64,000 nucleotides of DNA, taken from assembly GCF_988243305.1 (NCBI RefSeq), contig NZ_OZ547136.1; one strand, 5' to 3'. Under the pieces are notes generated by a model. The model did not search any database. It was not told the DNA's origin and was given only the letters and a program-made list of their open reading frames with translations. A program made the position numbers and the translations under genes. Below are positions 1-64,000 of the stretch, piece after piece. Positions within the stretch are counted from its first letter, which is position 1, and the number at the start of each line of letters is the position of its first letter.

Positions 1-1270
1 AGGAGCGCAGGTTAAAGCGCCAGTCGGCAAAGGTCATGCTGATGCCATCGGTGCGATCCACCGCCAGCGCCTCGCGGCTAAAATGCTGTTCGACGCGGTT
101 AATCGCCTCAACGGGTTGTGACAGTTTGCTGTTGATCTCACCGCTTGCCGGGAATGCCGCCATCCGGTCGCGCACCAGTTCGCCCAGCGTTTTTCCTTTC
201 AGGCACACCAGTTCGGCGACCAGCAGCCACGGGATCATGCCGCTGTCGCAGTAAGCGAAATCACGGAAGTAATGGTGGGCGCTCATTTCGCCACCGTAGA
301 TGGCGTCTTCCTTGCGCATACGTTCTTTAATAAAGGCGTGTCCGTTTTTCGACATCACCGGCGTGCCGCCAGCGGCAGTCACCACATCAACGGTATTCCA
401 GGAGAGACGTGGATCGTGGATGATCTTCGCGCCGGGATTTTTTTCGAGGAACGCTTCTGCCAGCAGGCCGACAATGTAGTAGCCTTCGATAAACTGCCCT
501 TTTTCGTTAAACAGGAAGCAGCGGTCAAAATCGCCATCAAAGGCAATGCCCATATCCGCGCCGTGTTTGATGACCGCATTGCGGGTGTCGTCGCGGCATT
601 CAGGCAGCAGCGGGTTAGGAATACCGTTGGGGAAATTGCCGTCCGGTGTGTTGTGTACTTTGATTAATTCCACCGGCGCGCCGAGGGCTTTAAAGCGGGC
701 TTCGATGGCGTCAACTACCGGACCCGCTGCGCCGTTCCCGGAGTTGATCACCAGCTTGAGCGGCGTGAGATTTTTGACATTGATATAACCGAACAGGTGA
801 TCAACGTAAGCGTCACGCAGGTTGATTTGCTGATAGCGACCGCGTTTGGTTTCATCGACGAGAGGAAAGTTGTTGGCTTCAGCCAGACGCTGGATGTCGC
901 GCAGTCCGGTATCACCGCTGATCGGGCGAGCCCCTTCGCGCACCAGCTTCATGCCGTTGTAATCCATCGGGTTATGGCTGGCGGTAACTTCAATGCCGCC
1001 ATCCACACCGAGATGGAACGTGGCGAAATAAATCTCTTCGGTGCCGGACATGCCAATATCCAGCACGTCGACGCCCGCATCCTGTAAACCTTTCGCCAGC
1101 GCCAGTTTTAAGGTTTCGCTGGTGAGGCGGACATCACCGCCTAACACAATGGTTTTCGGTTTGAGAAATTCGCCATAAGCGCGACCAATGCGCCAGGCAA
1201 TATCTTCATTCAGTTCTTCGCCTAATTTTCCACGAATATCATAGGCTTTAAAGCAGGTTAATTTTTTCAT
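1..1270 (-). CDS. cpsG: Phosphomannomutase (colanic acid GDP-mannose pathway); C-terminal part lies outside the window
   Basis: Minus-strand reading frame open to the window edge; start ATG at 1270 translates to [15 protein letters not shown]... with the phosphohexomutase motif TASHNP. Absent from the ORF track because there is no stop in the window. Confidence 0.9.
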
Positions 1271-1360
1271 GTCGTTACCCTTTTTCAGGCAATAGTTGGC
1301 CCTGACCGAAGCGGCCAATTTTGTTTTTGTCGTTATTTACACCGCGGTTTCGCATTCATT

Positions 1361-1549
<189 letters not shown>

Positions 1550-1550
1550 T

Positions 1551-2996
1551 TTACACCCGTCCGTAGCGATCCGCGAAGCGCACCACATCATCCTCTTCGA
1601 GATAAGAGCCGGAGCGCACTTCAATTAAATCGAGCGGAATTTTCCCCGGGTTTTCCAGGCAATGCGTCGCCCCCAGCGGAATATAAATGGACTCGTTTTC
1701 ACCAAGCAGTTTGATATCACCGTCGATAGTGACTTTTGCCGTTCCCGCGACCACCACCCAGTGTTCCGCGCGGTGATGGTGCATCTGTACCGACAAGCCC
1801 TCGCCCGGTTTCACGGTGATGCGTTTCACCTGGTAGCGGTCGCCCGCGTCGATAGAGTCATATTTGCCCCACGGACGATACACTTCGCGATGCACCCGAT
1901 GCTCATGGCGACCATCGGCTTTGATCTGCTCGACCACTTTTTTCACATCCTGCACCGCGTTACGGTCGGCAATCAGCACCGCATCTTTGGTCTGCACCAC
2001 TACCAGATCTTTCACCCCGACGGTGGTGACCAGGCCAGATTCGGCGTACACATAGCTGTTTTCAGTTTTGTGATTAATCACATCACCGTGGCAAACGTTG
2101 CCCTCGGCGGTGTGGGCGCTGATCTCCCATAATGAAGACCAGGAACCGACATCGCTCCAGCCCGCATCCATCGGCACCACAACGGCATCTGCCGTACGTT
2201 CCATGACCGCGTAATCCACCGACTCTTCCGGGCAGGCCAGAAACGCTTCTTCATCCACGCGAATAAAATCGAGATCCGGATCGACGGCGCTCATCGCTTG
2301 TTCACAGGCGTCGAGAATATCCGGGCGATATTTTTTCAGTTCTTCGAGATAGCGTCCGGCGCGGAACAGGAACATGCCGCTGTTCCAGTAATATTCGCCG
2401 CTTGCCACATAGGCCTGGGCGGTTTCCAGATTCGGTTTTTCGACAAACTGCGCCACTTCAAAGGCCACCGTATCCTGCTCACCCGCAGATACTTCACCGC
2501 GACGAATATAGCCATATCCGGTTTCAGGTAGATCCGGCACAATGCCGAAGGTCACCAGCTTGCCCGCTTCGGCATATGGCATGGCATTACGCACGGCGGT
2601 GCGAAAAGCGTCTTCATCGGCAATCACATGATCCGCCGCCAGCACCAGCATTAACGGGTCGCTCTCCGGGCTATGACGTTTTGCCGCCAGCGCCGCCAGC
2701 GCCGCCAGCGCAATGGCAGGTGCAGTGTTACGCCCTGCCGGTTCGAGAATAATGTTCTCGGTGAGTTTGTTCAGTTGGCGCAGCTGTTCCGCGACAATAA
2801 AGCGGTGCTGCTCATTGCAAATCACCACCGGGCTTTCGCACTCTACGCCTTTCAGGCGGCAGATGGTGGTTTGCAGCATGGTGAGATCGCCTTTCAGGCA
2901 TAAAAACTGCTTGGGGTAAAGTACGCGGGAAAGCGGCCATAAGCGGCTACCGGAGCCACCTGCCATCACAACTGGATAGAGTTTCGACTGCGCCAT
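1551..2996 (-). CDS. cpsB: Mannose-1-phosphate guanylyltransferase
   Basis: 481-aa [27 protein letters not shown]... with nucleotidyltransferase N-terminus and cupin-like C-terminus; position between cpsG and wcaI. Confidence 0.95.
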
Positions 2997-2998
2997 AA

Positions 2999-4222
2999 TT
3001 ATCCCCGAATATCATTTATAAATTGACGTAACACGTTCTCTTTATCGAGCGTGCGTTCGGCATATTCACGTGCCACCGTGTTGTGTTTGGGCAGCAGAAG
3101 CGCCTGACGGATCCCCGCCACCAGCGCCTCGACCGATTCCGGTTCTACGCAAACCGCAATTCCCGGAAAGGTTTCGCAAAGCTGCCCCAGTTCTGTGTGG
3201 GCTTCCGCGGTAATCACCGCGTTACCGCCTACCGCCAGAATATTGGTCAGTTTCGACGGCAATACGGCATCTGCCGCGCCGCGTTTTTGCACCACCAGAT
3301 GGCAATCGCCCATCTTCAGCAGTGCGGGTAAAGCGTCATACGATTGCAGCGGGAAAAATTGCATGTTGCGCAGTCCACGCTGCTGCGCCATTTTTTCCAG
3401 CCGCGCTTTGCCGCCGCCCTGCCCGACAATGGCAAAAATCAGCGGTTCATCGCGCAGGAGATCGGCAGCTTCAATAACGTTTTCCAGCCCCTGCTTTTCA
3501 CCAATATTGCCGGAGTAAAGAATGATTTTTTTGTTATCCGGCAGGCCAAGCTGGTTACGAAGAGCGTCAACATCGGCATCTGCAACATGCTGAAAACGGG
3601 CAATTTCCGACCAGTTGGGGAAGAAGATGACGTTTTCCGCCGCCACGCCTTTTTCGATGGCTTTATTCATCATCGAACGCGAAATCGTGGAGACGTTATC
3701 GACGTTATGCAGTCCGCTACGTTCGAACGCCGTTGCCAGCTGTGCCACTTTGCCGCCTTTGCCTTTTCCGGCAAGGCCCAGCCCCAGCATGGCGTCCACT
3801 TCGTAATCCTGAATATGCAGCACGGTACGCGCACCAGAGAGTTTCGCCAGCAGGCGCATTCCCGGCGTGCAAAACAGCGTTGGCACCACGCCAATAATGC
3901 GATCCGGCTTCCAGCGACGTTGCGCCATCAACGGGAAAAAACTGCTGACGGCAAAACTGCCGAGATGTAACAGGCGTTTCAGGGTGCTCGGCTGTTTTGG
4001 CACGTACAGCGGGCAGCGCCACACCGTAGCGGCCCCCTCTTCTCGTTTGTATCGCCAGGCGGAATAGTTCTCGCCCACCTGCCACTGCGGGTAGTAAGGT
4101 GGTGCGGTAATGACCCGCACCTCATGACCTTGTGCCGCCAGCCATTCCACCATCTCGCCGGTGTATTTGCCGATGCCGGTTAACTCCGGCGAGTAGTTAA
4201 TGCCGTAGACCAGTATTTTCAT
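2999..4222 (-). CDS. wcaI: Colanic acid biosynthesis glycosyltransferase
   Basis: 407-aa ORF in the colanic acid gene order; GT-B-type glycosyltransferase. Confidence 0.9.
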
Positions 4223-4701
4223 AATCCGGGTACTCCGGCACGCTTCTCAGCGAGAAAATAGGCGCGGCTGTTAGCGTGAACATCGTTACTGGCGAGCAGC
4301 GCGTCCGGCGTCAGCCAGCGGTAATCGTCATGCTGCTCATCCGGCAGTATCAGATCTTCTTCAGCGACTCTGAAGCGAAAACCGAGCACCACATAGTGAG
4401 TGGTGAAATCCGTGCCGGAGAAGTTATCGTCATAAAAGTGCTGCCAGACACCGTAAAACTGGCCTGCTGTTATCGGCAGACGCAGCCCCAGTTCCGCCAT
4501 CGTCAGCCGCTCGAATGCGGCTTCCAGCGTTTCGTCTTTCTGCACGCGCCCTCCCGGCACAAACCAGTAACCCTGCGCCGGGCGGTTGGTTCTTTTGCCA
4601 AGCAGAAACTCGCCGCGACTGTTCTCGACAATAAAGTCGAGAGAGACAAGCGGGGTGGAGCGCACTACCGTGGCAAAGTCTTCCTGACGTAAAAACATCA
4701 T
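4219..4701 (-). CDS. gmm: GDP-mannose mannosyl hydrolase (Nudix)
   Basis: 160-aa ORF; 4-bp overlap with wcaI; position between fcl and wcaI. Confidence 0.9.
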
Positions 4702-5666
4702 TACCCCCGAAAGCGGTCTTGATTCTCAAGGAACCACTGGTAAGTGCTGGCAAGCCCCGCTTCCAGTGAGATTTCGTGATACCAGCCAAGCTGATGCAGG
4801 CGCGTCACATCCAGCAGTTTGCGCGGCGTGCCATCCGGTTTGCTGGCATCAAAAACCACCCGGCCTTTGTAACCCACCACTTTGGCGATGGTTTGCGCCA
4901 GCTCGCGGATAGTGCAGTCAACGCCCGTGCCGACGTTAATGTGCGACAACATCGGCTGGGTGTTCTCCAGCCAGACTTCATGCGCCAGCTCCATGACATG
5001 AATGCTCGCCGCCGCCATATCATCGACGTGCAGAAATTCGCGCATCGGTGTACCGCTGCCCCATACCACCACGTCCGGCGCATTCTGTGCCGTCGCCTCG
5101 TGGAAGCGACGCAGCAATGCTGGGATCACATGCGAATTACTCGGGTGGAAGTTGTCGTGTGGCCCGTACAGGTTGGTCGGCATGACTGAGCGGTAATCGC
5201 GTCCGTACTGGCGGTTGTATGATTCGCACAGTTTGATCCCGGCGATTTTGGCAATAGCATAAGGCTCGTTAGTCGGCTCCAGCGTGCCCTGCAACAACTC
5301 GCTTTCTGCCATCGGCTGTTTTGCCAGTTTCGGGTAGATGCAGGACGATCCGAGAAACAGCAGTTTGTTCACGTCGTTCTGATGCGCGGCGTGAATGATG
5401 TTGCTCTCAATCATCATGTTCTGGTAGATGAAATCCGCCGGATAGGTGTTGTTGGCAACAATGCCGCCCACTTTCGCCGCCGCCAGATAGACCTGGTCAA
5501 TACGTTCGCTGGCAAAGAAATCATGCACGGCGCGGCTGTCCAGCAGGTTCAGCTCGTCGCGGGTGCGTAATACCAGTTCCACATCACCGCGCTGTTCGAG
5601 CTGCCGCCTGATGGCAGAACCGACCATCCCGCGATGGCCAGCGATAAAAATGCGTTGTTTACTCAT
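4701..5666 (-). CDS. fcl: GDP-L-fucose synthase
   Basis: 321-aa [24 protein letters not shown]... with NAD(P)-binding Rossmann N-terminus; follows gmd. Confidence 0.95.
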
Positions 5667-5668
5667 GC

Positions 5669-6790
5669 TTATGACTCCAGCGCGATCGCCACGTCGTAGC
5701 CGTGAGATTTCAGCAGAGAGTGTTTTTTCGCCGCTTCGAGGTCATTAGCCACCATTTCAGACACCATCTCTCTGAGGGTGATTTCCGGTTTCCAGCCCAG
5801 TTTTTCGTGCGCTTTGGTCGGGTCGCCGAGCAGCGTTTCAACTTCTGCCGGACGGAAGTAACGCGGGTCAACGGCGATAATCACATCACCCGGTTTAACG
5901 CCCGGCGCGTCATGCCCGGTGACGGAAACCACAATGCCCTTCTCTTCAACACCCGTGCCTTCAAAGCGCAGTTTGATGCCCAGCTGTGCTGCCGCCATTT
6001 CCACGAACTGACGTACGGAGTACTGAACGCCGGTAGCGATAACAAAATCTTCCGGCTGTTCCTGTTGCAGCATCATCCACTGCATTTTTACGTAGTCTTT
6101 GGCATGGCCCCAGTCACGCAGGGAATCCATATTGCCGAGGTACAGACACGACTCCAGCCCCTGGGCGATGTTGGCGATTGCGCGGGTGATTTTGCGGGTA
6201 ACGAAGGTTTCACCGCGGCGCGGGGATTCATGGTTGAAGAGAATACCGTTACAGGCGTACATGCCGTAGGATTCGCGGTAGTTAACGGTGATCCAGTAGG
6301 CGTACAGTTTGGCGACCGCATACGGAGATCGCGGGTAGAACGGCGTGGTCTCTTTCTGCGGAATTTCCTGCACCAGACCATACAGTTCAGAGGTGGAAGC
6401 CTGATAGAAACGAGTTTTCTTTTCCAGACCGAGGAAGCGGATCGCCTCCAGCAGGCGCAGCGTACCCATCGCGTCGACGTCAGCGGTATATTCTGGTGAC
6501 TCAAAAGAGACCGCAACGTGGCTCATTGCGCCCAGGTTGTACACTTCATCCGGCTGTACTTCACGCAAAATGCGCGTCAGGTTAGAGGTATCACTCAGGT
6601 CGCCATAATGCAGATGGAATTTCGGGTTGCAGGTGTGCGGATCCTGATAAATGTGATCCACGCGCTCGGTGTTGAATGACGATGCGCGACGCTTAATACC
6701 ATGCACCTCGTAACCTTTTTCCAGCAGAAACTCTGCCAGGTAAGAACCGTCTTGTCCGGTTACACCGGTGATGAGAGCGACTTTTGACAT
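5669..6790 (-). CDS. gmd: GDP-mannose 4,6-dehydratase
   Basis: 373-aa [34 protein letters not shown]... short-chain dehydratase signature. Confidence 0.95.
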
Positions 6791-6815
6791 GTCTTATTCC
6801 TCTGTATTTTTGAAT

Positions 6816-7364
6816 TTATTCAGTTTCAACGCGTTCGCGTATCACCACTGCGGGATTCCCCCGGCAAACCACATTTGCCGGAAGCGATTTAAAAACACTG
6901 CTTCGTGCACCCACGACGGTGCCGTCGCCGATTGTGACGCCTGGGGCAACAAAGACATCGGTTGCCAGCCAGCATTTCTCGCCAATCACAATAGGCGTGG
7001 CGTTAATGGTGAAATGTTGACTTGCATGGTCGTGGCTACCGGTGCATAAATAACTTTTTTGCGATATCACCGAATGTGCGCCAATGGTTATTTCACCGAG
7101 GGTATATAAATTGACGTCATCGCCGACCCACGCGTAATCACCTAAGGTTAATTTCCACGGATAGGTAATTTTTACTGACGGACGAATAACTACGTTTTTT
7201 CCTATTTTTGCTCCGAATAAACGTAATAAAAAAGCCCGCCAGCGATACAATACTTGTGGCGACCAGGCAAATATTGTTGCCTGTACTGCCCACCATAATT
7301 GCACTTTAATAGCGTTGCCGCCCCGGAACCCTTTCGGCACCGAGAAACCGCTTAAATCTTGCAT
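6816..7364 (-). CDS. wcaF: Colanic acid biosynthesis acetyltransferase (hexapeptide-repeat)
   Basis: 182-aa ORF with left-handed beta-helix hexapeptide repeats; cluster position. Confidence 0.9.
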   Translation of the reverse strand: MQDLSGFSVPKGFRGGNAIKVQLWWAVQATIFAWSPQVLYRWRAFLLRLFGAKIGKNVVIRPSVKITYPWKLTLGDYAWVGDDVNLYTLGEITIGAHSVISQKSYLCTGSHDHASQHFTINATPIVIGEKCWLATDVFVAPGVTIGDGTVVGARSSVFKSLPANVVCRGNPAVVIRERVETE

Positions 7365-7379
7365 TGGTTTTCCTTATAT

Positions 7380-8126
7380 TCAGACTTTGTTATATAAGGC
7401 TTTCGTCTTTGAGGTAGTACGTTGGCGTAAATGCCAGGATAATTCAGCCCAAAAGCCAGGCACATGTAATATTTGTCGTTGGACTTTTTTCGCGTCAGCA
7501 CACAATTCCATATTATTGGTGGTAGATACCCCACCCATGGAAAATTCAGACACCAGGCCATTGAGTTTTTTAAATGCATAACCGGCTTTATACATTTTGG
7601 CTGCCAGCGCGTAGTCGGAAGAAACTTTATATTCCAGGTCATAACGCCATTTTTTCAAGCCGGATACAGGGAAAAATATCGCCTGATGACTGGCGGGCAG
7701 GCTGTGATAAATATACCAGCCCGGTTTGGCGCTACGTTTAATTTTATGCCCGTCGCCAAAATCCAGCAGCGCATCGCCGGTGATCATCACGTTATCTTTT
7801 TGCATTTTTAACTTACGGACAAAATTTGCGGCATTCTGATGAAAAATATCGCCCGAATTGAGAAACAACGCGAACTTGCCTTGTGCCATCGCAATGCCTT
7901 TGTTCATGGCGTCGTAGATACCGTTATCTGGCTCGCTGACAAAGCGTAGGTTAAAGATACCATTGAGATTTTCCAGATACTCACGGGTGCCGTCGTTGGA
8001 ACCGCCATCGACAACAATCCATTCGAAGCTGATATCTTCCACCTGCGCCAGATGCGCCAGCGAGGCATGTGTTTTGACTATCCCTTCGAGGTTACGAAAC
8101 GCGACAGTGATTATGCTAAGCAACAT
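7380..8126 (-). CDS. wcaE: Colanic acid biosynthesis glycosyltransferase (GT2)
   Basis: 248-aa ORF; cluster position. Confidence 0.9.
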
Positions 8127-8136
8127 GTTCTTATTC

Positions 8137-9354
8137 TTACCTCGTAATATTTAACGCTTTTCGCAAAATAAACGGACAGACGATTAAAAATGCATATTCC
8201 GGGCTAAATATCGAACCGGTAAAAAACAGCGATACCGGAGTAAAAAGATATAATTGCACGCGAAAATTGCGGTTATCACCAAAAGCGTTGATCATCATTT
8301 TTATCACTTTCCCCATGTACCACAGCGATAAAAACACTGCGAACCAGGAAAAATAAATAATCAGCAGATACAAACCATTGTCTATGGTTTTTCCGACATC
8401 CGCACCGTTAAATATTCCGAATGATGCGACATATTCATAAAGTGAGCCAAATCTGACTACACCGTCAATATGGGTCAAAGAATAACCGACCATCACCAGC
8501 GGACCGACAATACGATAATACGATGACGATCCTTCCGTGCCTAAATCACCCAGACGGGTGGAAATATAAGGAAATGCAATTACCACACCAACCAGGAATA
8601 CAGCCAGAGAAATCAATGCTAACGGTAACTTTTTCTTAATCGCCTCTTTATTCAGATATTGAAATGCCCACTCCAGCAAATAAAACAGGATAAAGGTCAT
8701 AACCCCTGAAAACGATCCGGATAATATTATCCCTGCGAGAATCATAGCATCGGTTTTAGGGGTTTTGATACCAAACTGTTTGATGCTGAGCCAAATTGAG
8801 ATTAATGCCAGAGCGAAAAATGCCGGTTCGAAATAAAGTGCTGTCGTGCGCTTGCCGCCGAATTTGATGAAATTCAGCACATAGCTGTTGCTGTAAATCA
8901 GATATTTCGAAATCGATTCCATAATACTGCTGCCGCCGGTGAGGATAATTTGCGCCATCTCCACCGCCGCCAGCGCCACCACCAACCCGACCACCAGATA
9001 AAAGAAACGTAATATCTTGCGATGGTTGTGTGGCGAAATCGTTTTAAAGCGAATACTCCACACCATGCCAATAATGATCACAATATAGACAAACAGCATG
9101 GTTGAAGTGACGTATTTACTGGCATCCAACGACTGACCAAACAGGTAGTTAAACGCCGTGAGTCCCGCGCCAATCCCCAGGGCAATCATTAATTTTTTAA
9201 CGCTGATGCGCTCTAAAAACAGCAGCAGCAAGACAGGTAAAAAAGTGACGATGGTGATGGGGAAACTTTCGCCCAGCTGGGCGATTTTGACGTTAACCAG
9301 CAGGTAAATCAGCGGCAGCAGCAGGTAGCTACAGATTCTGATAGAAGTTGACAT
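8137..9354 (-). CDS. wcaD: Colanic acid polymerase (Wzy-like, polytopic membrane protein)
   Basis: Track ORF is 429 aa; trimmed to the internal Met giving [15 protein letters not shown]... (405 aa). Highly hydrophobic. Overlaps the wcaC 3' end. Confidence 0.85.
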
Positions 9355-10546
9355 ACTCCTCCAGCATCTGTTGTCCACTGTAGGCGGCGCGGCTGCATTG
9401 GCTGAACTCAGCCAGCGTGGTGCCAAATATCGCCTTCGCGATTTCCGGTTTGCTTAACTGCACCAGTTGCAGCACGTCTTCTTCGCTGACGGTTTTACCG
9501 CCGGATTTTTGCAGCACTTCACGTGCCGCGTCGCTATGGGTGGCAATCACCGGCACGCCAATCGATAGCGCCTCACACAAAATCAGCGGGTAGTTATCGA
9601 CGCGAGAACTGAATACCAGCGCATCCATCTGATTGAGCGCGCTCATCAACTTGCGCTTGTCAGTTTCAAAGCCGTGATTAACCACGTTGCCAGCGGTGAA
9701 CGGCGAGAACTTACCAAAGGTATGCAGTTCGATTTTGTCGCCCAGCGCCATCATCTCGCGTACCAGTTGCTGGTTAGTTTTGCCGTCGTAACGCAGATCA
9801 TGCGCCACCACCGCGATTTTCGGCTTGCCCTGAGTTTCGCGCACCGGAGGCAGGTCCGCCAGAATCGCTTCGGTTGCCATATCAATGCCATTATTGATAA
9901 TCCGGCAACGCCCTGGACCGTACAGACTATTGAAAGCATCAGCCACATGCTGGCTGGGGGAAATAAACTGACAGCCCAGCGCCAGCATCTCACGGAATAA
10001 CTGGCGTTTGCCCGCCACCAGCTGGTGTGCGCGATCAATCTTCACCGGCGGATAGTTATTTAAGGTCGGGCATTTCTGGCAGCCCTTTTTCCAGCCTTCA
10101 CAACCGTCGGTAAAGGCGCAGCGTCCGGTAACGCTCCAGTGATCGTGTAACGTCCAGACCAAAGTGACATTCGGTTTGTGGTTTTTCACCTTTTCGCAAA
10201 AGCGCACCACGCTCTTAAGATTCAACCAGTAGCTGTGCAGCACATGAAAATGCAGGACCACCGGACCCGGTGTGCGAGTAATGGTGCGATATAACTCATT
10301 GAAATTGCCGAACAGATCGCGATTAAACAGACGAAACAGGGCAATGTTCGCCATCGCGGTCATCCGCGGCGTATGTTTGATGACCTGCGGATAGTTCTGA
10401 TGGCTGACGCTCTCTTTGCCGCCTTTGCCGTAACCGTAGACAAAATGTGACGCCAGCCCCTGTTGCAGCGCACGCTGGTGGAGATCTAACGCCACACCTG
10501 CCGCCCCGCCTTCCGCCAGTCGCACATTAAATTGCAGAATATTCAT
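9329..10546 (-). CDS. wcaC: Colanic acid biosynthesis glycosyltransferase (GT4)
   Basis: 405-aa ORF; cluster position. Confidence 0.9.
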   Translation of the reverse strand: MNILQFNVRLAEGGAAGVALDLHQRALQQGLASHFVYGYGKGGKESVSHQNYPQVIKHTPRMTAMANIALFRLFNRDLFGNFNELYRTITRTPGPVVLHFHVLHSYWLNLKSVVRFCEKVKNHKPNVTLVWTLHDHWSVTGRCAFTDGCEGWKKGCQKCPTLNNYPPVKIDRAHQLVAGKRQLFREMLALGCQFISPSQHVADAFNSLYGPGRCRIINNGIDMATEAILADLPPVRETQGKPKIAVVAHDLRYDGKTNQQLVREMMALGDKIELHTFGKFSPFTAGNVVNHGFETDKRKLMSALNQMDALVFSSRVDNYPLILCEALSIGVPVIATHSDAAREVLQKSGGKTVSEEDVLQLVQLSKPEIAKAIFGTTLAEFSQCSRAAYSGQQMLEEYVNFYQNL

Positions 10547-11031
10547 TTAATTACCTTCACTCGCGCTTTTTCTCCCACCACCAGCGCGTTGTCCGGGACA
10601 GAGTCGAGCACCACGCTGCCCGCGCCCACGGTGACGTTGTTACCAAGCGTGATATCACCAAGAATAATGACGTTGGCACCGAGCTCGACGCCGTTGCCAA
10701 TGTGTGGACATGCCATGTTATCGGCACCACGATTGCCGATAGTGACGCCGTGGCGAATGGTGAAATCATCCCCCGCTACCACGTTTTTATTGATCACTAC
10801 GGCGTAACCGTGATGGATAGTGAAACGGCGACCAATGGTTGCGGCTGCCTGGATTTCATAACCGAAAAAGCATTCGGTGATAATGCGATACAGCACCAGC
10901 AGCGGGGCCGCCCAAATATTGTTGAGGACGTTCTTTTTGCGCCACACCGAACAAAAATGAGCGACGCGATAGGCAAGAACCATGCAGCACGGGCGTAAAC
11001 TCCAGCTGTTGGCGCGCAGATCTTCCAGCAT
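10543..11031 (-). CDS. wcaB: Colanic acid biosynthesis acetyltransferase (hexapeptide-repeat)
   Basis: 162-aa ORF; 4-bp overlap with wcaC. Confidence 0.9.
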   Translation of the reverse strand: MLEDLRANSWSLRPCCMVLAYRVAHFCSVWRKKNVLNNIWAAPLLVLYRIITECFFGYEIQAAATIGRRFTIHHGYAVVINKNVVAGDDFTIRHGVTIGNRGADNMACPHIGNGVELGANVIILGDITLGNNVTVGAGSVVLDSVPDNALVVGEKARVKVIK

Positions 11032-11033
11032 CT

Positions 11034-11873
11034 TTAGCGCCCCCGAATACCATCAGCCAGACGTTTGCCGTTACGCACCGACAGCAGCGTCAGCAAAGTG
11101 CGCCAGGTCATGCGTTTATTGCGGATCTGGTAGAGGGTAAACAGCTGATATTTTTTGCTGGCACGGTCGAATTTGTCTTTGTGCTTGCGGTAAAAGTGGA
11201 AGTACCCGGAGAATTTTTTCGGTGACGAGGTGATCTGCATTTCACCGTGATTGATATGCAGGATCTGCGTCGCCTCTTCCACTTTCCACGGTTCGCCATA
11301 CTCCACCACCATCCGCAGGAAGATGTCGTAATCCTGTGCCGCTTTCAGTTCGGTATCAAACAAACACTCTTTGAAACGCCATGCCCAGGTAAAGACCTGA
11401 TTGCCAATGATATTGCGTTTGTAGAACAGGCGGCGTGAATACGGCGATTTGGGATACAGCGGTAAGCTTGCCGGTTGGGAATAGACTTCGCCCTGGCAAA
11501 CGTAATCGTTAGCGTACAAAAAGGCGTGAGTGACCAGTTGCTGTTTATGGGCGAGGAAGACGCTCAGACGGTTGGGGGTCCATTCATCATCATCATCGAT
11601 CCCGGTGATGTATTCCCCTTGCGCCAGCATAATAGCCTGGTTACGTACCGCGCACGCCCCGCTGTTAATGTCGTTGTGAATGTAGGTAATACGCGGATCG
11701 TTGAGGGCGGTGACGTACTGTTGCAGTTGTTCCCAGGAGGTGGAGCAATCATCCACGACGATCATCTCCCAGTTGTTGTAGTCCTGGCGCAGGACCGATT
11801 TTATCGCCCGAATCGCCAGTTGTTGGCGGTTCCAGGTCGGCATATAGATTGAGATCAGCGGATTGTCTTTCAT
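11034..11873 (-). CDS. wcaA: Colanic acid biosynthesis glycosyltransferase (GT2)
   Basis: 279-aa ORF with GT2 motif IVVDDCS. Confidence 0.9.
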   Translation of the reverse strand: MKDNPLISIYMPTWNRQQLAIRAIKSVLRQDYNNWEMIVVDDCSTSWEQLQQYVTALNDPRITYIHNDINSGACAVRNQAIMLAQGEYITGIDDDDEWTPNRLSVFLAHKQQLVTHAFLYANDYVCQGEVYSQPASLPLYPKSPYSRRLFYKRNIIGNQVFTWAWRFKECLFDTELKAAQDYDIFLRMVVEYGEPWKVEEATQILHINHGEMQITSSPKKFSGYFHFYRKHKDKFDRASKKYQLFTLYQIRNKRMTWRTLLTLLSVRNGKRLADGIRGR

Positions 11874-11908
11874 AGGTTGTTCTCCCGGCTTATGAGCTGG
11901 TTTGCTTG

Positions 11909-11942
11909 CCGGATGCGGCGTGAGCGCCTTATCCGGCCTACG
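11909..11942. repeat. REP palindromic element between wzc and wcaA
   Basis: gccggatgcggcgtgagcgccttatccggcctac, the canonical REP pattern. Confidence 0.7.
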
Positions 11943-11965
11943 GGGCGGTGCGAATGCAGGCGTCG

Positions 11966-14128
11966 TTATTTCGCATCCGACTTATATTCGTATTCGTAAT
12001 AGCCATAATCCTGATACGCGCTGGCGCGACGGAAGATGGAGTTCAGAATCACCCCTTTCACCGGAATACCGTTTTGCTCAAAGCGGCTCAGACTGGTTTC
12101 CACTTCTTTCAATGTGTTGACCGCATAACGCGCCACCATTAACGTGGTTCCGACATGACGACCAACAATTGCCGCATCGGTCACTGCCAGAATCGGCGGC
12201 GTATCAATCAACACCAGGTCATAGTTTTTACTCGCCCAGTTCACCAGTTCGGCAAAGCGTTCGCTCATCAACAGTTCAGAAGGATTTGGCGGTACCTGAC
12301 CGCGCGGGATCAGGTCAAATTTGGCAATAGAGGTCGGTTTAGCAGCGGTAGTAATATCGCCCTGACCAATCAAAATTTCCGACAGGCCATTGACGTTATT
12401 GGTGCCCAACAGCTCGTGGGTGTAGCCTTTGCGCATATCGCAGTCGATCAACAACACCCGTTTATTGGTCTGACTGATCACCGCCGCCAGGTTAGCGCAG
12501 ACAAAGGTTTTACCGATTGACGGGCTAACCCCGGTCATCATCAACACATTGTTCTGCGCCTGCATCATCGCGAAGTGCAGACTGGTACGCAGACTGCGGA
12601 TGGCTTCAATCGCCAGATCGGTTGGATTCCCCACCGCCAGTAGCTGGCTCTGTTTATAGCGTTTAACCCCTTTGATGGTTTTGACGCTATCGCGCGCTTT
12701 CTGCCATTCCGACAGCGGGATGCTGGCATAGACGCTAATACCGTGTTCTTCCAGCACCTGTGGGCTTTCGATGCCGCGATTGAACAACGAGCGCAGCAGC
12801 ACACCCACGATAGAGAGCATCAGGCCGAGGATAATCGCGCCGAGGATAATCAGCCCTTTCTTCGGTTTTAGCACGCCAGGCTGGGTGATTGCCGGGTCAA
12901 CAATGCGCACATCGCCGACGGTGCTGGCCTCGGTGATTTTCAGCTCCTGCTCTTTATTCAGCAGTTGCATATAGACCTGTTGACCAGACTCGACATCGCG
13001 GGTCAGACGGACAATTTCCTGCTGGGTTTTCGGCATCGCCGTTACGCGACCGTTAAGTTTGGCTTTTTCGTCTTCCAGCGCCTGCCGTTTCTCCAGCAGC
13101 GTGCGGTACGCCGGGTGAACTTTGGTGTACAGCTTGGAGATTTCCGCTTCTTTAAAGGTCAGTTCGTTCAACTGCGCGTCGATGTTCACCATCGAATCGA
13201 GCACCGCTTTCGCTTCCAGCGGCAGATCAACAGAATCTTTATCCTGACGGAAGGCATTCAGTTTGTTTTCGGCAACATCGAGGCGGCTACGTACTTCCGG
13301 TAACTGTTGCGCGAGGAAAGCGAGGCTTTTCGACGCTTCCGCCGATTTGCGCTCAATATTTTGTTCCTGATAGTTACGGGCGATGCTGTTAAGAATGTCG
13401 CGGATCTGTTCGCGATCTTCACCGGTATAAGTCAGGCTCAAAACGCCAGCATCTTTGCCGTTCTCCGTTACCGTCAGGCTGTTTTGCAGTTGGTTGATCA
13501 TCCCCAGCGTGGAGTATTTGGTGACGGTAAACTCACTGCCCGGGCTGGCGTGAATGGCTTCAACCATCAGCGTGACGCCTTCTTTTTTCAGCATCTGGCC
13601 CGCTTGCCCACGGGCGCTAAAGCCGCCATCACTGCTCAGGGTGTAGTTTTTGTCATCAAGCACATTAAGCGTAAACACCTGATCCGCCATCTCTTTCGGG
13701 CGGTTAAAGGTGGTCACTTTCACCGTCTCGTTCTGACGTCCCATCAGGCGATCCCAGCCCGCACCGAAAATCGGGAACGTGTTTTTGCTCACCGCAATAT
13801 CGAGGTCGAGATCGTCCACCGTTTTACCAAGCACCAGACGCGAACGAATCAACTGGATCTCGGCGTCCGATGCTGGCGGTTTGTTGGCTAATGCCGAACC
13901 AATGTCCTGCACTAACGAATTGCCGCTGTTTTGCTCGATTTGTACCAGTGCGTCGGCACTATAAATCGGCGTGGCGAAGAAGGTGTAAACCACGGCACAG
14001 AGGGCGAATACGGCAGTGATGCCAATTACCCACCAGCGCGCCTCAATGACGGTGCCAACCAGGCGACCAATATCGATTTCATCACTGCCCGTTACCGGAG
14101 CGGCATGTTGTTTTACTTTTTCTGTCAT
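11966..14128 (-). CDS. wzc: Tyrosine autokinase / polysaccharide co-polymerase
   Basis: Track ORF is 732 aa; trimmed to MTEKVKQHAAPVTG... (720 aa). Walker A-like motif and C-terminal Tyr-rich tail YQDYGYYEYEYKSDAK. Confidence 0.92.
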   Translation of the reverse strand: MTEKVKQHAAPVTGSDEIDIGRLVGTVIEARWWVIGITAVFALCAVVYTFFATPIYSADALVQIEQNSGNSLVQDIGSALANKPPASDAEIQLIRSRLVLGKTVDDLDLDIAVSKNTFPIFGAGWDRLMGRQNETVKVTTFNRPKEMADQVFTLNVLDDKNYTLSSDGGFSARGQAGQMLKKEGVTLMVEAIHASPGSEFTVTKYSTLGMINQLQNSLTVTENGKDAGVLSLTYTGEDREQIRDILNSIARNYQEQNIERKSAEASKSLAFLAQQLPEVRSRLDVAENKLNAFRQDKDSVDLPLEAKAVLDSMVNIDAQLNELTFKEAEISKLYTKVHPAYRTLLEKRQALEDEKAKLNGRVTAMPKTQQEIVRLTRDVESGQQVYMQLLNKEQELKITEASTVGDVRIVDPAITQPGVLKPKKGLIILGAIILGLMLSIVGVLLRSLFNRGIESPQVLEEHGISVYASIPLSEWQKARDSVKTIKGVKRYKQSQLLAVGNPTDLAIEAIRSLRTSLHFAMMQAQNNVLMMTGVSPSIGKTFVCANLAAVISQTNKRVLLIDCDMRKGYTHELLGTNNVNGLSEILIGQGDITTAAKPTSIAKFDLIPRGQVPPNPSELLMSERFAELVNWASKNYDLVLIDTPPILAVTDAAIVGRHVGTTLMVARYAVNTLKEVETSLSRFEQNGIPVKGVILNSIFRRASAYQDYGYYEYEYKSDAK

Positions 14129-14130
14129 TC

Positions 14131-14574
14131 TTATACCTGCTCTGCGTTCAATGCCTGCGCCCACTGGCGGGCAGACCGTTCAAGTAATGTGTACACCGCT
14201 GCAAACGTTTCCCGGCTTTTGCGATACGGATCGGGGATTTCACATTCGTTATCCCAGTGACCAAACAGCATCACTTTGCCGCGCATCTCAGGTGCCATCT
14301 CGCATAAGCGTTCGATATGGCGCTTTTCCATGGTCAAAATCAGGTCGTAGTTGCGACACAGGCGACGGCTGATTTGCCGTGCACAGTGACCTTCCAGAGA
14401 CAGTTGATGTTCTGCGGCGACGCTGATAGCAGTAGGGTCAGCGCCCTTACCGACCAGCGCGCCGAGTCCAGCGGACTCCACTTTCAGCTCCGGGTGATAA
14501 CGTTGCAGTAAGCGTTCCGCCGTCGGGGAACGGCAAATATTGCCGACACAGACAACTAAGATGTTGTTAAACAT
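14131..14574 (-). CDS. wzb: Low-molecular-weight protein-tyrosine phosphatase
   Basis: 147-aa ORF with the CVGNICRSP phosphatase P-loop. Confidence 0.95.
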   Translation of the reverse strand: MFNNILVVCVGNICRSPTAERLLQRYHPELKVESAGLGALVGKGADPTAISVAAEHQLSLEGHCARQISRRLCRNYDLILTMEKRHIERLCEMAPEMRGKVMLFGHWDNECEIPDPYRKSRETFAAVYTLLERSARQWAQALNAEQV

Positions 14575-14579
14575 GACGA

Positions 14580-15719
14580 TTACCAGTTATGAATGTCGCT
14601 GGCTGTATCCGTCATGTAACGGACACCGCTAATAGTTGGCAGCAACTGATTGATCAGACGGTTCCAGCGGGAAACCGGGGCGGTGGTGACATACACCACG
14701 TCATAAGGTTGCAGGCGGAATTCTGTCGCCATCACCAGCGACGTGGCATCGGACATATCCAGCTGGTAGATATTGGCAATCTTGCCGTTACGCCCACCCT
14801 CGCCTTTCAGCGGACGAATGACAAAGATGCCGCTGGCGTTGGAGGTGGTCATGTCGATGCCTTCAGCATTGCCCAGGGCTTCAGTCAGGGTCATGCCGCT
14901 AAAGTCCATTTTCAGGGTGCTCTGTTTTTTAACTTCACCCATCACAAATACTTTCAGATCATCATTACGCGGCACGTAGAGAATATCGCCGGGGTAAAGC
15001 AGTCGGTTCTGATTGAGGTCGCCGTTTTGCATCAGCGCCTGCAAAGAAATGCGTTCTTCACGACCATTGTGTGTTAGCACCACGTTGCGCCAGTCAGCGG
15101 TGTCGGTCAGACCACCTGCGGCGTTGATGGCATCGAGAATGGTCAGTGGTACGTTGGTGATGGCCTGTTGACCGGATTTATTCACCTGACCTGAGATATA
15201 CGCTTTTTGCGAGCGGAAGGCGGCGATATTAACGTCCACCTGCGGGTCAGCGATGTACGTCGCTAAGCGCCCGGTAATATCACTGCGGATTTCAGCGAGC
15301 GTTTTCCCCACCACGTGAACTTTGCCGATATACGGGTAGAACATGGTGCCGTCAGGCTGTACCCAGTTGCCGGTGTCGCTGGAGCTGCGGTACTGACCGG
15401 CTGGCGTGGTAAGTTCCGGGTGATCCCAGACGGTGACATTAAGAACGTCCCCCGGCCCGACGCGATACTGGTAATTCGCGATCTCGCTTTCCAGCGTCAT
15501 ATTGGGGCGCGCTACGTTGGGTCGTGGGCGTAATTGATCAATCAGGCGCGGGGTCAACGGATAAACATTCACCATTTTGTCGAGATCGAAATCAGCGTCC
15601 TGCTGTTTGATGACGTCTTTGCCCATCGTCGACATATTGCTGCCCGGAAGTACTGTGCAACCGCTTATCAAGGTTACTGACACCAATAATGGCATCAATT
15701 TCATTTTGGATTTCATCAT
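14580..15719 (-). CDS. wza: Outer-membrane polysaccharide export lipoprotein
   Basis: 379-aa [24 protein letters not shown]... with signal peptide and lipobox; first gene of the cluster. Confidence 0.95.
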
Positions 15720-15897
15720 TGTTTATTTATCACTTTGGCAGAGTAATTATCCTGTGCACTATTAATAGCAATGTCGCCATGCACATTTACCTTGCAGTTA
15801 ATTGAATAAAAATTTAACTGGCATCAGTCCTAAAAAAATTGATTTCATCCGCAGGCTATTGACAGAATAATTCAGACTGGTCTTTCAGGCATCCAGA

Positions 15898-15909
15898 CAC
15901 GCTACCGCC
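15898..15909 (-). promoter_or_regulatory. ops element (RfaH recruitment site) within the JUMPstart leader upstream of wza
   Basis: Minus strand reads GGCGGTAGCGTG (plus strand cacgctaccgcc), matching the ops consensus GGCGGTAGnnTG, about 180 nt upstream of the wza start. Confidence 0.8.
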
Positions 15910-16377
15910 CCTGGCTTTTTAGCTACCAATACACTGATTTAGCTTAATTTTTAAAACCCTCTCAACATACAGTCGTTGATGAGAAAGGGTTATTGCGGAA
16001 ATTAACTTCCGAATATAAGGTGACATTATGGTAATTGAATATTGGCTCTCCAATAATGCAGGAGGAAGTGTTACAGCTAACGGAATAGCAGGCAAGGTAA
16101 CAATTCGGCAATTGGCTATTTTTAAGAATTATATTAAGTGTCATTCAACATGGTTTTTAGGAGTTTCTTTAGGTTGACAATATTTAATATAGTGTCTCCA
16201 CATGCGATATTTCTTAAATAATGTTTTATTATTACCACTTTTAATTCAGGGATAATGTGAGGTTATAAACCTCAAATAATATGAGATAAATAGTGCTGCA
16301 ACATTGCATTTTTGCCCCGATTTATCCATGATCGAATTGTGACATTTGTCATACAACGAATAGGTTTTGTACTTACT

Positions 16378-17961
16378 ATGGAATGGATTGCCGATCCGTC
16401 TATCTGGGCCGGGTTAATCACGCTGATTGTGATCGAACTGGTCCTCGGCATTGATAACCTGGTCTTTATTGCCATCCTCGCCGAAAAACTACCGCCGAAG
16501 CAGCGCGACCGCGCACGGGTTACCGGGCTGCTGCTGGCGATGTTAATGCGCCTGTTACTGCTGGCGTCAATCTCCTGGCTGGTCACCCTGACACAACCGC
16601 TATTCAGCTTTCGCTCGTTTACCTTTAGCGCCCGCGACTTAATCATGCTGTTTGGTGGTTTCTTCCTGCTGTTCAAAGCCACGATGGAGCTGAACGAACG
16701 GCTGGAAGGGAAAGACAGCAATAACCCCACGCAACGCAAAGGTGCGAAGTTCTGGGGGGTGGTGACACAAATTGTGGTACTGGACGCCATCTTCTCACTC
16801 GACTCGGTGATTACCGCCGTCGGGATGGTCGACCATTTACTGGTCATGATGGCCGCCGTCGTTATCGCTATTAGCCTGATGTTGATGGCCAGCAAGCCGT
16901 TAACGCAATTTGTTAACAGTCACCCGACGATCGTTATTCTCTGCTTAAGCTTCCTGTTGATGATTGGCTTTAGCCTGGTGGCAGAAGGTTTCGGCTTCGT
17001 CATTCCGAAAGGCTACCTGTACGCTGCTATTGGTTTCTCGGTGATGATCGAGGCGCTCAATCAGTTGGCTATCTTTAACCGGCGACGTTTTCTTTCCGCT
17101 AACCAGACACTGCGCCAGCGGACTACCGAAGCGGTAATGCGCCTGCTTAGCGGGCAAAAAGAAGATGCGGAACTGGACGCCGAAACCGCGTCCATGCTGG
17201 TGGATCATGGTAACCAGCAGATCTTTAATCCGCAGGAACGGCGGATGATTGAGCGGGTACTTAATCTTAACCAGCGTACTGTCAGCAGCATTATGACGTC
17301 GCGCCACGATATTGAGCATATCGATCTCAACGCGCCGGAAGAAGAAATCCGCCAGTTGCTGGAGCGAAATCAGCATACGCGGTTGGTGGTTACCGACGGT
17401 GATGACGCAGAAGATTTGCTCGGTGTTGTTCACGTTATCGACCTGCTACAACAGTCACTGCGCGGCGAACCGCTCAACCTGCGGGTGTTGATTCGCCAGC
17501 CGCTGGTGTTCCCGGAAACCTTGCCGTTGTTACCTGCTTTGGAGCAGTTCCGTAATGCCCGCACACACTTTGCTTTTGTGGTGGATGAGTTTGGCTCGGT
17601 GGAAGGGATTGTGACATTAAGTGACGTCACGGAAACTATTGCCGGTAACTTGCCGAACGAAGTGGAAGAGATCGACGCCCGCCATGATATTCAGAAAAAC
17701 GCCGACGGTTCCTGGACGGCGAATGGTCATATGCCACTGGAAGATCTGGTGCAATATGTGCCGCTACCGCTGGATGAGAAACGCGAATATCACACCATTG
17801 CCGGGCTGCTGATGGAATATTTGCAGCGTATTCCAAAACCTGGCGAAGAAGTTCAGGTGGGGGATTATTTGCTTAAAACGTTGCAGGTGGAAAGCCATCG
17901 CGTGCAGAAGGTGCAGATTATACCGCTGCGTAAGGATGGCGAGATGGAGTACGAGGTGTGA
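16378..17961 (+). CDS. yegH: Inner-membrane protein with TerC-like integral domain, CBS pair and CorC/HlyC C-terminal domain
   Basis: Track ORF is 549 aa; trimmed to [18 protein letters not shown]... (527 aa). Confidence 0.9.
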
Positions 17962-18064
17962 TGGTATCGCCATTTTACCCGATGCTGCGTAACGCCTTAT
18001 AACTTCAGCAATGAAGCGATGTCTGTGGTACATGGACATCACAGCGGGGGTGTGGGTCCGGGTT

Positions 18065-18095
18065 GCCAGGGTGGTGGAGATTGAGCCACCCTGGC
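18065..18095. other. Perfect 10-bp inverted repeat (hairpin) in the yegH-asmA intergenic region
   Basis: gccagggtgg / 11-nt loop / ccaccctggc; no flanking T-run. Confidence 0.4.
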
Positions 18096-18194
18096 ACGTT
18101 CACCGGCTTGAGCGTTCCATAGTAGCGAGGAACATCAAGTGAACGGAACAGCCTTCGATCTTACATATTCAGAATATAATGGTGCCGCCACGAA

Positions 18195-18236
18195 CGCCTG
18201 ATGCGACGCTTTACGCGTCTTATCAGGCCTACAGGA
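18195..18236. repeat. REP palindromic element
   Basis: gcctgatgcgacgctttacgcgtcttatcaggcctacagg. Confidence 0.75.
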
Positions 18237-18252
18237 CAGGTCACCTGGTAAA

Positions 18253-20106
18253 CTACATCTTCTCCAGCAACTTCTTCACATCTTTGCCATTGCGGGAATC
18301 TTTATTCCGCTCGGCCCAGTCATTCAGGCGACGTTTCGCTTCGTCCTGTAGATGTTTGCGCAGCAGCTGGTCCACTTGCAGGCTGTAATTGAGTTGCTGC
18401 CAGTTGCCATAAACCCGCAGCGGTACTGGCGTTTCTTTGAGGAAATCAATCAGTTTGCTTTCTCCGTTCCATCCACCCACGACCCGAATATCAAACTGGG
18501 TGTCGCAGGTTTGCTCCGCCAGATTCAACGTACCAGCCCCGGAAAGCGCCAGCACAGGCGATTGACCTTGCATGTCGTTTAACGTCACGACGCCATCCTT
18601 CAACGTCAAATAGGTGGTAAAGCGGTCAAGACGCGTCACGTTATCGAAGTTTTCAGCGGCCTTCACATCACCACCATTACGTTCTACCGCTTGCTGAATC
18701 ATCTGCTGGAAGTTCATCCCTTCCATGCGTGTGTCGGTCATTTCGACATGTGCCTGTCCTTGCCAGTTGTGGCGGAATGCGTCGGCATCTATGTCAGCAC
18801 CGGAGAAATCACCAGCCAGTGACATCTTTCCGGTCAACGAAATCGGATAGTTAAACGCCTTCAGAATGGTGCCTATCTCAACGTTTTCCAGCCGTGGCTG
18901 GAAGTTTATCCGCGGATTTATTGATGTCGCGTCCAGCGTGCCCGGCAGTGAAACCTGTCCACCGTTAAGCTTGCCCTGCAGTTGAGTAATTTCCAGCAAA
19001 CCCGACTTGTTGGTCATTTGCGTGGCAACATCTGTAAAATTCATTCCGCGCCAGCGCACGTTACTGGCCTGCAACAAAATATCAGCCGTAAAGCCTTGCA
19101 GTCCCTGATAGGCCGGTTCATCAATACGCGAAGAAATGACCGGGCGCGGCAACGTTGATTGGCTCTGCCCCTGCTGCGCGGCACCGTTTTCACCGTTCGC
19201 TGTTTCATTAAGCGGGATGAGGTTGTCAAGATTCAGTTGCGGGAATTGCAGTCTCAGCTGCCATTCCGGTTTCTCTGTCAACGTGACCTGTGCTTGCCCG
19301 CTCAGCGTACTGTCATTGGCGGTCAAACTAATTTGGTTAAATGAAAGGCGTTTATGTGACTCCTGCCACTGGGCCTGGAAACTCCCCTGCCCCTGAATAC
19401 CTTGTTTTGGTAAATCTGCACCCTGCAACTGCCAGTTAATTTGTTCAATAGCCGCCGTTAAATCATGCGGATAATCAGAAGCATCTACCGTACCGTTAAG
19501 GGATATCGTGAGATCGCGCTGATCGCGATTAACCCGCCCGGAGAACTCAAATGAGCCACGATGTTGGGGATCTTGTTCCATTTGCAGACGGATATTGCGG
19601 ATTGTCACCTGCTCGTCATCTTCATGCTGGAACACCAGCACGCTGTCCGCCACCTTAAGACTGGATATATCAAACGACCATCCGCGATCGTCTGACAGAT
19701 CCGGCAAGGTATTGTCGCGCGGTGCAACCGGAGCGTCTTCACTGCGCACCGCTTCCGTCTGCGGCGTCAGTTGGATCACTGCCCCTTTTAGCATCACCTG
19801 CTTAACGCTCAGTTGATGACTCAGTAGTGGTAAAAGCGCCACGTCCAGACGCATGTTGTCGGCGCGAACCAGTGGCTGGCTCGCGCCCTGGGCGGTGAGA
19901 GACATTCGCCCGGAGAGGATACTAAGCTGCGGCCAGACGTGCCAACGCAGTGGCCCGTCGAGCTGCAATTGATAACCGCTACGTGCAGCAACTTGCTTGA
20001 CCATATAGTCGCGGAAATCATTCGGATTCACCAGCAACACTAACGCAGATAACCCGGCCACCAGCACGACCAGGAGTATCATCAGCGTCGTCAGAAATCG
20101 TCTCAT
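18253..20106 (-). CDS. asmA: AsmA outer-membrane assembly / lipid transport protein
   Basis: 617-aa ORF with N-terminal membrane anchor MRRFLTTLMILLVVLVAGLSALVLLV. Confidence 0.92.
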   Translation of the reverse strand: MRRFLTTLMILLVVLVAGLSALVLLVNPNDFRDYMVKQVAARSGYQLQLDGPLRWHVWPQLSILSGRMSLTAQGASQPLVRADNMRLDVALLPLLSHQLSVKQVMLKGAVIQLTPQTEAVRSEDAPVAPRDNTLPDLSDDRGWSFDISSLKVADSVLVFQHEDDEQVTIRNIRLQMEQDPQHRGSFEFSGRVNRDQRDLTISLNGTVDASDYPHDLTAAIEQINWQLQGADLPKQGIQGQGSFQAQWQESHKRLSFNQISLTANDSTLSGQAQVTLTEKPEWQLRLQFPQLNLDNLIPLNETANGENGAAQQGQSQSTLPRPVISSRIDEPAYQGLQGFTADILLQASNVRWRGMNFTDVATQMTNKSGLLEITQLQGKLNGGQVSLPGTLDATSINPRINFQPRLENVEIGTILKAFNYPISLTGKMSLAGDFSGADIDADAFRHNWQGQAHVEMTDTRMEGMNFQQMIQQAVERNGGDVKAAENFDNVTRLDRFTTYLTLKDGVVTLNDMQGQSPVLALSGAGTLNLAEQTCDTQFDIRVVGGWNGESKLIDFLKETPVPLRVYGNWQQLNYSLQVDQLLRKHLQDEAKRRLNDWAERNKDSRNGKDVKKLLEKM

Positions 20107-20127
20107 GGTATCCTCAATGGGCCTGAA

Positions 20128-20709
20128 TTAGTCTTTATCGATTCGGCTGGCTACCGCGCCCTGCTGGTTGCGATATTTCGCATCTTCACGGCGGTTGTAA
20201 GGTCGCGCCGCCGGGCCGGAAAGCGGCTCAAAGCTCAGCGCACCAATTAACATGCCCGGACGCAGCGCCAGCGGCAGCTTACCGGAGTTGTAGAACTCCA
20301 GCACAATACAGCCAGACCAGCCCGGATCGATACGGTGCGCGGTGACGTGCACCATAAGCCCCAGACGCGCCAGTGAGGAACGACCGTCCAGCCATCCCAC
20401 CAGATCGGCTGGCAGCGTCACCGACTCCAGCGTCACCGCCAGCGCCAGCTCTCCTGGGTGAAGATAAAACGCCTCGCTTTCATCGAGTACGATCTCATCG
20501 CTCATCACGCGGTCAAGCGCGGCGCTCACTTCATCTTTGGGACCGCTCAGATCGATAAACGCTGCCGTGTGACCACGGAAGGTACGAAATTTATTGCCCA
20601 GGCGCACATCCACCGTCGCGCCATTAATACGCTCCACTGGCGGACGTGGGTTGATCGACAAACGGCCTTCATCAAGCCAGGCTTCAATATCTCGGTCACA
20701 CAGACGCAT
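20128..20709 (-). CDS. dcd: dCTP deaminase
   Basis: 193-aa [26 protein letters not shown]... Confidence 0.95.
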
Positions 20710-20800
20710 GGCATTTTCTCCTTTCGTGCATCACTCCCTTAACGCCAATTACGTCAAGGGCATACCAGGTTATCACTGAACGGTACACAATTTATCAAGC

Positions 20801-21442
20801 TTATTCAAAGAACTGACTTATTTTCGCTTTCAATATATCGATGGCGATGCGGTTTTTCCCGCCGCGCGGCACGATAATGTCCGCATATTGTTTAGAAGGC
20901 TCAATGAATTGCAGGAACATCGGACGCACGGTTTTTTGATATTGCGCCATCACTGAATCCATTGAACGCCCACGCTCGTTAACGTCACGCTTGATGCGGC
21001 GCATCAGGCAGATATCCAGCGGGGTATCAACGAAAATTGAGAAGTTAAGTTCATCACGCAAACGCGCATCCGTTAGCAGCAAAATGCCTTCGAGAATGAT
21101 GACTTTCTTCGGCTCAACCGTCACCGTTTCTTTCATACGCGTATGTTCAACATAGCTGTAAACCGGCAGGTCAATTGCCGAGCCGCGTTTCAACGCTTGT
21201 AAATGCTCAAGCAGCAGGCTGTGATCCATCGCGCTGGGATGGTCGTAGTTGGTCTTAACGCGTTCTTCCATCGACAGATGGCTTTGATCTTTGTAATAGC
21301 AGTCTTCGGGAATTACGCCGATGTGTTCATCACCGACTTGCTCACGTAATTCACGATAAAGGGTACTGGCAATAAGACTCTTGCCGGAAGCCGATGCGCC
21401 AGCGATACCGATAATGACGCACTGATGAGACTGATCAGTCAT
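20801..21442 (-). CDS. udk: Uridine/cytidine kinase
   Basis: Track ORF is 234 aa; trimmed to [22 protein letters not shown]... (213 aa) with Walker A GASASGKS. Confidence 0.92.
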
Positions 21443-21759
21443 ATATTTAGCGACCTGATTAACCTGGATGTTAGGAAGGGGGCGACGAAGCGCCAAACGC
21501 GGCAATTATAGGGATTTCATCCGCCTGATACCAGTCGAATAGCGTTGCCGCGCGCTCAGAGTTAATTGTTGACAAAGAATTCCCGGTGGCAAATTACGTT
21601 GATCAGTTTTATACAAGGTAAAAAATGTTATACGCCGTTGCGCAAATTATCCGCCTTTACGTCACTTTATGAGCAATTCGCATATAAAATGTAAAACTTT
21701 TGTACTAGCATAAACACAGAAACGAATACTGGCGACCTGGTCTTGCGGATAAAGCGGTA

Positions 21760-24700
21760 ATGAGCAAACAATCACAGCATGTATTAATTGCCCTGCCCCA
21801 CCCGCTGCTTCACCTGGTCAGTTTAGGTTTAGTCTCGTTTATCTTTACCCTTTTCTCGCTTGAGCTTTCGCAGTTTGGCACCCAACTCGCCCCACTGTGG
21901 TTCCCGACGTCCATCATGATGGTGGCGTTTTATCGCCATGCCGGGCGTATGTGGCCGGGGATTGCGCTGAGCTGCTCACTGGGAAATATCGCCGCATCCA
22001 TCCTGCTTTTTTCCACCAGCTCGCTGAACATGACCTGGACGACCATCAATATTGTTGAAGCCGTGGTCGGGGCAGTGCTACTGCGTAAATTGCTGCCGTG
22101 GTATAACCCATTGCAAAATCTGGCTGACTGGCTGCGTCTGGCACTCGGCAGCGCCATTGTTCCGCCTCTGTTGGGGGGTGTTCTGGTTATCCTGCTGACG
22201 CCCGGAGACGATCCTCTCAGGGCATTTTTGATATGGGTACTGTCAGAATCCATCGGCGCACTGGCACTGGTGCCACTGGGATTGTTATTTAAACCACACT
22301 ATCTGCTGCGCCATCGCAACCCAAGGTTGCTTTTTGAGTCGCTGCTCACGTTAGCCATCACACTGACGTTAAGCTGGCTTTCGATGCTGTATCTGCCGTG
22401 GCCTTTTACTTTCATTATTGTGCTGTTGATGTGGAGCGCCGTGCGCCTGCCACGAATGGAAGCCTTTTTGATCTTCCTTACCACGGTGATGATGGTGTCA
22501 CTGATGATGGCCGCGGATCCCTCCCTGCTTGCTACGCCGCGTACATACCTGATGAGCCATATGCCGTGGCTACCGTTTTTGCTGATCCTGCTGCCCGCCA
22601 ACATCATGACCATGGTGATGTATGCCTTTCGTGCGGAACGCAAACACATTTCCGAAAGCGAAACCCGCTTTCGGAACGCGATGGAATATTCCGCTATCGG
22701 TATGGCGTTAGTGGGCACCGAGGGACAATGGCTGCAATCCAACAAAGCACTCTGCCAGTTTCTCGGTTACAGTCAGGAAGAGCTGCGCGGACTCACCTTT
22801 CAGCAACTGACCTGGCCGGAGGATCTCAATAAAGATCTGCAACAGGTTGAAAAGCTGATCAGCGGTGAAATAAACACCTATTCAATGGAAAAACGCTACT
22901 ACAACCGCAATGGCGATGTTGTCTGGGCGTTGCTTGCCGTCTCACTGGTGCGCCACACGGATGGCACGCCGCTCTATTTTATCGCTCAGATTGAAGACAT
23001 TAACGAGCTAAAACGCACCGAACAGGTGAATCAGCAACTGATGGAGCGCATCACGCTGGCTAACGAAGCGGGCGGGATTGGCATCTGGGAGTGGGAGCTT
23101 AAGCCGAATATTTTTAGCTGGGATAAGCGGATGTTCGAGCTGTATGAAATTCCTCCGCATATCAAACCGAACTGGCAGGTGTGGTACGAGTGCGTGCTGC
23201 CGGAAGATCGCCAGCATGCCGAAAAAGTGATTCGTGATTCGTTGCAATCACGCTCTCCCTTTAAACTGGAATTTCGCATTACCGTGAAAGACGGCATTCG
23301 CCATATCCGCGCCCTCGCTAACCGGGTACTGAATAAAGAAGGCGAAGTCGAACGCCTGCTCGGCATTAATATGGATATGACCGAGGTAAAACAGCTTAAC
23401 GAGGCATTGTTTCAGGAAAAAGAGCGCCTGCACATTACGCTGGATTCCATCGGCGAAGCCGTGGTCTGTATTGATATGGCAATGAAAATTACCTTTATGA
23501 ATCCGGTGGCGGAGAAGATGAGCGGCTGGACGCAGGAAGAAGCGTTAGGTGTTCCACTCCTGACGGTGTTGCATATTACTTTTGGCGACAACGGACCATT
23601 AATGGAGAACATTTACAGTGCCGACACCTCACGTTCCGCGATTGAACAAGATGTGGTGTTGCACTGCCGAAGCGGCGGCAGCTACGACGTGCATTACAGT
23701 ATTACGCCGTTAAGTACTCTGGACGGCAGCAATATTGGTTCGGTTCTGGTGATTCAGGACGTCACCGAATCGCGCAAAATGCTGCGCCAGCTGAGCTACA
23801 GCGCCTCCCATGATGCACTGACGCATCTCGCCAATCGCGCCAGTTTTGAGAAGCAACTACGCATCCTGCTGCAAACGGTAAACAGTACACATCAGCGACA
23901 TGCACTGGTGTTTATCGATCTTGATCGCTTTAAAGCGGTGAATGACAGCGCCGGGCACGCCGCTGGCGACGCTTTACTGCGCGAACTGGCGTCATTGATG
24001 CTGAGTATGCTGCGCTCCAGCGACGTGCTGGCGCGACTCGGTGGCGATGAATTTGGTCTGCTGCTGCCAGATTGTAATGTCGAAAGTGCGCGTTTTATCG
24101 CTACACGCATTATCAGCGCCGTGAATGACTATCACTTTATCTGGGAAGGACGTGTACATCGGGTAGGTGCCAGTGCCGGGATTACCTTGATTGATGACAA
24201 CAATCATCAGGCGGCTGAAGTGATGTCGCAGGCTGATATCGCCTGTTATGCCTCCAAAAATGGTGGCCGGGGCCGGGTGACGATTTACGAACCGCAGCAA
24301 GCTGCCGCACATAGCGAACGGGCGGCGATGTCGCTTGATGAACAGTGGCGGATGATTAAAGAGAATCAGTTGATGATGATCGCCCACGGTGTCGCTTCGC
24401 CGCGGATCCCGCAAGCGCGTAATTTGTGGCTGATTTCACTTAAGCTCTGGAGTTGCGAAGGCGAGATTATTGATGAACAAACATTTCGTCGTAGCTTCAG
24501 CGATCCGGCACTTAGCCATGCTCTTGACCGACGGGTATTCCACGATTTTTTCCAGCAGGCCGCCAAAGCGGTTGCCAGTAAAGGTATAAGCATCGCCCTC
24601 CCGCTTTCCGTTGCCGGTTTGAGTAGCGCCACGCTGGTGAATGAACTAATTGAGCAGCTGGAAAATAGCCCTCTACCACCACGGTTATTACATCTGATTA

Positions 24701-25077
24701 TTCCGGCAGACGCGATTTTAGATCACGCAGAAAGCGTGCAAAAACTGCGGCTGGCGGGATGTCGGATCGTATTCAGTCAGGTGGGCCGCGATCTGCAAAT
24801 CTTCAACTCGCTGAAAGCGAATATGGCAGATTACCTGCTACTTGATGGTGAGTTATGCGCCAACGTGCAGGGAAATTTGATGGATGAGATGCTGATTACG
24901 ATCATTCAGGGGCACGCTCAGCGGCTCGGGATGAAGACCATCGCCGGGCCAGTAGTTTTACCCCTGGTGATGGATACGCTTTCTGGCATCGGCGTCGATC
25001 TGATTTATGGCGATGTGATTGCCGATGCCCAACCGCTGGATTTGCTGGTGAATAGCAGTTATTTCGCGATTAACTGA
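21760..25077 (+). CDS. dgcE: Diguanylate cyclase: multi-TM sensor, PAS domains, GGDEF domain, degenerate EAL-like C-terminus
   Basis: 1105-aa ORF; polytopic N-terminus; GGDEF motif in RLGGDEFGLLL; no canonical EAL signature seen in the C-terminal domain. Confidence 0.9.
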   Translation: MSKQSQHVLIALPHPLLHLVSLGLVSFIFTLFSLELSQFGTQLAPLWFPTSIMMVAFYRHAGRMWPGIALSCSLGNIAASILLFSTSSLNMTWTTINIVEAVVGAVLLRKLLPWYNPLQNLADWLRLALGSAIVPPLLGGVLVILLTPGDDPLRAFLIWVLSESIGALALVPLGLLFKPHYLLRHRNPRLLFESLLTLAITLTLSWLSMLYLPWPFTFIIVLLMWSAVRLPRMEAFLIFLTTVMMVSLMMAADPSLLATPRTYLMSHMPWLPFLLILLPANIMTMVMYAFRAERKHISESETRFRNAMEYSAIGMALVGTEGQWLQSNKALCQFLGYSQEELRGLTFQQLTWPEDLNKDLQQVEKLISGEINTYSMEKRYYNRNGDVVWALLAVSLVRHTDGTPLYFIAQIEDINELKRTEQVNQQLMERITLANEAGGIGIWEWELKPNIFSWDKRMFELYEIPPHIKPNWQVWYECVLPEDRQHAEKVIRDSLQSRSPFKLEFRITVKDGIRHIRALANRVLNKEGEVERLLGINMDMTEVKQLNEALFQEKERLHITLDSIGEAVVCIDMAMKITFMNPVAEKMSGWTQEEALGVPLLTVLHITFGDNGPLMENIYSADTSRSAIEQDVVLHCRSGGSYDVHYSITPLSTLDGSNIGSVLVIQDVTESRKMLRQLSYSASHDALTHLANRASFEKQLRILLQTVNSTHQRHALVFIDLDRFKAVNDSAGHAAGDALLRELASLMLSMLRSSDVLARLGGDEFGLLLPDCNVESARFIATRIISAVNDYHFIWEGRVHRVGASAGITLIDDNNHQAAEVMSQADIACYASKNGGRGRVTIYEPQQAAAHSERAAMSLDEQWRMIKENQLMMIAHGVASPRIPQARNLWLISLKLWSCEGEIIDEQTFRRSFSDPALSHALDRRVFHDFFQQAAKAVASKGISIALPLSVAGLSSATLVNELIEQLENSPLPPRLLHLIIPADAILDHAESVQKLRLAGCRIVFSQVGRDLQIFNSLKANMADYLLLDGELCANVQGNLMDEMLITIIQGHAQRLGMKTIAGPVVLPLVMDTLSGIGVDLIYGDVIADAQPLDLLVNSSYFAIN

Positions 25078-25091
25078 GGCGTGCTTCCCCA

Positions 25092-25125
25092 TCGCCTGAT
25101 GCGGCGTATCAGGCCTACAATTCGT
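25092..25125. terminator. REP-like palindrome between convergent dgcE and alkA, probable bidirectional terminator
   Basis: cgcctgatgcggcgtatcaggcc hairpin immediately after the dgcE stop; overlaps the alkA 3' end. Confidence 0.5.
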
Positions 25126-25972
25126 CCGTTCCGTCTGGTTGCCAGCCTTCCGTATACCAGATATGCAACAGCGCATAAGAACGCCAGGGCTTCCAGCGTT
25201 CGGCATAACGGCGGATTTGTGCCGGTGTCATTCCCGGAAATCGCTGTTTAATCAGATAATCATCCGGCAGGAAAACATCTTTCGCCTGCCAGCCACGTAA
25301 GGCGAAATAATTCGCCGTCCAGCGCCCGATACCCGGAAAAGTTTGCAGCGTTTTCATCGCTTGCTCTACGTCGCCCGGAAATGTCATTGGTAAGGTGCCC
25401 TCCAGCGCCGCATTTGCCAGATGAATCAGTGCCTCTGCCCGTTTCAACGGCATACCTAACGCTTTTAATGCCTGCGGGTCGGCTGCAGCCAGCCGCTGAG
25501 GCGTGGGGAAGCAGACATAATCCGGAAAATCATCCAGCCGTTCGCCATAAAGCTGTGCCACTCTGGCGGTCAATTTTGCCGCCATCGCCACGCTCACCAG
25601 TTGGCCTAAAATCGCCCGCACGCCCTGCTCAAAAGCATCAACACTGCCGGGTAAACGCAATCCGGGCCGCGCCGCGCCTAACTTGCCCAACGCACCGTTA
25701 ACAATCTGCGGGTTACATTGCAGATCAAACAGGCGGCTCATTTTCGCCAGACACTCTGCGGCAACAGGTTCTAAACCTGCACTTAAATTTATGTGCAGAG
25801 TATGGCGGGCTATATCCGGAATAGCAGTCACCACGCCGCGATATTCGCCCACCGCCAGACTACGGGCATAATAATCGTCAGCGACCGTTTCCACACCGTT
25901 CACCGCACGGGCGGCGAGAAATCCCAACATCCACGACCAGTCATACGGCGGCTGCCAGTTCAGGGTATACAT
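25115..25972 (-). CDS. alkA: 3-methyladenine DNA glycosylase II
   Basis: 285-aa ORF MYTLNWQPPYDWSWMLGFLAARAV...; HhH-GPD fold signature. Confidence 0.95.
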   Translation of the reverse strand: MYTLNWQPPYDWSWMLGFLAARAVNGVETVADDYYARSLAVGEYRGVVTAIPDIARHTLHINLSAGLEPVAAECLAKMSRLFDLQCNPQIVNGALGKLGAARPGLRLPGSVDAFEQGVRAILGQLVSVAMAAKLTARVAQLYGERLDDFPDYVCFPTPQRLAAADPQALKALGMPLKRAEALIHLANAALEGTLPMTFPGDVEQAMKTLQTFPGIGRWTANYFALRGWQAKDVFLPDDYLIKQRFPGMTPAQIRRYAERWKPWRSYALLHIWYTEGWQPDGTDEL

Positions 25973-26020
25973 CGCATCTCCTTGTTAATCCGCTTTCAGC
26001 ATAAACGTTATTCAGACGTT

Positions 26021-26033
26021 ACGCTTTGCTTTC
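26021..26033 (-). promoter_or_regulatory. Candidate Ada box in the alkA promoter region
   Basis: Minus strand reads GAAAGCAAAGCGT about 50 nt upstream of the alkA start, resembling the AAAGCGCA-type Ada recognition element. Confidence 0.35.
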
Positions 26034-26105
26034 ATATTCCGGTTGTCGCGACGGCAACATTTCGCTAAAGTCACGCCCCTTCTTCACCGGCATGGGGATT
26101 ATTTC

Positions 26106-27458
26106 GTGTTTATTGGTTTTGATTACGGTACAGCAAACTGTTCAGTGGCGGTCATGCGCGACGGTAAACCGCATTTGCTAAAAATGGAAAACGACAGCAC
26201 GCTGCTGCCTTCAATGCTTTGCGCGCCAACGCGTGAAGCGGTAAGCGAATGGCTGTACCGCCATCATGATGTTCCGGCAGACGACGATGAAACGCAGGCG
26301 CTGCTGCGTCGGGCGATTCGTTATAACCGCGAAGAAGATATCGATGTTACGGCGAAAAGCGTGCAGTTCGGTCTTTCCTCACTGGCACAGTACATTGATG
26401 ATCCAGAAGAAGTGTGGTTTGTGAAATCACCAAAATCGTTCCTCGGTGCCAGCGGCTTAAAACCGCAGCAGGTAGCGCTGTTTGAGGATCTGGTCTGCGC
26501 AATGATGTTGCACATTCGCCAGCAGGCGCAGGCACAGCTGCCAGAAGCGATTACTCAGGCGGTGATTGGTCGCCCTATCAACTTCCAGGGGCTGGGCGGC
26601 GATGAAGCAAACACCCAGGCGCAGGGGATTCTGGAACGCGCGGCGAAGCGTGCCGGGTTTAAGGATGTGGTATTCCAGTACGAGCCGGTCGCGGCTGGGC
26701 TGGATTACGAAGCCACCTTGCAGGAAGAAAAACGGGTGCTGGTGGTGGATATCGGCGGTGGTACGACTGACTGTTCATTGCTGCTGATGGGGCCGCAGTG
26801 GCGTTCGCGTCTCGATCGTGAAGCCAGCCTGCTGGGTCACAGTGGTTGCCGTATTGGCGGTAACGATCTGGATATCGCACTGGCGTTTAAAAACCTGATG
26901 CCGTTACTGGGCATGGGTGGCGAAACCGAAAAAGGCATCGCCCTGCCGATTCTGCCGTGGTGGAATGCGGTTGCCATCAACGACGTACCTGCGCAAAGTG
27001 ATTTCTACAGTAGTGCCAACGGTCGTCTGCTTAACGATCTGGTACGCGATGCCCGCGAACCGGAAAAAGTGGCCCTGTTACAGAAAGTCTGGCGTCAGCG
27101 TTTAAGCTATCGCCTGGTACGTAGCGCAGAAGAGAGCAAAATTGCGCTTTCAAGCGTAGCGGAAACCCGCGCCTCACTGCCGTTTATCAGCGATGAACTG
27201 GCTACGCTGATTAGCCAGCAAGGGCTGGAAAGCGCCCTCAACCAGCCACTGATGCGGATTCTGGAACAGGTGCAACTGGCGCTGGATAACGCCCAGGAAA
27301 AACCGGATGTCATCTACCTGACCGGCGGTAGCGCCCGTTCGCCGCTGATTAAAAAAGCGCTGGCAGAACAGTTGCCGGGCATTCCGATTGCAGGCGGCGA
27401 TGACTTTGGCTCCGTCACCGCCGGGCTGGCACGCTGGGCGGAGGTGGTGTTTCGTTAA
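26106..27458 (+). CDS. yegD: Hsp70-family (actin-like ATPase) chaperone homologue
   Basis: Track ORF is 471 aa; the conserved N-terminus FIGFDYGTANCSVAV begins at a GTG at 26106 (about 450 aa). Confidence 0.85.
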   Translation: MFIGFDYGTANCSVAVMRDGKPHLLKMENDSTLLPSMLCAPTREAVSEWLYRHHDVPADDDETQALLRRAIRYNREEDIDVTAKSVQFGLSSLAQYIDDPEEVWFVKSPKSFLGASGLKPQQVALFEDLVCAMMLHIRQQAQAQLPEAITQAVIGRPINFQGLGGDEANTQAQGILERAAKRAGFKDVVFQYEPVAAGLDYEATLQEEKRVLVVDIGGGTTDCSLLLMGPQWRSRLDREASLLGHSGCRIGGNDLDIALAFKNLMPLLGMGGETEKGIALPILPWWNAVAINDVPAQSDFYSSANGRLLNDLVRDAREPEKVALLQKVWRQRLSYRLVRSAEESKIALSSVAETRASLPFISDELATLISQQGLESALNQPLMRILEQVQLALDNAQEKPDVIYLTGGSARSPLIKKALAEQLPGIPIAGGDDFGSVTAGLARWAEVVFR

Positions 27459-27470
27459 TTGAAAACTGGC

Positions 27471-29417
27471 TCAGCAACGGCTTAAATCAGCCTGCGCCTG
27501 AGCCAGTTTTTCTGCCGCCTGACGTAACGGTTCCATCAACGGCATGGTCCGTGCTGGAGCATGAAGGCGGAATCGCTGCAACTCTGTCGCACCGACAGTC
27601 AGCGCCGATTCCAGCCGATGTCGTTTGGCGGCCATTTTTGCCATTACCGCTTGTCTGTCTGCAGGCGTTACCGCTTCGTTCGGCCTGAAAACAAAACGGC
27701 GTTCGCAACTCGCTTTCCAGTCGATAACCGCCTGGGTCAGATGATCACCAAAACCTTTTACTTGCTTAACGCTCCGTCGGGTAACGTCTGCCGCCGTTTC
27801 AATACCAAAGGACCGTAACGCCGCTTTACGCGCAGGGCCAACGCCGGGAATAGAGGCAACATCAATAAAAAATCCCTCCAGAAACTTCTGCTTCTGCCGT
27901 TCCCTTGCGGTGTCCTGAAGTGCTGCCAGATCGCGCTTTTCTTCTTCCGGTAACCCAAGAATTTCGTCCTTCATTTTTTCGAGCATCGTCCGTTTGGCGA
28001 TAAAACCTTCCAGCCCGCCCAACCGTTGGATCTGGCTGACTAAATGGTCATAGTCCATTTTCGCGCGATTAAACGCCTCACGGCGTTGCTGGATTTCTGC
28101 TTTGTACGCTTTGCTTGTCAGGCTGCCAATAATCCAGATAGCCGCCAGCACAGGAACCAAAATAATATAACGCGGTTCTGCCTGAAGGCCGCAAAGCAAC
28201 AGCGATAACGCTGACAGTGCGATCTCAATCAGAATGATGTATTCGCGCCGTAACAGGCCTAAAGGAAGCGGCCTGCCAGTCAGTTGGAAATGATCGGGTA
28301 ATGGCAGTTGCAATGCTGGCGGTGCTACTGACGCCATCACCATCGCCCAGACTTTCGCCAGCACAAAATCACCGCTGGTGGTAATGACCTCTTCGCCGAG
28401 ATCAATAAAATAGATAACGCCTTGATTATCCAGCGCACACCACGGGCAGTCAGTCAAATGACCGGGGTAAACATGCATTGCCGAAACGGTACATTTCTTT
28501 AACTGTTGGCGTAGTAAATCAAGTGCCGCAACCCACGCTTTTGCCGTCGGACGCCCGGTTGCCACGCCACTTTCCGTGAATGCCTGCTGAAACATGGTTT
28601 CAACATCGCCCGGTAACATCGACAGCGGAATAGATCGTGGCGGCGGTTTTAAACCACGTCGCTGATTATCTGACGCGTAGGCATAACGGAAATGGGCAAT
28701 ATCCGTCTCCAGTGCATTACCCGCATCAGAGACAAGCGGTACACCGGAATAAGGATGCCGCCCACCAAACAAGACGTGAAAAATCAGCAACGCAAGGCCA
28801 AAATTATCGTGATTCGCGGTGCGTTCAAAGCCGACAAATGATGGCAAGGTTTGCAGCTCTGGCGGCGTAAAATGCGACACGCCGACTTCGCATAAATGCA
28901 GCGTGCCATTGGCGTTAATCTGAAAGGAGTCGCTATCAATCAACACCACTTTGCTGTCACGGCCTACCATAAAGCTGTTCTGGTTTACGTCACCCACGAC
29001 ATGCCCGTGCTCGTGAACCGTAGCAAAAGATGAAGCAATATTGCGCGCAACATAGAGTAGAAAATCCCACGCACAATGAGGGTAACGTTGGCGACGATGT
29101 GCCGGGCTATAGATCATATGAATCGGTTCTTTACCAGAAACTTTTGGCATCATAAAACCGATAACCTTTCCGCCTCGTCCACCGTGAAGCGTTGCCTGCG
29201 GCCAGGCGACATAATTCAACAATTGCGCGTCAGCTGTCGCAGCCATAAAGGCAAGTTTGTCCTGTTTTAAGGCGGGTGGCGGCGTGTGATAAATCTTGGC
29301 GACACTATCGACAAACTCCTCGATATCATAAACCGCGCCTTCGCCACCTTTTCCCAGTTCACGCCCGAGAGTGGTCAATTCACCTGTCGATGTAAATACT
29401 TTTATATTTGTCTTCAT
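27471..29417 (-). CDS. yegI: Hanks-type Ser/Thr protein kinase with two TM helices and a C-terminal helix-hairpin-helix-like motif
   Basis: 648 aa: Gly-rich loop LGKGGEGAVYD, VAKIY lysine motif, catalytic-loop-like HVVGDVNQN, IDSDSF; hydrophobic segments near residues 380-430; GVGPARKAALRSFG near the C-terminus. Confidence 0.88.
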   Translation of the reverse strand: MKTNIKVFTSTGELTTLGRELGKGGEGAVYDIEEFVDSVAKIYHTPPPALKQDKLAFMAATADAQLLNYVAWPQATLHGGRGGKVIGFMMPKVSGKEPIHMIYSPAHRRQRYPHCAWDFLLYVARNIASSFATVHEHGHVVGDVNQNSFMVGRDSKVVLIDSDSFQINANGTLHLCEVGVSHFTPPELQTLPSFVGFERTANHDNFGLALLIFHVLFGGRHPYSGVPLVSDAGNALETDIAHFRYAYASDNQRRGLKPPPRSIPLSMLPGDVETMFQQAFTESGVATGRPTAKAWVAALDLLRQQLKKCTVSAMHVYPGHLTDCPWCALDNQGVIYFIDLGEEVITTSGDFVLAKVWAMVMASVAPPALQLPLPDHFQLTGRPLPLGLLRREYIILIEIALSALSLLLCGLQAEPRYIILVPVLAAIWIIGSLTSKAYKAEIQQRREAFNRAKMDYDHLVSQIQRLGGLEGFIAKRTMLEKMKDEILGLPEEEKRDLAALQDTARERQKQKFLEGFFIDVASIPGVGPARKAALRSFGIETAADVTRRSVKQVKGFGDHLTQAVIDWKASCERRFVFRPNEAVTPADRQAVMAKMAAKRHRLESALTVGATELQRFRLHAPARTMPLMEPLRQAAEKLAQAQADLSRC

Positions 29418-29617
29418 AATGTTTTAAGGGCAGTCATATTATATTTTAATGAATAATAACACTGCCCATTATAATTATTTCCATATTGGAAGAGTCCCAC
29501 TCAAGAATAAAAATGATAATGCAATTTCATCAGGATACAATTCAATTCCAACCTGATAATGATTCACTTCCACAGATTTTTTGCTAACTTTTACTACACA
29601 GGGATTCTGGAAAAAAG

Positions 29618-30079
29618 ATGAAAAAGATATTACTTATGTTGAGTCTGCTATTTTTTACTACCGCGGGCTTTAGTGAAGTTTCGGATACGTTAGTGACGGG
29701 AGGTTATGATAAACAAGCGATGTCTGACGCCATTCAACATGCGCGGAAAGAAACCGATCAATTCATCGAAATTATGAATAAAAAAGATGCCGATACTTTC
29801 GCGGTCAAAGCCCCGATAACCGATCACGGAAGAACAGAGCATTTCTGGCTTACGGATGTCACTTATTCTAACGGCATGTTTATTGGCGTAATAAGCAATG
29901 ACCCTGGTATTGTTACAAACGTAGAATATGGTCAGGAGTGGAAAATCAAGAAAGAAGATATTTCAGACTGGATGTATACGCGCGGGGATAAAATTTACGG
30001 CGGTTATACCATTGATCCTTTATTAGTCACCTATCCAAAAGAAGAAGCCGACGAGCTAAGAGCAAAATTAGTTCGCTAA
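29618..30079 (+). CDS. yegJ: Secreted/periplasmic protein of unknown function
   Basis: 153-aa ORF with N-terminal signal peptide MKKILLMLSLLFFTTAGFS; AT-rich codon usage relative to neighbours. Confidence 0.8.
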   Translation: MKKILLMLSLLFFTTAGFSEVSDTLVTGGYDKQAMSDAIQHARKETDQFIEIMNKKDADTFAVKAPITDHGRTEHFWLTDVTYSNGMFIGVISNDPGIVTNVEYGQEWKIKKEDISDWMYTRGDKIYGGYTIDPLLVTYPKEEADELRAKLVR

Positions 30080-30106
30080 CCAGCCATTATATTGATTGCT
30101 TAAACT

Positions 30107-30134
30107 GGCGGTTGAACTGTTGTCTTCAACCGCC
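30107..30134. terminator. Hairpin between convergent yegJ and yegK
   Basis: ggcggttgaa / 8-nt loop / ttcaaccgcc, a perfect 10-bp stem between the two stop codons. Confidence 0.5.
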
Positions 30135-30143
30135 ATGCGATGT

Positions 30144-30905
30144 TCATTCTGTCCACAGCGCCAGTGCCAACGTTTTATCATCATCCGTACGCTCGTTTAC
30201 CGCCGGGCTGGACAAAAACTGCTTTAACAATTCAGGTAATAAATCGAGTTGTTCCTGCGTTGCTGACGCCAGTCCATTGAAAAACGGGGTAAAAAAAGGC
30301 ACATGCGGAGAATTATTCAACATATTTAACGCCAGCCTCTGAATACCATCCGTAAATGCTGCAACTTTATGCGCACGCTCAGTACTGGTGTAAGTTTCCA
30401 GTCTGGAAACAGCATCGTCATCGGTAATGAAGTGCGTCATGTTGGCATATTCACCCACCATCGGCGTGAGAGGCAATTGCAGACCGTGACCCAAATCTAC
30501 CACCATGCCGCCATCGCCAATCTGCATAATCAAGGTGCCGTCAGGCGATGAAATCAGTCCCAGAAATGTACAGGCAAAATCGCGAACCGCTAATTCTTTG
30601 GCCTCTGCCTCGGCAAAAAGTCGCTGACGAATGGTCAGCACAATATCCGTGGCGAGGACATCATTAAGCCCCAATTCCCCACCCTGCACTTTTTGCGACA
30701 TATAAGCCATCGCTTCATTGACGGCGAGCATCGCGCCTTCGCCACCCTGCGAGACGCTGCCTGCGCCATCAGCGACAAATACCGACAATAATGGCTGCTG
30801 GTCATTTAACCAGGCAACCTGCATCTGGCAGGCATCCTGGCAAGGCAAGTCCGCGCTGATGTGCGACGTTCCAACGGTTGATGCATAGACCAGACGCCAG
30901 CTCAC
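30144..30905 (-). CDS. yegK: PP2C-family Ser/Thr protein phosphatase
   Basis: 253 aa with PP2C-like metal-binding motifs VADGAGS and FTDGIQ; start overlaps the yegL stop. Confidence 0.88.
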
Positions 30906-31561
30906 ACTGACGTCCAGCCTTTTGGCGCTTCCAGCACAACTTCCGTTCCCGGCGTGGAGCGGGAAACCGAACGCAGCGAACTGGATAACCAGCTAAACAG
31001 TTCACGGAATTGTAATCCCTGCAGTGGCAAAGGCTGACGAACGCTGATTTGTGCCAAAGTCTTCATATCCGCCCCCTGAACACCGATGGAAAAGAAGGCA
31101 AACTTCTTATCTTCTTCCCCCTGAAACACTTTGTTGGCGGCAGCCTGCCACTCATCGGTTGGAGCGCCATCGGTGATCAGGAAAATCCACGGGCGATAAT
31201 AGGAAATACCATTGGCGCGATACTCACGTTTGCGCTCCTCAACCATATCCAGGGCTTTGGTAATGGCGGCCCCCATTGGTGTATCGCCCTGGGCAAACAG
31301 GATGGGCGGGAAAAAATTAGCGGCGCTGGTAAAGGGTTGTTCCACATGCACCGGGCCGAACGTCACAATACCGAGTTCCACTCTTTTTAAGGCCAGCGGA
31401 TCGGCAAGCAGTTCATCGCGAAAGGTAACCAATCCGGCGTTAAGTTCATTAATAGGTCTACCACTCATCGAACCAGAAACATCCAACAGCAAAATGCAGG
31501 GGCAACGTGGTTCCGGGTTACTGGCAAAATCGCTGGTGGCAAACGTGATTTGTTCGCTCAT
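30902..31561 (-). CDS. yegL: von Willebrand factor type A (vWA) domain protein
   Basis: 219 aa with MIDAS motif DVSGSMSG (DxSxS) and downstream ITDGAPTD. Confidence 0.88.
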
Positions 31562-31742
31562 AAGAAATCCTTTCTTAGAGAATTATTGAGGTCCGGTATC
31601 ATACCGATTGCAATAATGAAATAAGAGCAAACGAAGAAACTTTCAGAATTAGGCCCGGCGGCGCAGAAAATTTTGCTATTCGCCTCGCAAGAACGGAGAG
31701 CCGTCGATTGACACTAAGGGCGGAGTGACATAATTTCAGGAG

Positions 31743-31878
31743 TGAGGGTTAGGGAGAGGTTTCTCCCTCCCCCTGGTGTTCTTAGTAAGCCTGGAAGCTA
31801 ATCACTAAGAGTATCTCCAGTATGATGACGTGCTTCATCATAACCCTTTCCTTATTAAAAGCCCTCTTCTCCGGGAGA
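31743..31878 (+). ncRNA. sibA: Sib antisense sRNA (antitoxin), copy 1
   Basis: Sigma70-like promoter ttgaca (31708-31713) and taattt (31731-31736); transcript fully covers the ibs ORF on the opposite strand; terminator hairpin gccctcttctccgggagagggttt. Ends approximate. Confidence 0.55.
31772..31831 (-). CDS. ibsA: Ibs type I toxin peptide, copy 1 (19 aa, variant)
   Basis: Minus-strand ORF MMKHVIILEILLVISFQAY with SD-like ggaaagg upstream; E and Q replace hydrophobic/Pro positions seen in the other two copies. Confidence 0.55.
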
Positions 31879-32077
31879 GGGTTTCCCGTTTCAGCGTCCC
31901 GCTGAAATCGTCGGCTTACCTCCTTTCGCCCTGAATGCAGTCTATCGCTAACGCGTGAACAAAATAGTTTCCTCTGTGATTATTGCGTAACGACTCGCAA
32001 AGAATATTTGCTGGCAGGATCGCAGACTGAAAAGCCTGCAGATTGACAATCTTATCGTGAAGGCATAATTTCAGGAG

Positions 32078-32215
32078 TGAGGGTAGAGCGGGGTTTCCCC
32101 CGCCCTGGTAGTCTTAGTAAGCCGGGAAGCTTATGACTAAGAGCACCACGATGATGATCCACTTCATCATGACCCTTTCCTTATTTAAGGCCCCTTCCTC
32201 GGGAGGGGCTTTCCC
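32078..32215 (+). ncRNA. Sib antisense sRNA (antitoxin), copy 2
   Basis: Promoter ttgaca (32043-32048) and taattt (32066-32071); terminator hairpin ccccttcctcgggaggggcttt. Ends approximate. Confidence 0.55.
32114..32170 (-). CDS. Ibs type I toxin peptide, copy 2 (18 aa)
   Basis: Minus-strand ORF MMKWIIIVVLLVISFPAY. Confidence 0.6.
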   Translation of the reverse strand: MMKWIIIVVLLVISFPAY

Positions 32216-32404
32216 GTTTCAGCGTCCCGCTGAAATCGTCGGCTTACCTCCTTTCGCCCTGAATGCAGTCTATCGCTAACGCGTGAACAAAATAGTTTCC
32301 TCTGTGATTATTGCGTAACGACTCGCAAAGAATATTTGCTGGCAGGATCGCAGACTGCAAAGCCTGCAGATTGACAATCTTATCGTGAAGGCATAATTTC
32401 AGGA

Positions 32405-32545
32405 GTGAGGGTAGAGCGGGGTTTCCCCCGCCCTGGTAGTCTTAGTATGCTGGGTAGCTAATCACTAAGAGCACCACGATGATGAGTAGCTTCATCATGA
32501 CCCTTTCCTTATTTATGGCCCCTTCCTCGGGAGGGGCTTTCCCGT
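32405..32545 (+). ncRNA. sibB: Sib antisense sRNA (antitoxin), copy 3
   Basis: Promoter ttgaca (32371-32376) and taattt (32394-32399); terminator hairpin ccccttcctcgggaggggcttt. Ends approximate. Confidence 0.55.
32442..32498 (-). CDS. ibsB: Ibs type I toxin peptide, copy 3 (18 aa)
   Basis: Minus-strand ORF MMKLLIIVVLLVISYPAY. Confidence 0.6.
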   Translation of the reverse strand: MMKLLIIVVLLVISYPAY

Positions 32546-32705
32546 TTCAGCGTCCCGCTGAAATCATCGGCTTACCTCCTTTCGCCATGCACGTAGTCTA
32601 TCGCTAACGCGTAGATAAAATAGTTTCATGTATTATTACTGGATGCGTGCTCGCAAATGTGCCCGCCATTCAGACGATTCCCGATAGTGTTTCATAATTC
32701 CTCCA

Positions 32706-32723
32706 TTTTTCTCCCTTATTGGC
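32706..32723 (+). promoter_or_regulatory. BaeR box upstream of mdtA
   Basis: tttttctcccttattggc matches the BaeR consensus TTTTTCTCCATDATTGGC at all but about two positions; about 55 nt upstream of the mdtA start. Confidence 0.7.
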
Positions 32724-32776
32724 TGGCTACACTAGTATCATTCCGCGAAACGTTTCAGGAAGAGAAACTCTTAACG

Positions 32777-34024
32777 ATGAAAGGCAGTTATAAATCCCGT
32801 TGGGTAATCGTAATCGTGGTGGTTATCGCCGCCATCGCCGCATTCTGGTTCTGGCAAGGCCGCAATGACTCCCGGAGTGCAGCCCCAGGGGCGACGAAAC
32901 AAGCGCAGCAATCGCCAGCGGGTGGTCGCCGTGGTATGCGTTCCGGCCCATTAGCCCCGGTTCAGGCGGCGACCGCCGTAGAACAGGCAGTTCCGCGTTA
33001 CCTCACCGGGCTTGGCACCATTACCGCCGCTAATACTGTTACGGTGCGCAGCCGCGTGGACGGTCAACTGATGGCGTTACATTTCCAGGAAGGCCAGCAG
33101 GTCAAAGCAGGCGATTTACTGGCAGAAATTGACCCAAGCCAGTTCAAAGTTGCATTAGCACAAGCCCAGGGCCAACTGGCAAAAGATAAAGCCACGCTTG
33201 CCAACGCCCGCCGTGACCTGGCGCGTTATCAGCAACTGGCAAAAACCAATCTCGTATCTCGTCAGGAACTGGATGCCCAACAAGCGCTGGTCAGTGAAAC
33301 CGAAGGCACCATTAAGGCTGATGAAGCAAGCGTCGCCAGCGCGCAGCTGCAACTCGACTGGAGCCGCATCACCGCACCAGTCGATGGTCGCGTTGGTCTC
33401 AAGCAGGTTGATGTTGGTAACCAAATCTCCAGTGGTGATACCACCGGGATTGTGGTGATCACCCAGACGCATCCTATCGATTTGCTCTTTACCCTGCCGG
33501 AAAGCGATATCGCTACCGTAGTACAGGCGCAAAAAGCCGGAAAACCGCTGGTTGTTGAAGCCTGGGATCGCACCAACTCGAAGAAATTAAGTGAAGGCAC
33601 GCTGTTAAGTCTCGATAACCAAATCGATGCCACTACCGGTACGATTAAAGTGAAAGCACGCTTTAATAATCAGGATGATGCGCTGTTTCCCAATCAGTTT
33701 GTTAACGCGCGTATGTTAGTCGACACCGAACAAAACGCCGTGGTGATCCCCACCGCCGCTCTGCAAATGGGCAACGAAGGCCATTTTGTCTGGGTGCTGA
33801 ATAGCGAAAACAAGGTCAGCAAACATCTGGTGACGCCGGGCATTCAGGACAGTCAGAAAGTGGTGATCCGCGCAGGTATTTCTGCGGGCGACCGCGTAGT
33901 GACGGATGGCATTGATCGCCTGACCGAAGGGGCGAAAGTGGAAGTGGTGGAAGCCCAGAGCGCCACCACTTCGGAAGAGAAAGCCACCAGCCGCGAATAC
34001 GCGAAAAAAGGAGCACGCTCCTGA
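32777..34024 (+). CDS. mdtA: Multidrug efflux RND membrane fusion (periplasmic adaptor) protein
   Basis: Track ORF is 455 aa; trimmed to [16 protein letters not shown]... (415 aa). Confidence 0.92.
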
Positions 34025-37000
34025 TGCAGGTGTTACCCCCGAGCAGCACAGGCGGCCCGTCGCGCCTGTTTATTATGCGTCCTGTCGCCACCACGCTGCT
34101 GATGGTGGCGATCTTACTCGCCGGGATTATCGGTTATCGAGCACTGCCCGTTTCGGCGCTACCGGAAGTGGACTATCCGACCATTCAGGTAGTCACGCTC
34201 TACCCAGGTGCGAGCCCGGATGTCATGACCTCTGCCGTTACCGCGCCGCTTGAACGCCAGTTTGGGCAGATGTCTGGCCTGAAACAGATGTCGTCGCAAA
34301 GTTCCGGCGGTGCGTCAGTTATCACCTTACAGTTCCAGCTAACATTACCGCTCGATGTCGCCGAGCAGGAAGTGCAGGCCGCGATTAACGCTGCGACCAA
34401 CTTGTTGCCGAGCGATCTGCCTAACCCGCCGGTTTACAGCAAAGTGAACCCGGCAGATCCACCAATCATGACGCTCGCCGTCACCTCAACCGCCATGCCA
34501 ATGACGCAAGTGGAAGATATGGTGGAAACCCGCGTCGCGCAGAAAATCTCGCAGATTTCCGGCGTCGGCCTGGTGACACTTTCCGGCGGTCAGCGTCCGG
34601 CTGTTCGCGTCAAACTTAACGCTCAGGCGATTGCCGCCCTCGGCCTGACCAGCGAAACCGTGCGCACCGCCATTACCGGCGCTAACGTCAACTCGGCAAA
34701 AGGTAGCCTCGACGGCCCTTCTCGTGCGGTTACGCTTTCCGCGAACGACCAGATGCAATCCGCCGAAGAGTATCGCCAGCTAATCATCGCCTACCAGAAC
34801 GGCGCACCGATTCGTCTGGGCGATGTCGCAACCGTAGAGCAAGGTGCAGAAAACAGCTGGCTTGGCGCATGGGCTAACAAAGAACAGGCCATTGTGATGA
34901 ATGTTCAGCGCCAGCCCGGTGCTAACATTATCTCCACCGCCGACAGCATCCGGCAGATGCTGCCACAACTCACCGAGAGTTTGCCGAAATCGGTAAAAGT
35001 GACGGTACTTTCTGACCGTACCACCAATATTCGCGCATCCGTCGATGATACTCAGTTTGAATTGATGATGGCTATCGCGCTGGTAGTCATGATTATCTAC
35101 CTGTTTTTGCGTAATATTCCGGCGACTATCATTCCCGGCGTCGCAGTGCCGCTGTCGTTAATCGGCACCTTCGCGGTCATGGTGTTTCTCGATTTTTCAA
35201 TCAATAACCTGACGCTGATGGCGTTAACTATCGCCACCGGATTTGTGGTCGATGACGCCATCGTGGTGATCGAAAACATTTCCCGCTATATCGAAAAAGG
35301 CGAAAAACCGTTGGCGGCGGCGCTCAAAGGCGCGGGTGAAATCGGCTTTACCATTATCTCGCTGACCTTCTCACTGATTGCAGTGTTGATCCCACTGCTA
35401 TTTATGGGCGATATCGTCGGGCGACTGTTCCGCGAATTTGCTATTACTCTGGCAGTCGCGATTTTGATCTCAGCCGTGGTGTCGCTGACTCTGACGCCGA
35501 TGATGTGCGCGCGGATGCTCAGCCAGGAGTCGCTGCGTAAACAGAATCGCTTCTCCCGAGCCTCGGAGAAAATGTTCGACAGGATAATCGCCGCCTATGG
35601 TCGTGGACTGGCGAAAGTGCTGAATCATCCGTGGCTGACCTTAAGCGTGGCACTCAGCACGCTGCTGCTTAGTGTTCTCTTGTGGGTATTCATTCCGAAA
35701 GGTTTCTTCCCGGTACAGGACAACGGCATTATTCAGGGCACTTTGCAGGCACCGCAATCCAGCTCCTTTGCCAATATGGCCCAGCGGCAACGCCAGGTCG
35801 CGGATGTGATTTTGCAGGATCCGGCAGTGCAAAGCCTGACCTCATTTGTTGGCGTTGATGGCACTAACCCGTCGCTGAACAGTGCGCGTTTGCAGATCAA
35901 CCTCAAACCACTGGATGAACGAGATGACCGGGTGCAAAAAGTCATCGCCCGTCTGCAAACGGCGGTGGATAAAGTGCCGGGCGTCGATCTCTTCCTGCAA
36001 CCAACGCAGGACCTGACCATCGATACTCAGGTCAGCCGCACCCAGTACCAGTTTACCTTGCAGGCCACGTCACTGGATGCGCTCAGTACCTGGGTGCCAC
36101 AGTTGATGGAAAAACTCCAGCAGCTGCCACAGCTTTCTGATGTCTCCAGCGACTGGCAGGACAAAGGGCTGGTGGCGTATGTCAATGTCGACAGGGACAG
36201 CGCCAGCCGTCTGGGGATCAGCATGGCGGATGTCGATAACGCCCTGTACAACGCGTTTGGTCAGCGACTGATTTCCACTATTTATACTCAGGCTAACCAG
36301 TATCGCGTGGTGCTGGAACACAACACCGAAAATACCCCAGGCCTCGCGGCGCTGGATACCATTCGCCTGACCAGCAGCGACGGTGGCGTGGTGCCGTTAA
36401 GCTCAATTGCCAAAATTGAGCAGCGTTTTGCGCCGCTTTCCATCAACCATCTGGATCAGTTCCCGGTAACGACTATCTCCTTTAACGTGCCGGATAACTA
36501 TTCGCTGGGCGATGCGGTGCAGGCGATTATGGACACAGAGAAGACGCTGAATCTGCCGGTGGATATCACCACGCAGTTCCAGGGCAGCACCCTCGCCTTC
36601 CAGTCGGCATTGGGCAGCACTGTCTGGCTGATTGTCGCGGCGGTGGTGGCGATGTATATCGTGCTCGGCATTCTGTACGAGAGCTTTATTCACCCGATCA
36701 CCATTCTCTCGACGCTACCCACCGCAGGGGTCGGCGCACTGCTGGCGTTAATGATTGCCGGTAGCGAGCTGGATGTGATTGCGATTATCGGCATTATTTT
36801 GCTGATCGGTATCGTGAAGAAGAACGCCATCATGATGATCGACTTCGCGCTGGCTGCTGAGCGCGAGCAAGGCATGTCGCCGCGCGAGGCAATCTACCAG
36901 GCTTGTCTGTTGCGTTTTCGTCCGATCCTGATGACCACTCTGGCGGCTCTGCTTGGCGCACTGCCGCTGATGTTGAGTACCGGGGTCGGCGCGGAACTGC

Positions 37001-37146
37001 GTCGTCCGTTAGGTATCGGCATGGTCGGCGGTCTGATTGTCAGCCAGGTGCTGACGCTGTTTACCACGCCTGTGATTTATTTGCTGTTCGACCGCCTGGC
37101 ATTGTGGACCAAAAGCCGCTTTGCTCGTCATGAAGAGGAGGCGTAA
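34024..37146 (+). CDS. mdtB: Multidrug efflux RND transporter permease subunit
   Basis: 1040-aa ORF, AcrB-type 12-TM RND pump; start overlaps the mdtA stop. Confidence 0.95.
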
Positions 37147-40100
37147 GTGAAGTTTTTTGCCCTCTTCATTTACCGCCCGGTGGCGACGATTTTACTGTCG
37201 GTCGCCATTACCCTGTGCGGCATACTGGGCTTCCGTATGCTGCCGGTCGCCCCACTGCCGCAGGTCGATTTTCCGGTGATTATGGTCAGCGCCTCGCTGC
37301 CCGGTGCGTCACCAGAAACAATGGCGTCTTCCGTTGCCACGCCGCTGGAACGTTCGCTTGGGCGCATTGCCGGGGTCAGTGAAATGACCTCCAGCAGTTC
37401 GCTCGGCAGCACGCGCATTATTTTGCAGTTTGATTTTGACCGCGATATCAACGGCGCAGCGCGCGATGTGCAAGCGGCGATCAACGCCGCGCAAAGTTTG
37501 CTGCCCAGCGGGATGCCCAGCCGTCCGACCTATCGCAAAGCGAACCCGTCGGATGCGCCAATTATGATCCTGACGCTAACATCCGATACTTATTCGCAAG
37601 GTGAACTGTACGATTTTGCCTCGACGCAGCTGGCTCCGACGATTTCGCAAATCGACGGTGTCGGTGATGTCGATGTTGGCGGCAGCTCGCTACCTGCGGT
37701 GCGCGTCGGGCTGAACCCGCAGGCGCTGTTTAATCAGGGCGTGTCGCTGGACGATGTGCGCACCGCCATCAGCAATGCCAACGTGCGTAAACCGCAGGGG
37801 GCGCTGGAAGATGATACTCACCGCTGGCAGATCCAGACTAACGATGAACTGAAAACCGCCGCTGAATATCAGCCGTTGATTATTCATTACAACAACGGCG
37901 GCGCGGTTCGTCTGGGCGATGTGGCGACGGTGACCGACTCTGTACAAGATGTACGTAACGCCGGGATGACCAACGCCAAACCGGCTATTTTGCTGATGAT
38001 CCGCAAGCTGCCGGAAGCCAATATAATCCAGACGGTTGACAGCATCCGGGCAAAATTACCGGAGTTGCAGGAGACCATTCCGGCGGCGATTGATCTGCAA
38101 ATTGCCCAGGATCGCTCCCCCACCATTCGCGCCTCGCTGGAAGAAGTCGAGCAAACGCTGATTATCTCGGTGGCGCTGGTGATTCTGGTGGTGTTTTTAT
38201 TCCTGCGCTCGGGTCGCGCCACTATTATTCCCGCCGTTGCGGTGCCGGTTTCGCTGATTGGTACGTTTGCGGCGATGTACCTGTGCGGATTCAGTCTCAA
38301 TAACCTGTCGTTAATGGCGCTCACTATTGCTACTGGTTTCGTGGTGGATGACGCCATCGTGGTGCTGGAAAACATTGCCCGTCACCTGGAAGCGGGGATA
38401 AAACCACTACAGGCCGCACTGCAAGGTACTCGCGAAGTCGGTTTTACGGTGCTGTCGATGAGTCTTTCACTGGTGGCGGTGTTTCTGCCGCTGCTGTTGA
38501 TGGGCGGATTGCCGGGCCGACTGTTACGCGAGTTTGCCGTGACGCTTTCTGTCGCCATTGGTATTTCGTTGCTGGTTTCCCTGACGCTAACGCCGATGAT
38601 GTGTGGCTGGATGCTGAAAGCCAGCAAGCCGCGCGAGCAAAAGCGACTGCGTGGTTTTGGTCGCATGTTGGTAGCCCTGCAACAAGGCTATGGCAAGTCG
38701 CTGAAATGGGTGCTCAATCATACCCGTCTGGTGGGCGTGGTGCTGCTTGGCACCATTGCGCTGAATATCTGGTTATATATCTCGATCCCGAAAACCTTCT
38801 TCCCGGAGCAGGATACCGGCGTCCTGATGGGTGGGATACAGGCGGATCAGAGTATTTCGTTTCAGGCAATGCGCGGTAAGTTGCAGGATTTTATGAAAAT
38901 TATCCGTGACGATCCGGCGGTGGATAATGTTACCGGCTTTACCGGCGGTTCGCGGGTGAACAGCGGGATGATGTTTATCACGCTGAAGCCACGCGGCGAA
39001 CGCAGCGAAACGGCGCAGCAAATTATCGACCGTCTGCGCGTGAAGCTGGCGAAAGAACCGGGGGCGAATCTGTTCCTGATGGCGGTACAGGATATTCGCG
39101 TTGGCGGACGTCAGTCGAACGCCAGCTACCAGTACACGTTGTTATCCGACGACCTGGCGGCACTGCGCGAATGGGAGCCGAAAATCCGCAAAAAACTGGC
39201 GACATTGCCGGAACTGGCGGACGTGAACTCCGACCAGCAGGATAACGGCGCGGAGATGAATCTGGTTTACGACCGCGACACCATGGCACGGCTGGGAATC
39301 GACGTGCAAGCCGCCAACAGTCTGTTAAATAACGCCTTCGGTCAGCGGCAAATCTCGACCATTTACCAGCCGATGAACCAGTATAAAGTGGTGATGGAAG
39401 TGGATCCGCGCTATACCCAGGACATCAGCGCGCTGGAAAAAATGTTCGTTATCAATAACGAAGGAAAAGCGATCCCGCTGTCGTATTTCGCTAAATGGCA
39501 ACCGGCGAATGCTCCGCTGTCGGTGAATCATCAGGGATTATCGGCAGCCTCGACCATCTCGTTCAACCTGCCGACCGGGAAATCGCTCTCGGACGCCAGT
39601 GCAGCGATCGATCGCGCAATGACCCAGCTTGGTGTGCCTTCGACGGTGCGCGGTAGTTTTGCCGGCACGGCGCAGGTGTTCCAGGAGACGATGAACTCGC
39701 AGGTGATCCTGATTATCGCCGCCATCGCCACGGTGTATATCGTGCTGGGTATCCTTTACGAGAGTTACGTACATCCGCTGACGATTCTCTCCACCCTGCC
39801 CTCGGCGGGCGTTGGAGCGCTGCTGGCGCTGGAGCTGTTCAATGCCCCGTTCAGCCTAATCGCCCTGATAGGGATCATGCTATTAATCGGCATCGTGAAG
39901 AAAAACGCCATTATGATGGTCGATTTTGCGCTTGAAGCCCAACGGCACGGTAACCTGACGCCGCAGGAAGCTATTTTCCAGGCCTGTCTGCTGCGTTTTC
40001 GCCCGATTATGATGACTACCCTGGCGGCGCTGTTTGGTGCGCTGCCGCTGGTATTGTCAGGCGGTGACGGCTCGGAGTTGCGGCAACCATTGGGGATCAC

Positions 40101-40224
40101 CATTGTCGGCGGTCTGGTCATGAGCCAGCTTCTGACGCTGTATACCACGCCGGTGGTGTATCTCTTTTTCGACCGTCTGCGGCTGCGTTTTTCGCGTAAA
40201 CCTAAACAAACGGTAACCGAGTAA
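37147..40224 (+). CDS. mdtC: Multidrug efflux RND transporter permease subunit
   Basis: 1025-aa ORF, paralogous to mdtB; immediately follows it. Confidence 0.95.
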
Positions 40225-41640
40225 ATGACAGATCTTCCCGACAGCACCCGCTGGCAATTGTGGATTGTGGCTTTCGGCTTCTTTATGCAGTCGCTGGACA
40301 CCACCATCGTTAACACCGCGCTTCCCTCAATGGCGCAAAGTCTCGGGGAAAGTCCGTTGCATATGCACATGGTCATTGTCTCTTATGTACTGACCGTGGC
40401 GGTGATGCTGCCCGCCAGCGGCTGGCTGGCGGACAAAGTCGGCGTGCGCAATATTTTCTTTACCGCCATCGTGCTGTTTACTCTCGGTTCACTGTTTTGC
40501 GCGCTTTCCGGCACGCTGAACGAACTGTTGCTGGCACGCGCGTTACAGGGCGTTGGCGGTGCGATGATGGTGCCGGTCGGCAGGTTGACGGTGATGAAAA
40601 TCGTACCGCGCGAGCAATATATGGCGGCGATGACCTTTGTCACGTTACCCGGTCAGGTCGGGCCGCTGCTCGGTCCGGCGCTCGGCGGCCTGCTGGTGGA
40701 GTACGCCTCCTGGCACTGGATCTTTTTGATCAACATTCCGGTGGGGATTATCGGTGCGATCGCCACACTGATGTTAATGCCGAACTACACCATGCAGACG
40801 CGGCGCTTTGATCTCTTCGGCTTTTTATTGCTGGCGGTTGGCATGGCGGTATTAACCCTGGCGCTGGACGGCAGTAAAGGTACAGGTTTATCGCCGCTGG
40901 CGATTGCTGGCCTGGTCGCAGTTGGCGTGGTAGCACTGGTGCTTTATCTGCTGCACGCCAGAAATAACAACCGCGCTCTTTTCAGTCTGAAACTGTTCCG
41001 TACTCGTACCTTTTCGCTGGGCCTGGCGGGGAGTTTTGCCGGACGTATCGGTAGCGGCATGTTGCCCTTTATGACGCCGGTTTTCCTGCAAATTGGCCTT
41101 GGCTTCTCACCGTTTCATGCCGGACTGATGATGATCCCGATGGTGCTCGGCAGCATGGGGATGAAGCGAATTGTGGTACAGGTGGTGAATCGCTTTGGTT
41201 ATCGTCGGGTACTGGTGGCGACCACGCTGGGTCTGTCGCTGGTCACCCTGTTGTTTATGACTACCGCCCTGCTGGGCTGGTACTACGTTTTGCCGTTCGT
41301 CCTGTTTTTACAAGGGATGGTCAACTCGACGCGTTTCTCCTCCATGAACACCCTGACGCTGAAAGATCTCCCGGACAATCTGGCGAGCAGCGGAAACAGC
41401 CTGCTGTCGATGATTATGCAATTGTCGATGAGTATCGGCGTCACCATCGCCGGGCTGTTGCTGGGACTTTTTGGTTCGCAGCATGTCAGCGTCGACAGCG
41501 GCACCACACAAACCGTCTTTATGTACACCTGGCTTAGCATGGCGTTTATCATTGCCCTTCCGGCGTTCATCTTTGCCAGAGTGCCGAACGATACGCATCA
41601 AAATGTAGCTATTTCGCGGCGAAAAAGGAGCGCGCAATGA
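40225..41640 (+). CDS. mdtD: MFS transporter
   Basis: 471-aa polytopic ORF. Confidence 0.92.
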
Positions 41641-43040
41641 AGTTCTGGCGACCCGGTATTACCGGCAAACTGTTTCTGGCGATTTTCGCCACCTGCATTG
41701 TCTTGCTGATCAGTATGCACTGGGCGGTGCGTATCAGTTTTGAGCGTGGCTTTATTGATTACATCAAACACGGCAATGAACAGCGATTACAGCTGTTAAG
41801 TGATGCGCTTGGCGAGCAGTATGCGCAGCATGGCAACTGGCGCTTCCTGCGCAACAACGATCGCTTTGTCTTTCAGATCCTGCGTTCATTTGAACACGAT
41901 AATTCGGAAGATAAACCCGGCCCGGGTATGCCTCCGCACGGCTGGCGTACTCAGTTCTGGGTGATCGATCAAAACAACAAAGTGCTGGTTGGTCCGCGAG
42001 CGCCGATTCCACCTGACGGTACACGGCGACCCATTCTGGTCAACGGTGCGGAAGTGGGTGCGGTGATTGCCTCCCCTGTTGAGCGACTGACCCGCAATAC
42101 TGATATCAATTTCGATAAACAACAGCGGCAAACCAGCTGGCTGATTGTCGCCCTGGCTACGTTACTCGCGGCACTCGCCACCTTTCTGCTGGCGCGTGGT
42201 CTGTTGGCCCCGGTCAAACGGCTGGTGGACGGCACGCACAAACTGGCGGCGGGCGATTTCACTACCCGCGTGACACCCACCAGTGAAGATGAACTGGGCA
42301 AACTGGCGCAAGACTTCAACCAGCTTGCCAGCACGCTGGAGAAAAACCAGCAAATGCGGCGCGATTTTATGGCCGATATTTCTCACGAACTGCGTACGCC
42401 ATTAGCGGTGCTGCGCGGTGAACTGGAAGCCATTCAGGATGGCGTGCGTAAATTCACGCCGGAGACGGTGGCGTCTTTACAGGCGGAGGTCGGTACACTG
42501 ACCAAACTGGTTGACGATCTCCATCAGTTGTCGATGTCTGATGAAGGCGCTCTCGCCTATCAAAAAGCACCGGTAGATTTGATCCCACTGCTGGAAGTGG
42601 CGGGCGGCGCATTTCGCGAACGATTCGCCAGCCGTGGCCTGAAACTGCAATTTTCCCTGCCAGACAGTATTACCGTATTTGGCGATCGCGACCGTTTAAT
42701 GCAGTTATTCAATAACTTACTGGAAAACAGCCTGCGCTACACTGACAGCGGCGGTAGCCTGAAAATCTCTGCCGAGCAGCACGACAAAACGGTGCGACTG
42801 ACCTTTGCCGACAGCGCGCCGGGCGTCAGTGACGATCAGCTACAAAAATTGTTTGAACGTTTTTATCGCACCGAAGGTTCCCGCAACCGAGCCAGCGGCG
42901 GTTCCGGGCTGGGGCTGGCGATTTGCCTGAACATTGTTGAAGCACATAATGGTCGCATTATTGCTGCCCATTCGCCTTTTGGCGGGGTAAGCATTACAGT
43001 AGAGTTACCGCTGGAACGGGATTTACAGAGAGAAGTATGA
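41637..43040 (+). CDS. baeS: Envelope-stress sensor histidine kinase
   Basis: 467 aa; HAMP domain, H-box SHELRTPL and ATPase G-box GGSGLGLAI; 4-bp overlap with mdtD. Confidence 0.95.
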
Positions 43041-43759
43041 CCGAGTTACCAATCGACGAAAACACACCGCGTATTTTGATCGTGGAAGATGAACCGAAGC
43101 TGGGGCAGTTACTCATTGATTATCTGCGTGCTGCGAGCTATGCGCCAACGTTGATTAGCCACGGCGATCAGGTACTGCCATATGTACGCCAGACACCACC
43201 GGATCTGATTCTGTTGGATCTTATGCTTCCTGGCACCGATGGCCTGACGCTGTGCCGGGAGATTCGTCGTTTTTCTGACATTCCGATCGTGATGGTGACA
43301 GCAAAAATCGAAGAGATCGACCGCCTGCTGGGGCTGGAAATTGGCGCAGATGACTACATCTGCAAACCGTACAGCCCACGGGAAGTGGTAGCGCGCGTCA
43401 AAACCATTTTGCGCCGTTGCAAACCGCAACGCGAACTTCAGCAACAGGATGCCGAAAGCCCGTTGATTATCGACGAAGGTCGTTTTCAGGCTTCATGGCG
43501 CGGTAAAATGCTTGACCTGACGCCTGCGGAATTTCGTCTGTTGAAAACGCTCTCTCATGAACCAGGAAAAGTGTTCTCCCGCGAGCAATTGCTCAATCAT
43601 CTTTATGACGACTACCGCGTAGTAACCGACCGCACCATCGACAGCCACATTAAAAACCTGCGTCGCAAGCTGGAATCTCTCGACGCCGAACAGTCCTTTA
43701 TCCGTGCCGTTTACGGCGTCGGTTACCGCTGGGAAGCCGACGCCTGCCGCATCGTTTAA
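43037..43759 (+). CDS. baeR: OmpR-family response regulator
   Basis: 240 aa; receiver domain with IVEDEP...DLMLPG and winged-helix C-terminus; 4-bp overlap with baeS. Confidence 0.95.
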
Positions 43760-43938
43760 CATTTTTTCCTGCCGGAGAAGGCATTCACGCCGCATCCGGC
43801 AACATTATCCCACGCATGGTCAGCAAACTGACATTATCTCTCCGCCCTGGCAACCGCCTGAAAATCGCTCATACTTTAATCGGTAAACAGTTCTTTTAGA
43901 TGCTGTTTTCGATACGCAATTTCAATCAAGGAGTCATT

Positions 43939-44271
43939 ATGGCTGGTTGGTTTGAACTCAGTAAGAGCAGTGATAATCAGTTCCGGTTTGTGCTAAAAGC
44001 GGGCAATGGTGAGACTATCCTCACCAGCGAGCTATATACCTCAAAAGCCTCTGCGGAAAAGGGTATCGCGTCGGTGCGTAGCAACAGCCCGCAAGAAGAA
44101 CGCTATGAGAAAAAAACGGCAAGCAACGGCAAATTCTATTTCAATCTGAAAGCCGCCAATCATCAAATTATCGGCTCCAGCCAGATGTACGCCACCGCGC
44201 AATCTCGTGAAACCGGAATTGCCTCCGTTAAAGCCAATGGCACAAGCCAGACGGTGAAAGACAATACGTAA
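43939..44271 (+). CDS. yegP: UPF0339/DUF1508 family protein
   Basis: Track ORF is 123 aa; trimmed to MAGWFELSKSSDNQFRF... (110 aa) with SD aaggag 6 nt upstream. The protein is an internal duplication (two SxxxAxxxIASVxxN halves). Confidence 0.85.
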   Translation: MAGWFELSKSSDNQFRFVLKAGNGETILTSELYTSKASAEKGIASVRSNSPQEERYEKKTASNGKFYFNLKAANHQIIGSSQMYATAQSRETGIASVKANGTSQTVKDNT

Positions 44272-44418
44272 TTACGATGCCGGGCGTGGGTTGTTGGCGT
44301 CCGGCGCTTTACCAGCTCCCCCCTACAGCGCTACAATGCCCGCCCTTAAAGTGGGGGCACTCCCCTGGCCGCTTCATCAGGTGAAGCGGATCTGACCTGT
44401 CATCAGAACGAGAGAATT

Positions 44419-45780
44419 ATGTTTAAACCGGAACTCCTTTCCCCGGCGGGAACGCTGAAAAATATGCGTTACGCTTTCGCTTATGGCGCAGATGCTGTTT
44501 ATGCGGGCCAGCCGCGTTACTCCCTGCGTGTGCGCAACAACGAATTTAACCACGAAAATCTTCAGCTCGGCATCAATGAAGCCCACGCGCTGGGGAAAAA
44601 GTTTTATGTCGTGGTCAACATTGCACCGCACAACGCCAAGCTGAAAACCTTTATCCGTGACCTGAAACCGGTGGTGGAAATGGGGCCGGATGCGCTGATT
44701 ATGTCCGATCCGGGGCTGATTATGCTGGTGCGCGAGCACTTCCCTGAAATGCCGATCCATCTCTCAGTACAGGCTAACGCCGTGAACTGGGCGACGGTGA
44801 AATTCTGGCAGCAAATGGGTCTGACCCGCGTGATCCTCTCTCGCGAACTGTCACTGGAAGAGATTGAAGAGATCCGCAATCAGGTGCCAGATATGGAGAT
44901 CGAAATCTTCGTTCACGGCGCGCTGTGCATGGCCTACTCCGGTCGCTGCCTGCTCTCTGGCTATATCAACAAGCGCGACCCGAACCAGGGCACCTGCACC
45001 AACGCCTGCCGCTGGGAGTACAACGTCCAGGAAGGGAAAGAAGATGACGTTGGCAACATCGTGCACAAGTACGAGCCGATTCCGGTGCAAAATGTTGAGC
45101 CGACGCTGGGTATCGGCGCACCAACTGACAAAGTGTTTATGATCGAAGAAGCCCAGCGTCCGGGCGAGTATATGACCGCGTTTGAAGATGAGCACGGCAC
45201 TTACATCATGAACTCGAAAGATCTGCGCGCTATCGCCCACGTTGAACGCCTGACCAAAATGGGCGTGCATTCGCTGAAAATCGAAGGCCGTACTAAATCT
45301 TTCTACTATTGCGCACGCACCGCACAGGTTTACCGTAAAGCTATCGATGACGCCGCTGCGGGCAAACCGTTCGATACCAGCCTGCTGGAAACTCTGGAAG
45401 GTCTGGCGCATCGTGGCTATACCGAAGGTTTCCTGCGTCGTCATACTCACGACGATTATCAGAACTACGAATACGGTTATTCAGTTTCTGACCGCCAGCA
45501 GTTTGTTGGTGAGTTTACCGGTGAGCGCAAGGGCGACCTCGCGGCGGTAGCGGTGAAAAATAAATTCTCCGTTGGCGACAGCCTTGAGCTGATGACGCCG
45601 CAAGGGAACATTAACTTTACCCTTGAGCAGATGGAAAACGCCAAAGGCGAAGCAATGCCGGTCGCACCGGGCGATGGTTATACTGTGTGGATCCCGGTCC
45701 CGCAGGATCTTGAGCTAAATTACGCGCTGCTGATGCGTAATTTCTCCGGGGAAACCACGCGTAACCCACACGGTAAGTGA
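44419..45780 (+). CDS. yegQ: U32-family peptidase-like protein (tRNA hydroxylation, TrhP)
   Basis: 453-aa ORF MFKPELLSPAGTLKNMRYAFAYGADAVYAGQPRYSLR... with conserved Cys cluster. Confidence 0.9.
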   Translation: MFKPELLSPAGTLKNMRYAFAYGADAVYAGQPRYSLRVRNNEFNHENLQLGINEAHALGKKFYVVVNIAPHNAKLKTFIRDLKPVVEMGPDALIMSDPGLIMLVREHFPEMPIHLSVQANAVNWATVKFWQQMGLTRVILSRELSLEEIEEIRNQVPDMEIEIFVHGALCMAYSGRCLLSGYINKRDPNQGTCTNACRWEYNVQEGKEDDVGNIVHKYEPIPVQNVEPTLGIGAPTDKVFMIEEAQRPGEYMTAFEDEHGTYIMNSKDLRAIAHVERLTKMGVHSLKIEGRTKSFYYCARTAQVYRKAIDDAAAGKPFDTSLLETLEGLAHRGYTEGFLRRHTHDDYQNYEYGYSVSDRQQFVGEFTGERKGDLAAVAVKNKFSVGDSLELMTPQGNINFTLEQMENAKGEAMPVAPGDGYTVWIPVPQDLELNYALLMRNFSGETTRNPHGK

Positions 45781-45812
45781 TTAATTTCGATTATTTTTCC
45801 CGGATGGAAAAT

Positions 45813-45834
45813 TCTTAGAAACCGATCACATACA
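45813..45834 (+). promoter_or_regulatory. Candidate CRP site (class II position) for cyaR
   Basis: tcttagaaaccgatcacataca with a perfect TCACA right half, centred about 41.5 nt upstream of the inferred CyaR 5' end. Confidence 0.45.
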
Positions 45835-45864
45835 GCTGCATTTATTAAGGTTATCATCCGTTTC

Positions 45865-45951
45865 GCTGAAAAACATAACCCATAAAATGCTAGCTGTACC
45901 AGGAACCACCTCCTTAGCCTGTGTAATCTCCCTTACACGGGCTTATTTTTT
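45865..45951 (+). ncRNA. cyaR: CyaR (RyeE) Hfq-dependent sRNA
   Basis: gctgaaaaacataacccataaaatgctagctgtaccaggaaccacctccttagcctgtgtaatctcccttacacgggcttatttttt matches my recollection of CyaR, including the terminal hairpin and U-tract. Confidence 0.85.
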
Positions 45952-46109
45952 ATGCATAGGCCCTATCCCTGGTCACCGTCTTCCATTGACCACATCGATA
46001 GAATCTCCCTTCATAGCACGATGCCTTTCACGTAACGGCATCGTGCTCGCACTAGTTCCGGCTAAGCACAACCAGAACGCGCATGTTTGACGCTTACCAA
46101 AAAATATTC

Positions 46110-46427
46110 TCACTCTCCACATTTGAATGTCAGACGAGCGACGCCATGTAATCCTGCACCTTCTGTCTTCAGGTCAACTATCTGCATTTTTTTGCCCTGA
46201 GTAACACAGAAATGAGCTGCATCATTTTTTACTATATTTTCTGCACCAGATATTCTGCCCCTGGCTAAAGAAGCTTCGGCTTCGGTGTAGTATTGGTTAT
46301 CGAGTTTACGCTGAATATTACTTTTATATGCAAGACCAAATTTACCGATACTTGTCTCATCATTATGTACAGCACACCCAGACATAAGAAAAACACTAAT
46401 TAATGATATAGCAGCTATCTTTTTCAT
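46110..46427 (-). CDS. yegR: Small lipoprotein of unknown function
   Basis: Track ORF is 125 aa; trimmed to MKKIAAISLISVFLMSGCAVHND... (105 aa) with signal peptide and lipobox LMSGC. Confidence 0.85.
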   Translation of the reverse strand: MKKIAAISLISVFLMSGCAVHNDETSIGKFGLAYKSNIQRKLDNQYYTEAEASLARGRISGAENIVKNDAAHFCVTQGKKMQIVDLKTEGAGLHGVARLTFKCGE

Positions 46428-46841
46428 CTTACCTTCCCCCATTAAATACCAACGACACGCTCTGGTGTTAAAATATAATAATGGCATGATTATTATAATT
46501 GAATAGGATTATAATAAATGTTCTGTACAACATTTCCTACATAAGTAGGAATTACAAACATGAAGCCCTGCCCAGGTATCCCCATGAGGGCTTTAATATA
46601 TTTAGAATAAGATAGTGAAGATGCCACTGTTTAGTTGAATATTAGGTATATGCTCTTTTTTGAAATTTACCGGTGGCTACCGTTAACATTCACTGTCCCC
46701 ATTGCAAGCTCCTGGTGGTAACCACTGAATCCTCCATACTTGAACTGACTTTTTATCCTCCGACTTTCATCCTGTTCTGACTCCACCTTTTCTTTTCTGC
46801 TCTACACTATCTACAGACCAATCATAAAGGCACATACGATC

Positions 46842-47741
46842 ATGGCAGAATTTCCCGCCAGCTTACTGATTCTTAATGGCAAAAGTACTGACAATTTACC
46901 ATTGCGCGAAGCAATTATGCTGTTGCGTGAGGAAGGAATGACGATCCATGTGCGGGTCACCTGGGAGAAAGGCGATGCCGCACGATATGTAGAGGAGGCC
47001 CGGAAGTTGGGCGTCGCAACGGTGATTGCCGGTGGTGGCGATGGCACCATTAATGAAGTTTCTACGGCGTTGATTCAGTGTGAGGGGGATGACATACCCG
47101 CGCTGGGAATTTTGCCATTAGGAACCGCCAATGATTTTGCCACCAGTGTAGGGATTCCTGAGGCACTGGATAAGGCGCTGAAACTGGCAATTGCCGGTAA
47201 CGCCATTGCGATAGATATGGCGCAGGTCAACAAACAAACCTGTTTTATTAATATGGCGACAGGCGGGTTTGGGACGCGTATTACCACAGAAACGCCGGAA
47301 AAATTAAAAGCCGCGCTGGGTGGCGTCTCTTACATCATTCATGGCTTAATGCGCATGGACACTCTGCAACCGGACCGTTGTGAGATCCGCGGTGAAAACT
47401 TTCACTGGCAAGGTGACGCCCTGGTCATTGGTATTGGTAACGGGCGTCAGGCCGGTGGCGGTCAACAATTGTGCCCGAACGCGTTAATTAACGATGGCTT
47501 GCTGCAACTGCGCATTTTTACCGGCGATGAAATTCTTCCGGCTCTCGTATCAACCTTAAAATCTGACGAAGATAACCCGAATATTATCGAAGGCGCTTCG
47601 TCGTGGTTTGATATACAAGCCCCACACGAAATCACTTTTAATCTTGATGGCGAACCGTTGAGCGGACAAAACTTTCATATTGAAATACTTCCGGCGGCGT
47701 TGCGTTGTCGATTACCACCGGATTGTCCATTATTGCGTTAA
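46842..47741 (+). CDS. yegS: Lipid kinase, diacylglycerol-kinase catalytic domain family
   Basis: 299-aa [35 protein letters not shown]... with GGDGT motif. Confidence 0.92.
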
Positions 47742-47768
47742 TCAAACTATTCTCTCTTGAACCAGGGA

Positions 47769-47815
47769 GAAACAGTTATGCCGGATGCGGTATAAACACC
47801 TTATCCGGCCTACTG
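47769..47815. repeat. REP palindromic element between yegS and gatR
   Basis: atgccggatgcggtataaacaccttatccggcctactg. Confidence 0.7.
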
Positions 47816-47822
47816 AACAATA

Positions 47823-48602
47823 CTACACCGTAATTAATTTCACCCGTGTCTTCTGCAATGCCAGTTTATCCACCTCTGACACGGCATCATCGGTAATAAT
47901 AATGTCGATTTTTTCGATTGGCAGTACCTGATTAAAACCGCGACGATTAAATTTCGATGAATCGAGAACGGCAATCACTTTATTTGCGGCTGTGACCATC
48001 GCCCCGCTAATCGAATAACCTTCATTAAAGGTCGTAATACCATTAACCGCATCAATACCATCAGCACCGACAAACATTAAATCGGCATTAATATCCTGCA
48101 ATGAACGCTCGGCAATGGAACCATGCATCGAGCGTGTTTTATGGCGGACGGTCCCACCACAGACGACCAGAGTAATGTCTTTATTTTCGGAAAGGGCAAA
48201 CGCCGCCGGGAGACTGTTGGTAATCACCGTGATATTTTTGGCGGTCATTAAACCTTCGGCGATAAGCATTGTGGTACTTCCGCTGTCGAGAATAACGGTC
48301 ATCCCTTCGTGGATCATTTTGACTGCCGCCTGCGCTATTCTGTTTTTTGGCGCACTGGCGAGCTGAAATCGCTCTTTAAACCCAACTTCCTGGGTCTCGG
48401 TTTCACTATTACCGGACATTATTTTCGCCGCACCGCCATGAAAGCGCGTAACTACGCCTTTTTGTTCGAGAAAGCGCAAATCGGCACGGATTGTCGCTTC
48501 CGAGGCAGCAAATACTCCCGCCAGATCCTGAACAAGCACGGTTCCCTGTTCATTCACTAATTGGATGATCTTATTCCTTCGCTCGAATGAATTCATCGTC
48601 AT
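47823..48602 (-). CDS. gatR: DeoR-family transcriptional repressor of the galactitol operon (intact)
   Basis: 259-aa uninterrupted ORF; N-terminal HTH and C-terminal DeoR sugar-binding domain; immediately downstream of gatD. Confidence 0.88.
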   Translation of the reverse strand: MTMNSFERRNKIIQLVNEQGTVLVQDLAGVFAASEATIRADLRFLEQKGVVTRFHGGAAKIMSGNSETETQEVGFKERFQLASAPKNRIAQAAVKMIHEGMTVILDSGSTTMLIAEGLMTAKNITVITNSLPAAFALSENKDITLVVCGGTVRHKTRSMHGSIAERSLQDINADLMFVGADGIDAVNGITTFNEGYSISGAMVTAANKVIAVLDSSKFNRRGFNQVLPIEKIDIIITDDAVSEVDKLALQKTRVKLITV

Positions 48603-48701
48603 TTACCCATATTCAATTGTGGCTAGTGTAAACGAAGGGGGACCATTGGTGAATGATCTGTTTTGCACAATACCGGGCCAGCATCACGCTGGCCCGCGGT
48701 T

Positions 48702-49742
48702 TCAGGGAATGAGCAACACTTTGCCCGGCATAGCATTACGAGCGATGTCACGCACCGCCTGGGCGAAGCTTTCAAAGCTTCCACGGTGAGCGATTAATGG
48801 CTCCAGGCTTAACTTACGTTCTGTCAGCAACCGGCTCGCCGTTTCCCACTCCTGCCCCGGCCAAGGGCTGGAGTAGTTCATCCAGCTGCCGATAACCGTC
48901 AGCTCTTTACGCAATATTTTGCCAAACGTTGCCGATGTTAAATGCAGATCCTGATGCAACGTGCCCACCAGCGCCAGCTGGGCATGAGGCCCGGCAATCT
49001 CTACCGCCAGTTCGACGGTTTGCGGGACGCCAGCCGTCTCGAGGATAAGCTGATTAAAGCGCAGTTCGCGTAAAACGCTCTGCATTTGCGGCGCGCTCAT
49101 TTCGCTACTGTTAAATGTTTGCATCGCACCGAAAGATTTTGCCAGTGCCAGTTTTTCTGAGCTAATGTCGATAGCCGTCACACTCTTTGCTCCCAGCGCG
49201 ACAGCGCACTGAATTGCCAGCAGGCCAATGGTTCCGGCACCAATAATAATAACGTTTTTATTCTCACAACCTTGCGCTAAATGAAAAGCATGCAGGCCAA
49301 CGGTAATCGGTTCAATAAAAGCCCCATCCTCAATAGGCATATCCGTGGGTAGAGCAAAGACATTTTTTCGCTTAACGACAATATATTCAGCAAATCCACC
49401 ATCACGCCGCGAGCCAATAAAATCATATTTTGCGCACTGGGAATAAAACCCTTTCAAACACTCTGGACAAGTAAAACAGGGTAATAACGGCACACAGGCA
49501 ACCGCATCGCCAGGGTGTAAATCATCAACACCGGATCCCACCGCATCAATATAGCCGCTAAATTCATGGCCTAACGTTATTGGATAATAATGTGCACCAT
49601 TTTTAAATATCCTGGGTAAATCGGAACCACATAAGCCCGAGCTGGTAATTTTTACCCGTACCTCATCCTGATGTTTAATTTCAGGAATGACGCTTTCTGC
49701 AACGCGCACGATACCATCAGTATCATTCACCACTGATTTCAT
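48702..49742 (-). CDS. gatD: Galactitol-1-phosphate 5-dehydrogenase (Zn-dependent)
   Basis: 346-aa ORF with Zn-ADH motifs GHEFSG and CGSD-type Cys ligands. Confidence 0.95.
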   Translation of the reverse strand: MKSVVNDTDGIVRVAESVIPEIKHQDEVRVKITSSGLCGSDLPRIFKNGAHYYPITLGHEFSGYIDAVGSGVDDLHPGDAVACVPLLPCFTCPECLKGFYSQCAKYDFIGSRRDGGFAEYIVVKRKNVFALPTDMPIEDGAFIEPITVGLHAFHLAQGCENKNVIIIGAGTIGLLAIQCAVALGAKSVTAIDISSEKLALAKSFGAMQTFNSSEMSAPQMQSVLRELRFNQLILETAGVPQTVELAVEIAGPHAQLALVGTLHQDLHLTSATFGKILRKELTVIGSWMNYSSPWPGQEWETASRLLTERKLSLEPLIAHRGSFESFAQAVRDIARNAMPGKVLLIP

Positions 49743-49789
49743 AAAAACTCCTGATTGTTAAGGGGGATTACCTCCCCCTCAGGTAAAAA

Positions 49790-51145
49790 TTATTCTGCGA
49801 GAACGGCTTTCTCTTGTTTAATAAAACCACGCGCTCTACGCCAGGTCATGAAAATACCGGTCAGATAAATTGCGCCGATAATAATGAAACCGGGAATATT
49901 TTGCGGGGAGAAAACCTGAATCAGTAACCAGGTAATGGGAGAACCGCCCTGATCCATTGAAGCCACCATACCCCCGGCTTTTAACGCCCCAGCATTAGCC
50001 GCCAGTTGGGTGTGCAAACCAATAGTTTGCGTCGCGATCCACAGGGTGATGCTCATAATGATGACACCCGAGATTAAGGTGCGGAACAGATTTCCACGAT
50101 GCACGGCAACTGCCATCGCCACAAAGAAGCCGATAGTTGCAAGATCGCCAAACGGCAGCACCTGATTACCCGGCACACAAACAGCAATTAAAATGGTGAG
50201 CGGGATAAAAATCAGGCTTGCCGATACCACCGCCGTATGCCCCAGCAGCAACGCCGGATCAAGGCCAATCAGGAACTCCTGACCGCCGAACTTCGCCTGT
50301 AAACGACTACGGGCCTGCTTAGCGATGGGCGTTAAACCATCCATGATGGGTTTAATCACCCGTGGCATCAGCAGCATCACCGCCGCCGTTTTTACCGCCA
50401 GCTGCAATACACCTTTGACATCGTAACCCGCGAGGATGCCGATAATCAGCCCCATCACAAAACCCACGGTGACAGGCTCGCCAAACGGACCAAATTTGCG
50501 CTGAATATCGTCGGCGCTAAATTTAATACGGTTAACGCCTGGGATTTTCTCGATGATAGCATCCACCAGCACCGCAATTGGCCCCAGATACGCCGACGTA
50601 CCGTGCGGAATAGCAATGCCTTCCAGCTCAAAGAAATTTCGGGTATCGCGGGCAAACCAGTCGCCGAGCTTATAAACAAACGCCGCGTGAATTACCACAC
50701 CCGCCATCCCTATCATCCATGAACCGGTTGCCAGATGCAGCAACGCGCCGGTGAAGGTCATATGCCAGATATTCCAGATATCAACATTTACCACCCGCGT
50801 CATACGGGTCAGTAGCATCGCCACGTTAACCAGAATCGCAATCGGAATCGCCACCAGCGCAATTTGCGACGCCCAGGTCATTGGTGAAGAGCCCGGCCAA
50901 CCGACATCGACCACATGCAGATTCAGGTCGAAATTTTCCGCCATCGCTTTCGCCGCCGGGCCAATGGAATCCAGCATTAAGCCAATCACAAGGCCAATGC
51001 CAACAAAGCCAATCCCGATATGCAGACCTGCTTTAAAGCAATCGCCTGCCTTCATGCCTAATATTTTAGAAAAAATAATGATGACAATCGGTAGCATCAC
51101 CGTAGGGCCGAGGTCGAGAATATAACGCATGACTTCTGAAAACAT
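49790..51145 (-). CDS. gatC: PTS galactitol-specific EIIC permease
   Basis: 451-aa polytopic membrane ORF. Confidence 0.95.
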   Translation of the reverse strand: MFSEVMRYILDLGPTVMLPIVIIIFSKILGMKAGDCFKAGLHIGIGFVGIGLVIGLMLDSIGPAAKAMAENFDLNLHVVDVGWPGSSPMTWASQIALVAIPIAILVNVAMLLTRMTRVVNVDIWNIWHMTFTGALLHLATGSWMIGMAGVVIHAAFVYKLGDWFARDTRNFFELEGIAIPHGTSAYLGPIAVLVDAIIEKIPGVNRIKFSADDIQRKFGPFGEPVTVGFVMGLIIGILAGYDVKGVLQLAVKTAAVMLLMPRVIKPIMDGLTPIAKQARSRLQAKFGGQEFLIGLDPALLLGHTAVVSASLIFIPLTILIAVCVPGNQVLPFGDLATIGFFVAMAVAVHRGNLFRTLISGVIIMSITLWIATQTIGLHTQLAANAGALKAGGMVASMDQGGSPITWLLIQVFSPQNIPGFIIIGAIYLTGIFMTWRRARGFIKQEKAVLAE

Positions 51146-51148
51146 AGG

Positions 51149-51433
51149 TCACCCCTGTAAGATAGTCAGAATTTTATTTTGTAATGCTTCGATACCGACA
51201 CCAGAAACAAAAGGCATGCCGTGAACTAACGGAATATCGCCAAAACTACGGTCAACTTTGGCGGTAGTACATATCAAATGCACGCCATCCATATAGGTTT
51301 CTATTTCATTAACCCGACACTGGATTAATTCAACAGGAATATTATGACTCTGACACAACTCTTTAATTTCTTCCGCCGCCATCGTAGAGGTCGCAACCGC
51401 GCCTCCGCAAGCGACAATAATCTTGCGTTTCAT
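51149..51433 (-). CDS. gatB: PTS galactitol-specific EIIB
   Basis: 94-aa [25 protein letters not shown]... with active-site Cys. Confidence 0.95.
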
Positions 51434-51463
51434 AAATAGTCCTTTTTATTGTTACAGAGGGAT

Positions 51464-51916
51464 TTATTCGTCTGAATCTAAAACATACTTTGTGAAGTAT
51501 TCCTTTAACTGGGTTTCAGGAAGAGTGATTAGTGTCTCGACGATATCGGGCTGTTGTAACTTGCCAAATAAACAGCGTAAAAGTTTCAATTGCTGCTGCG
51601 GATTTTCCACAATCAACGCAATAACCAACGATACCGCCACGTCATTATCATCATCCGCTTGCTGAAAATGAACTTTATTTGTTGGCCTTAACAGATAAAT
51701 GGCTGACGACTTAGCATGAATCGCCTCACAATGCGGTATTGCGATGGCGTGCTGCTCAAGCATTATCCCGGTAGGGAATTCTGCTTCTCTGGCAATTAAT
51801 GCCTGTGGCCAGGTATCATGAACCACACCTTTCGCGAGCATCTCATTACCGATATGGGTTAAAACTTCGCTACGATCGGCAAAAGAAATTCCGCTACGAA
51901 CAAACAGGTTAGTCAT
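51464..51916 (-). CDS. gatA: PTS galactitol-specific EIIA
   Basis: 150-aa ORF. Confidence 0.95.
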   Translation of the reverse strand: MTNLFVRSGISFADRSEVLTHIGNEMLAKGVVHDTWPQALIAREAEFPTGIMLEQHAIAIPHCEAIHAKSSAIYLLRPTNKVHFQQADDDNDVAVSLVIALIVENPQQQLKLLRCLFGKLQQPDIVETLITLPETQLKEYFTKYVLDSDE

Positions 51917-51925
51917 ATACCATCC

Positions 51926-54125
<2,200 letters not shown>

Positions 54126-54301
54126 TTAAATGTCGAGATAACGATCACAAAAACGACAATATGAAAATTGTTCGAGGAGTGAAAGGCAAAAAAAACGGCC
54201 TCCCGATAGGGAAGCCGTAGCAAAGTGCGCGTGTTTTTATGCCGGATGCGACGTAAACGCCTTTTCCGTCATACGTGGTAGTGCTGTTCGTATAAGGCGT
54301 A

Positions 54302-55354
54302 TCAGGCGATAGTAATTTTGCTATCGAGATAAACGTCCTGCACGGCGTTAATCAGTTTCACGCCGTCAGCCATCGATTTCTTGAACGCCTTACGTCCAAG
54401 AATCAGCCCCATTCCGCCAGCGCGTTTGTTGATGACCGCAGTACGCACTGCATCGCTGAGGTCAGTTTCACCGCCTGCAGCACCGCCGGAGTTTATCAAC
54501 CCTGCCCGGCCCATATAGCAGTTAGCTAACTGATAACGCACCAGATCAATCGGGTTTTCGCTGGTCAATTTGCTATAAACACGATCGTCGGTATAACCGT
54601 AATTAATCGCTTTATAGCCGCCGTTATTTTCCGCCATTTTTTGTTTGACGATATCCGCACCTATAGTCGCCGCCAGATGGTTTGCCTGACCGGTCAGGTC
54701 GGCGGAAACATGGTAATCAACGCCATCTTTCTTAAAGGCGGAGTTACGCAAATAGGCCCACAGCACTGTCACCATGCCCAGCTCGTGCGCACGTTCAAAA
54801 GCCGCAGAAATTTCTTCAATCTGGCGTCGTGACTCTTCCGAGCCAAAATAGATAGTCGCCCCAACCGCCACCGCGCCCATGTTGAACGCCTGCTCCACGC
54901 TGGCATACAGCGTTTGATCGTAGGTATTCGGGTAACTTAGCGTCTCGTTGTGATTAAGTTTGACGAGGAATGGAATGCGATGCGCGTAACGCCGCGATAC
55001 CGACGCCAGCACGCCGTAAGTTGACGCCACGCAGTTACAGCCCGCTTCGATCGCCAGTTCAACAATGTTTTTCGGGTCAAAGTAGAGCGGGTTAGCGGCA
55101 AATGAAGCTCCGGCAGAGTGCTCAACGCCCTGGTCAACCGGCAGAATAGAAAGATATCCTGTGCCAGCCAGACGCCCAGTGTTGTACAACGTCTGCATAT
55201 TACGTAACACCGCTGGCGGGCGATTATTGTCAATCATCACGCGGTCTACGTAGTCATGTCCGGGGAGATAAAGCTGGTCAGAAGGAATAGTCATACAACG
55301 GTGCTGTAAAAGGTTGTCGGCGTCTTTGCCAAGCAACTGCGCAATATCTGTCAT
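54302..55354 (-). CDS. fbaB: Fructose-bisphosphate aldolase class I
   Basis: Track ORF is 374 aa; trimmed to [24 protein letters not shown]... (350 aa). Confidence 0.92.
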
Positions 55355-55610
55355 TACTATGCTCCCGTAAATTCCGATTGGATATCGGCTATGGATTGTC
55401 CTGGCCCGCCTTTTGCGGGCAATCATAATCCTGGTCGTTACAGGCGAGTTTTTCCATCTTTTGGATGTTTTTTCAGCGTTTTCTGTTGGCTCGATTCATC
55501 AGAAAAAATGTTACCGCGGTCAAGTTTTCACCGCAAAGGTATTTAAAAGGTATTATTAAATGGTATTGTCATCGCGTACCTTACATTACCTGTCATGAAG
55601 GAATTAAAAG

Positions 55611-56888
55611 ATGAAAACAACAGCAAAGCTGTCGTTCATGATGTTTGTTGAATGGTTTATCTGGGGCGCGTGGTTTGTGCCATTGTGGTTGTGGTTAAGT
55701 AAAAGCGGTTTTAGTGCCGGAGAAATTGGCTGGTCGTATGCCTGTACCGCCATTTCGGCGATCCTGTCGCCAATTCTGGTTGGCTCCATCACTGACCGCT
55801 TTTTCTCGGCGCAGAAAGTGCTGGCGGTATTGATGTTCGCTGGCGCGGTACTGATGTATTTCGCTGCGCAACAGACCACTTTTGCCGGGTTCTTCCCGTT
55901 ACTGCTGGCCTACTCGCTAACCTATATGCCGACCATTGCGCTGACTAACAGTATCGCTTTTGCCAACGTGCCGGATGTGGAGCGTGATTTCCCACGCATT
56001 CGTGTGATGGGCACTATCGGCTGGATTGCCTCCGGTCTGGCATGTGGATTTTTGCCGCAAATGCTGGGTTATGCCGATATCTCTCCGACTAACATCCCGC
56101 TGCTGATTACCGCCGGAAGTTCTGCTCTGCTCGGTGTGTTTGCGTTTTTCCTGCCCGACACGCCGCCAAAAAGCACCGGCAAAATGGACATTAAAGTCAT
56201 GCTCGGCCTGGATGCGCTGATCCTGCTGCGCGATAAAAACTTCCTCGTCTTTTTCTTCTGTTCATTTCTGTTTGCGATGCCACTGGCGTTCTATTACATC
56301 TTTGCCAACGGTTATCTGACCGAAGTTGGCATGAAAAACGCCACCGGCTGGATGACGCTCGGCCAGTTCTCTGAAATCTTCTTTATGCTGGCATTGCCGT
56401 TTTTTACCAAACGCTTTGGTATCAAAAAGGTATTATTGCTTGGTCTGGTCACCGCTGCGATCCGCTATGGCTTCTTTATTTACGGTAGTGCGGATGAATA
56501 TTTCACCTACGCGTTACTGTTCCTCGGTATTTTGCTTCACGGCGTAAGTTACGATTTTTACTACGTTACCGCTTACATCTATGTCGATAAAAAAGCCCCC
56601 GTGCATATGCGTACCGCCGCGCAGGGGCTGATCACGCTCTGCTGCCAGGGCTTCGGCAGTTTGCTCGGCTATCGTCTTGGCGGTGTGATGATGGAAAAGA
56701 TGTTCGCTTATCAGGAACCGGTAAACGGGCTGACCTTCAACTGGGCCGGGATGTGGACTTTTGGCGCGGTGATGATTGCCATTATCGCCGTGCTGTTCAT
56801 GATTTTTTTCCGCGAATCCGACAACGAAATTACGGCTATCAAGGTCGATGATCGCGATATTGCGTTGACACAAGGGGAAGTTAAATGA
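55611..56888 (+). CDS. yegT: MFS nucleoside transporter family protein
   Basis: 425-aa polytopic ORF. Confidence 0.9.
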   Translation: MKTTAKLSFMMFVEWFIWGAWFVPLWLWLSKSGFSAGEIGWSYACTAISAILSPILVGSITDRFFSAQKVLAVLMFAGAVLMYFAAQQTTFAGFFPLLLAYSLTYMPTIALTNSIAFANVPDVERDFPRIRVMGTIGWIASGLACGFLPQMLGYADISPTNIPLLITAGSSALLGVFAFFLPDTPPKSTGKMDIKVMLGLDALILLRDKNFLVFFFCSFLFAMPLAFYYIFANGYLTEVGMKNATGWMTLGQFSEIFFMLALPFFTKRFGIKKVLLLGLVTAAIRYGFFIYGSADEYFTYALLFLGILLHGVSYDFYYVTAYIYVDKKAPVHMRTAAQGLITLCCQGFGSLLGYRLGGVMMEKMFAYQEPVNGLTFNWAGMWTFGAVMIAIIAVLFMIFFRESDNEITAIKVDDRDIALTQGEVK

Positions 56889-57889
56889 AAACAGAACGTA
56901 TTCTCGGTGCTCTTTACGGGCAGGCGTTAGGGGATGCGATGGGGATGCCCTCCGAGCTTTGGCCACGCAGCCGCGTTAAAGCACACTTTGGCTGGATTGA
57001 CCGTTTTCTGCCTGGACCAAAGGAGAATAACGCGGCCTGTTATTTTAACCGCGCCGAATTCACCGACGATACCTCGATGGCGCTGTGTCTGGCGGATGCG
57101 TTGCTGGAACGTGAAGGCAAGATCGATCCGGATCTGATTGGGCGTAATATTCTCGACTGGGCGCTACGTTTCGACGCCTTCAACAAAAACGTGCTAGGTC
57201 CGACCTCGAAGATTGCGCTTAACGCCATTCGCGACGGTAAACCCGTTGCTGAACTGGAAAACAACGGCGTGACCAACGGCGCAGCGATGCGCGTCTCGCC
57301 ATTAGGTTGTTTGCTTCCGGCGCGCGATGTTGATTCCTTTATTGATGATGTGGCGCTGGCGTCCAGCCCGACCCATAAATCCGATCTGGCGGTTGCAGGT
57401 GCGGTAGTCATCGCGTGGGCAATTTCTCGTGCCATTGACGGAGAAAGCTGGTCAGCGATTGTTGATTCTCTACCCTCGATTGCGCGACATGCACAGCAAA
57501 AACGCATCACCACCTTCAACGCCTCACTGGCGGCGCGGCTGGAGATTGCGCTGAAAATTGTGCGCAATGCCGACGGCACCGAATCCGCCAGCGAACAGCT
57601 TTACCAGGTCGTTGGCGCAGGTACCAGCACTATTGAGTCCGTTCCGTGCGCCATTGCGCTGGTTGAACTGGCTCAAACCGACCCGAACCGTTGCGCCGTC
57701 CTGTGCGCTAACCTTGGCGGCGACACAGACACCATCGGTGCTATGGCAACAGCAATTTGCGGCGCGTTGCATGGCGTTAAAGCAATCGATCCTGCGTTAA
57801 AGACGGAACTGGATGCGGTAAATCAGCTTGATTTCAACCGCTATGCCACAGCGCTGGCGAAATATCGTCAACAACGGGAGGCGGTATGA
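56885..57889 (+). CDS. yegU: ADP-ribosylglycohydrolase family protein
   Basis: 334-aa ORF; 4-bp overlap with yegT. Confidence 0.88.
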   Translation: MKTERILGALYGQALGDAMGMPSELWPRSRVKAHFGWIDRFLPGPKENNAACYFNRAEFTDDTSMALCLADALLEREGKIDPDLIGRNILDWALRFDAFNKNVLGPTSKIALNAIRDGKPVAELENNGVTNGAAMRVSPLGCLLPARDVDSFIDDVALASSPTHKSDLAVAGAVVIAWAISRAIDGESWSAIVDSLPSIARHAQQKRITTFNASLAARLEIALKIVRNADGTESASEQLYQVVGAGTSTIESVPCAIALVELAQTDPNRCAVLCANLGGDTDTIGAMATAICGALHGVKAIDPALKTELDAVNQLDFNRYATALAKYRQQREAV

Positions 57890-58851
57890 GCGGCGCTCGA
57901 TTACACACGCTGCTGCCTGAATTAACCACGCGTCAGTCGGTGATGGTCGTCGGCGCGGCGGTCATTGACGTGATCGCCGACGCTTATGCCCTCCCCTGGC
58001 GTGGGTGCGATATCGAACTGAAACAGCAGAGCGTTAACGTTGGCGGCTGCGCACTGAATATTGCCGTGGCGTTAAAGCGCCTCGGCATCGAAGCGGGTAA
58101 TGCCCTGCCGCTCGGTCAGGGCGTGTGGGCGGAGATTATTCGCAACCGGATGGCGAAAGAGGGGTTAATCAGCCTGATCGATAACGCTGAAGGCGATAAC
58201 GGCTGGTGTCTGGCGCTGGTTGAGCCGGATGGCGAACGCACTTTTATGTCATTCAGTGGTGTGGAAAATCAGTGGAATCGCGAATGGCTGGCGCGATTAA
58301 CCGTTGCGCCTGGCAGCCTGCTCTATTTTTCCGGTTATCAACTGGCCTCGCCCTGCGGCGAATTGTTAGTGGAATGGCTGGAAGAGCTGCAAGACGTGAC
58401 GCCGTTTATCGATTTTGGCCCACGTATTGGTGATATCCCGGATGCATTACTTGCGCGGATCATGGCCTGTCGACCTGTCGTATCACTCAATCGTCAAGAG
58501 GCTGAGATTGCCGCCGAACGTTTTGCTTTATCCGCAGAGATAACAACGCTTGGCAAGCAATGGCAGGAAAAATTTGCCGCGTCGTTGATCGTTCGTCTCG
58601 ATAAAGAAGGTGCCTGGTATTTCAGCGACAACACGTCAGGCTGCGCTCCCGCATTTCCAACGCAAGTTGTAGACACCATTGGCGCAGGTGATAGCCACGC
58701 AGGTGGCGTACTTGCCGGGCTGGCCTCCGGTCTGCCACTGGCGGATGCCGTATTACTGGGCAATGCAGTGGCATCGTGGGTTGTCGGACATCGGGGCGGT
58801 GATTGCGCGCCGACGCGCGAGGAACTACTCCTCACACACAAAAACGTATAG
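57886..58851 (+). CDS. yegV: PfkB-family carbohydrate/nucleoside kinase
   Basis: 321-aa ORF with C-terminal DTIGAGD motif; 4-bp overlap with yegU. Confidence 0.88.
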   Translation: MSGARLHTLLPELTTRQSVMVVGAAVIDVIADAYALPWRGCDIELKQQSVNVGGCALNIAVALKRLGIEAGNALPLGQGVWAEIIRNRMAKEGLISLIDNAEGDNGWCLALVEPDGERTFMSFSGVENQWNREWLARLTVAPGSLLYFSGYQLASPCGELLVEWLEELQDVTPFIDFGPRIGDIPDALLARIMACRPVVSLNRQEAEIAAERFALSAEITTLGKQWQEKFAASLIVRLDKEGAWYFSDNTSGCAPAFPTQVVDTIGAGDSHAGGVLAGLASGLPLADAVLLGNAVASWVVGHRGGDCAPTREELLLTHKNV

Positions 58852-59571
58852 ATCGCTACGACAGTGGCTGATGCTGTACTCAATAGGCCGTTGCTGTTGG
58901 TCAAGTGCCACTTGCTTGATCACCAGCACCGGTATTTTGCTATCTAACTGAATATGTGACTGAAACTCAGCATCCGGCATTCGGGCGCTAACACGGGAAC
59001 GGGTACGCTTTGGAAAAATATGCTGACTGCGAAAGTAGTCATAGAGAGAAATACCGATGGCATCAACATCATGAATTAAATGCGCCGGAACCCACGATTC
59101 CTCAATGGATACCGCGTCTTCATCGACATAGCGAATACGCTTAAGCAAAAAGACATCACTGCCCGCTTCGACCGCCAGTTGCTGCGCCACCTCTTCAGGG
59201 CATTTAACCACTCGCTTGTTAACCCACAGCGTATCGGGCTTTTTCCCGCGCAACACCACCTGTTGAGAAAAACCTCGCGCTTCTTTCAACGAGTATTCAA
59301 AGATGTTGTTGATCTGCGTGCCGTAACCACGCGAACGTGTCACCACGCCCTCTTCTTCCAGCGCCTGCATCGCCTTGCGCACCGTAATACGCGAAACGCC
59401 GGTTAACTGACTTAAATCACGCTCGCCGGGTAAAATATTGCCATGTTCCAGCACCCCGCTGCGCACGGCATTTTTTACCGTTTCGGCAAACTTAATATAA
59501 AGCGGCGTGTTGTCCGCCGCTAAAATACGTTCATTCAGTTGAGCAATAAGCTGGGTATGCGCTTGTTCCAT
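58825..59571 (-). CDS. yegW: GntR/HutC-family transcriptional regulator
   Basis: 248-aa ORF with N-terminal winged HTH and UTRA-like C-terminus; 3' end overlaps the convergent yegV by 27 bp. Confidence 0.88.
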   Translation of the reverse strand: MEQAHTQLIAQLNERILAADNTPLYIKFAETVKNAVRSGVLEHGNILPGERDLSQLTGVSRITVRKAMQALEEEGVVTRSRGYGTQINNIFEYSLKEARGFSQQVVLRGKKPDTLWVNKRVVKCPEEVAQQLAVEAGSDVFLLKRIRYVDEDAVSIEESWVPAHLIHDVDAIGISLYDYFRSQHIFPKRTRSRVSARMPDAEFQSHIQLDSKIPVLVIKQVALDQQQRPIEYSISHCRSDLYVFVCEE

Positions 59572-59622
59572 TTGTCTTTTTCCAGGCGATGAGTCTGGAG
59601 GAAGTATATCACTGCTGGTTAT

Positions 59623-60450
59623 TTAAGGCGTTTCTTTAATGTCATCAACGAAAGCCTGCAATTCCTCCACCTTGCCATTAAACACATTAAAATCCACCGG
59701 ACCATTAATGCCATCTACCTGTCCACGGTCGGAATGCTGCCAGAAGTGCCAGGCCATTCCGTCATTGTCCGGACGACGTTGATAATAGTGCGCCACCCAC
59801 CACGGATACTCATTGAAATACCCCGCCAGATTCGTGTGATAAAACACGGCTCCGGAGTAAATAATCGGCTTTTTTCCCGTGCTTTTTTCGACCATTTTTA
59901 GCCACTGACTTACCCGCTTGCGTAATTCTTTTGCCGATAATTTTCCTCGCTCTTCTACGTCCAGCACGGCAGGGAAATCGCCGTGGGCAAAATCCACCGT
60001 TTGCAGAAATAATCTGGCCTGAACTGAAGCGGATACCGACGGGGAAAAATAATGATACGCCCCGCGCAGCAGGCCATTTTCGCGGCTTAGTTGCCAGTTA
60101 CGCGAAAAATAGGGGTCCACCAGCTTTTCGCCTTCCGTCGCCTTAATAAAGGCAAATTGTAAGCGAATACCGTTATCGCGCATTTTTGCCACCCGCTGCC
60201 AGTCGATCCGTTCCTGCCAGCGCGAAACATCTATTCCGTGAATGGTGTAACTGGCAGGAATGCGAATAGCGAAAGATTTAACCGGGCGATAACCGTAGAA
60301 GTGGATGTAGTCTTTAATCTGAATTGCTGTCGAATAGAAAAAATTCACCGTCTGACGCGGATGAATCGCAACGATGGAAATTAGCCCAAGAGAGCATAAT
60401 AAAGCGGTGAATTTTTTTCGACTGGTGATTCTAAGCTGCATTGGTTTCAT
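59623..60450 (-). CDS. yegX: Glycoside hydrolase family 25 (lysozyme-like) protein
   Basis: 275-aa ORF with N-terminal signal/anchor and GH25-like core. Confidence 0.85.
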   Translation of the reverse strand: MKPMQLRITSRKKFTALLCSLGLISIVAIHPRQTVNFFYSTAIQIKDYIHFYGYRPVKSFAIRIPASYTIHGIDVSRWQERIDWQRVAKMRDNGIRLQFAFIKATEGEKLVDPYFSRNWQLSRENGLLRGAYHYFSPSVSASVQARLFLQTVDFAHGDFPAVLDVEERGKLSAKELRKRVSQWLKMVEKSTGKKPIIYSGAVFYHTNLAGYFNEYPWWVAHYYQRRPDNDGMAWHFWQHSDRGQVDGINGPVDFNVFNGKVEELQAFVDDIKETP

Positions 60451-60505
60451 CCCTGAATGTCAGCGCCAAAGACTGACAATAACCAAAGCAGCTATAGTAA
60501 GGTGC

Positions 60506-61306
60506 TCACCACCACGCGTGGAAGTGGTGAACCGGACCAATACCGTGACCAACTTCCAGCGTGTCGGCCTGGGCTAACGCCGATGAAAGCCAGCTTTTTG
60601 CCTCCTGTACGGTGTCAGCCCAGTTTGTATGGCGCGGGCGTAGTGCAGCCAACGCCGCAGAGAGTGTACAACCAGTGCCGTGGGTGTTTTTGGTCATAAT
60701 GCGCGGTGCGGTAAACCGTTGTTCACCCTCGCGGGTAAACAGCCAGTCCGGGCTTTGCTCATCATCCAGATGACCACCTTTCATTAGCACTGCGCCACAG
60801 CCCATCGCCAACAGCGATCGCCCTTGTTCCAGCATTTCCTGTTCGGTGCGCGCGTGTGGCGCGTCGAGCAAGGCGGCAGCTTCGGGCAAGTTTGGCGTTA
60901 TTAATGAAACCTGTGGCAATAATCGACTGCGCAGCGTAGCAACCGCCGAAGGTGAAAGCAGCGGGTCGCCGCTTTTTGCCAGCATAACGGTGTCGAGTAC
61001 CACGTTTTGGATCTGATAACGTTGCAACCTTTCTGCCACCGCTTCAACAATATCGGTTTCCGCCAACATACCGATTTTAGTGGTGTCGATTCGCACATCG
61101 CTGAACACCGAATCGAGCTGGGCGGCGACAAAATCAGGCTCAATGCGATACACCGACTGTACGCCACGGGTATTTTGCGCCACCAGTGCAGTAATCACTG
61201 AGCAACCATAAGCGCCAAGTGCCGAGAAGGTTTTAAGATCGGCCTGAATCCCCGCACCACCACTCGGATCAGTACCGGCAATCGTCAGAGCGTTAATTCG
61301 TTTCAT
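60506..61306 (-). CDS. thiD: Hydroxymethylpyrimidine / phosphomethylpyrimidine kinase
   Basis: 266-aa [30 protein letters not shown]...; 4-bp overlap with thiM. Confidence 0.95.
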
Positions 61307-62091
61307 GCCTGCACCTCCTGCGTCAATTGCCAGAGCGCATCAAGGAAATGTGGAACAAAACTGCCTGGCCCCTCGCTTCTGGCGGCTGCGCGTTCTCCGG
61401 CTTGTTTCATCCAGTGACAGGCAGATGCGACATTTTCCAGCATATCGCCTGGTAACGCACAACAGGCAGCGACAACCGCCGATAATGCACAGCCAGTTCC
61501 TACCACTTTGGTCATTAACGGATCGCCACCGTGAATACCAATGATACGATGTCCATCGGTAACATAATCCATCTCGCCAGTGACCACGACGATTGCGCCA
61601 GTTTCCCGTGCCAGTGTTTGTGCAGCGGGTATCGCGTTAGCTGCGGCGTCAGTGGTATCCACTCCCCGTCCACCATTAGCAACGCCAGCTAATGCCATGA
61701 TTTCCGAAGCATTACCACGTATGGCGGTTGGCTTATGAGACAGAAGTTCCAGACAAAAACGGCGGCGATAATCGAGTGCACCCACCGCTACTGGATCAAG
61801 CATCCAGGGTGTTTGAGAGCGTTTTGCCTGTTCAACGGCGGCACGCATCGCCTGTGCGCGTGGCTGCGTCAGTGTGCCAACGTTAATCAGCAACGCACTG
61901 GCGATAGCCGCAAACTGACTGGCCTCTTCGGTTTCGATGACCATTGCTGGCGATGCACCGAGCGCCAGTAAGGTATTGGCAGTAAAGGTTTGCACCACAT
62001 CGTTGGTCATGCAGTGCACAAGAGGGGAATGTTGGTGAAAAAGGTGTAACGCGTGCGCAGATTGCGCGGAACTCAGCAGGTCGACTTGCAT
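61303..62091 (-). CDS. thiM: Hydroxyethylthiazole kinase
   Basis: 262-aa ORF. Confidence 0.95.
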
Positions 62092-62094
62092 AGT

Positions 62095-62225
62095 TTGCTC
62101 CTGCCATAACGTGAAGAAGCAATGACCTGGTGGTCCGTGACTTCCCTACGCTGGCATTATCCAGATCAGGTGATACGGGTATTTCTCAGCCTTCACGCAG
62201 AAGGGCACCCCGAGTCGTTTGATTG
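62095..62225 (-). promoter_or_regulatory. TPP (thi-box) riboswitch in the thiM leader
   Basis: Minus strand reads ...ACGACUCGGGGUGCCCUUCUGCGUGAAGGCUGAGAAAUACCCGUAUCACCUGAUCUGGAUAAUGCCAGCGUAGGGAAGUCACGGACCACCAGGUCAUUGC..., containing the conserved CUGAGA and ACCUGAUCUGGAUAAUGCCAGCG thi-box elements. Confidence 0.9.
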
Positions 62226-62313
62226 CGATGATAAATCGCAGAGGAGGATGGTAATGTCCAGCGCACGCGTTGTAAACGAGGAAAAACGGCAGTTTTACAA
62301 TAGCGTTAATAAA

Positions 62314-62586
62314 TTATTTGATATAAGAATCCAGCACCTTCAGAACGACATCCAGATCTTCTTCACGTTTTAGCTCATCCCCCTGGTGAACGATGTGTTC
62401 CGTCAGATGACCTTTAATCACTTCCCGCATCAGACCGTTTACCGCGCCACGGATAGCAGCAATCTGTTGTAAAACTGCAGCGCATTCGTGCGGCTCGTCG
62501 AGCATTTTCTTGAGCGCCACGACCTGGCCCTGAATCTTACTGGCACGCGCTTTCAGTTTCTGTTTATCACGGATGGTATGAGACAT
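62314..62586 (-). CDS. rcnR: Ni/Co-responsive transcriptional repressor (CsoR/RcnR family)
   Basis: 90-aa [32 protein letters not shown]... Confidence 0.95.
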
Positions 62587-62634
62587 GGCAACACCTGGTT
62601 AATAAGAATATGAAAAATCATAGCACTATTAATC

Positions 62635-62669
62635 TACTGGGGGGTAGTATCAGGTACTGGGGGGGAGTA
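62635..62669. promoter_or_regulatory. Two RcnR operator sites (TACT-G6-N-AGTA) in the rcnR-rcnA divergent promoter
   Basis: tactggggggtagta (62635-62649) and tactgggggggagta (62655-62669). Confidence 0.8.
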
Positions 62670-62706
62670 GAATCAGATTGCCGAATTAATACTAAGAATT
62701 ATTATC

Positions 62707-63531
62707 ATGACCGAATTTACAACTCTTCTTCAGCAAGGAAACGCCTGGTTCTTCATCCCCAGCGCCATCTTACTTGGTGCGCTTCATGGCCTGGAACCAG
62801 GGCACTCAAAAACGATGATGGCGGCGTTTATCATCGCCATCAAAGGCACCATTAAACAGGCGGTGATGCTCGGACTGGCAGCAACCATTTCGCATACCGC
62901 AGTGGTCTGGTTGATTGCCTTTGGCGGGATGGTGATCAGCAAGCGCTTTACTGCTCAATCAGCAGAACCGTGGCTCCAGTTGATTTCCGCAGTGATCATT
63001 ATTGGCACCGCGTTCTGGATGTTCTGGCGTACCTGGCGCGGCGAACGAAACTGGCTGGAGAATATGCACGAGCATGATCATGAGCATCATCACCACGATC
63101 ACGAAGATCACCACGACCATGGACATCATCACCATCACGAACATGGCGAGTATCAGGATGCCCATGCACGAGCCCATGCCAATGACATTAAACGACGCTT
63201 TGATGGTAGAGAGGTCACCAACTGGCAAATTTTGTTATTTGGCTTAACCGGTGGCCTTATCCCCTGCCCGGCAGCAATTACCGTGCTGTTGATTTGCATT
63301 CAGTTGAAAGCCCTGACACTGGGCGCAACACTGGTCGTCAGTTTCAGCATTGGCCTGGCGTTAACGCTGGTCACCGTAGGCGTTGGCGCAGCAATCAGCG
63401 TTCAGCAGGTCGCAAAACGCTGGAGCGGATTTAACACTCTCGCTAAACGCGCCCCCTATTTTTCCAGTCTGTTGATTGGCTTAGTTGGTGTGTATATGGG
63501 CGTACATGGCTTCATGGGCATAATGCGATAA
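62707..63531 (+). CDS. rcnA: Nickel/cobalt efflux permease with His-rich cytoplasmic loop
   Basis: 274-aa ORF; central HEHDHEHHHHDHEDHHDHGHHHHHEHGE loop between TM segments. Confidence 0.95.
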   Translation: MTEFTTLLQQGNAWFFIPSAILLGALHGLEPGHSKTMMAAFIIAIKGTIKQAVMLGLAATISHTAVVWLIAFGGMVISKRFTAQSAEPWLQLISAVIIIGTAFWMFWRTWRGERNWLENMHEHDHEHHHHDHEDHHDHGHHHHHEHGEYQDAHARAHANDIKRRFDGREVTNWQILLFGLTGGLIPCPAAITVLLICIQLKALTLGATLVVSFSIGLALTLVTVGVGAAISVQQVAKRWSGFNTLAKRAPYFSSLLIGLVGVYMGVHGFMGIMR

Positions 63532-63612
63532 CTCAATCCTTTAGGCTTGCATGTTATCTTCAGCCCAGGATGATTCTTAAATCAGCTATTTCCGCTGACT
63601 CTCTGCTCGCTA

Positions 63613-63633
63613 AGGATGCTTTTAGGGCATCCT
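63613..63633 (+). terminator. Hairpin downstream of rcnA
   Basis: aggatgc / ttttaggg / gcatcct followed by a T-rich tract. Confidence 0.4.
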
Positions 63634-63749
63634 TTCATTTACACTTTTTACGAAATCATGGGATCACTAACAAAATATCGCTTGTCAGTTATATTGTATG
63701 GCAGGAAAGATATGCGACTGATATTACAGATCCCCAAAGTGGAGAGTTT

Positions 63750-63965
63750 ATGACCATTAAAAATAAGATGTTGCTGGGTGTGCTTTTGCTGGTTACCAGT
63801 GCCGCCTGGGCCGCACCAGCCACCGCGGGTTCGACCAATACCTCGGGAATTTCTAAGTATGAGTTAAGCAGTTTCATTGCTGACTTTAAGCATTTCAAAC
63901 CAGGCGATACCGTCCCAGAGATGTACCGCATAAGGAGATCCCCTCATAATTTCCCCAAAGCGTAA
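63750..63965 (+). CDS. rcnB: Periplasmic Ni/Co homeostasis protein RcnB, apparently C-terminally truncated and fused to IS10-derived sequence
   Basis: Track ORF is 131 aa; trimmed to MTIKNKMLLGVLLLVTSAAWA... with SD ggagag. Only 71 codons before the stop, and the last ~10 codons (IRRSPHNFPKA) come from the IS10-like end starting at 63935. Confidence 0.6.
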   Translation: MTIKNKMLLGVLLLVTSAAWAAPATAGSTNTSGISKYELSSFIADFKHFKPGDTVPEMYRIRRSPHNFPKA

Positions 63966-64000
63966 CCATGTGTGAATAAATTTTGAGCTAGTAGGGTTGC
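63935..64000 (-). mobile_element. IS10 (Tn10-family) inside-end sequence with the last 18 codons of the transposase; element continues beyond the window
   Basis: Minus strand of 63944-64000 encodes ...ATLLAQNLFTHGYALGKL-stop, followed by ggggatctc, matching my recollection of the IS10 transposase C-terminus and inside end. The expected terminal CTGA is not present at the junction. Confidence 0.5.

Follow-up and report, generated by a model that had tools for sequence, protein, structure and literature searches.

Tandem G-tract sites between rcnR and rcnA of Escherichia coli and their reading as the operator of the RcnR repressor

Introduction

What is the role of two almost identical 15-bp sequences, each a run of guanines held between the short arms TACT and AGTA, that lie next to each other between two divergent genes? 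The question arises from a stretch of 64,000 nucleotides (contig NZ_OZ547136.1, assembly GCF_988243305.1), which was analysed at its full length and is referred to here as the window. The first-pass annotation interpreted the repeats as paired operator sites of RcnR in the rcnR–rcnA divergent promoter region.

The present analysis arrives at the same interpretation: the tandem sites are almost certainly the functional RcnR operator of the E. coli rcnR–rcnA locus. Judged by its sequence, this operator is already known, being base for base identical to the K-12 sequence of the cited binding work. What is added here is modest, namely a survey of how the register of the two sites is conserved and of natural variants with one, two, or three sites. 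The locus also serves as a positive control, in which a real regulatory element was recognised from sequence alone. The evidence gathered here consists of the sequence itself, its identity with K-12, gene context, the positions of published transcription starts, and conservation across species, while binding, stoichiometry, same-face geometry, and the response to metal are taken from the literature.

The rcnR–rcnA locus and its neighbours

Both sites fall inside the 120-bp intergenic region at 62587–62706, between rcnR on the minus strand (62314–62586) and rcnA on the plus strand (62707–63531). The product of rcnR is the repressor that responds to Ni(II)/Co(II) and binds both sites. It scores 197 bits against NF011613, the NCBIfam equivalog model for RcnR (cut-off 138 bits), and is identical to K-12 RcnR at 90/90 residues (100%). 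Its translation carries His3, Cys35, His60, and His64, the H-C-H-H pattern of metal ligands that is a signature of RcnR (PMC11672702), together with R14-A-S-K17, the RASK motif described in PMC3902906. The regulated target, rcnA, encodes a Ni/Co efflux pump that scores 560 bits against NF007454 and matches K-12 RcnA at 270/274 residues; the same annotation is shared by E. coli genomes at the corresponding locus. These scores and identities bear out the divergent rcnR–rcnA pair named in the first-pass annotation.

The intergenic region is identical to that of K-12 MG1655 at 119/120 bases, and the one difference (62603, T here and C in K-12) lies outside the sites. The wider region has a match in 5,381/5,426 complete E. 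coli genomes, in which the genes carry the annotations rcnR, rcnA, and rcnB. The left neighbours of rcnR are thiM and thiD, and rcnB lies to the right of rcnA.

Immediately left of rcnR, on the minus strand at 62126–62222, is a TPP riboswitch (Rfam RF00059, 71.8 bits) that lies in the leader of thiM–thiD and is also annotated at the corresponding place in related genomes. In some E. coli, such as NRZ14408 (locus 1–2860), an island with genes for an integrase, a DUF1837 protein, and a DEAD-box helicase is found beyond the TPP riboswitch, replacing the position of thiM–thiD (window 61303–62222). In part of the species, the thiM side of rcnR is thus a hot spot for integration.

On the other side of the locus, rcnB is interrupted by an insertion element. 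Its 5' part occupies 63751–63928 on the plus strand, downstream of rcnA, and identity to E. coli rcnB ends at about 63928–63930. The last 72 bases of the window (63929–64000) form the end of an ISVsa5/IS10-like element of the IS4 family, which is found in 786/5,426 E. coli genomes. Here the terminal bases of the element are GCATAAGGAGATCC instead of the usual CTGAGAGATCC, a variant end that is shared with E. coli strain 142. Among the complete E. coli genomes of the collection, none covers the junction between rcnB and the element, the best query coverage being 96%.

Sequence and geometry of the two sites

Site 1, proximal to rcnR, spans 62635–62649 and has the sequence TACTGGGGGGTAGTA (TACT-G6-T-AGTA), read in the window as tactggggggtagta. 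Site 2, proximal to rcnA, spans 62655–62669 and has the sequence TACTGGGGGGGAGTA (TACT-G7-AGTA), read in the window as tactgggggggagta. Between them, the 5-bp linker TCAGG (62650–62654) fixes the 20-bp register of the two sites. Sites and linker alike are listed without a strand.

The positions (62635–62669) and sequences given in the first-pass annotation were exact, and two of its descriptive terms hold in part. The sites were said to be 20 bp apart, which is correct for the distance from start to start and from centre to centre, while the gap between them measures 5 bp. They were also called palindromes, which applies to the TACT/AGTA arms and not to the G tract: the inverted repeat is confined to the 4-bp arms, the tract is asymmetric, and 8/15 positions are self-complementary. 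Because the G tracts are asymmetric and both lie on the sense strand of rcnA, the pair of sites forms a direct repeat of a pseudo-palindrome.

When both strands of the 64-kb window were searched for the pattern TACTGGGGGGNAGTA with up to two mismatches, the sole matches were sites 1 and 2, each with 0 mismatches. In dinucleotide-preserving shuffles, the chance expectation for TACT-G6-N-AGTA is 0.13 per window, and at least two matches occurred in 0/100 of the shuffled windows.

Position of the sites relative to the promoters

Transcription starts for both genes are available from Kim et al. 2012 (PMC3415461), whose Table S1 gives one start for rcnR and two for rcnA, with a 51-nt sequence for each. 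All three 51-mers are found exactly in the window. The main rcnA start maps to 62680 on the plus strand (25 reads, 27-nt leader; 51-mer at 62630–62680), and a secondary rcnA start maps to 62659, within site 2 (plus strand, 12 reads, 48-nt leader; 51-mer at 62609–62659). The rcnR start maps to 62609 on the minus strand (11 reads, 23-nt leader; the reverse complement of the 51-mer at 62609–62659).

Counted from the main rcnA start, site 2 occupies −25 to −11 and site 1 occupies −45 to −31; counted from the rcnR start, site 1 occupies −26 to −40. The hexamers assigned to the two promoters are putative. The main rcnA promoter appears to have the −10 hexamer TAGAAT (62668–62673, plus strand), located at −12 to −7 of the 62680 start and sharing bases with the site 2 AGTA arm. 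For the rcnR promoter, TGcTATGAT (62617–62625, minus strand), at −16 to −8 of the mapped start, is a candidate extended −10 element. Site 1 covers the −35 zone of both promoters, where the likeness to the −35 consensus is poor (TAGTAT and ACCCCC). Together, the two sites appear to overlay core elements of both promoters, an arrangement that fits occlusion of RNA polymerase and joint repression of rcnA and rcnR.

A scan for consensus promoters gave a single hit, TTGCCG-16-TATTAT at 62678–62705, which was rejected, as its start would fall inside rcnA and disagrees with the mapped starts. A role at the RNA level was rejected as well. No Rfam family overlaps the sites, and each transcript has its main start downstream of both sites, so the repeats are best regarded as a DNA-level element.

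Published binding data

The primary work on RcnR binding is that of Iwig & Chivers (J Mol Biol 2009), considered here as cited in PMC3902906, PMC7055735, PMC5146963, and PMC7105576. In these four papers, the motif TACT-G6-N-AGTA is quoted alike. According to PMC3902906, the RcnR operator is a tandem of two type 1 sites of this form, each bound 1:1. Footprinting described there has RcnR touching the arms TACT and AGTA through the minor groove, and recognition is said to draw on the A-form nature of the uninterrupted G tract. PMC5146963 adds that there is one tetramer per site and that the tetramers sit on one and the same DNA face. Blaha et al. (Biochimie 2011), known through its citation in PMC7055735, states in its title that rcnA and rcnR are repressed from one shared operator. 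Binding of apo-RcnR, and its release by Ni(II) or Co(II), likewise come from literature on the identical K-12 sequence (Iwig & Chivers 2009 and Blaha et al. 2011, through the citing papers).

The first-pass annotation had regarded the G tract as characteristic of RcnR recognition and had proposed a comparison with published RcnR footprints. The former is supported by both the quoted motif and the A-form G tract of PMC3902906, and the comparison with the footprinting described in that paper places the contacts at the TACT/AGTA arms, not elsewhere. A literature search on the wrapping of DNA by RcnR found no usable description, and operator details are absent from PMC4528141 and PMC5709419.

The operator also functions outside its native setting. 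When it was placed behind a foreign promoter, it made control dependent on cobalt and worked as a portable Co-responsive element (PMC7105576).

Conservation across species

To describe the sites beyond E. coli, the RcnR protein was scanned against one genome per species, which yielded 80 loci. The genera represented include Escherichia, Citrobacter, Salmonella, Raoultella, Kosakonia, Rahnella, Hafnia, Erwinia, Edwardsiella, and Morganella, and the survey also includes Vibrio europaeus. rcnA is divergent from rcnR in 79/80 species loci. Two strict TACT-G6-N-AGTA sites in an exact 20-bp register are present in 55 of the 80 species, and in a further 10, two TACT-N7-AGTA sites keep the 20-bp spacing while one of the G tracts is interrupted. 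In total, 65/80 species carry two sites in this register.

Among these 65 species, the sites are far more constrained than their surroundings. Information content is 1.93 bits per column for site 1 and 1.99 for site 2, in a profile that was aligned on the TACT/AGTA arms, so that the arm columns are invariant by selection while the G-tract columns and the count of registers are free of this bias. The linker is kept in length and free in sequence, with 23 different 5-mers and 0.95 bits per column, and the flanks of the sites fall to 0.32 and 0.57 bits per column. Further conserved blocks across species are AGTAGAAT, which corresponds to the putative rcnA −10 element, and TAtagCA, which corresponds to the putative rcnR −10 element on the other strand.

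Mobile and more distant copies extend this picture. A copy on an IncHI2 plasmid, with an RcnR that is 92% identical, keeps both sites and the 20-bp register, and has a different linker and unrelated flanks. On a Ralstonia megaplasmid, where RcnR is 62% identical and rcnA is divergent, there is a single site, TACTAGGGGGGAGTA. Other type 1 sites occur at more distant DmeR-like and FrmR-like relatives.

Alternative explanations

Several other readings of the repeats were weighed. That two similar 15-mers arose by chance is excluded by the shuffles, and the pair of sites is kept in dozens of genera. Another idea, that the guanine runs form a G-quadruplex, was set aside: only two G runs are present. 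The runs might also act mainly as slipped-strand contingency tracts, switching rcnA and rcnR by altering promoter spacing, rather than as protein-binding sites. Rare variants in tract length do exist, such as G8 in site 2 of E. coli strain H2, G6 in site 2 of strain 3036, and one G more or less in Citrobacter sp. R56, S. enterica arizonae, Enterobacter sp. R1, and a Morganella. However, tract length is nearly invariant: of 5,360 matching E. coli genomes, 5,359 share at least 95% identity over the intergenic region (3,685 share at least 99%), and exact G6-N and G7 tracts are found in 55/80 species. Contingency tracts are usually longer, the variants are too rare for phase variation, and single-base differences in homopolymers may be sequencing errors in the assemblies. 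Switching by slippage is thus very improbable as the main role of the tracts.

More improbable still is that the repeats are promoter elements only, consisting of duplicated −10-like hexamers and their upstream DNA, with an incidental likeness to repressor sites. It is true that each AGTA arm enters such a hexamer (TAGTAT at 62645–62650 and TAGAAT at 62668–62673), and that these lie 7–14 bp upstream of a mapped rcnA start. Promoter function nevertheless leaves unexplained why the TACT arm and the G tract are nearly invariant (about 2 bits per column, the arm columns being invariant by selection), and why the repeats co-occur with rcnR in 79/80 species. Nor does it account for the published binding and mutational data. 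Moreover, since operator and promoter overlap, the repeats can serve as both. An RcnR operator embedded in the promoters that it controls is consequently the preferred reading.

Proposed mechanism of regulation

Under this reading, the 35-bp stretch is the tandem operator of a tetrameric repressor, RcnR, which belongs to the CsoR/RcnR family. When Ni(II) and Co(II) are absent, each TACT-G6-N-AGTA site would be occupied by a single RcnR tetramer, which reads the arms TACT and AGTA as well as the unbroken G tract's unusual shape. Since the sites overlie core elements of back-to-back promoters, bound RcnR would be expected to block RNA polymerase at rcnA(B) and rcnR alike, probably by occlusion. 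The block at the rcnR promoter would make the circuit autoregulated. Binding of Ni(II) or Co(II) would then lower the affinity of RcnR for DNA, and the efflux pump would be expressed.

Natural variation in the number of sites

Most Enterobacterales have two sites and an intergenic region of about 120 bp, and departures from this number occur in both directions. Erwinia psidii, Edwardsiella anguillarum, and an Enterobacter sp. have a single site in an intergenic region of 100–102 bp, while Morganella has a single site, yet an intergenic region of 141–143 bp. In the single-site species, it is site 2 that is retained. Conversely, nine loci of the Kosakonia/Phytobacter type carry a third, weaker site (AACT-G7-AGTT) located 21 bp upstream of site 1, and their intergenic region is 141–143 bp long. 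A third RcnR site is also present in E. coli WW2, where a 23-bp tandem duplication (GGGGGGGAGTAGAATCAGGTACT) has produced an intergenic region of 143 bp (locus 1501–1643). One Escherichia sp. has a 21-bp register.

Complete loss of the operator was observed in Escherichia whittamii Sa2BVA5, a representative genome. This genome lacks the operator and both promoters along with the first ten rcnA codons, and the start codon of rcnR abuts rcnA codon 11. The loss is a 150-bp deletion between imperfect direct repeats, GGNAACNCCTGGTT (window 62587–62600 and 62737–62750; locus 1340–1480).

The occurrence of one-, two-, and three-site loci suggests that an operator module of about 20 bp is gained and lost. 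Variation in copy number is itself observed; that it tunes function is speculation. A tentative and somewhat doubtful proposal is that the operator behaves as a module of about 20 bp whose varying copy number could set the cooperativity and the metal set-point of rcnA induction, and that a disrupted rcnB, as in the present strain, could shift Ni/Co export further. The strict 20-bp register, the free linker, and the site-number variants could also guide the design of Ni/Co biosensors.

Comparison with related systems

The closest comparison is with the RcnR operator of E. coli K-12, which shares both 15-bp sites, the linker, the register, the intergenic bases other than 62603, and the RcnR protein itself. 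Apart from that base, the present strain differs in four substitutions in RcnA and in its IS-interrupted rcnB.

Among paralogous systems, the tandem type 1 FrmR operator of E. coli Pfrm is controlled by a repressor of the same family that is the closest paralogue of RcnR (76 bits with the FrmR model). This operator consists of two copies of an ATAC–GTAT site enclosing a GC tract of 9 bp. The architecture is common to both, with tandem G/C tracts and short, AT-rich inverted-repeat flanks placed over a promoter (PMC5146963). However, the FrmR operator has ATAC/GTAT arms instead of TACT/AGTA arms, a longer GC tract, and formaldehyde as the effector. An FrmR-like locus on an Acinetobacter plasmid carries a G4 version of the site.

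Type 2 operators, exemplified by that of Streptomyces lividans CsoR, also have a pseudo-palindrome with G tracts, GTA dyads, and recognition based on DNA shape (PMC3902906). In contrast to the single unbroken tract of the RcnR sites, these operators have two short, interrupted G/C tracts with about 11 bp between the arms, and each site is bound by two tetramers rather than one (PMC3902906).

What the first reader, a model, noticed from the sequence alone, without database searches (positions are those of the whole stretch)
63935..64000. IS10-like end cutting rcnB short at the window edge, with an atypical junction
The last 66 nt read, on the minus strand, as the C-terminal codons of the IS10 transposase (...THGYALGKL-stop) followed by the inside-end sequence. 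rcnB reads through its first ~61 codons and then into this sequence, ending after 71 codons. The canonical terminal CTGA of IS10 is not found at the junction (the window has taag before gagatcccc), suggesting a truncated end, a variant element or a rearranged junction. Disruption of rcnB would be expected to alter Ni/Co efflux homeostasis.
Basis: partly seen in the sequence, partly recalled or inferred. Interest (0 to 1): 0.5.

Follow-up and report, generated by a model that had tools for sequence, protein, structure and literature searches.

The report
IS10 variant inserted in rcnB
An ordinary jumping gene (IS10) has cut the nickel/cobalt gene rcnB in half, but its last four bases are TAAG instead of the usual CTGA, and this rare variant end still seems able to move.

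Summary
rcnB matches intact alleles up to base 63930 (codon 60 plus one base). Bases 63935-64000 are 100% identical to the inside end of IS10-Right, with the transposase C-terminus on the minus strand. The four bases where CTGA should be read TAAG (63931-63934).

This is not a truncation, a rearrangement or an artefact. The same TAAG end occurs in 2 of 5,426 complete E. coli genomes (strains 142 and S103EC) at an unrelated site. There the element is 1,329 bp, with a normal outside end, an intact transposase, a perfect 9-bp target duplication abutting TAAG, and an empty site in other strains. Its closest canonical relative differs only in those four bases.

All 64 other IS10 inside ends I read carry CTGA. 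No plasmid, species-representative genome, metagenome contig or viral contig holds TAAG.

The 9 bases before TAAG in the window (TGTACCGCA) fit IS10 target preference at the 99th percentile. The truncation register falls at the 8th.

A draft genome 100% identical over 12.6 kb has intact rcnB, so the insertion is recent. It probably inactivates RcnB.

The insertion itself is ordinary. The mobile non-canonical terminus is a small, real curiosity. The right end lies outside the window.

The parts
62314..62586 (-). rcnR, Ni/Co-responsive repressor, intact (context)
   Evidence: ORF list; annotated as rcnR at the equivalent position in L001 and L007.
62707..63531 (+). rcnA, Ni/Co efflux protein, intact 274 aa (context, upstream of the insertion)
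   Evidence: annotated as rcnA.
63750..63930 (+). 5' fragment of rcnB: 60 codons plus 1 base, identical to intact alleles
   Evidence: identity stops at query base 931 = window 63930; identical to the first 181 nt of intact rcnB in L008.
63750..63965 (+). Truncated fusion ORF of 71 aa: RcnB residues 1-60 plus 11 residues (IRRSPHNFPKA) read from the IS10 end
   Evidence: It has no Pfam hit, whereas intact RcnB hits PF11776 over residues 52-101.
63922..63930 (.). TGTACCGCA, the target 9-mer. It is predicted to be repeated after the outside end of the IS, beyond the window.
   Evidence: It scores at the 99th percentile on a matrix built from 60 canonical IS10 flanks. By analogy, TGCTCTGCA is duplicated around the sister element in L002.
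63931..63934 (+). TAAG, the non-canonical terminal tetranucleotide of the IS10 inside end (canonical: CTGA)
   Evidence: The same four bases are in L002 and L003. TAAG is absent from intact rcnB at this point.
63931..63953 (+). Inside-end terminal inverted repeat of IS10 (bp 1-23); bp 5-23 are canonical
   Evidence: identical to the canonical copies in L004 and L006 from bp 5 on.
63937..63940 (.). GATC (Dam) site of the inside end, retained
   Evidence: Read directly. Its regulatory role is from my own knowledge of IS10.
63944..64000 (-). 3' end of the IS10 transposase gene (last 18 codons plus stop), running off the window
   Evidence: translation. The CDS begins at element position 14 in L002, which corresponds to 63944 in the window.

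Best explanation
A copy of IS10-Right whose inside-end terminal tetranucleotide is TAAG instead of CTGA has inserted by ordinary transposase-mediated cut-and-paste into rcnB. The target 9-mer is TGTACCGCA (63922-63930), with the inside end facing the 5' part of the gene. The insertion is recent and leaves a 71-aa RcnB stub lacking most of the RcnB domain. rcnR and rcnA are untouched, so RcnA-dependent Ni/Co efflux probably loses its RcnB modulation.

Shown:
- the junction;
- the variant terminus;
- its presence on a complete, normally duplicated element at another site;
- its derivation from a canonical IS10 by a single 4-bp block change.

Inferred:
- The window copy is complete. I predict 1,259 further bp, ending ...GGGGATTCATCAG, then TGTACCGCA, then CCGATGAGTAC....
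- Transposase still cuts this end at the normal distance from its binding site (about bp 7-23) despite the changed bp 1-4, probably inefficiently.
- The phenotype is that of rcnB loss.
For: - Junction anatomy.
- The TAAG end is identical over 73 nt in strains 142 and S103EC. These are the only 2 of 918 IS10-bearing records, covering 3,052 places.
- In those strains the element is 1,329 bp, has the canonical outside end, encodes the canonical transposase WP_001339197.1, and has TGCTCTGCA on both sides abutting TAAG.
- The reconstructed empty site is 100% identical over 600 bp in other strains.
- L031 carries an IS10 that differs from the L002 element only in having CTGA instead of TAAG.
- Register test: the 9-mer before TAAG is at the 99.1st percentile (window) and 99.95th (L002). 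The 9-mer before GAGATC is at the 8th percentile.
- Draft genome L008 is 100% identical over 12,628 bp and has intact rcnB.
- The transposase-binding region is bp +7 to +23, and loss of nucleosides at +5 to -5 does not hinder complex assembly (PMC3159471).
- The Pfam RcnB domain at residues 52-101 is mostly lost.
Against: - The right end of the element and the second copy of the target lie beyond base 64000. Completeness, the duplication and the fate of the 3' part of rcnB are therefore not shown for this copy.
- T+2, the base flipped during hairpin processing, is an A here (PMC2705183). From my memory of Huisman 1989 and Haniford & Kleckner 1994, bp 1-3 mutations impair the chemical steps, so a TAAG end is expected to transpose poorly.
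- Only two insertion sites of the variant are known.
- Each complete genome with the variant holds a single IS10 copy.
Confidence: 0.8

Rival explanations
1. The IS10 end is truncated by 4 bp or the junction is rearranged. TAAG is then flanking or filler DNA left by a deletion or other illegitimate event after a canonical insertion, and this end is dead.
For: CTGA is missing. All 64 other inside ends read have CTGA. The right end cannot be seen.
Against: - TAAG is not part of rcnB at this position.
- The identical four bases occur at an unrelated site, with a perfect 9-bp duplication abutting TAAG, an element of exactly 1,329 bp and a verified empty site.
- In the truncation register the flanking 9-mer fits IS10 target preference at only the 8th percentile, against the 99th for the other register.
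Confidence: 0.06
2. A canonical IS10 inserted in rcnB and its terminus then mutated in place to TAAG, independently of the copy in strains 142 and S103EC. No TAAG end has ever moved.
For: It would avoid having to explain how a non-canonical end moves. Terminal bp 1-3 are thought to matter for catalysis (my own knowledge; T+2 role).
Against: It needs the same four-base block change twice, in elements that otherwise show 0-2 differences from canonical IS10. The variant is absent from 3,050 other IS10 places in E. coli, from 913 IS10-bearing plasmid records (1,172 places) and from 52 metagenome ends.
Confidence: 0.05
3. TAAG is a sequencing or assembly artefact, such as a chimeric join or an error at a contig end inside a repeat.
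For: The feature sits 70 bp from the window edge, inside a repeated element. The junction is found in no searched collection.
Against: The same 70 bases, TAAG included, are present in two independently made complete assemblies from Switzerland and Australia. rcnB sequence is perfect right up to the junction.
Confidence: 0.03
4. It is a different, IS10-related insertion sequence with its own terminal repeat, not IS10 itself.
For: PGAP labels all these copies 'ISVsa5 family'. Related IS4-family elements have other termini (my own knowledge).
Against: Bases 63935-64000 are 100% IS10-Right. The complete sister element differs from a canonical IS10 (L031) only at the four terminal bases and encodes the canonical transposase.
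Confidence: 0.02

Closest known systems
IS10-Right of Tn10 (IS4 family; annotated by PGAP as 'IS4-like element ISVsa5 family')
   Same: - 66 of 66 visible bases from bp 5 on, including the transposase C-terminus, stop codon, GATC site and inverted-repeat bp 5-23.
- In the sister copy: 1,329 bp, the canonical outside end, an identical 402-aa transposase and a 9-bp target duplication.
- The target 9-mer fits the NGCTNAGCN-like preference.
   Different: Inside-end bp 1-4 are TAAG, not CTGA. All 64 other ends read, and all but 2 of 918 E. coli records, are canonical. The change removes the flipped T+2 and alters the 3'-terminal nucleotide of the transferred strand.
IS10 copy in E. coli 18SZHZ655Rt chromosome (L031): same sublineage, canonical end
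   Same: Identical to the TAAG element of strains 142 and S103EC at all 1,325 other positions, including two rare SNPs near the outside end (element positions 1247 and 1283).
   Different: It has CTGA. This shows TAAG is a derived, single-block change. Whether the window's copy carries the two SNPs cannot be seen.
Laboratory terminal-base-pair mutants of IS10/Tn10 ends (Huisman et al. 1989; Haniford & Kleckner 1994; recalled from memory, not read here)
   Same: They change bp 1-3 while leaving the transposase-binding region intact. They are expected to be bound and synapsed but handicapped at cleavage or hairpin steps.
   Different: Those were single-base laboratory mutations scored as defective. 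Here all of bp 1-4 are replaced in a natural element that has nevertheless inserted at two or more sites.
rcnB (yohN) deletion mutants of E. coli K-12
   Same: Loss of the periplasmic RcnB with rcnR-rcnA intact. Deletion gives higher Ni/Co resistance and lower metal accumulation (PMC7917058, citing Bleriot et al. 2011).
   Different: Here a 60-residue N-terminal stub (signal peptide plus about 39 mature residues) fused to 11 IS-encoded residues may still be made. No phenotype was measured.

Membership tests
IS10 (IS4 family) | Encodes the IS10 DDE transposase (402 aa) | tested here: met
   Only the last 18 codons plus stop are in the window. They are identical to canonical IS10. The sister element encodes WP_001339197.1, the same protein as canonical copies.
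IS10 (IS4 family) | Inside-end terminal inverted repeat, transposase-binding part (bp 5-23: GAGATCCCCTCATAATTTC) | tested here: met
   Exact match at 63935-63953.
IS10 (IS4 family) | Terminal 5'-CTG(A) at each end | tested here: not met
   63931-63934 is TAAG. All 64 other inside ends read carry CTGA. The outside end of the sister element is canonical (...CATCAG); that of the window copy is not visible.
IS10 (IS4 family) | 9-bp target-site duplication | not testable with these tools
   The right end lies beyond base 64000 and the source genome was not found. The feature is met in the sister element (TGCTCTGCA on both sides, empty site verified).
IS10 (IS4 family) | Target preference resembling NGCTNAGCN | tested here: met
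   TGTACCGCA scores 4.56 bits, the 99.1st percentile of window 9-mers, on a matrix from 60 canonical flanks. The median canonical flank scores 5.8.
IS10 (IS4 family) | Element length of 1,329 bp | not testable with these tools
   Only 70 bp are in the window. The sister element is exactly 1,329 bp.
RcnB (PF11776) functional protein | Complete RcnB domain (residues 52-101 of the 112-aa protein) | tested here: not met
   The truncated 71-aa product has no Pfam hit. Intact RcnB scores 68.9 bits.

The most novel reading that the evidence does not exclude
A natural IS10 in which all four terminal base pairs of the inside end are replaced is still transposition-proficient. The change is CTGA to TAAG, so the flipped T+2 is lost and the transferred strand ends in ...TTA-3' instead of ...CAG-3'. 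This would mean IS10 transposase sets its cleavage and joining position purely by distance from its binding site and tolerates a non-canonical terminus. A likely origin is loss of the true tip, followed by capture of four flanking bases as a new tip.
Probability: 0.6. Interest if true: 0.45.

Novelty: new variant of a known kind. Interest (0 to 1): 0.33.

Why it matters
For the genome, this is a routine recent IS insertion that probably knocks out RcnB and may raise nickel/cobalt tolerance.

The part of wider interest is the terminus. The conserved CTG/CAG tip of IS10 and IS50 ends is regarded as necessary for the chemical steps of transposition. Here is a natural end with all four tip bases replaced that has inserted cleanly at one fully verified site, with a second junction matching as far as the window reaches.

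If confirmed experimentally, it would be a natural test case for how much of the terminal sequence the transposase really needs. It also warns annotators that an IS end lacking its canonical tip is not necessarily truncated or dead.

Tried and rejected
- **Source genome.** Four exact-protein look-ups of products across the junction all came back not on record: 71 aa, 131 aa, 65 aa and an 80-aa antisense ORF.
- **First ThiM look-up.** I gave wrong coordinates, so it failed. The corrected one search found a 100%-identical relative, but with intact rcnB.
- **C-terminal RcnB fragment.** It returned only contigs that happen to start at, or carry mutations before, the internal Met58 of normal rcnB. 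None had an IS10 junction.
- **Exact-pattern scans for the TAAG end.** GTDB representative genomes, metagenome contigs and viral contigs gave 0 hits. Plasmid and phage BLAST gave no TAAG end.
- **Literature.** No paper mentions IS10 together with rcnB. The classical end-mutagenesis papers are not held, so the statements about bp 1-3 mutants rest on memory.
- **Other readings considered and dropped.**
  - P-nucleotide-like mis-resolution of the transposon hairpin predicts a palindromic or shortened tip, not TAAG.
  - TAAG as the last 4 bp of a shifted target duplication fails in both loci.
  - The TAAGGAG created at the tip looks like a Shine-Dalgarno sequence, but no start codon follows at a usable spacing.
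- **Origin of TAAG.** I could not establish how it arose.

Full report
**Observation**

The last 600 bases of the window hold rcnA (62707-63531) and the start of rcnB (ATG at 63750). Against 5,426 complete E. coli genomes, the last kilobase aligns at up to 100% identity, but only to window base 63930. Intact rcnB encodes 112 aa, and after ...GAGATGTACCGCA it continues CCGATGAGTAC. In the window, TAAGGAGATCCCCTCATAATTTCCCC... follows instead.

The ORF therefore runs for 60 RcnB codons, then 11 codons (IRRSPHNFPKA) and a stop at 63963-63965. Bases 63935-64000 match the inside end of IS10-Right exactly (expected by chance 0). On the minus strand they read the last transposase codons...NLFTHGYALGK(L*). 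Canonical IS10 copies have CTGA immediately before GAGATCCCC; the window has TAAG.

**What the TAAG is**

A 90-nt query across the junction found two complete genomes that match from 'GCATAAG' onward at 100%: strain 142 (environment, Switzerland) and S103EC (human, Brisbane). A clean 70-nt query starting at TAAG showed these are the only 2 of 918 IS10-bearing records (3,052 places) with this end.

In both genomes the element lies in the same genomic island near argP/lysS. The two 12-kb loci are identical. The element has these properties:
- It is exactly 1,329 bp.
- It ends in the canonical outside end ...GGGGATTCATCAG.
- It encodes the canonical transposase WP_001339197.1.
- It is flanked by TGCTCTGCA on both sides, with the left copy directly abutting TAAG.

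Joining the two flanks with a single copy of the 9-mer gives a sequence that is 100% identical over 600 bp to uninterrupted DNA in other strains. That insertion is therefore a simple, textbook IS10 insertion by an element whose tip was TAAG.

**Origin of the variant**

Apart from the four tip bases, the L002 element differs from the commonest IS10-Right sequence at only two positions near the outside end, element positions 1247 and 1283. Six records carry both of these SNPs. One of them, the chromosomal copy in strain 18SZHZ655Rt (L031), is identical to the L002 element at all 1,325 other positions but has CTGA. TAAG is therefore a derived state produced by one block change, not gradual divergence and not a different IS.

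**How invariant is CTGA?**

Every other inside end I could read has CTGA:
- 7 E. coli copies;
- 5 copies in species-representative genomes of Aeromonas, Shewanella, Providencia, Vibrio and Xenorhabdus;
- 52 metagenome contigs.

No TAAG end was found in 913 IS10-bearing plasmids, the phage collection, GTDB representatives, metagenome contigs or viral contigs.

**Register test**

From 60 distinct 9-mers flanking canonical inside ends I built a position matrix. It reproduces the known preference: G2, C3, A6, G7, C/T8.

| 9-mer tested | Sequence | Score (bits) | Percentile of window 9-mers |
|---|---|---|---|
| Before TAAG, window | TGTACCGCA | 4.56 | 99.1 |
| Before TAAG, L002 | TGCTCTGCA | 7.82 | 99.95 |
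| Before GAGATC (truncation register), window | CCGCATAAG | -16.36 | 8.09 |
| Before GAGATC (truncation register), L002 | CTGCATAAG | -16.36 | 8.09 |

The median canonical flank scores 5.8 bits. TAAG is also not present in rcnB at this point. Transposase therefore joined an end whose first base was the T of TAAG.

**Age and host**

The 25 kb left of the junction is at best 98.0% identical to any complete E. coli genome, with a mosaic pattern of 92.8-99.9% per kb. A draft genome, GCA_029483465.1 (L008), is 100% identical over 12,628 bp up to the junction and has intact rcnB. The insertion is therefore recent within that lineage. Strains 142 and S103EC belong to a different background in this region (98.0% or less), so the variant element is present in two or more lineages at two sites.

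**Mechanism and consequence**

Shown:
- rcnB is interrupted after codon 60.
- The Pfam RcnB domain spans residues 52-101, and the 71-aa product no longer matches it.
- rcnR and rcnA are intact.

Inferred:
- RcnB function is lost. In K-12, rcnB deletion increases Ni/Co resistance and lowers metal accumulation (PMC7917058, citing Bleriot et al. 2011).
- The transposase-binding region (bp +7 to +23) is unchanged. Missing nucleosides between +5 and -5 do not hinder, and in fact enhance, complex assembly at the inside end (PMC3159471). The variant end can therefore be bound and paired with the normal outside end, and cleavage would occur at the usual distance.
- What is unexpected is the chemistry. 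T+2 is the base flipped out during hairpin processing and promotes hairpin resolution, although an abasic +2 substrate is still processed slowly (PMC2705183). The variant has A at +2 and a different 3'-terminal nucleotide.
- From memory of the classical mutagenesis (Huisman et al. 1989; Haniford & Kleckner 1994; not readable here), bp 1-3 mutations impair post-synaptic steps. The variant is probably a poor but not dead substrate. This would fit its rarity and the single IS10 copy in each complete genome that has it, while canonical IS10 reaches 42 places per genome.
- A plausible origin is loss of the true tip at some earlier site, followed by cleavage at the normal spacing, which captured four flanking bases. 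This is speculation; I found no trace of that site.

**Rivals**

- Truncation or rearrangement: contradicted by the sister element, the empty site and the register test.
- Independent in-place mutation: requires the same four-base change twice.
- Artefact: contradicted by three independent assemblies.
- A different IS: contradicted by 100% identity and by L031.

The main gap is that the right end of this copy lies outside the window. Completeness, the TGTACCGCA repeat and the presence of the rest of rcnB are predictions, not observations.

**Comparison with the known, and verdict**

This is IS10-Right in every tested respect except the defining CTG(A) tip at one end, so I file it as a variant of IS10 rather than a plain member. 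The IS insertion in rcnB is ordinary. The non-canonical yet evidently usable terminus is a genuine, rare, previously unremarked feature as far as the searched collections and papers show, and is of modest specialist interest.

**What led nowhere**

- Look-ups for the source genome.
- Literature searches for the classical end mutants or for IS10 in rcnB.

Noticed in passing
window 39001-63930: This 25-kb stretch (mdtD-baeSR-gat-fbaB-yegT..thiMD-rcnRA) is at best 98.0% identical to any of 5,426 complete E. coli genomes. The pattern is mosaic, from 92.8% per kb around 59-60 kb to 99.9%. A draft genome (GCA_029483465.1) is nevertheless 100% identical over the last 12.6 kb. The source lineage seems unrepresented among complete RefSeq genomes.
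   Followed up: partly
L002 7200-7332; L031-L034: A small IS10 sublineage (6 records among complete E. coli genomes) carries two SNPs near the outside end: element positions 1247 C>G and 1283 C>T, which are bp 83 and 47 counted from the outside end. They lie in the region of the IHF site and the pIN/transposase leader. The TAAG variant arose within this sublineage. Any effect of the SNPs on expression is unknown.
   Followed up: partly
window 63689-63931 (minus strand): The junction creates an ATG on the minus strand from the last base of the element plus 'TG' of the flank, 9 nt after the transposase stop codon. It opens an 80-aa ORF antisense to rcnB. The TAAG copy in L002 also makes A|TG, where a canonical end with the same flank would give G|TG. 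Probably meaningless; the product is not on record anywhere.
   Followed up: partly
window 62126-62222 (minus strand): TPP riboswitch upstream of thiM (Rfam RF00059, 71.8 bits). Ordinary and expected.
   Followed up: yes
L021 (ENA ERZ28750118 contig_678) 3865-11190: A metagenome contig places Gram-positive-type sortase and SpaA pilin genes directly next to E. coli rcnB/yehA sequence. This is most likely a chimeric assembly.
   Followed up: no
L007 18307-18765 versus window about 54190: The best-matching complete genomes carry an IS200/IS605 tnpA between gatY and fbaB that is absent from the window. The alignment is split there, with about 700 bp extra in the subject.
   Followed up: no
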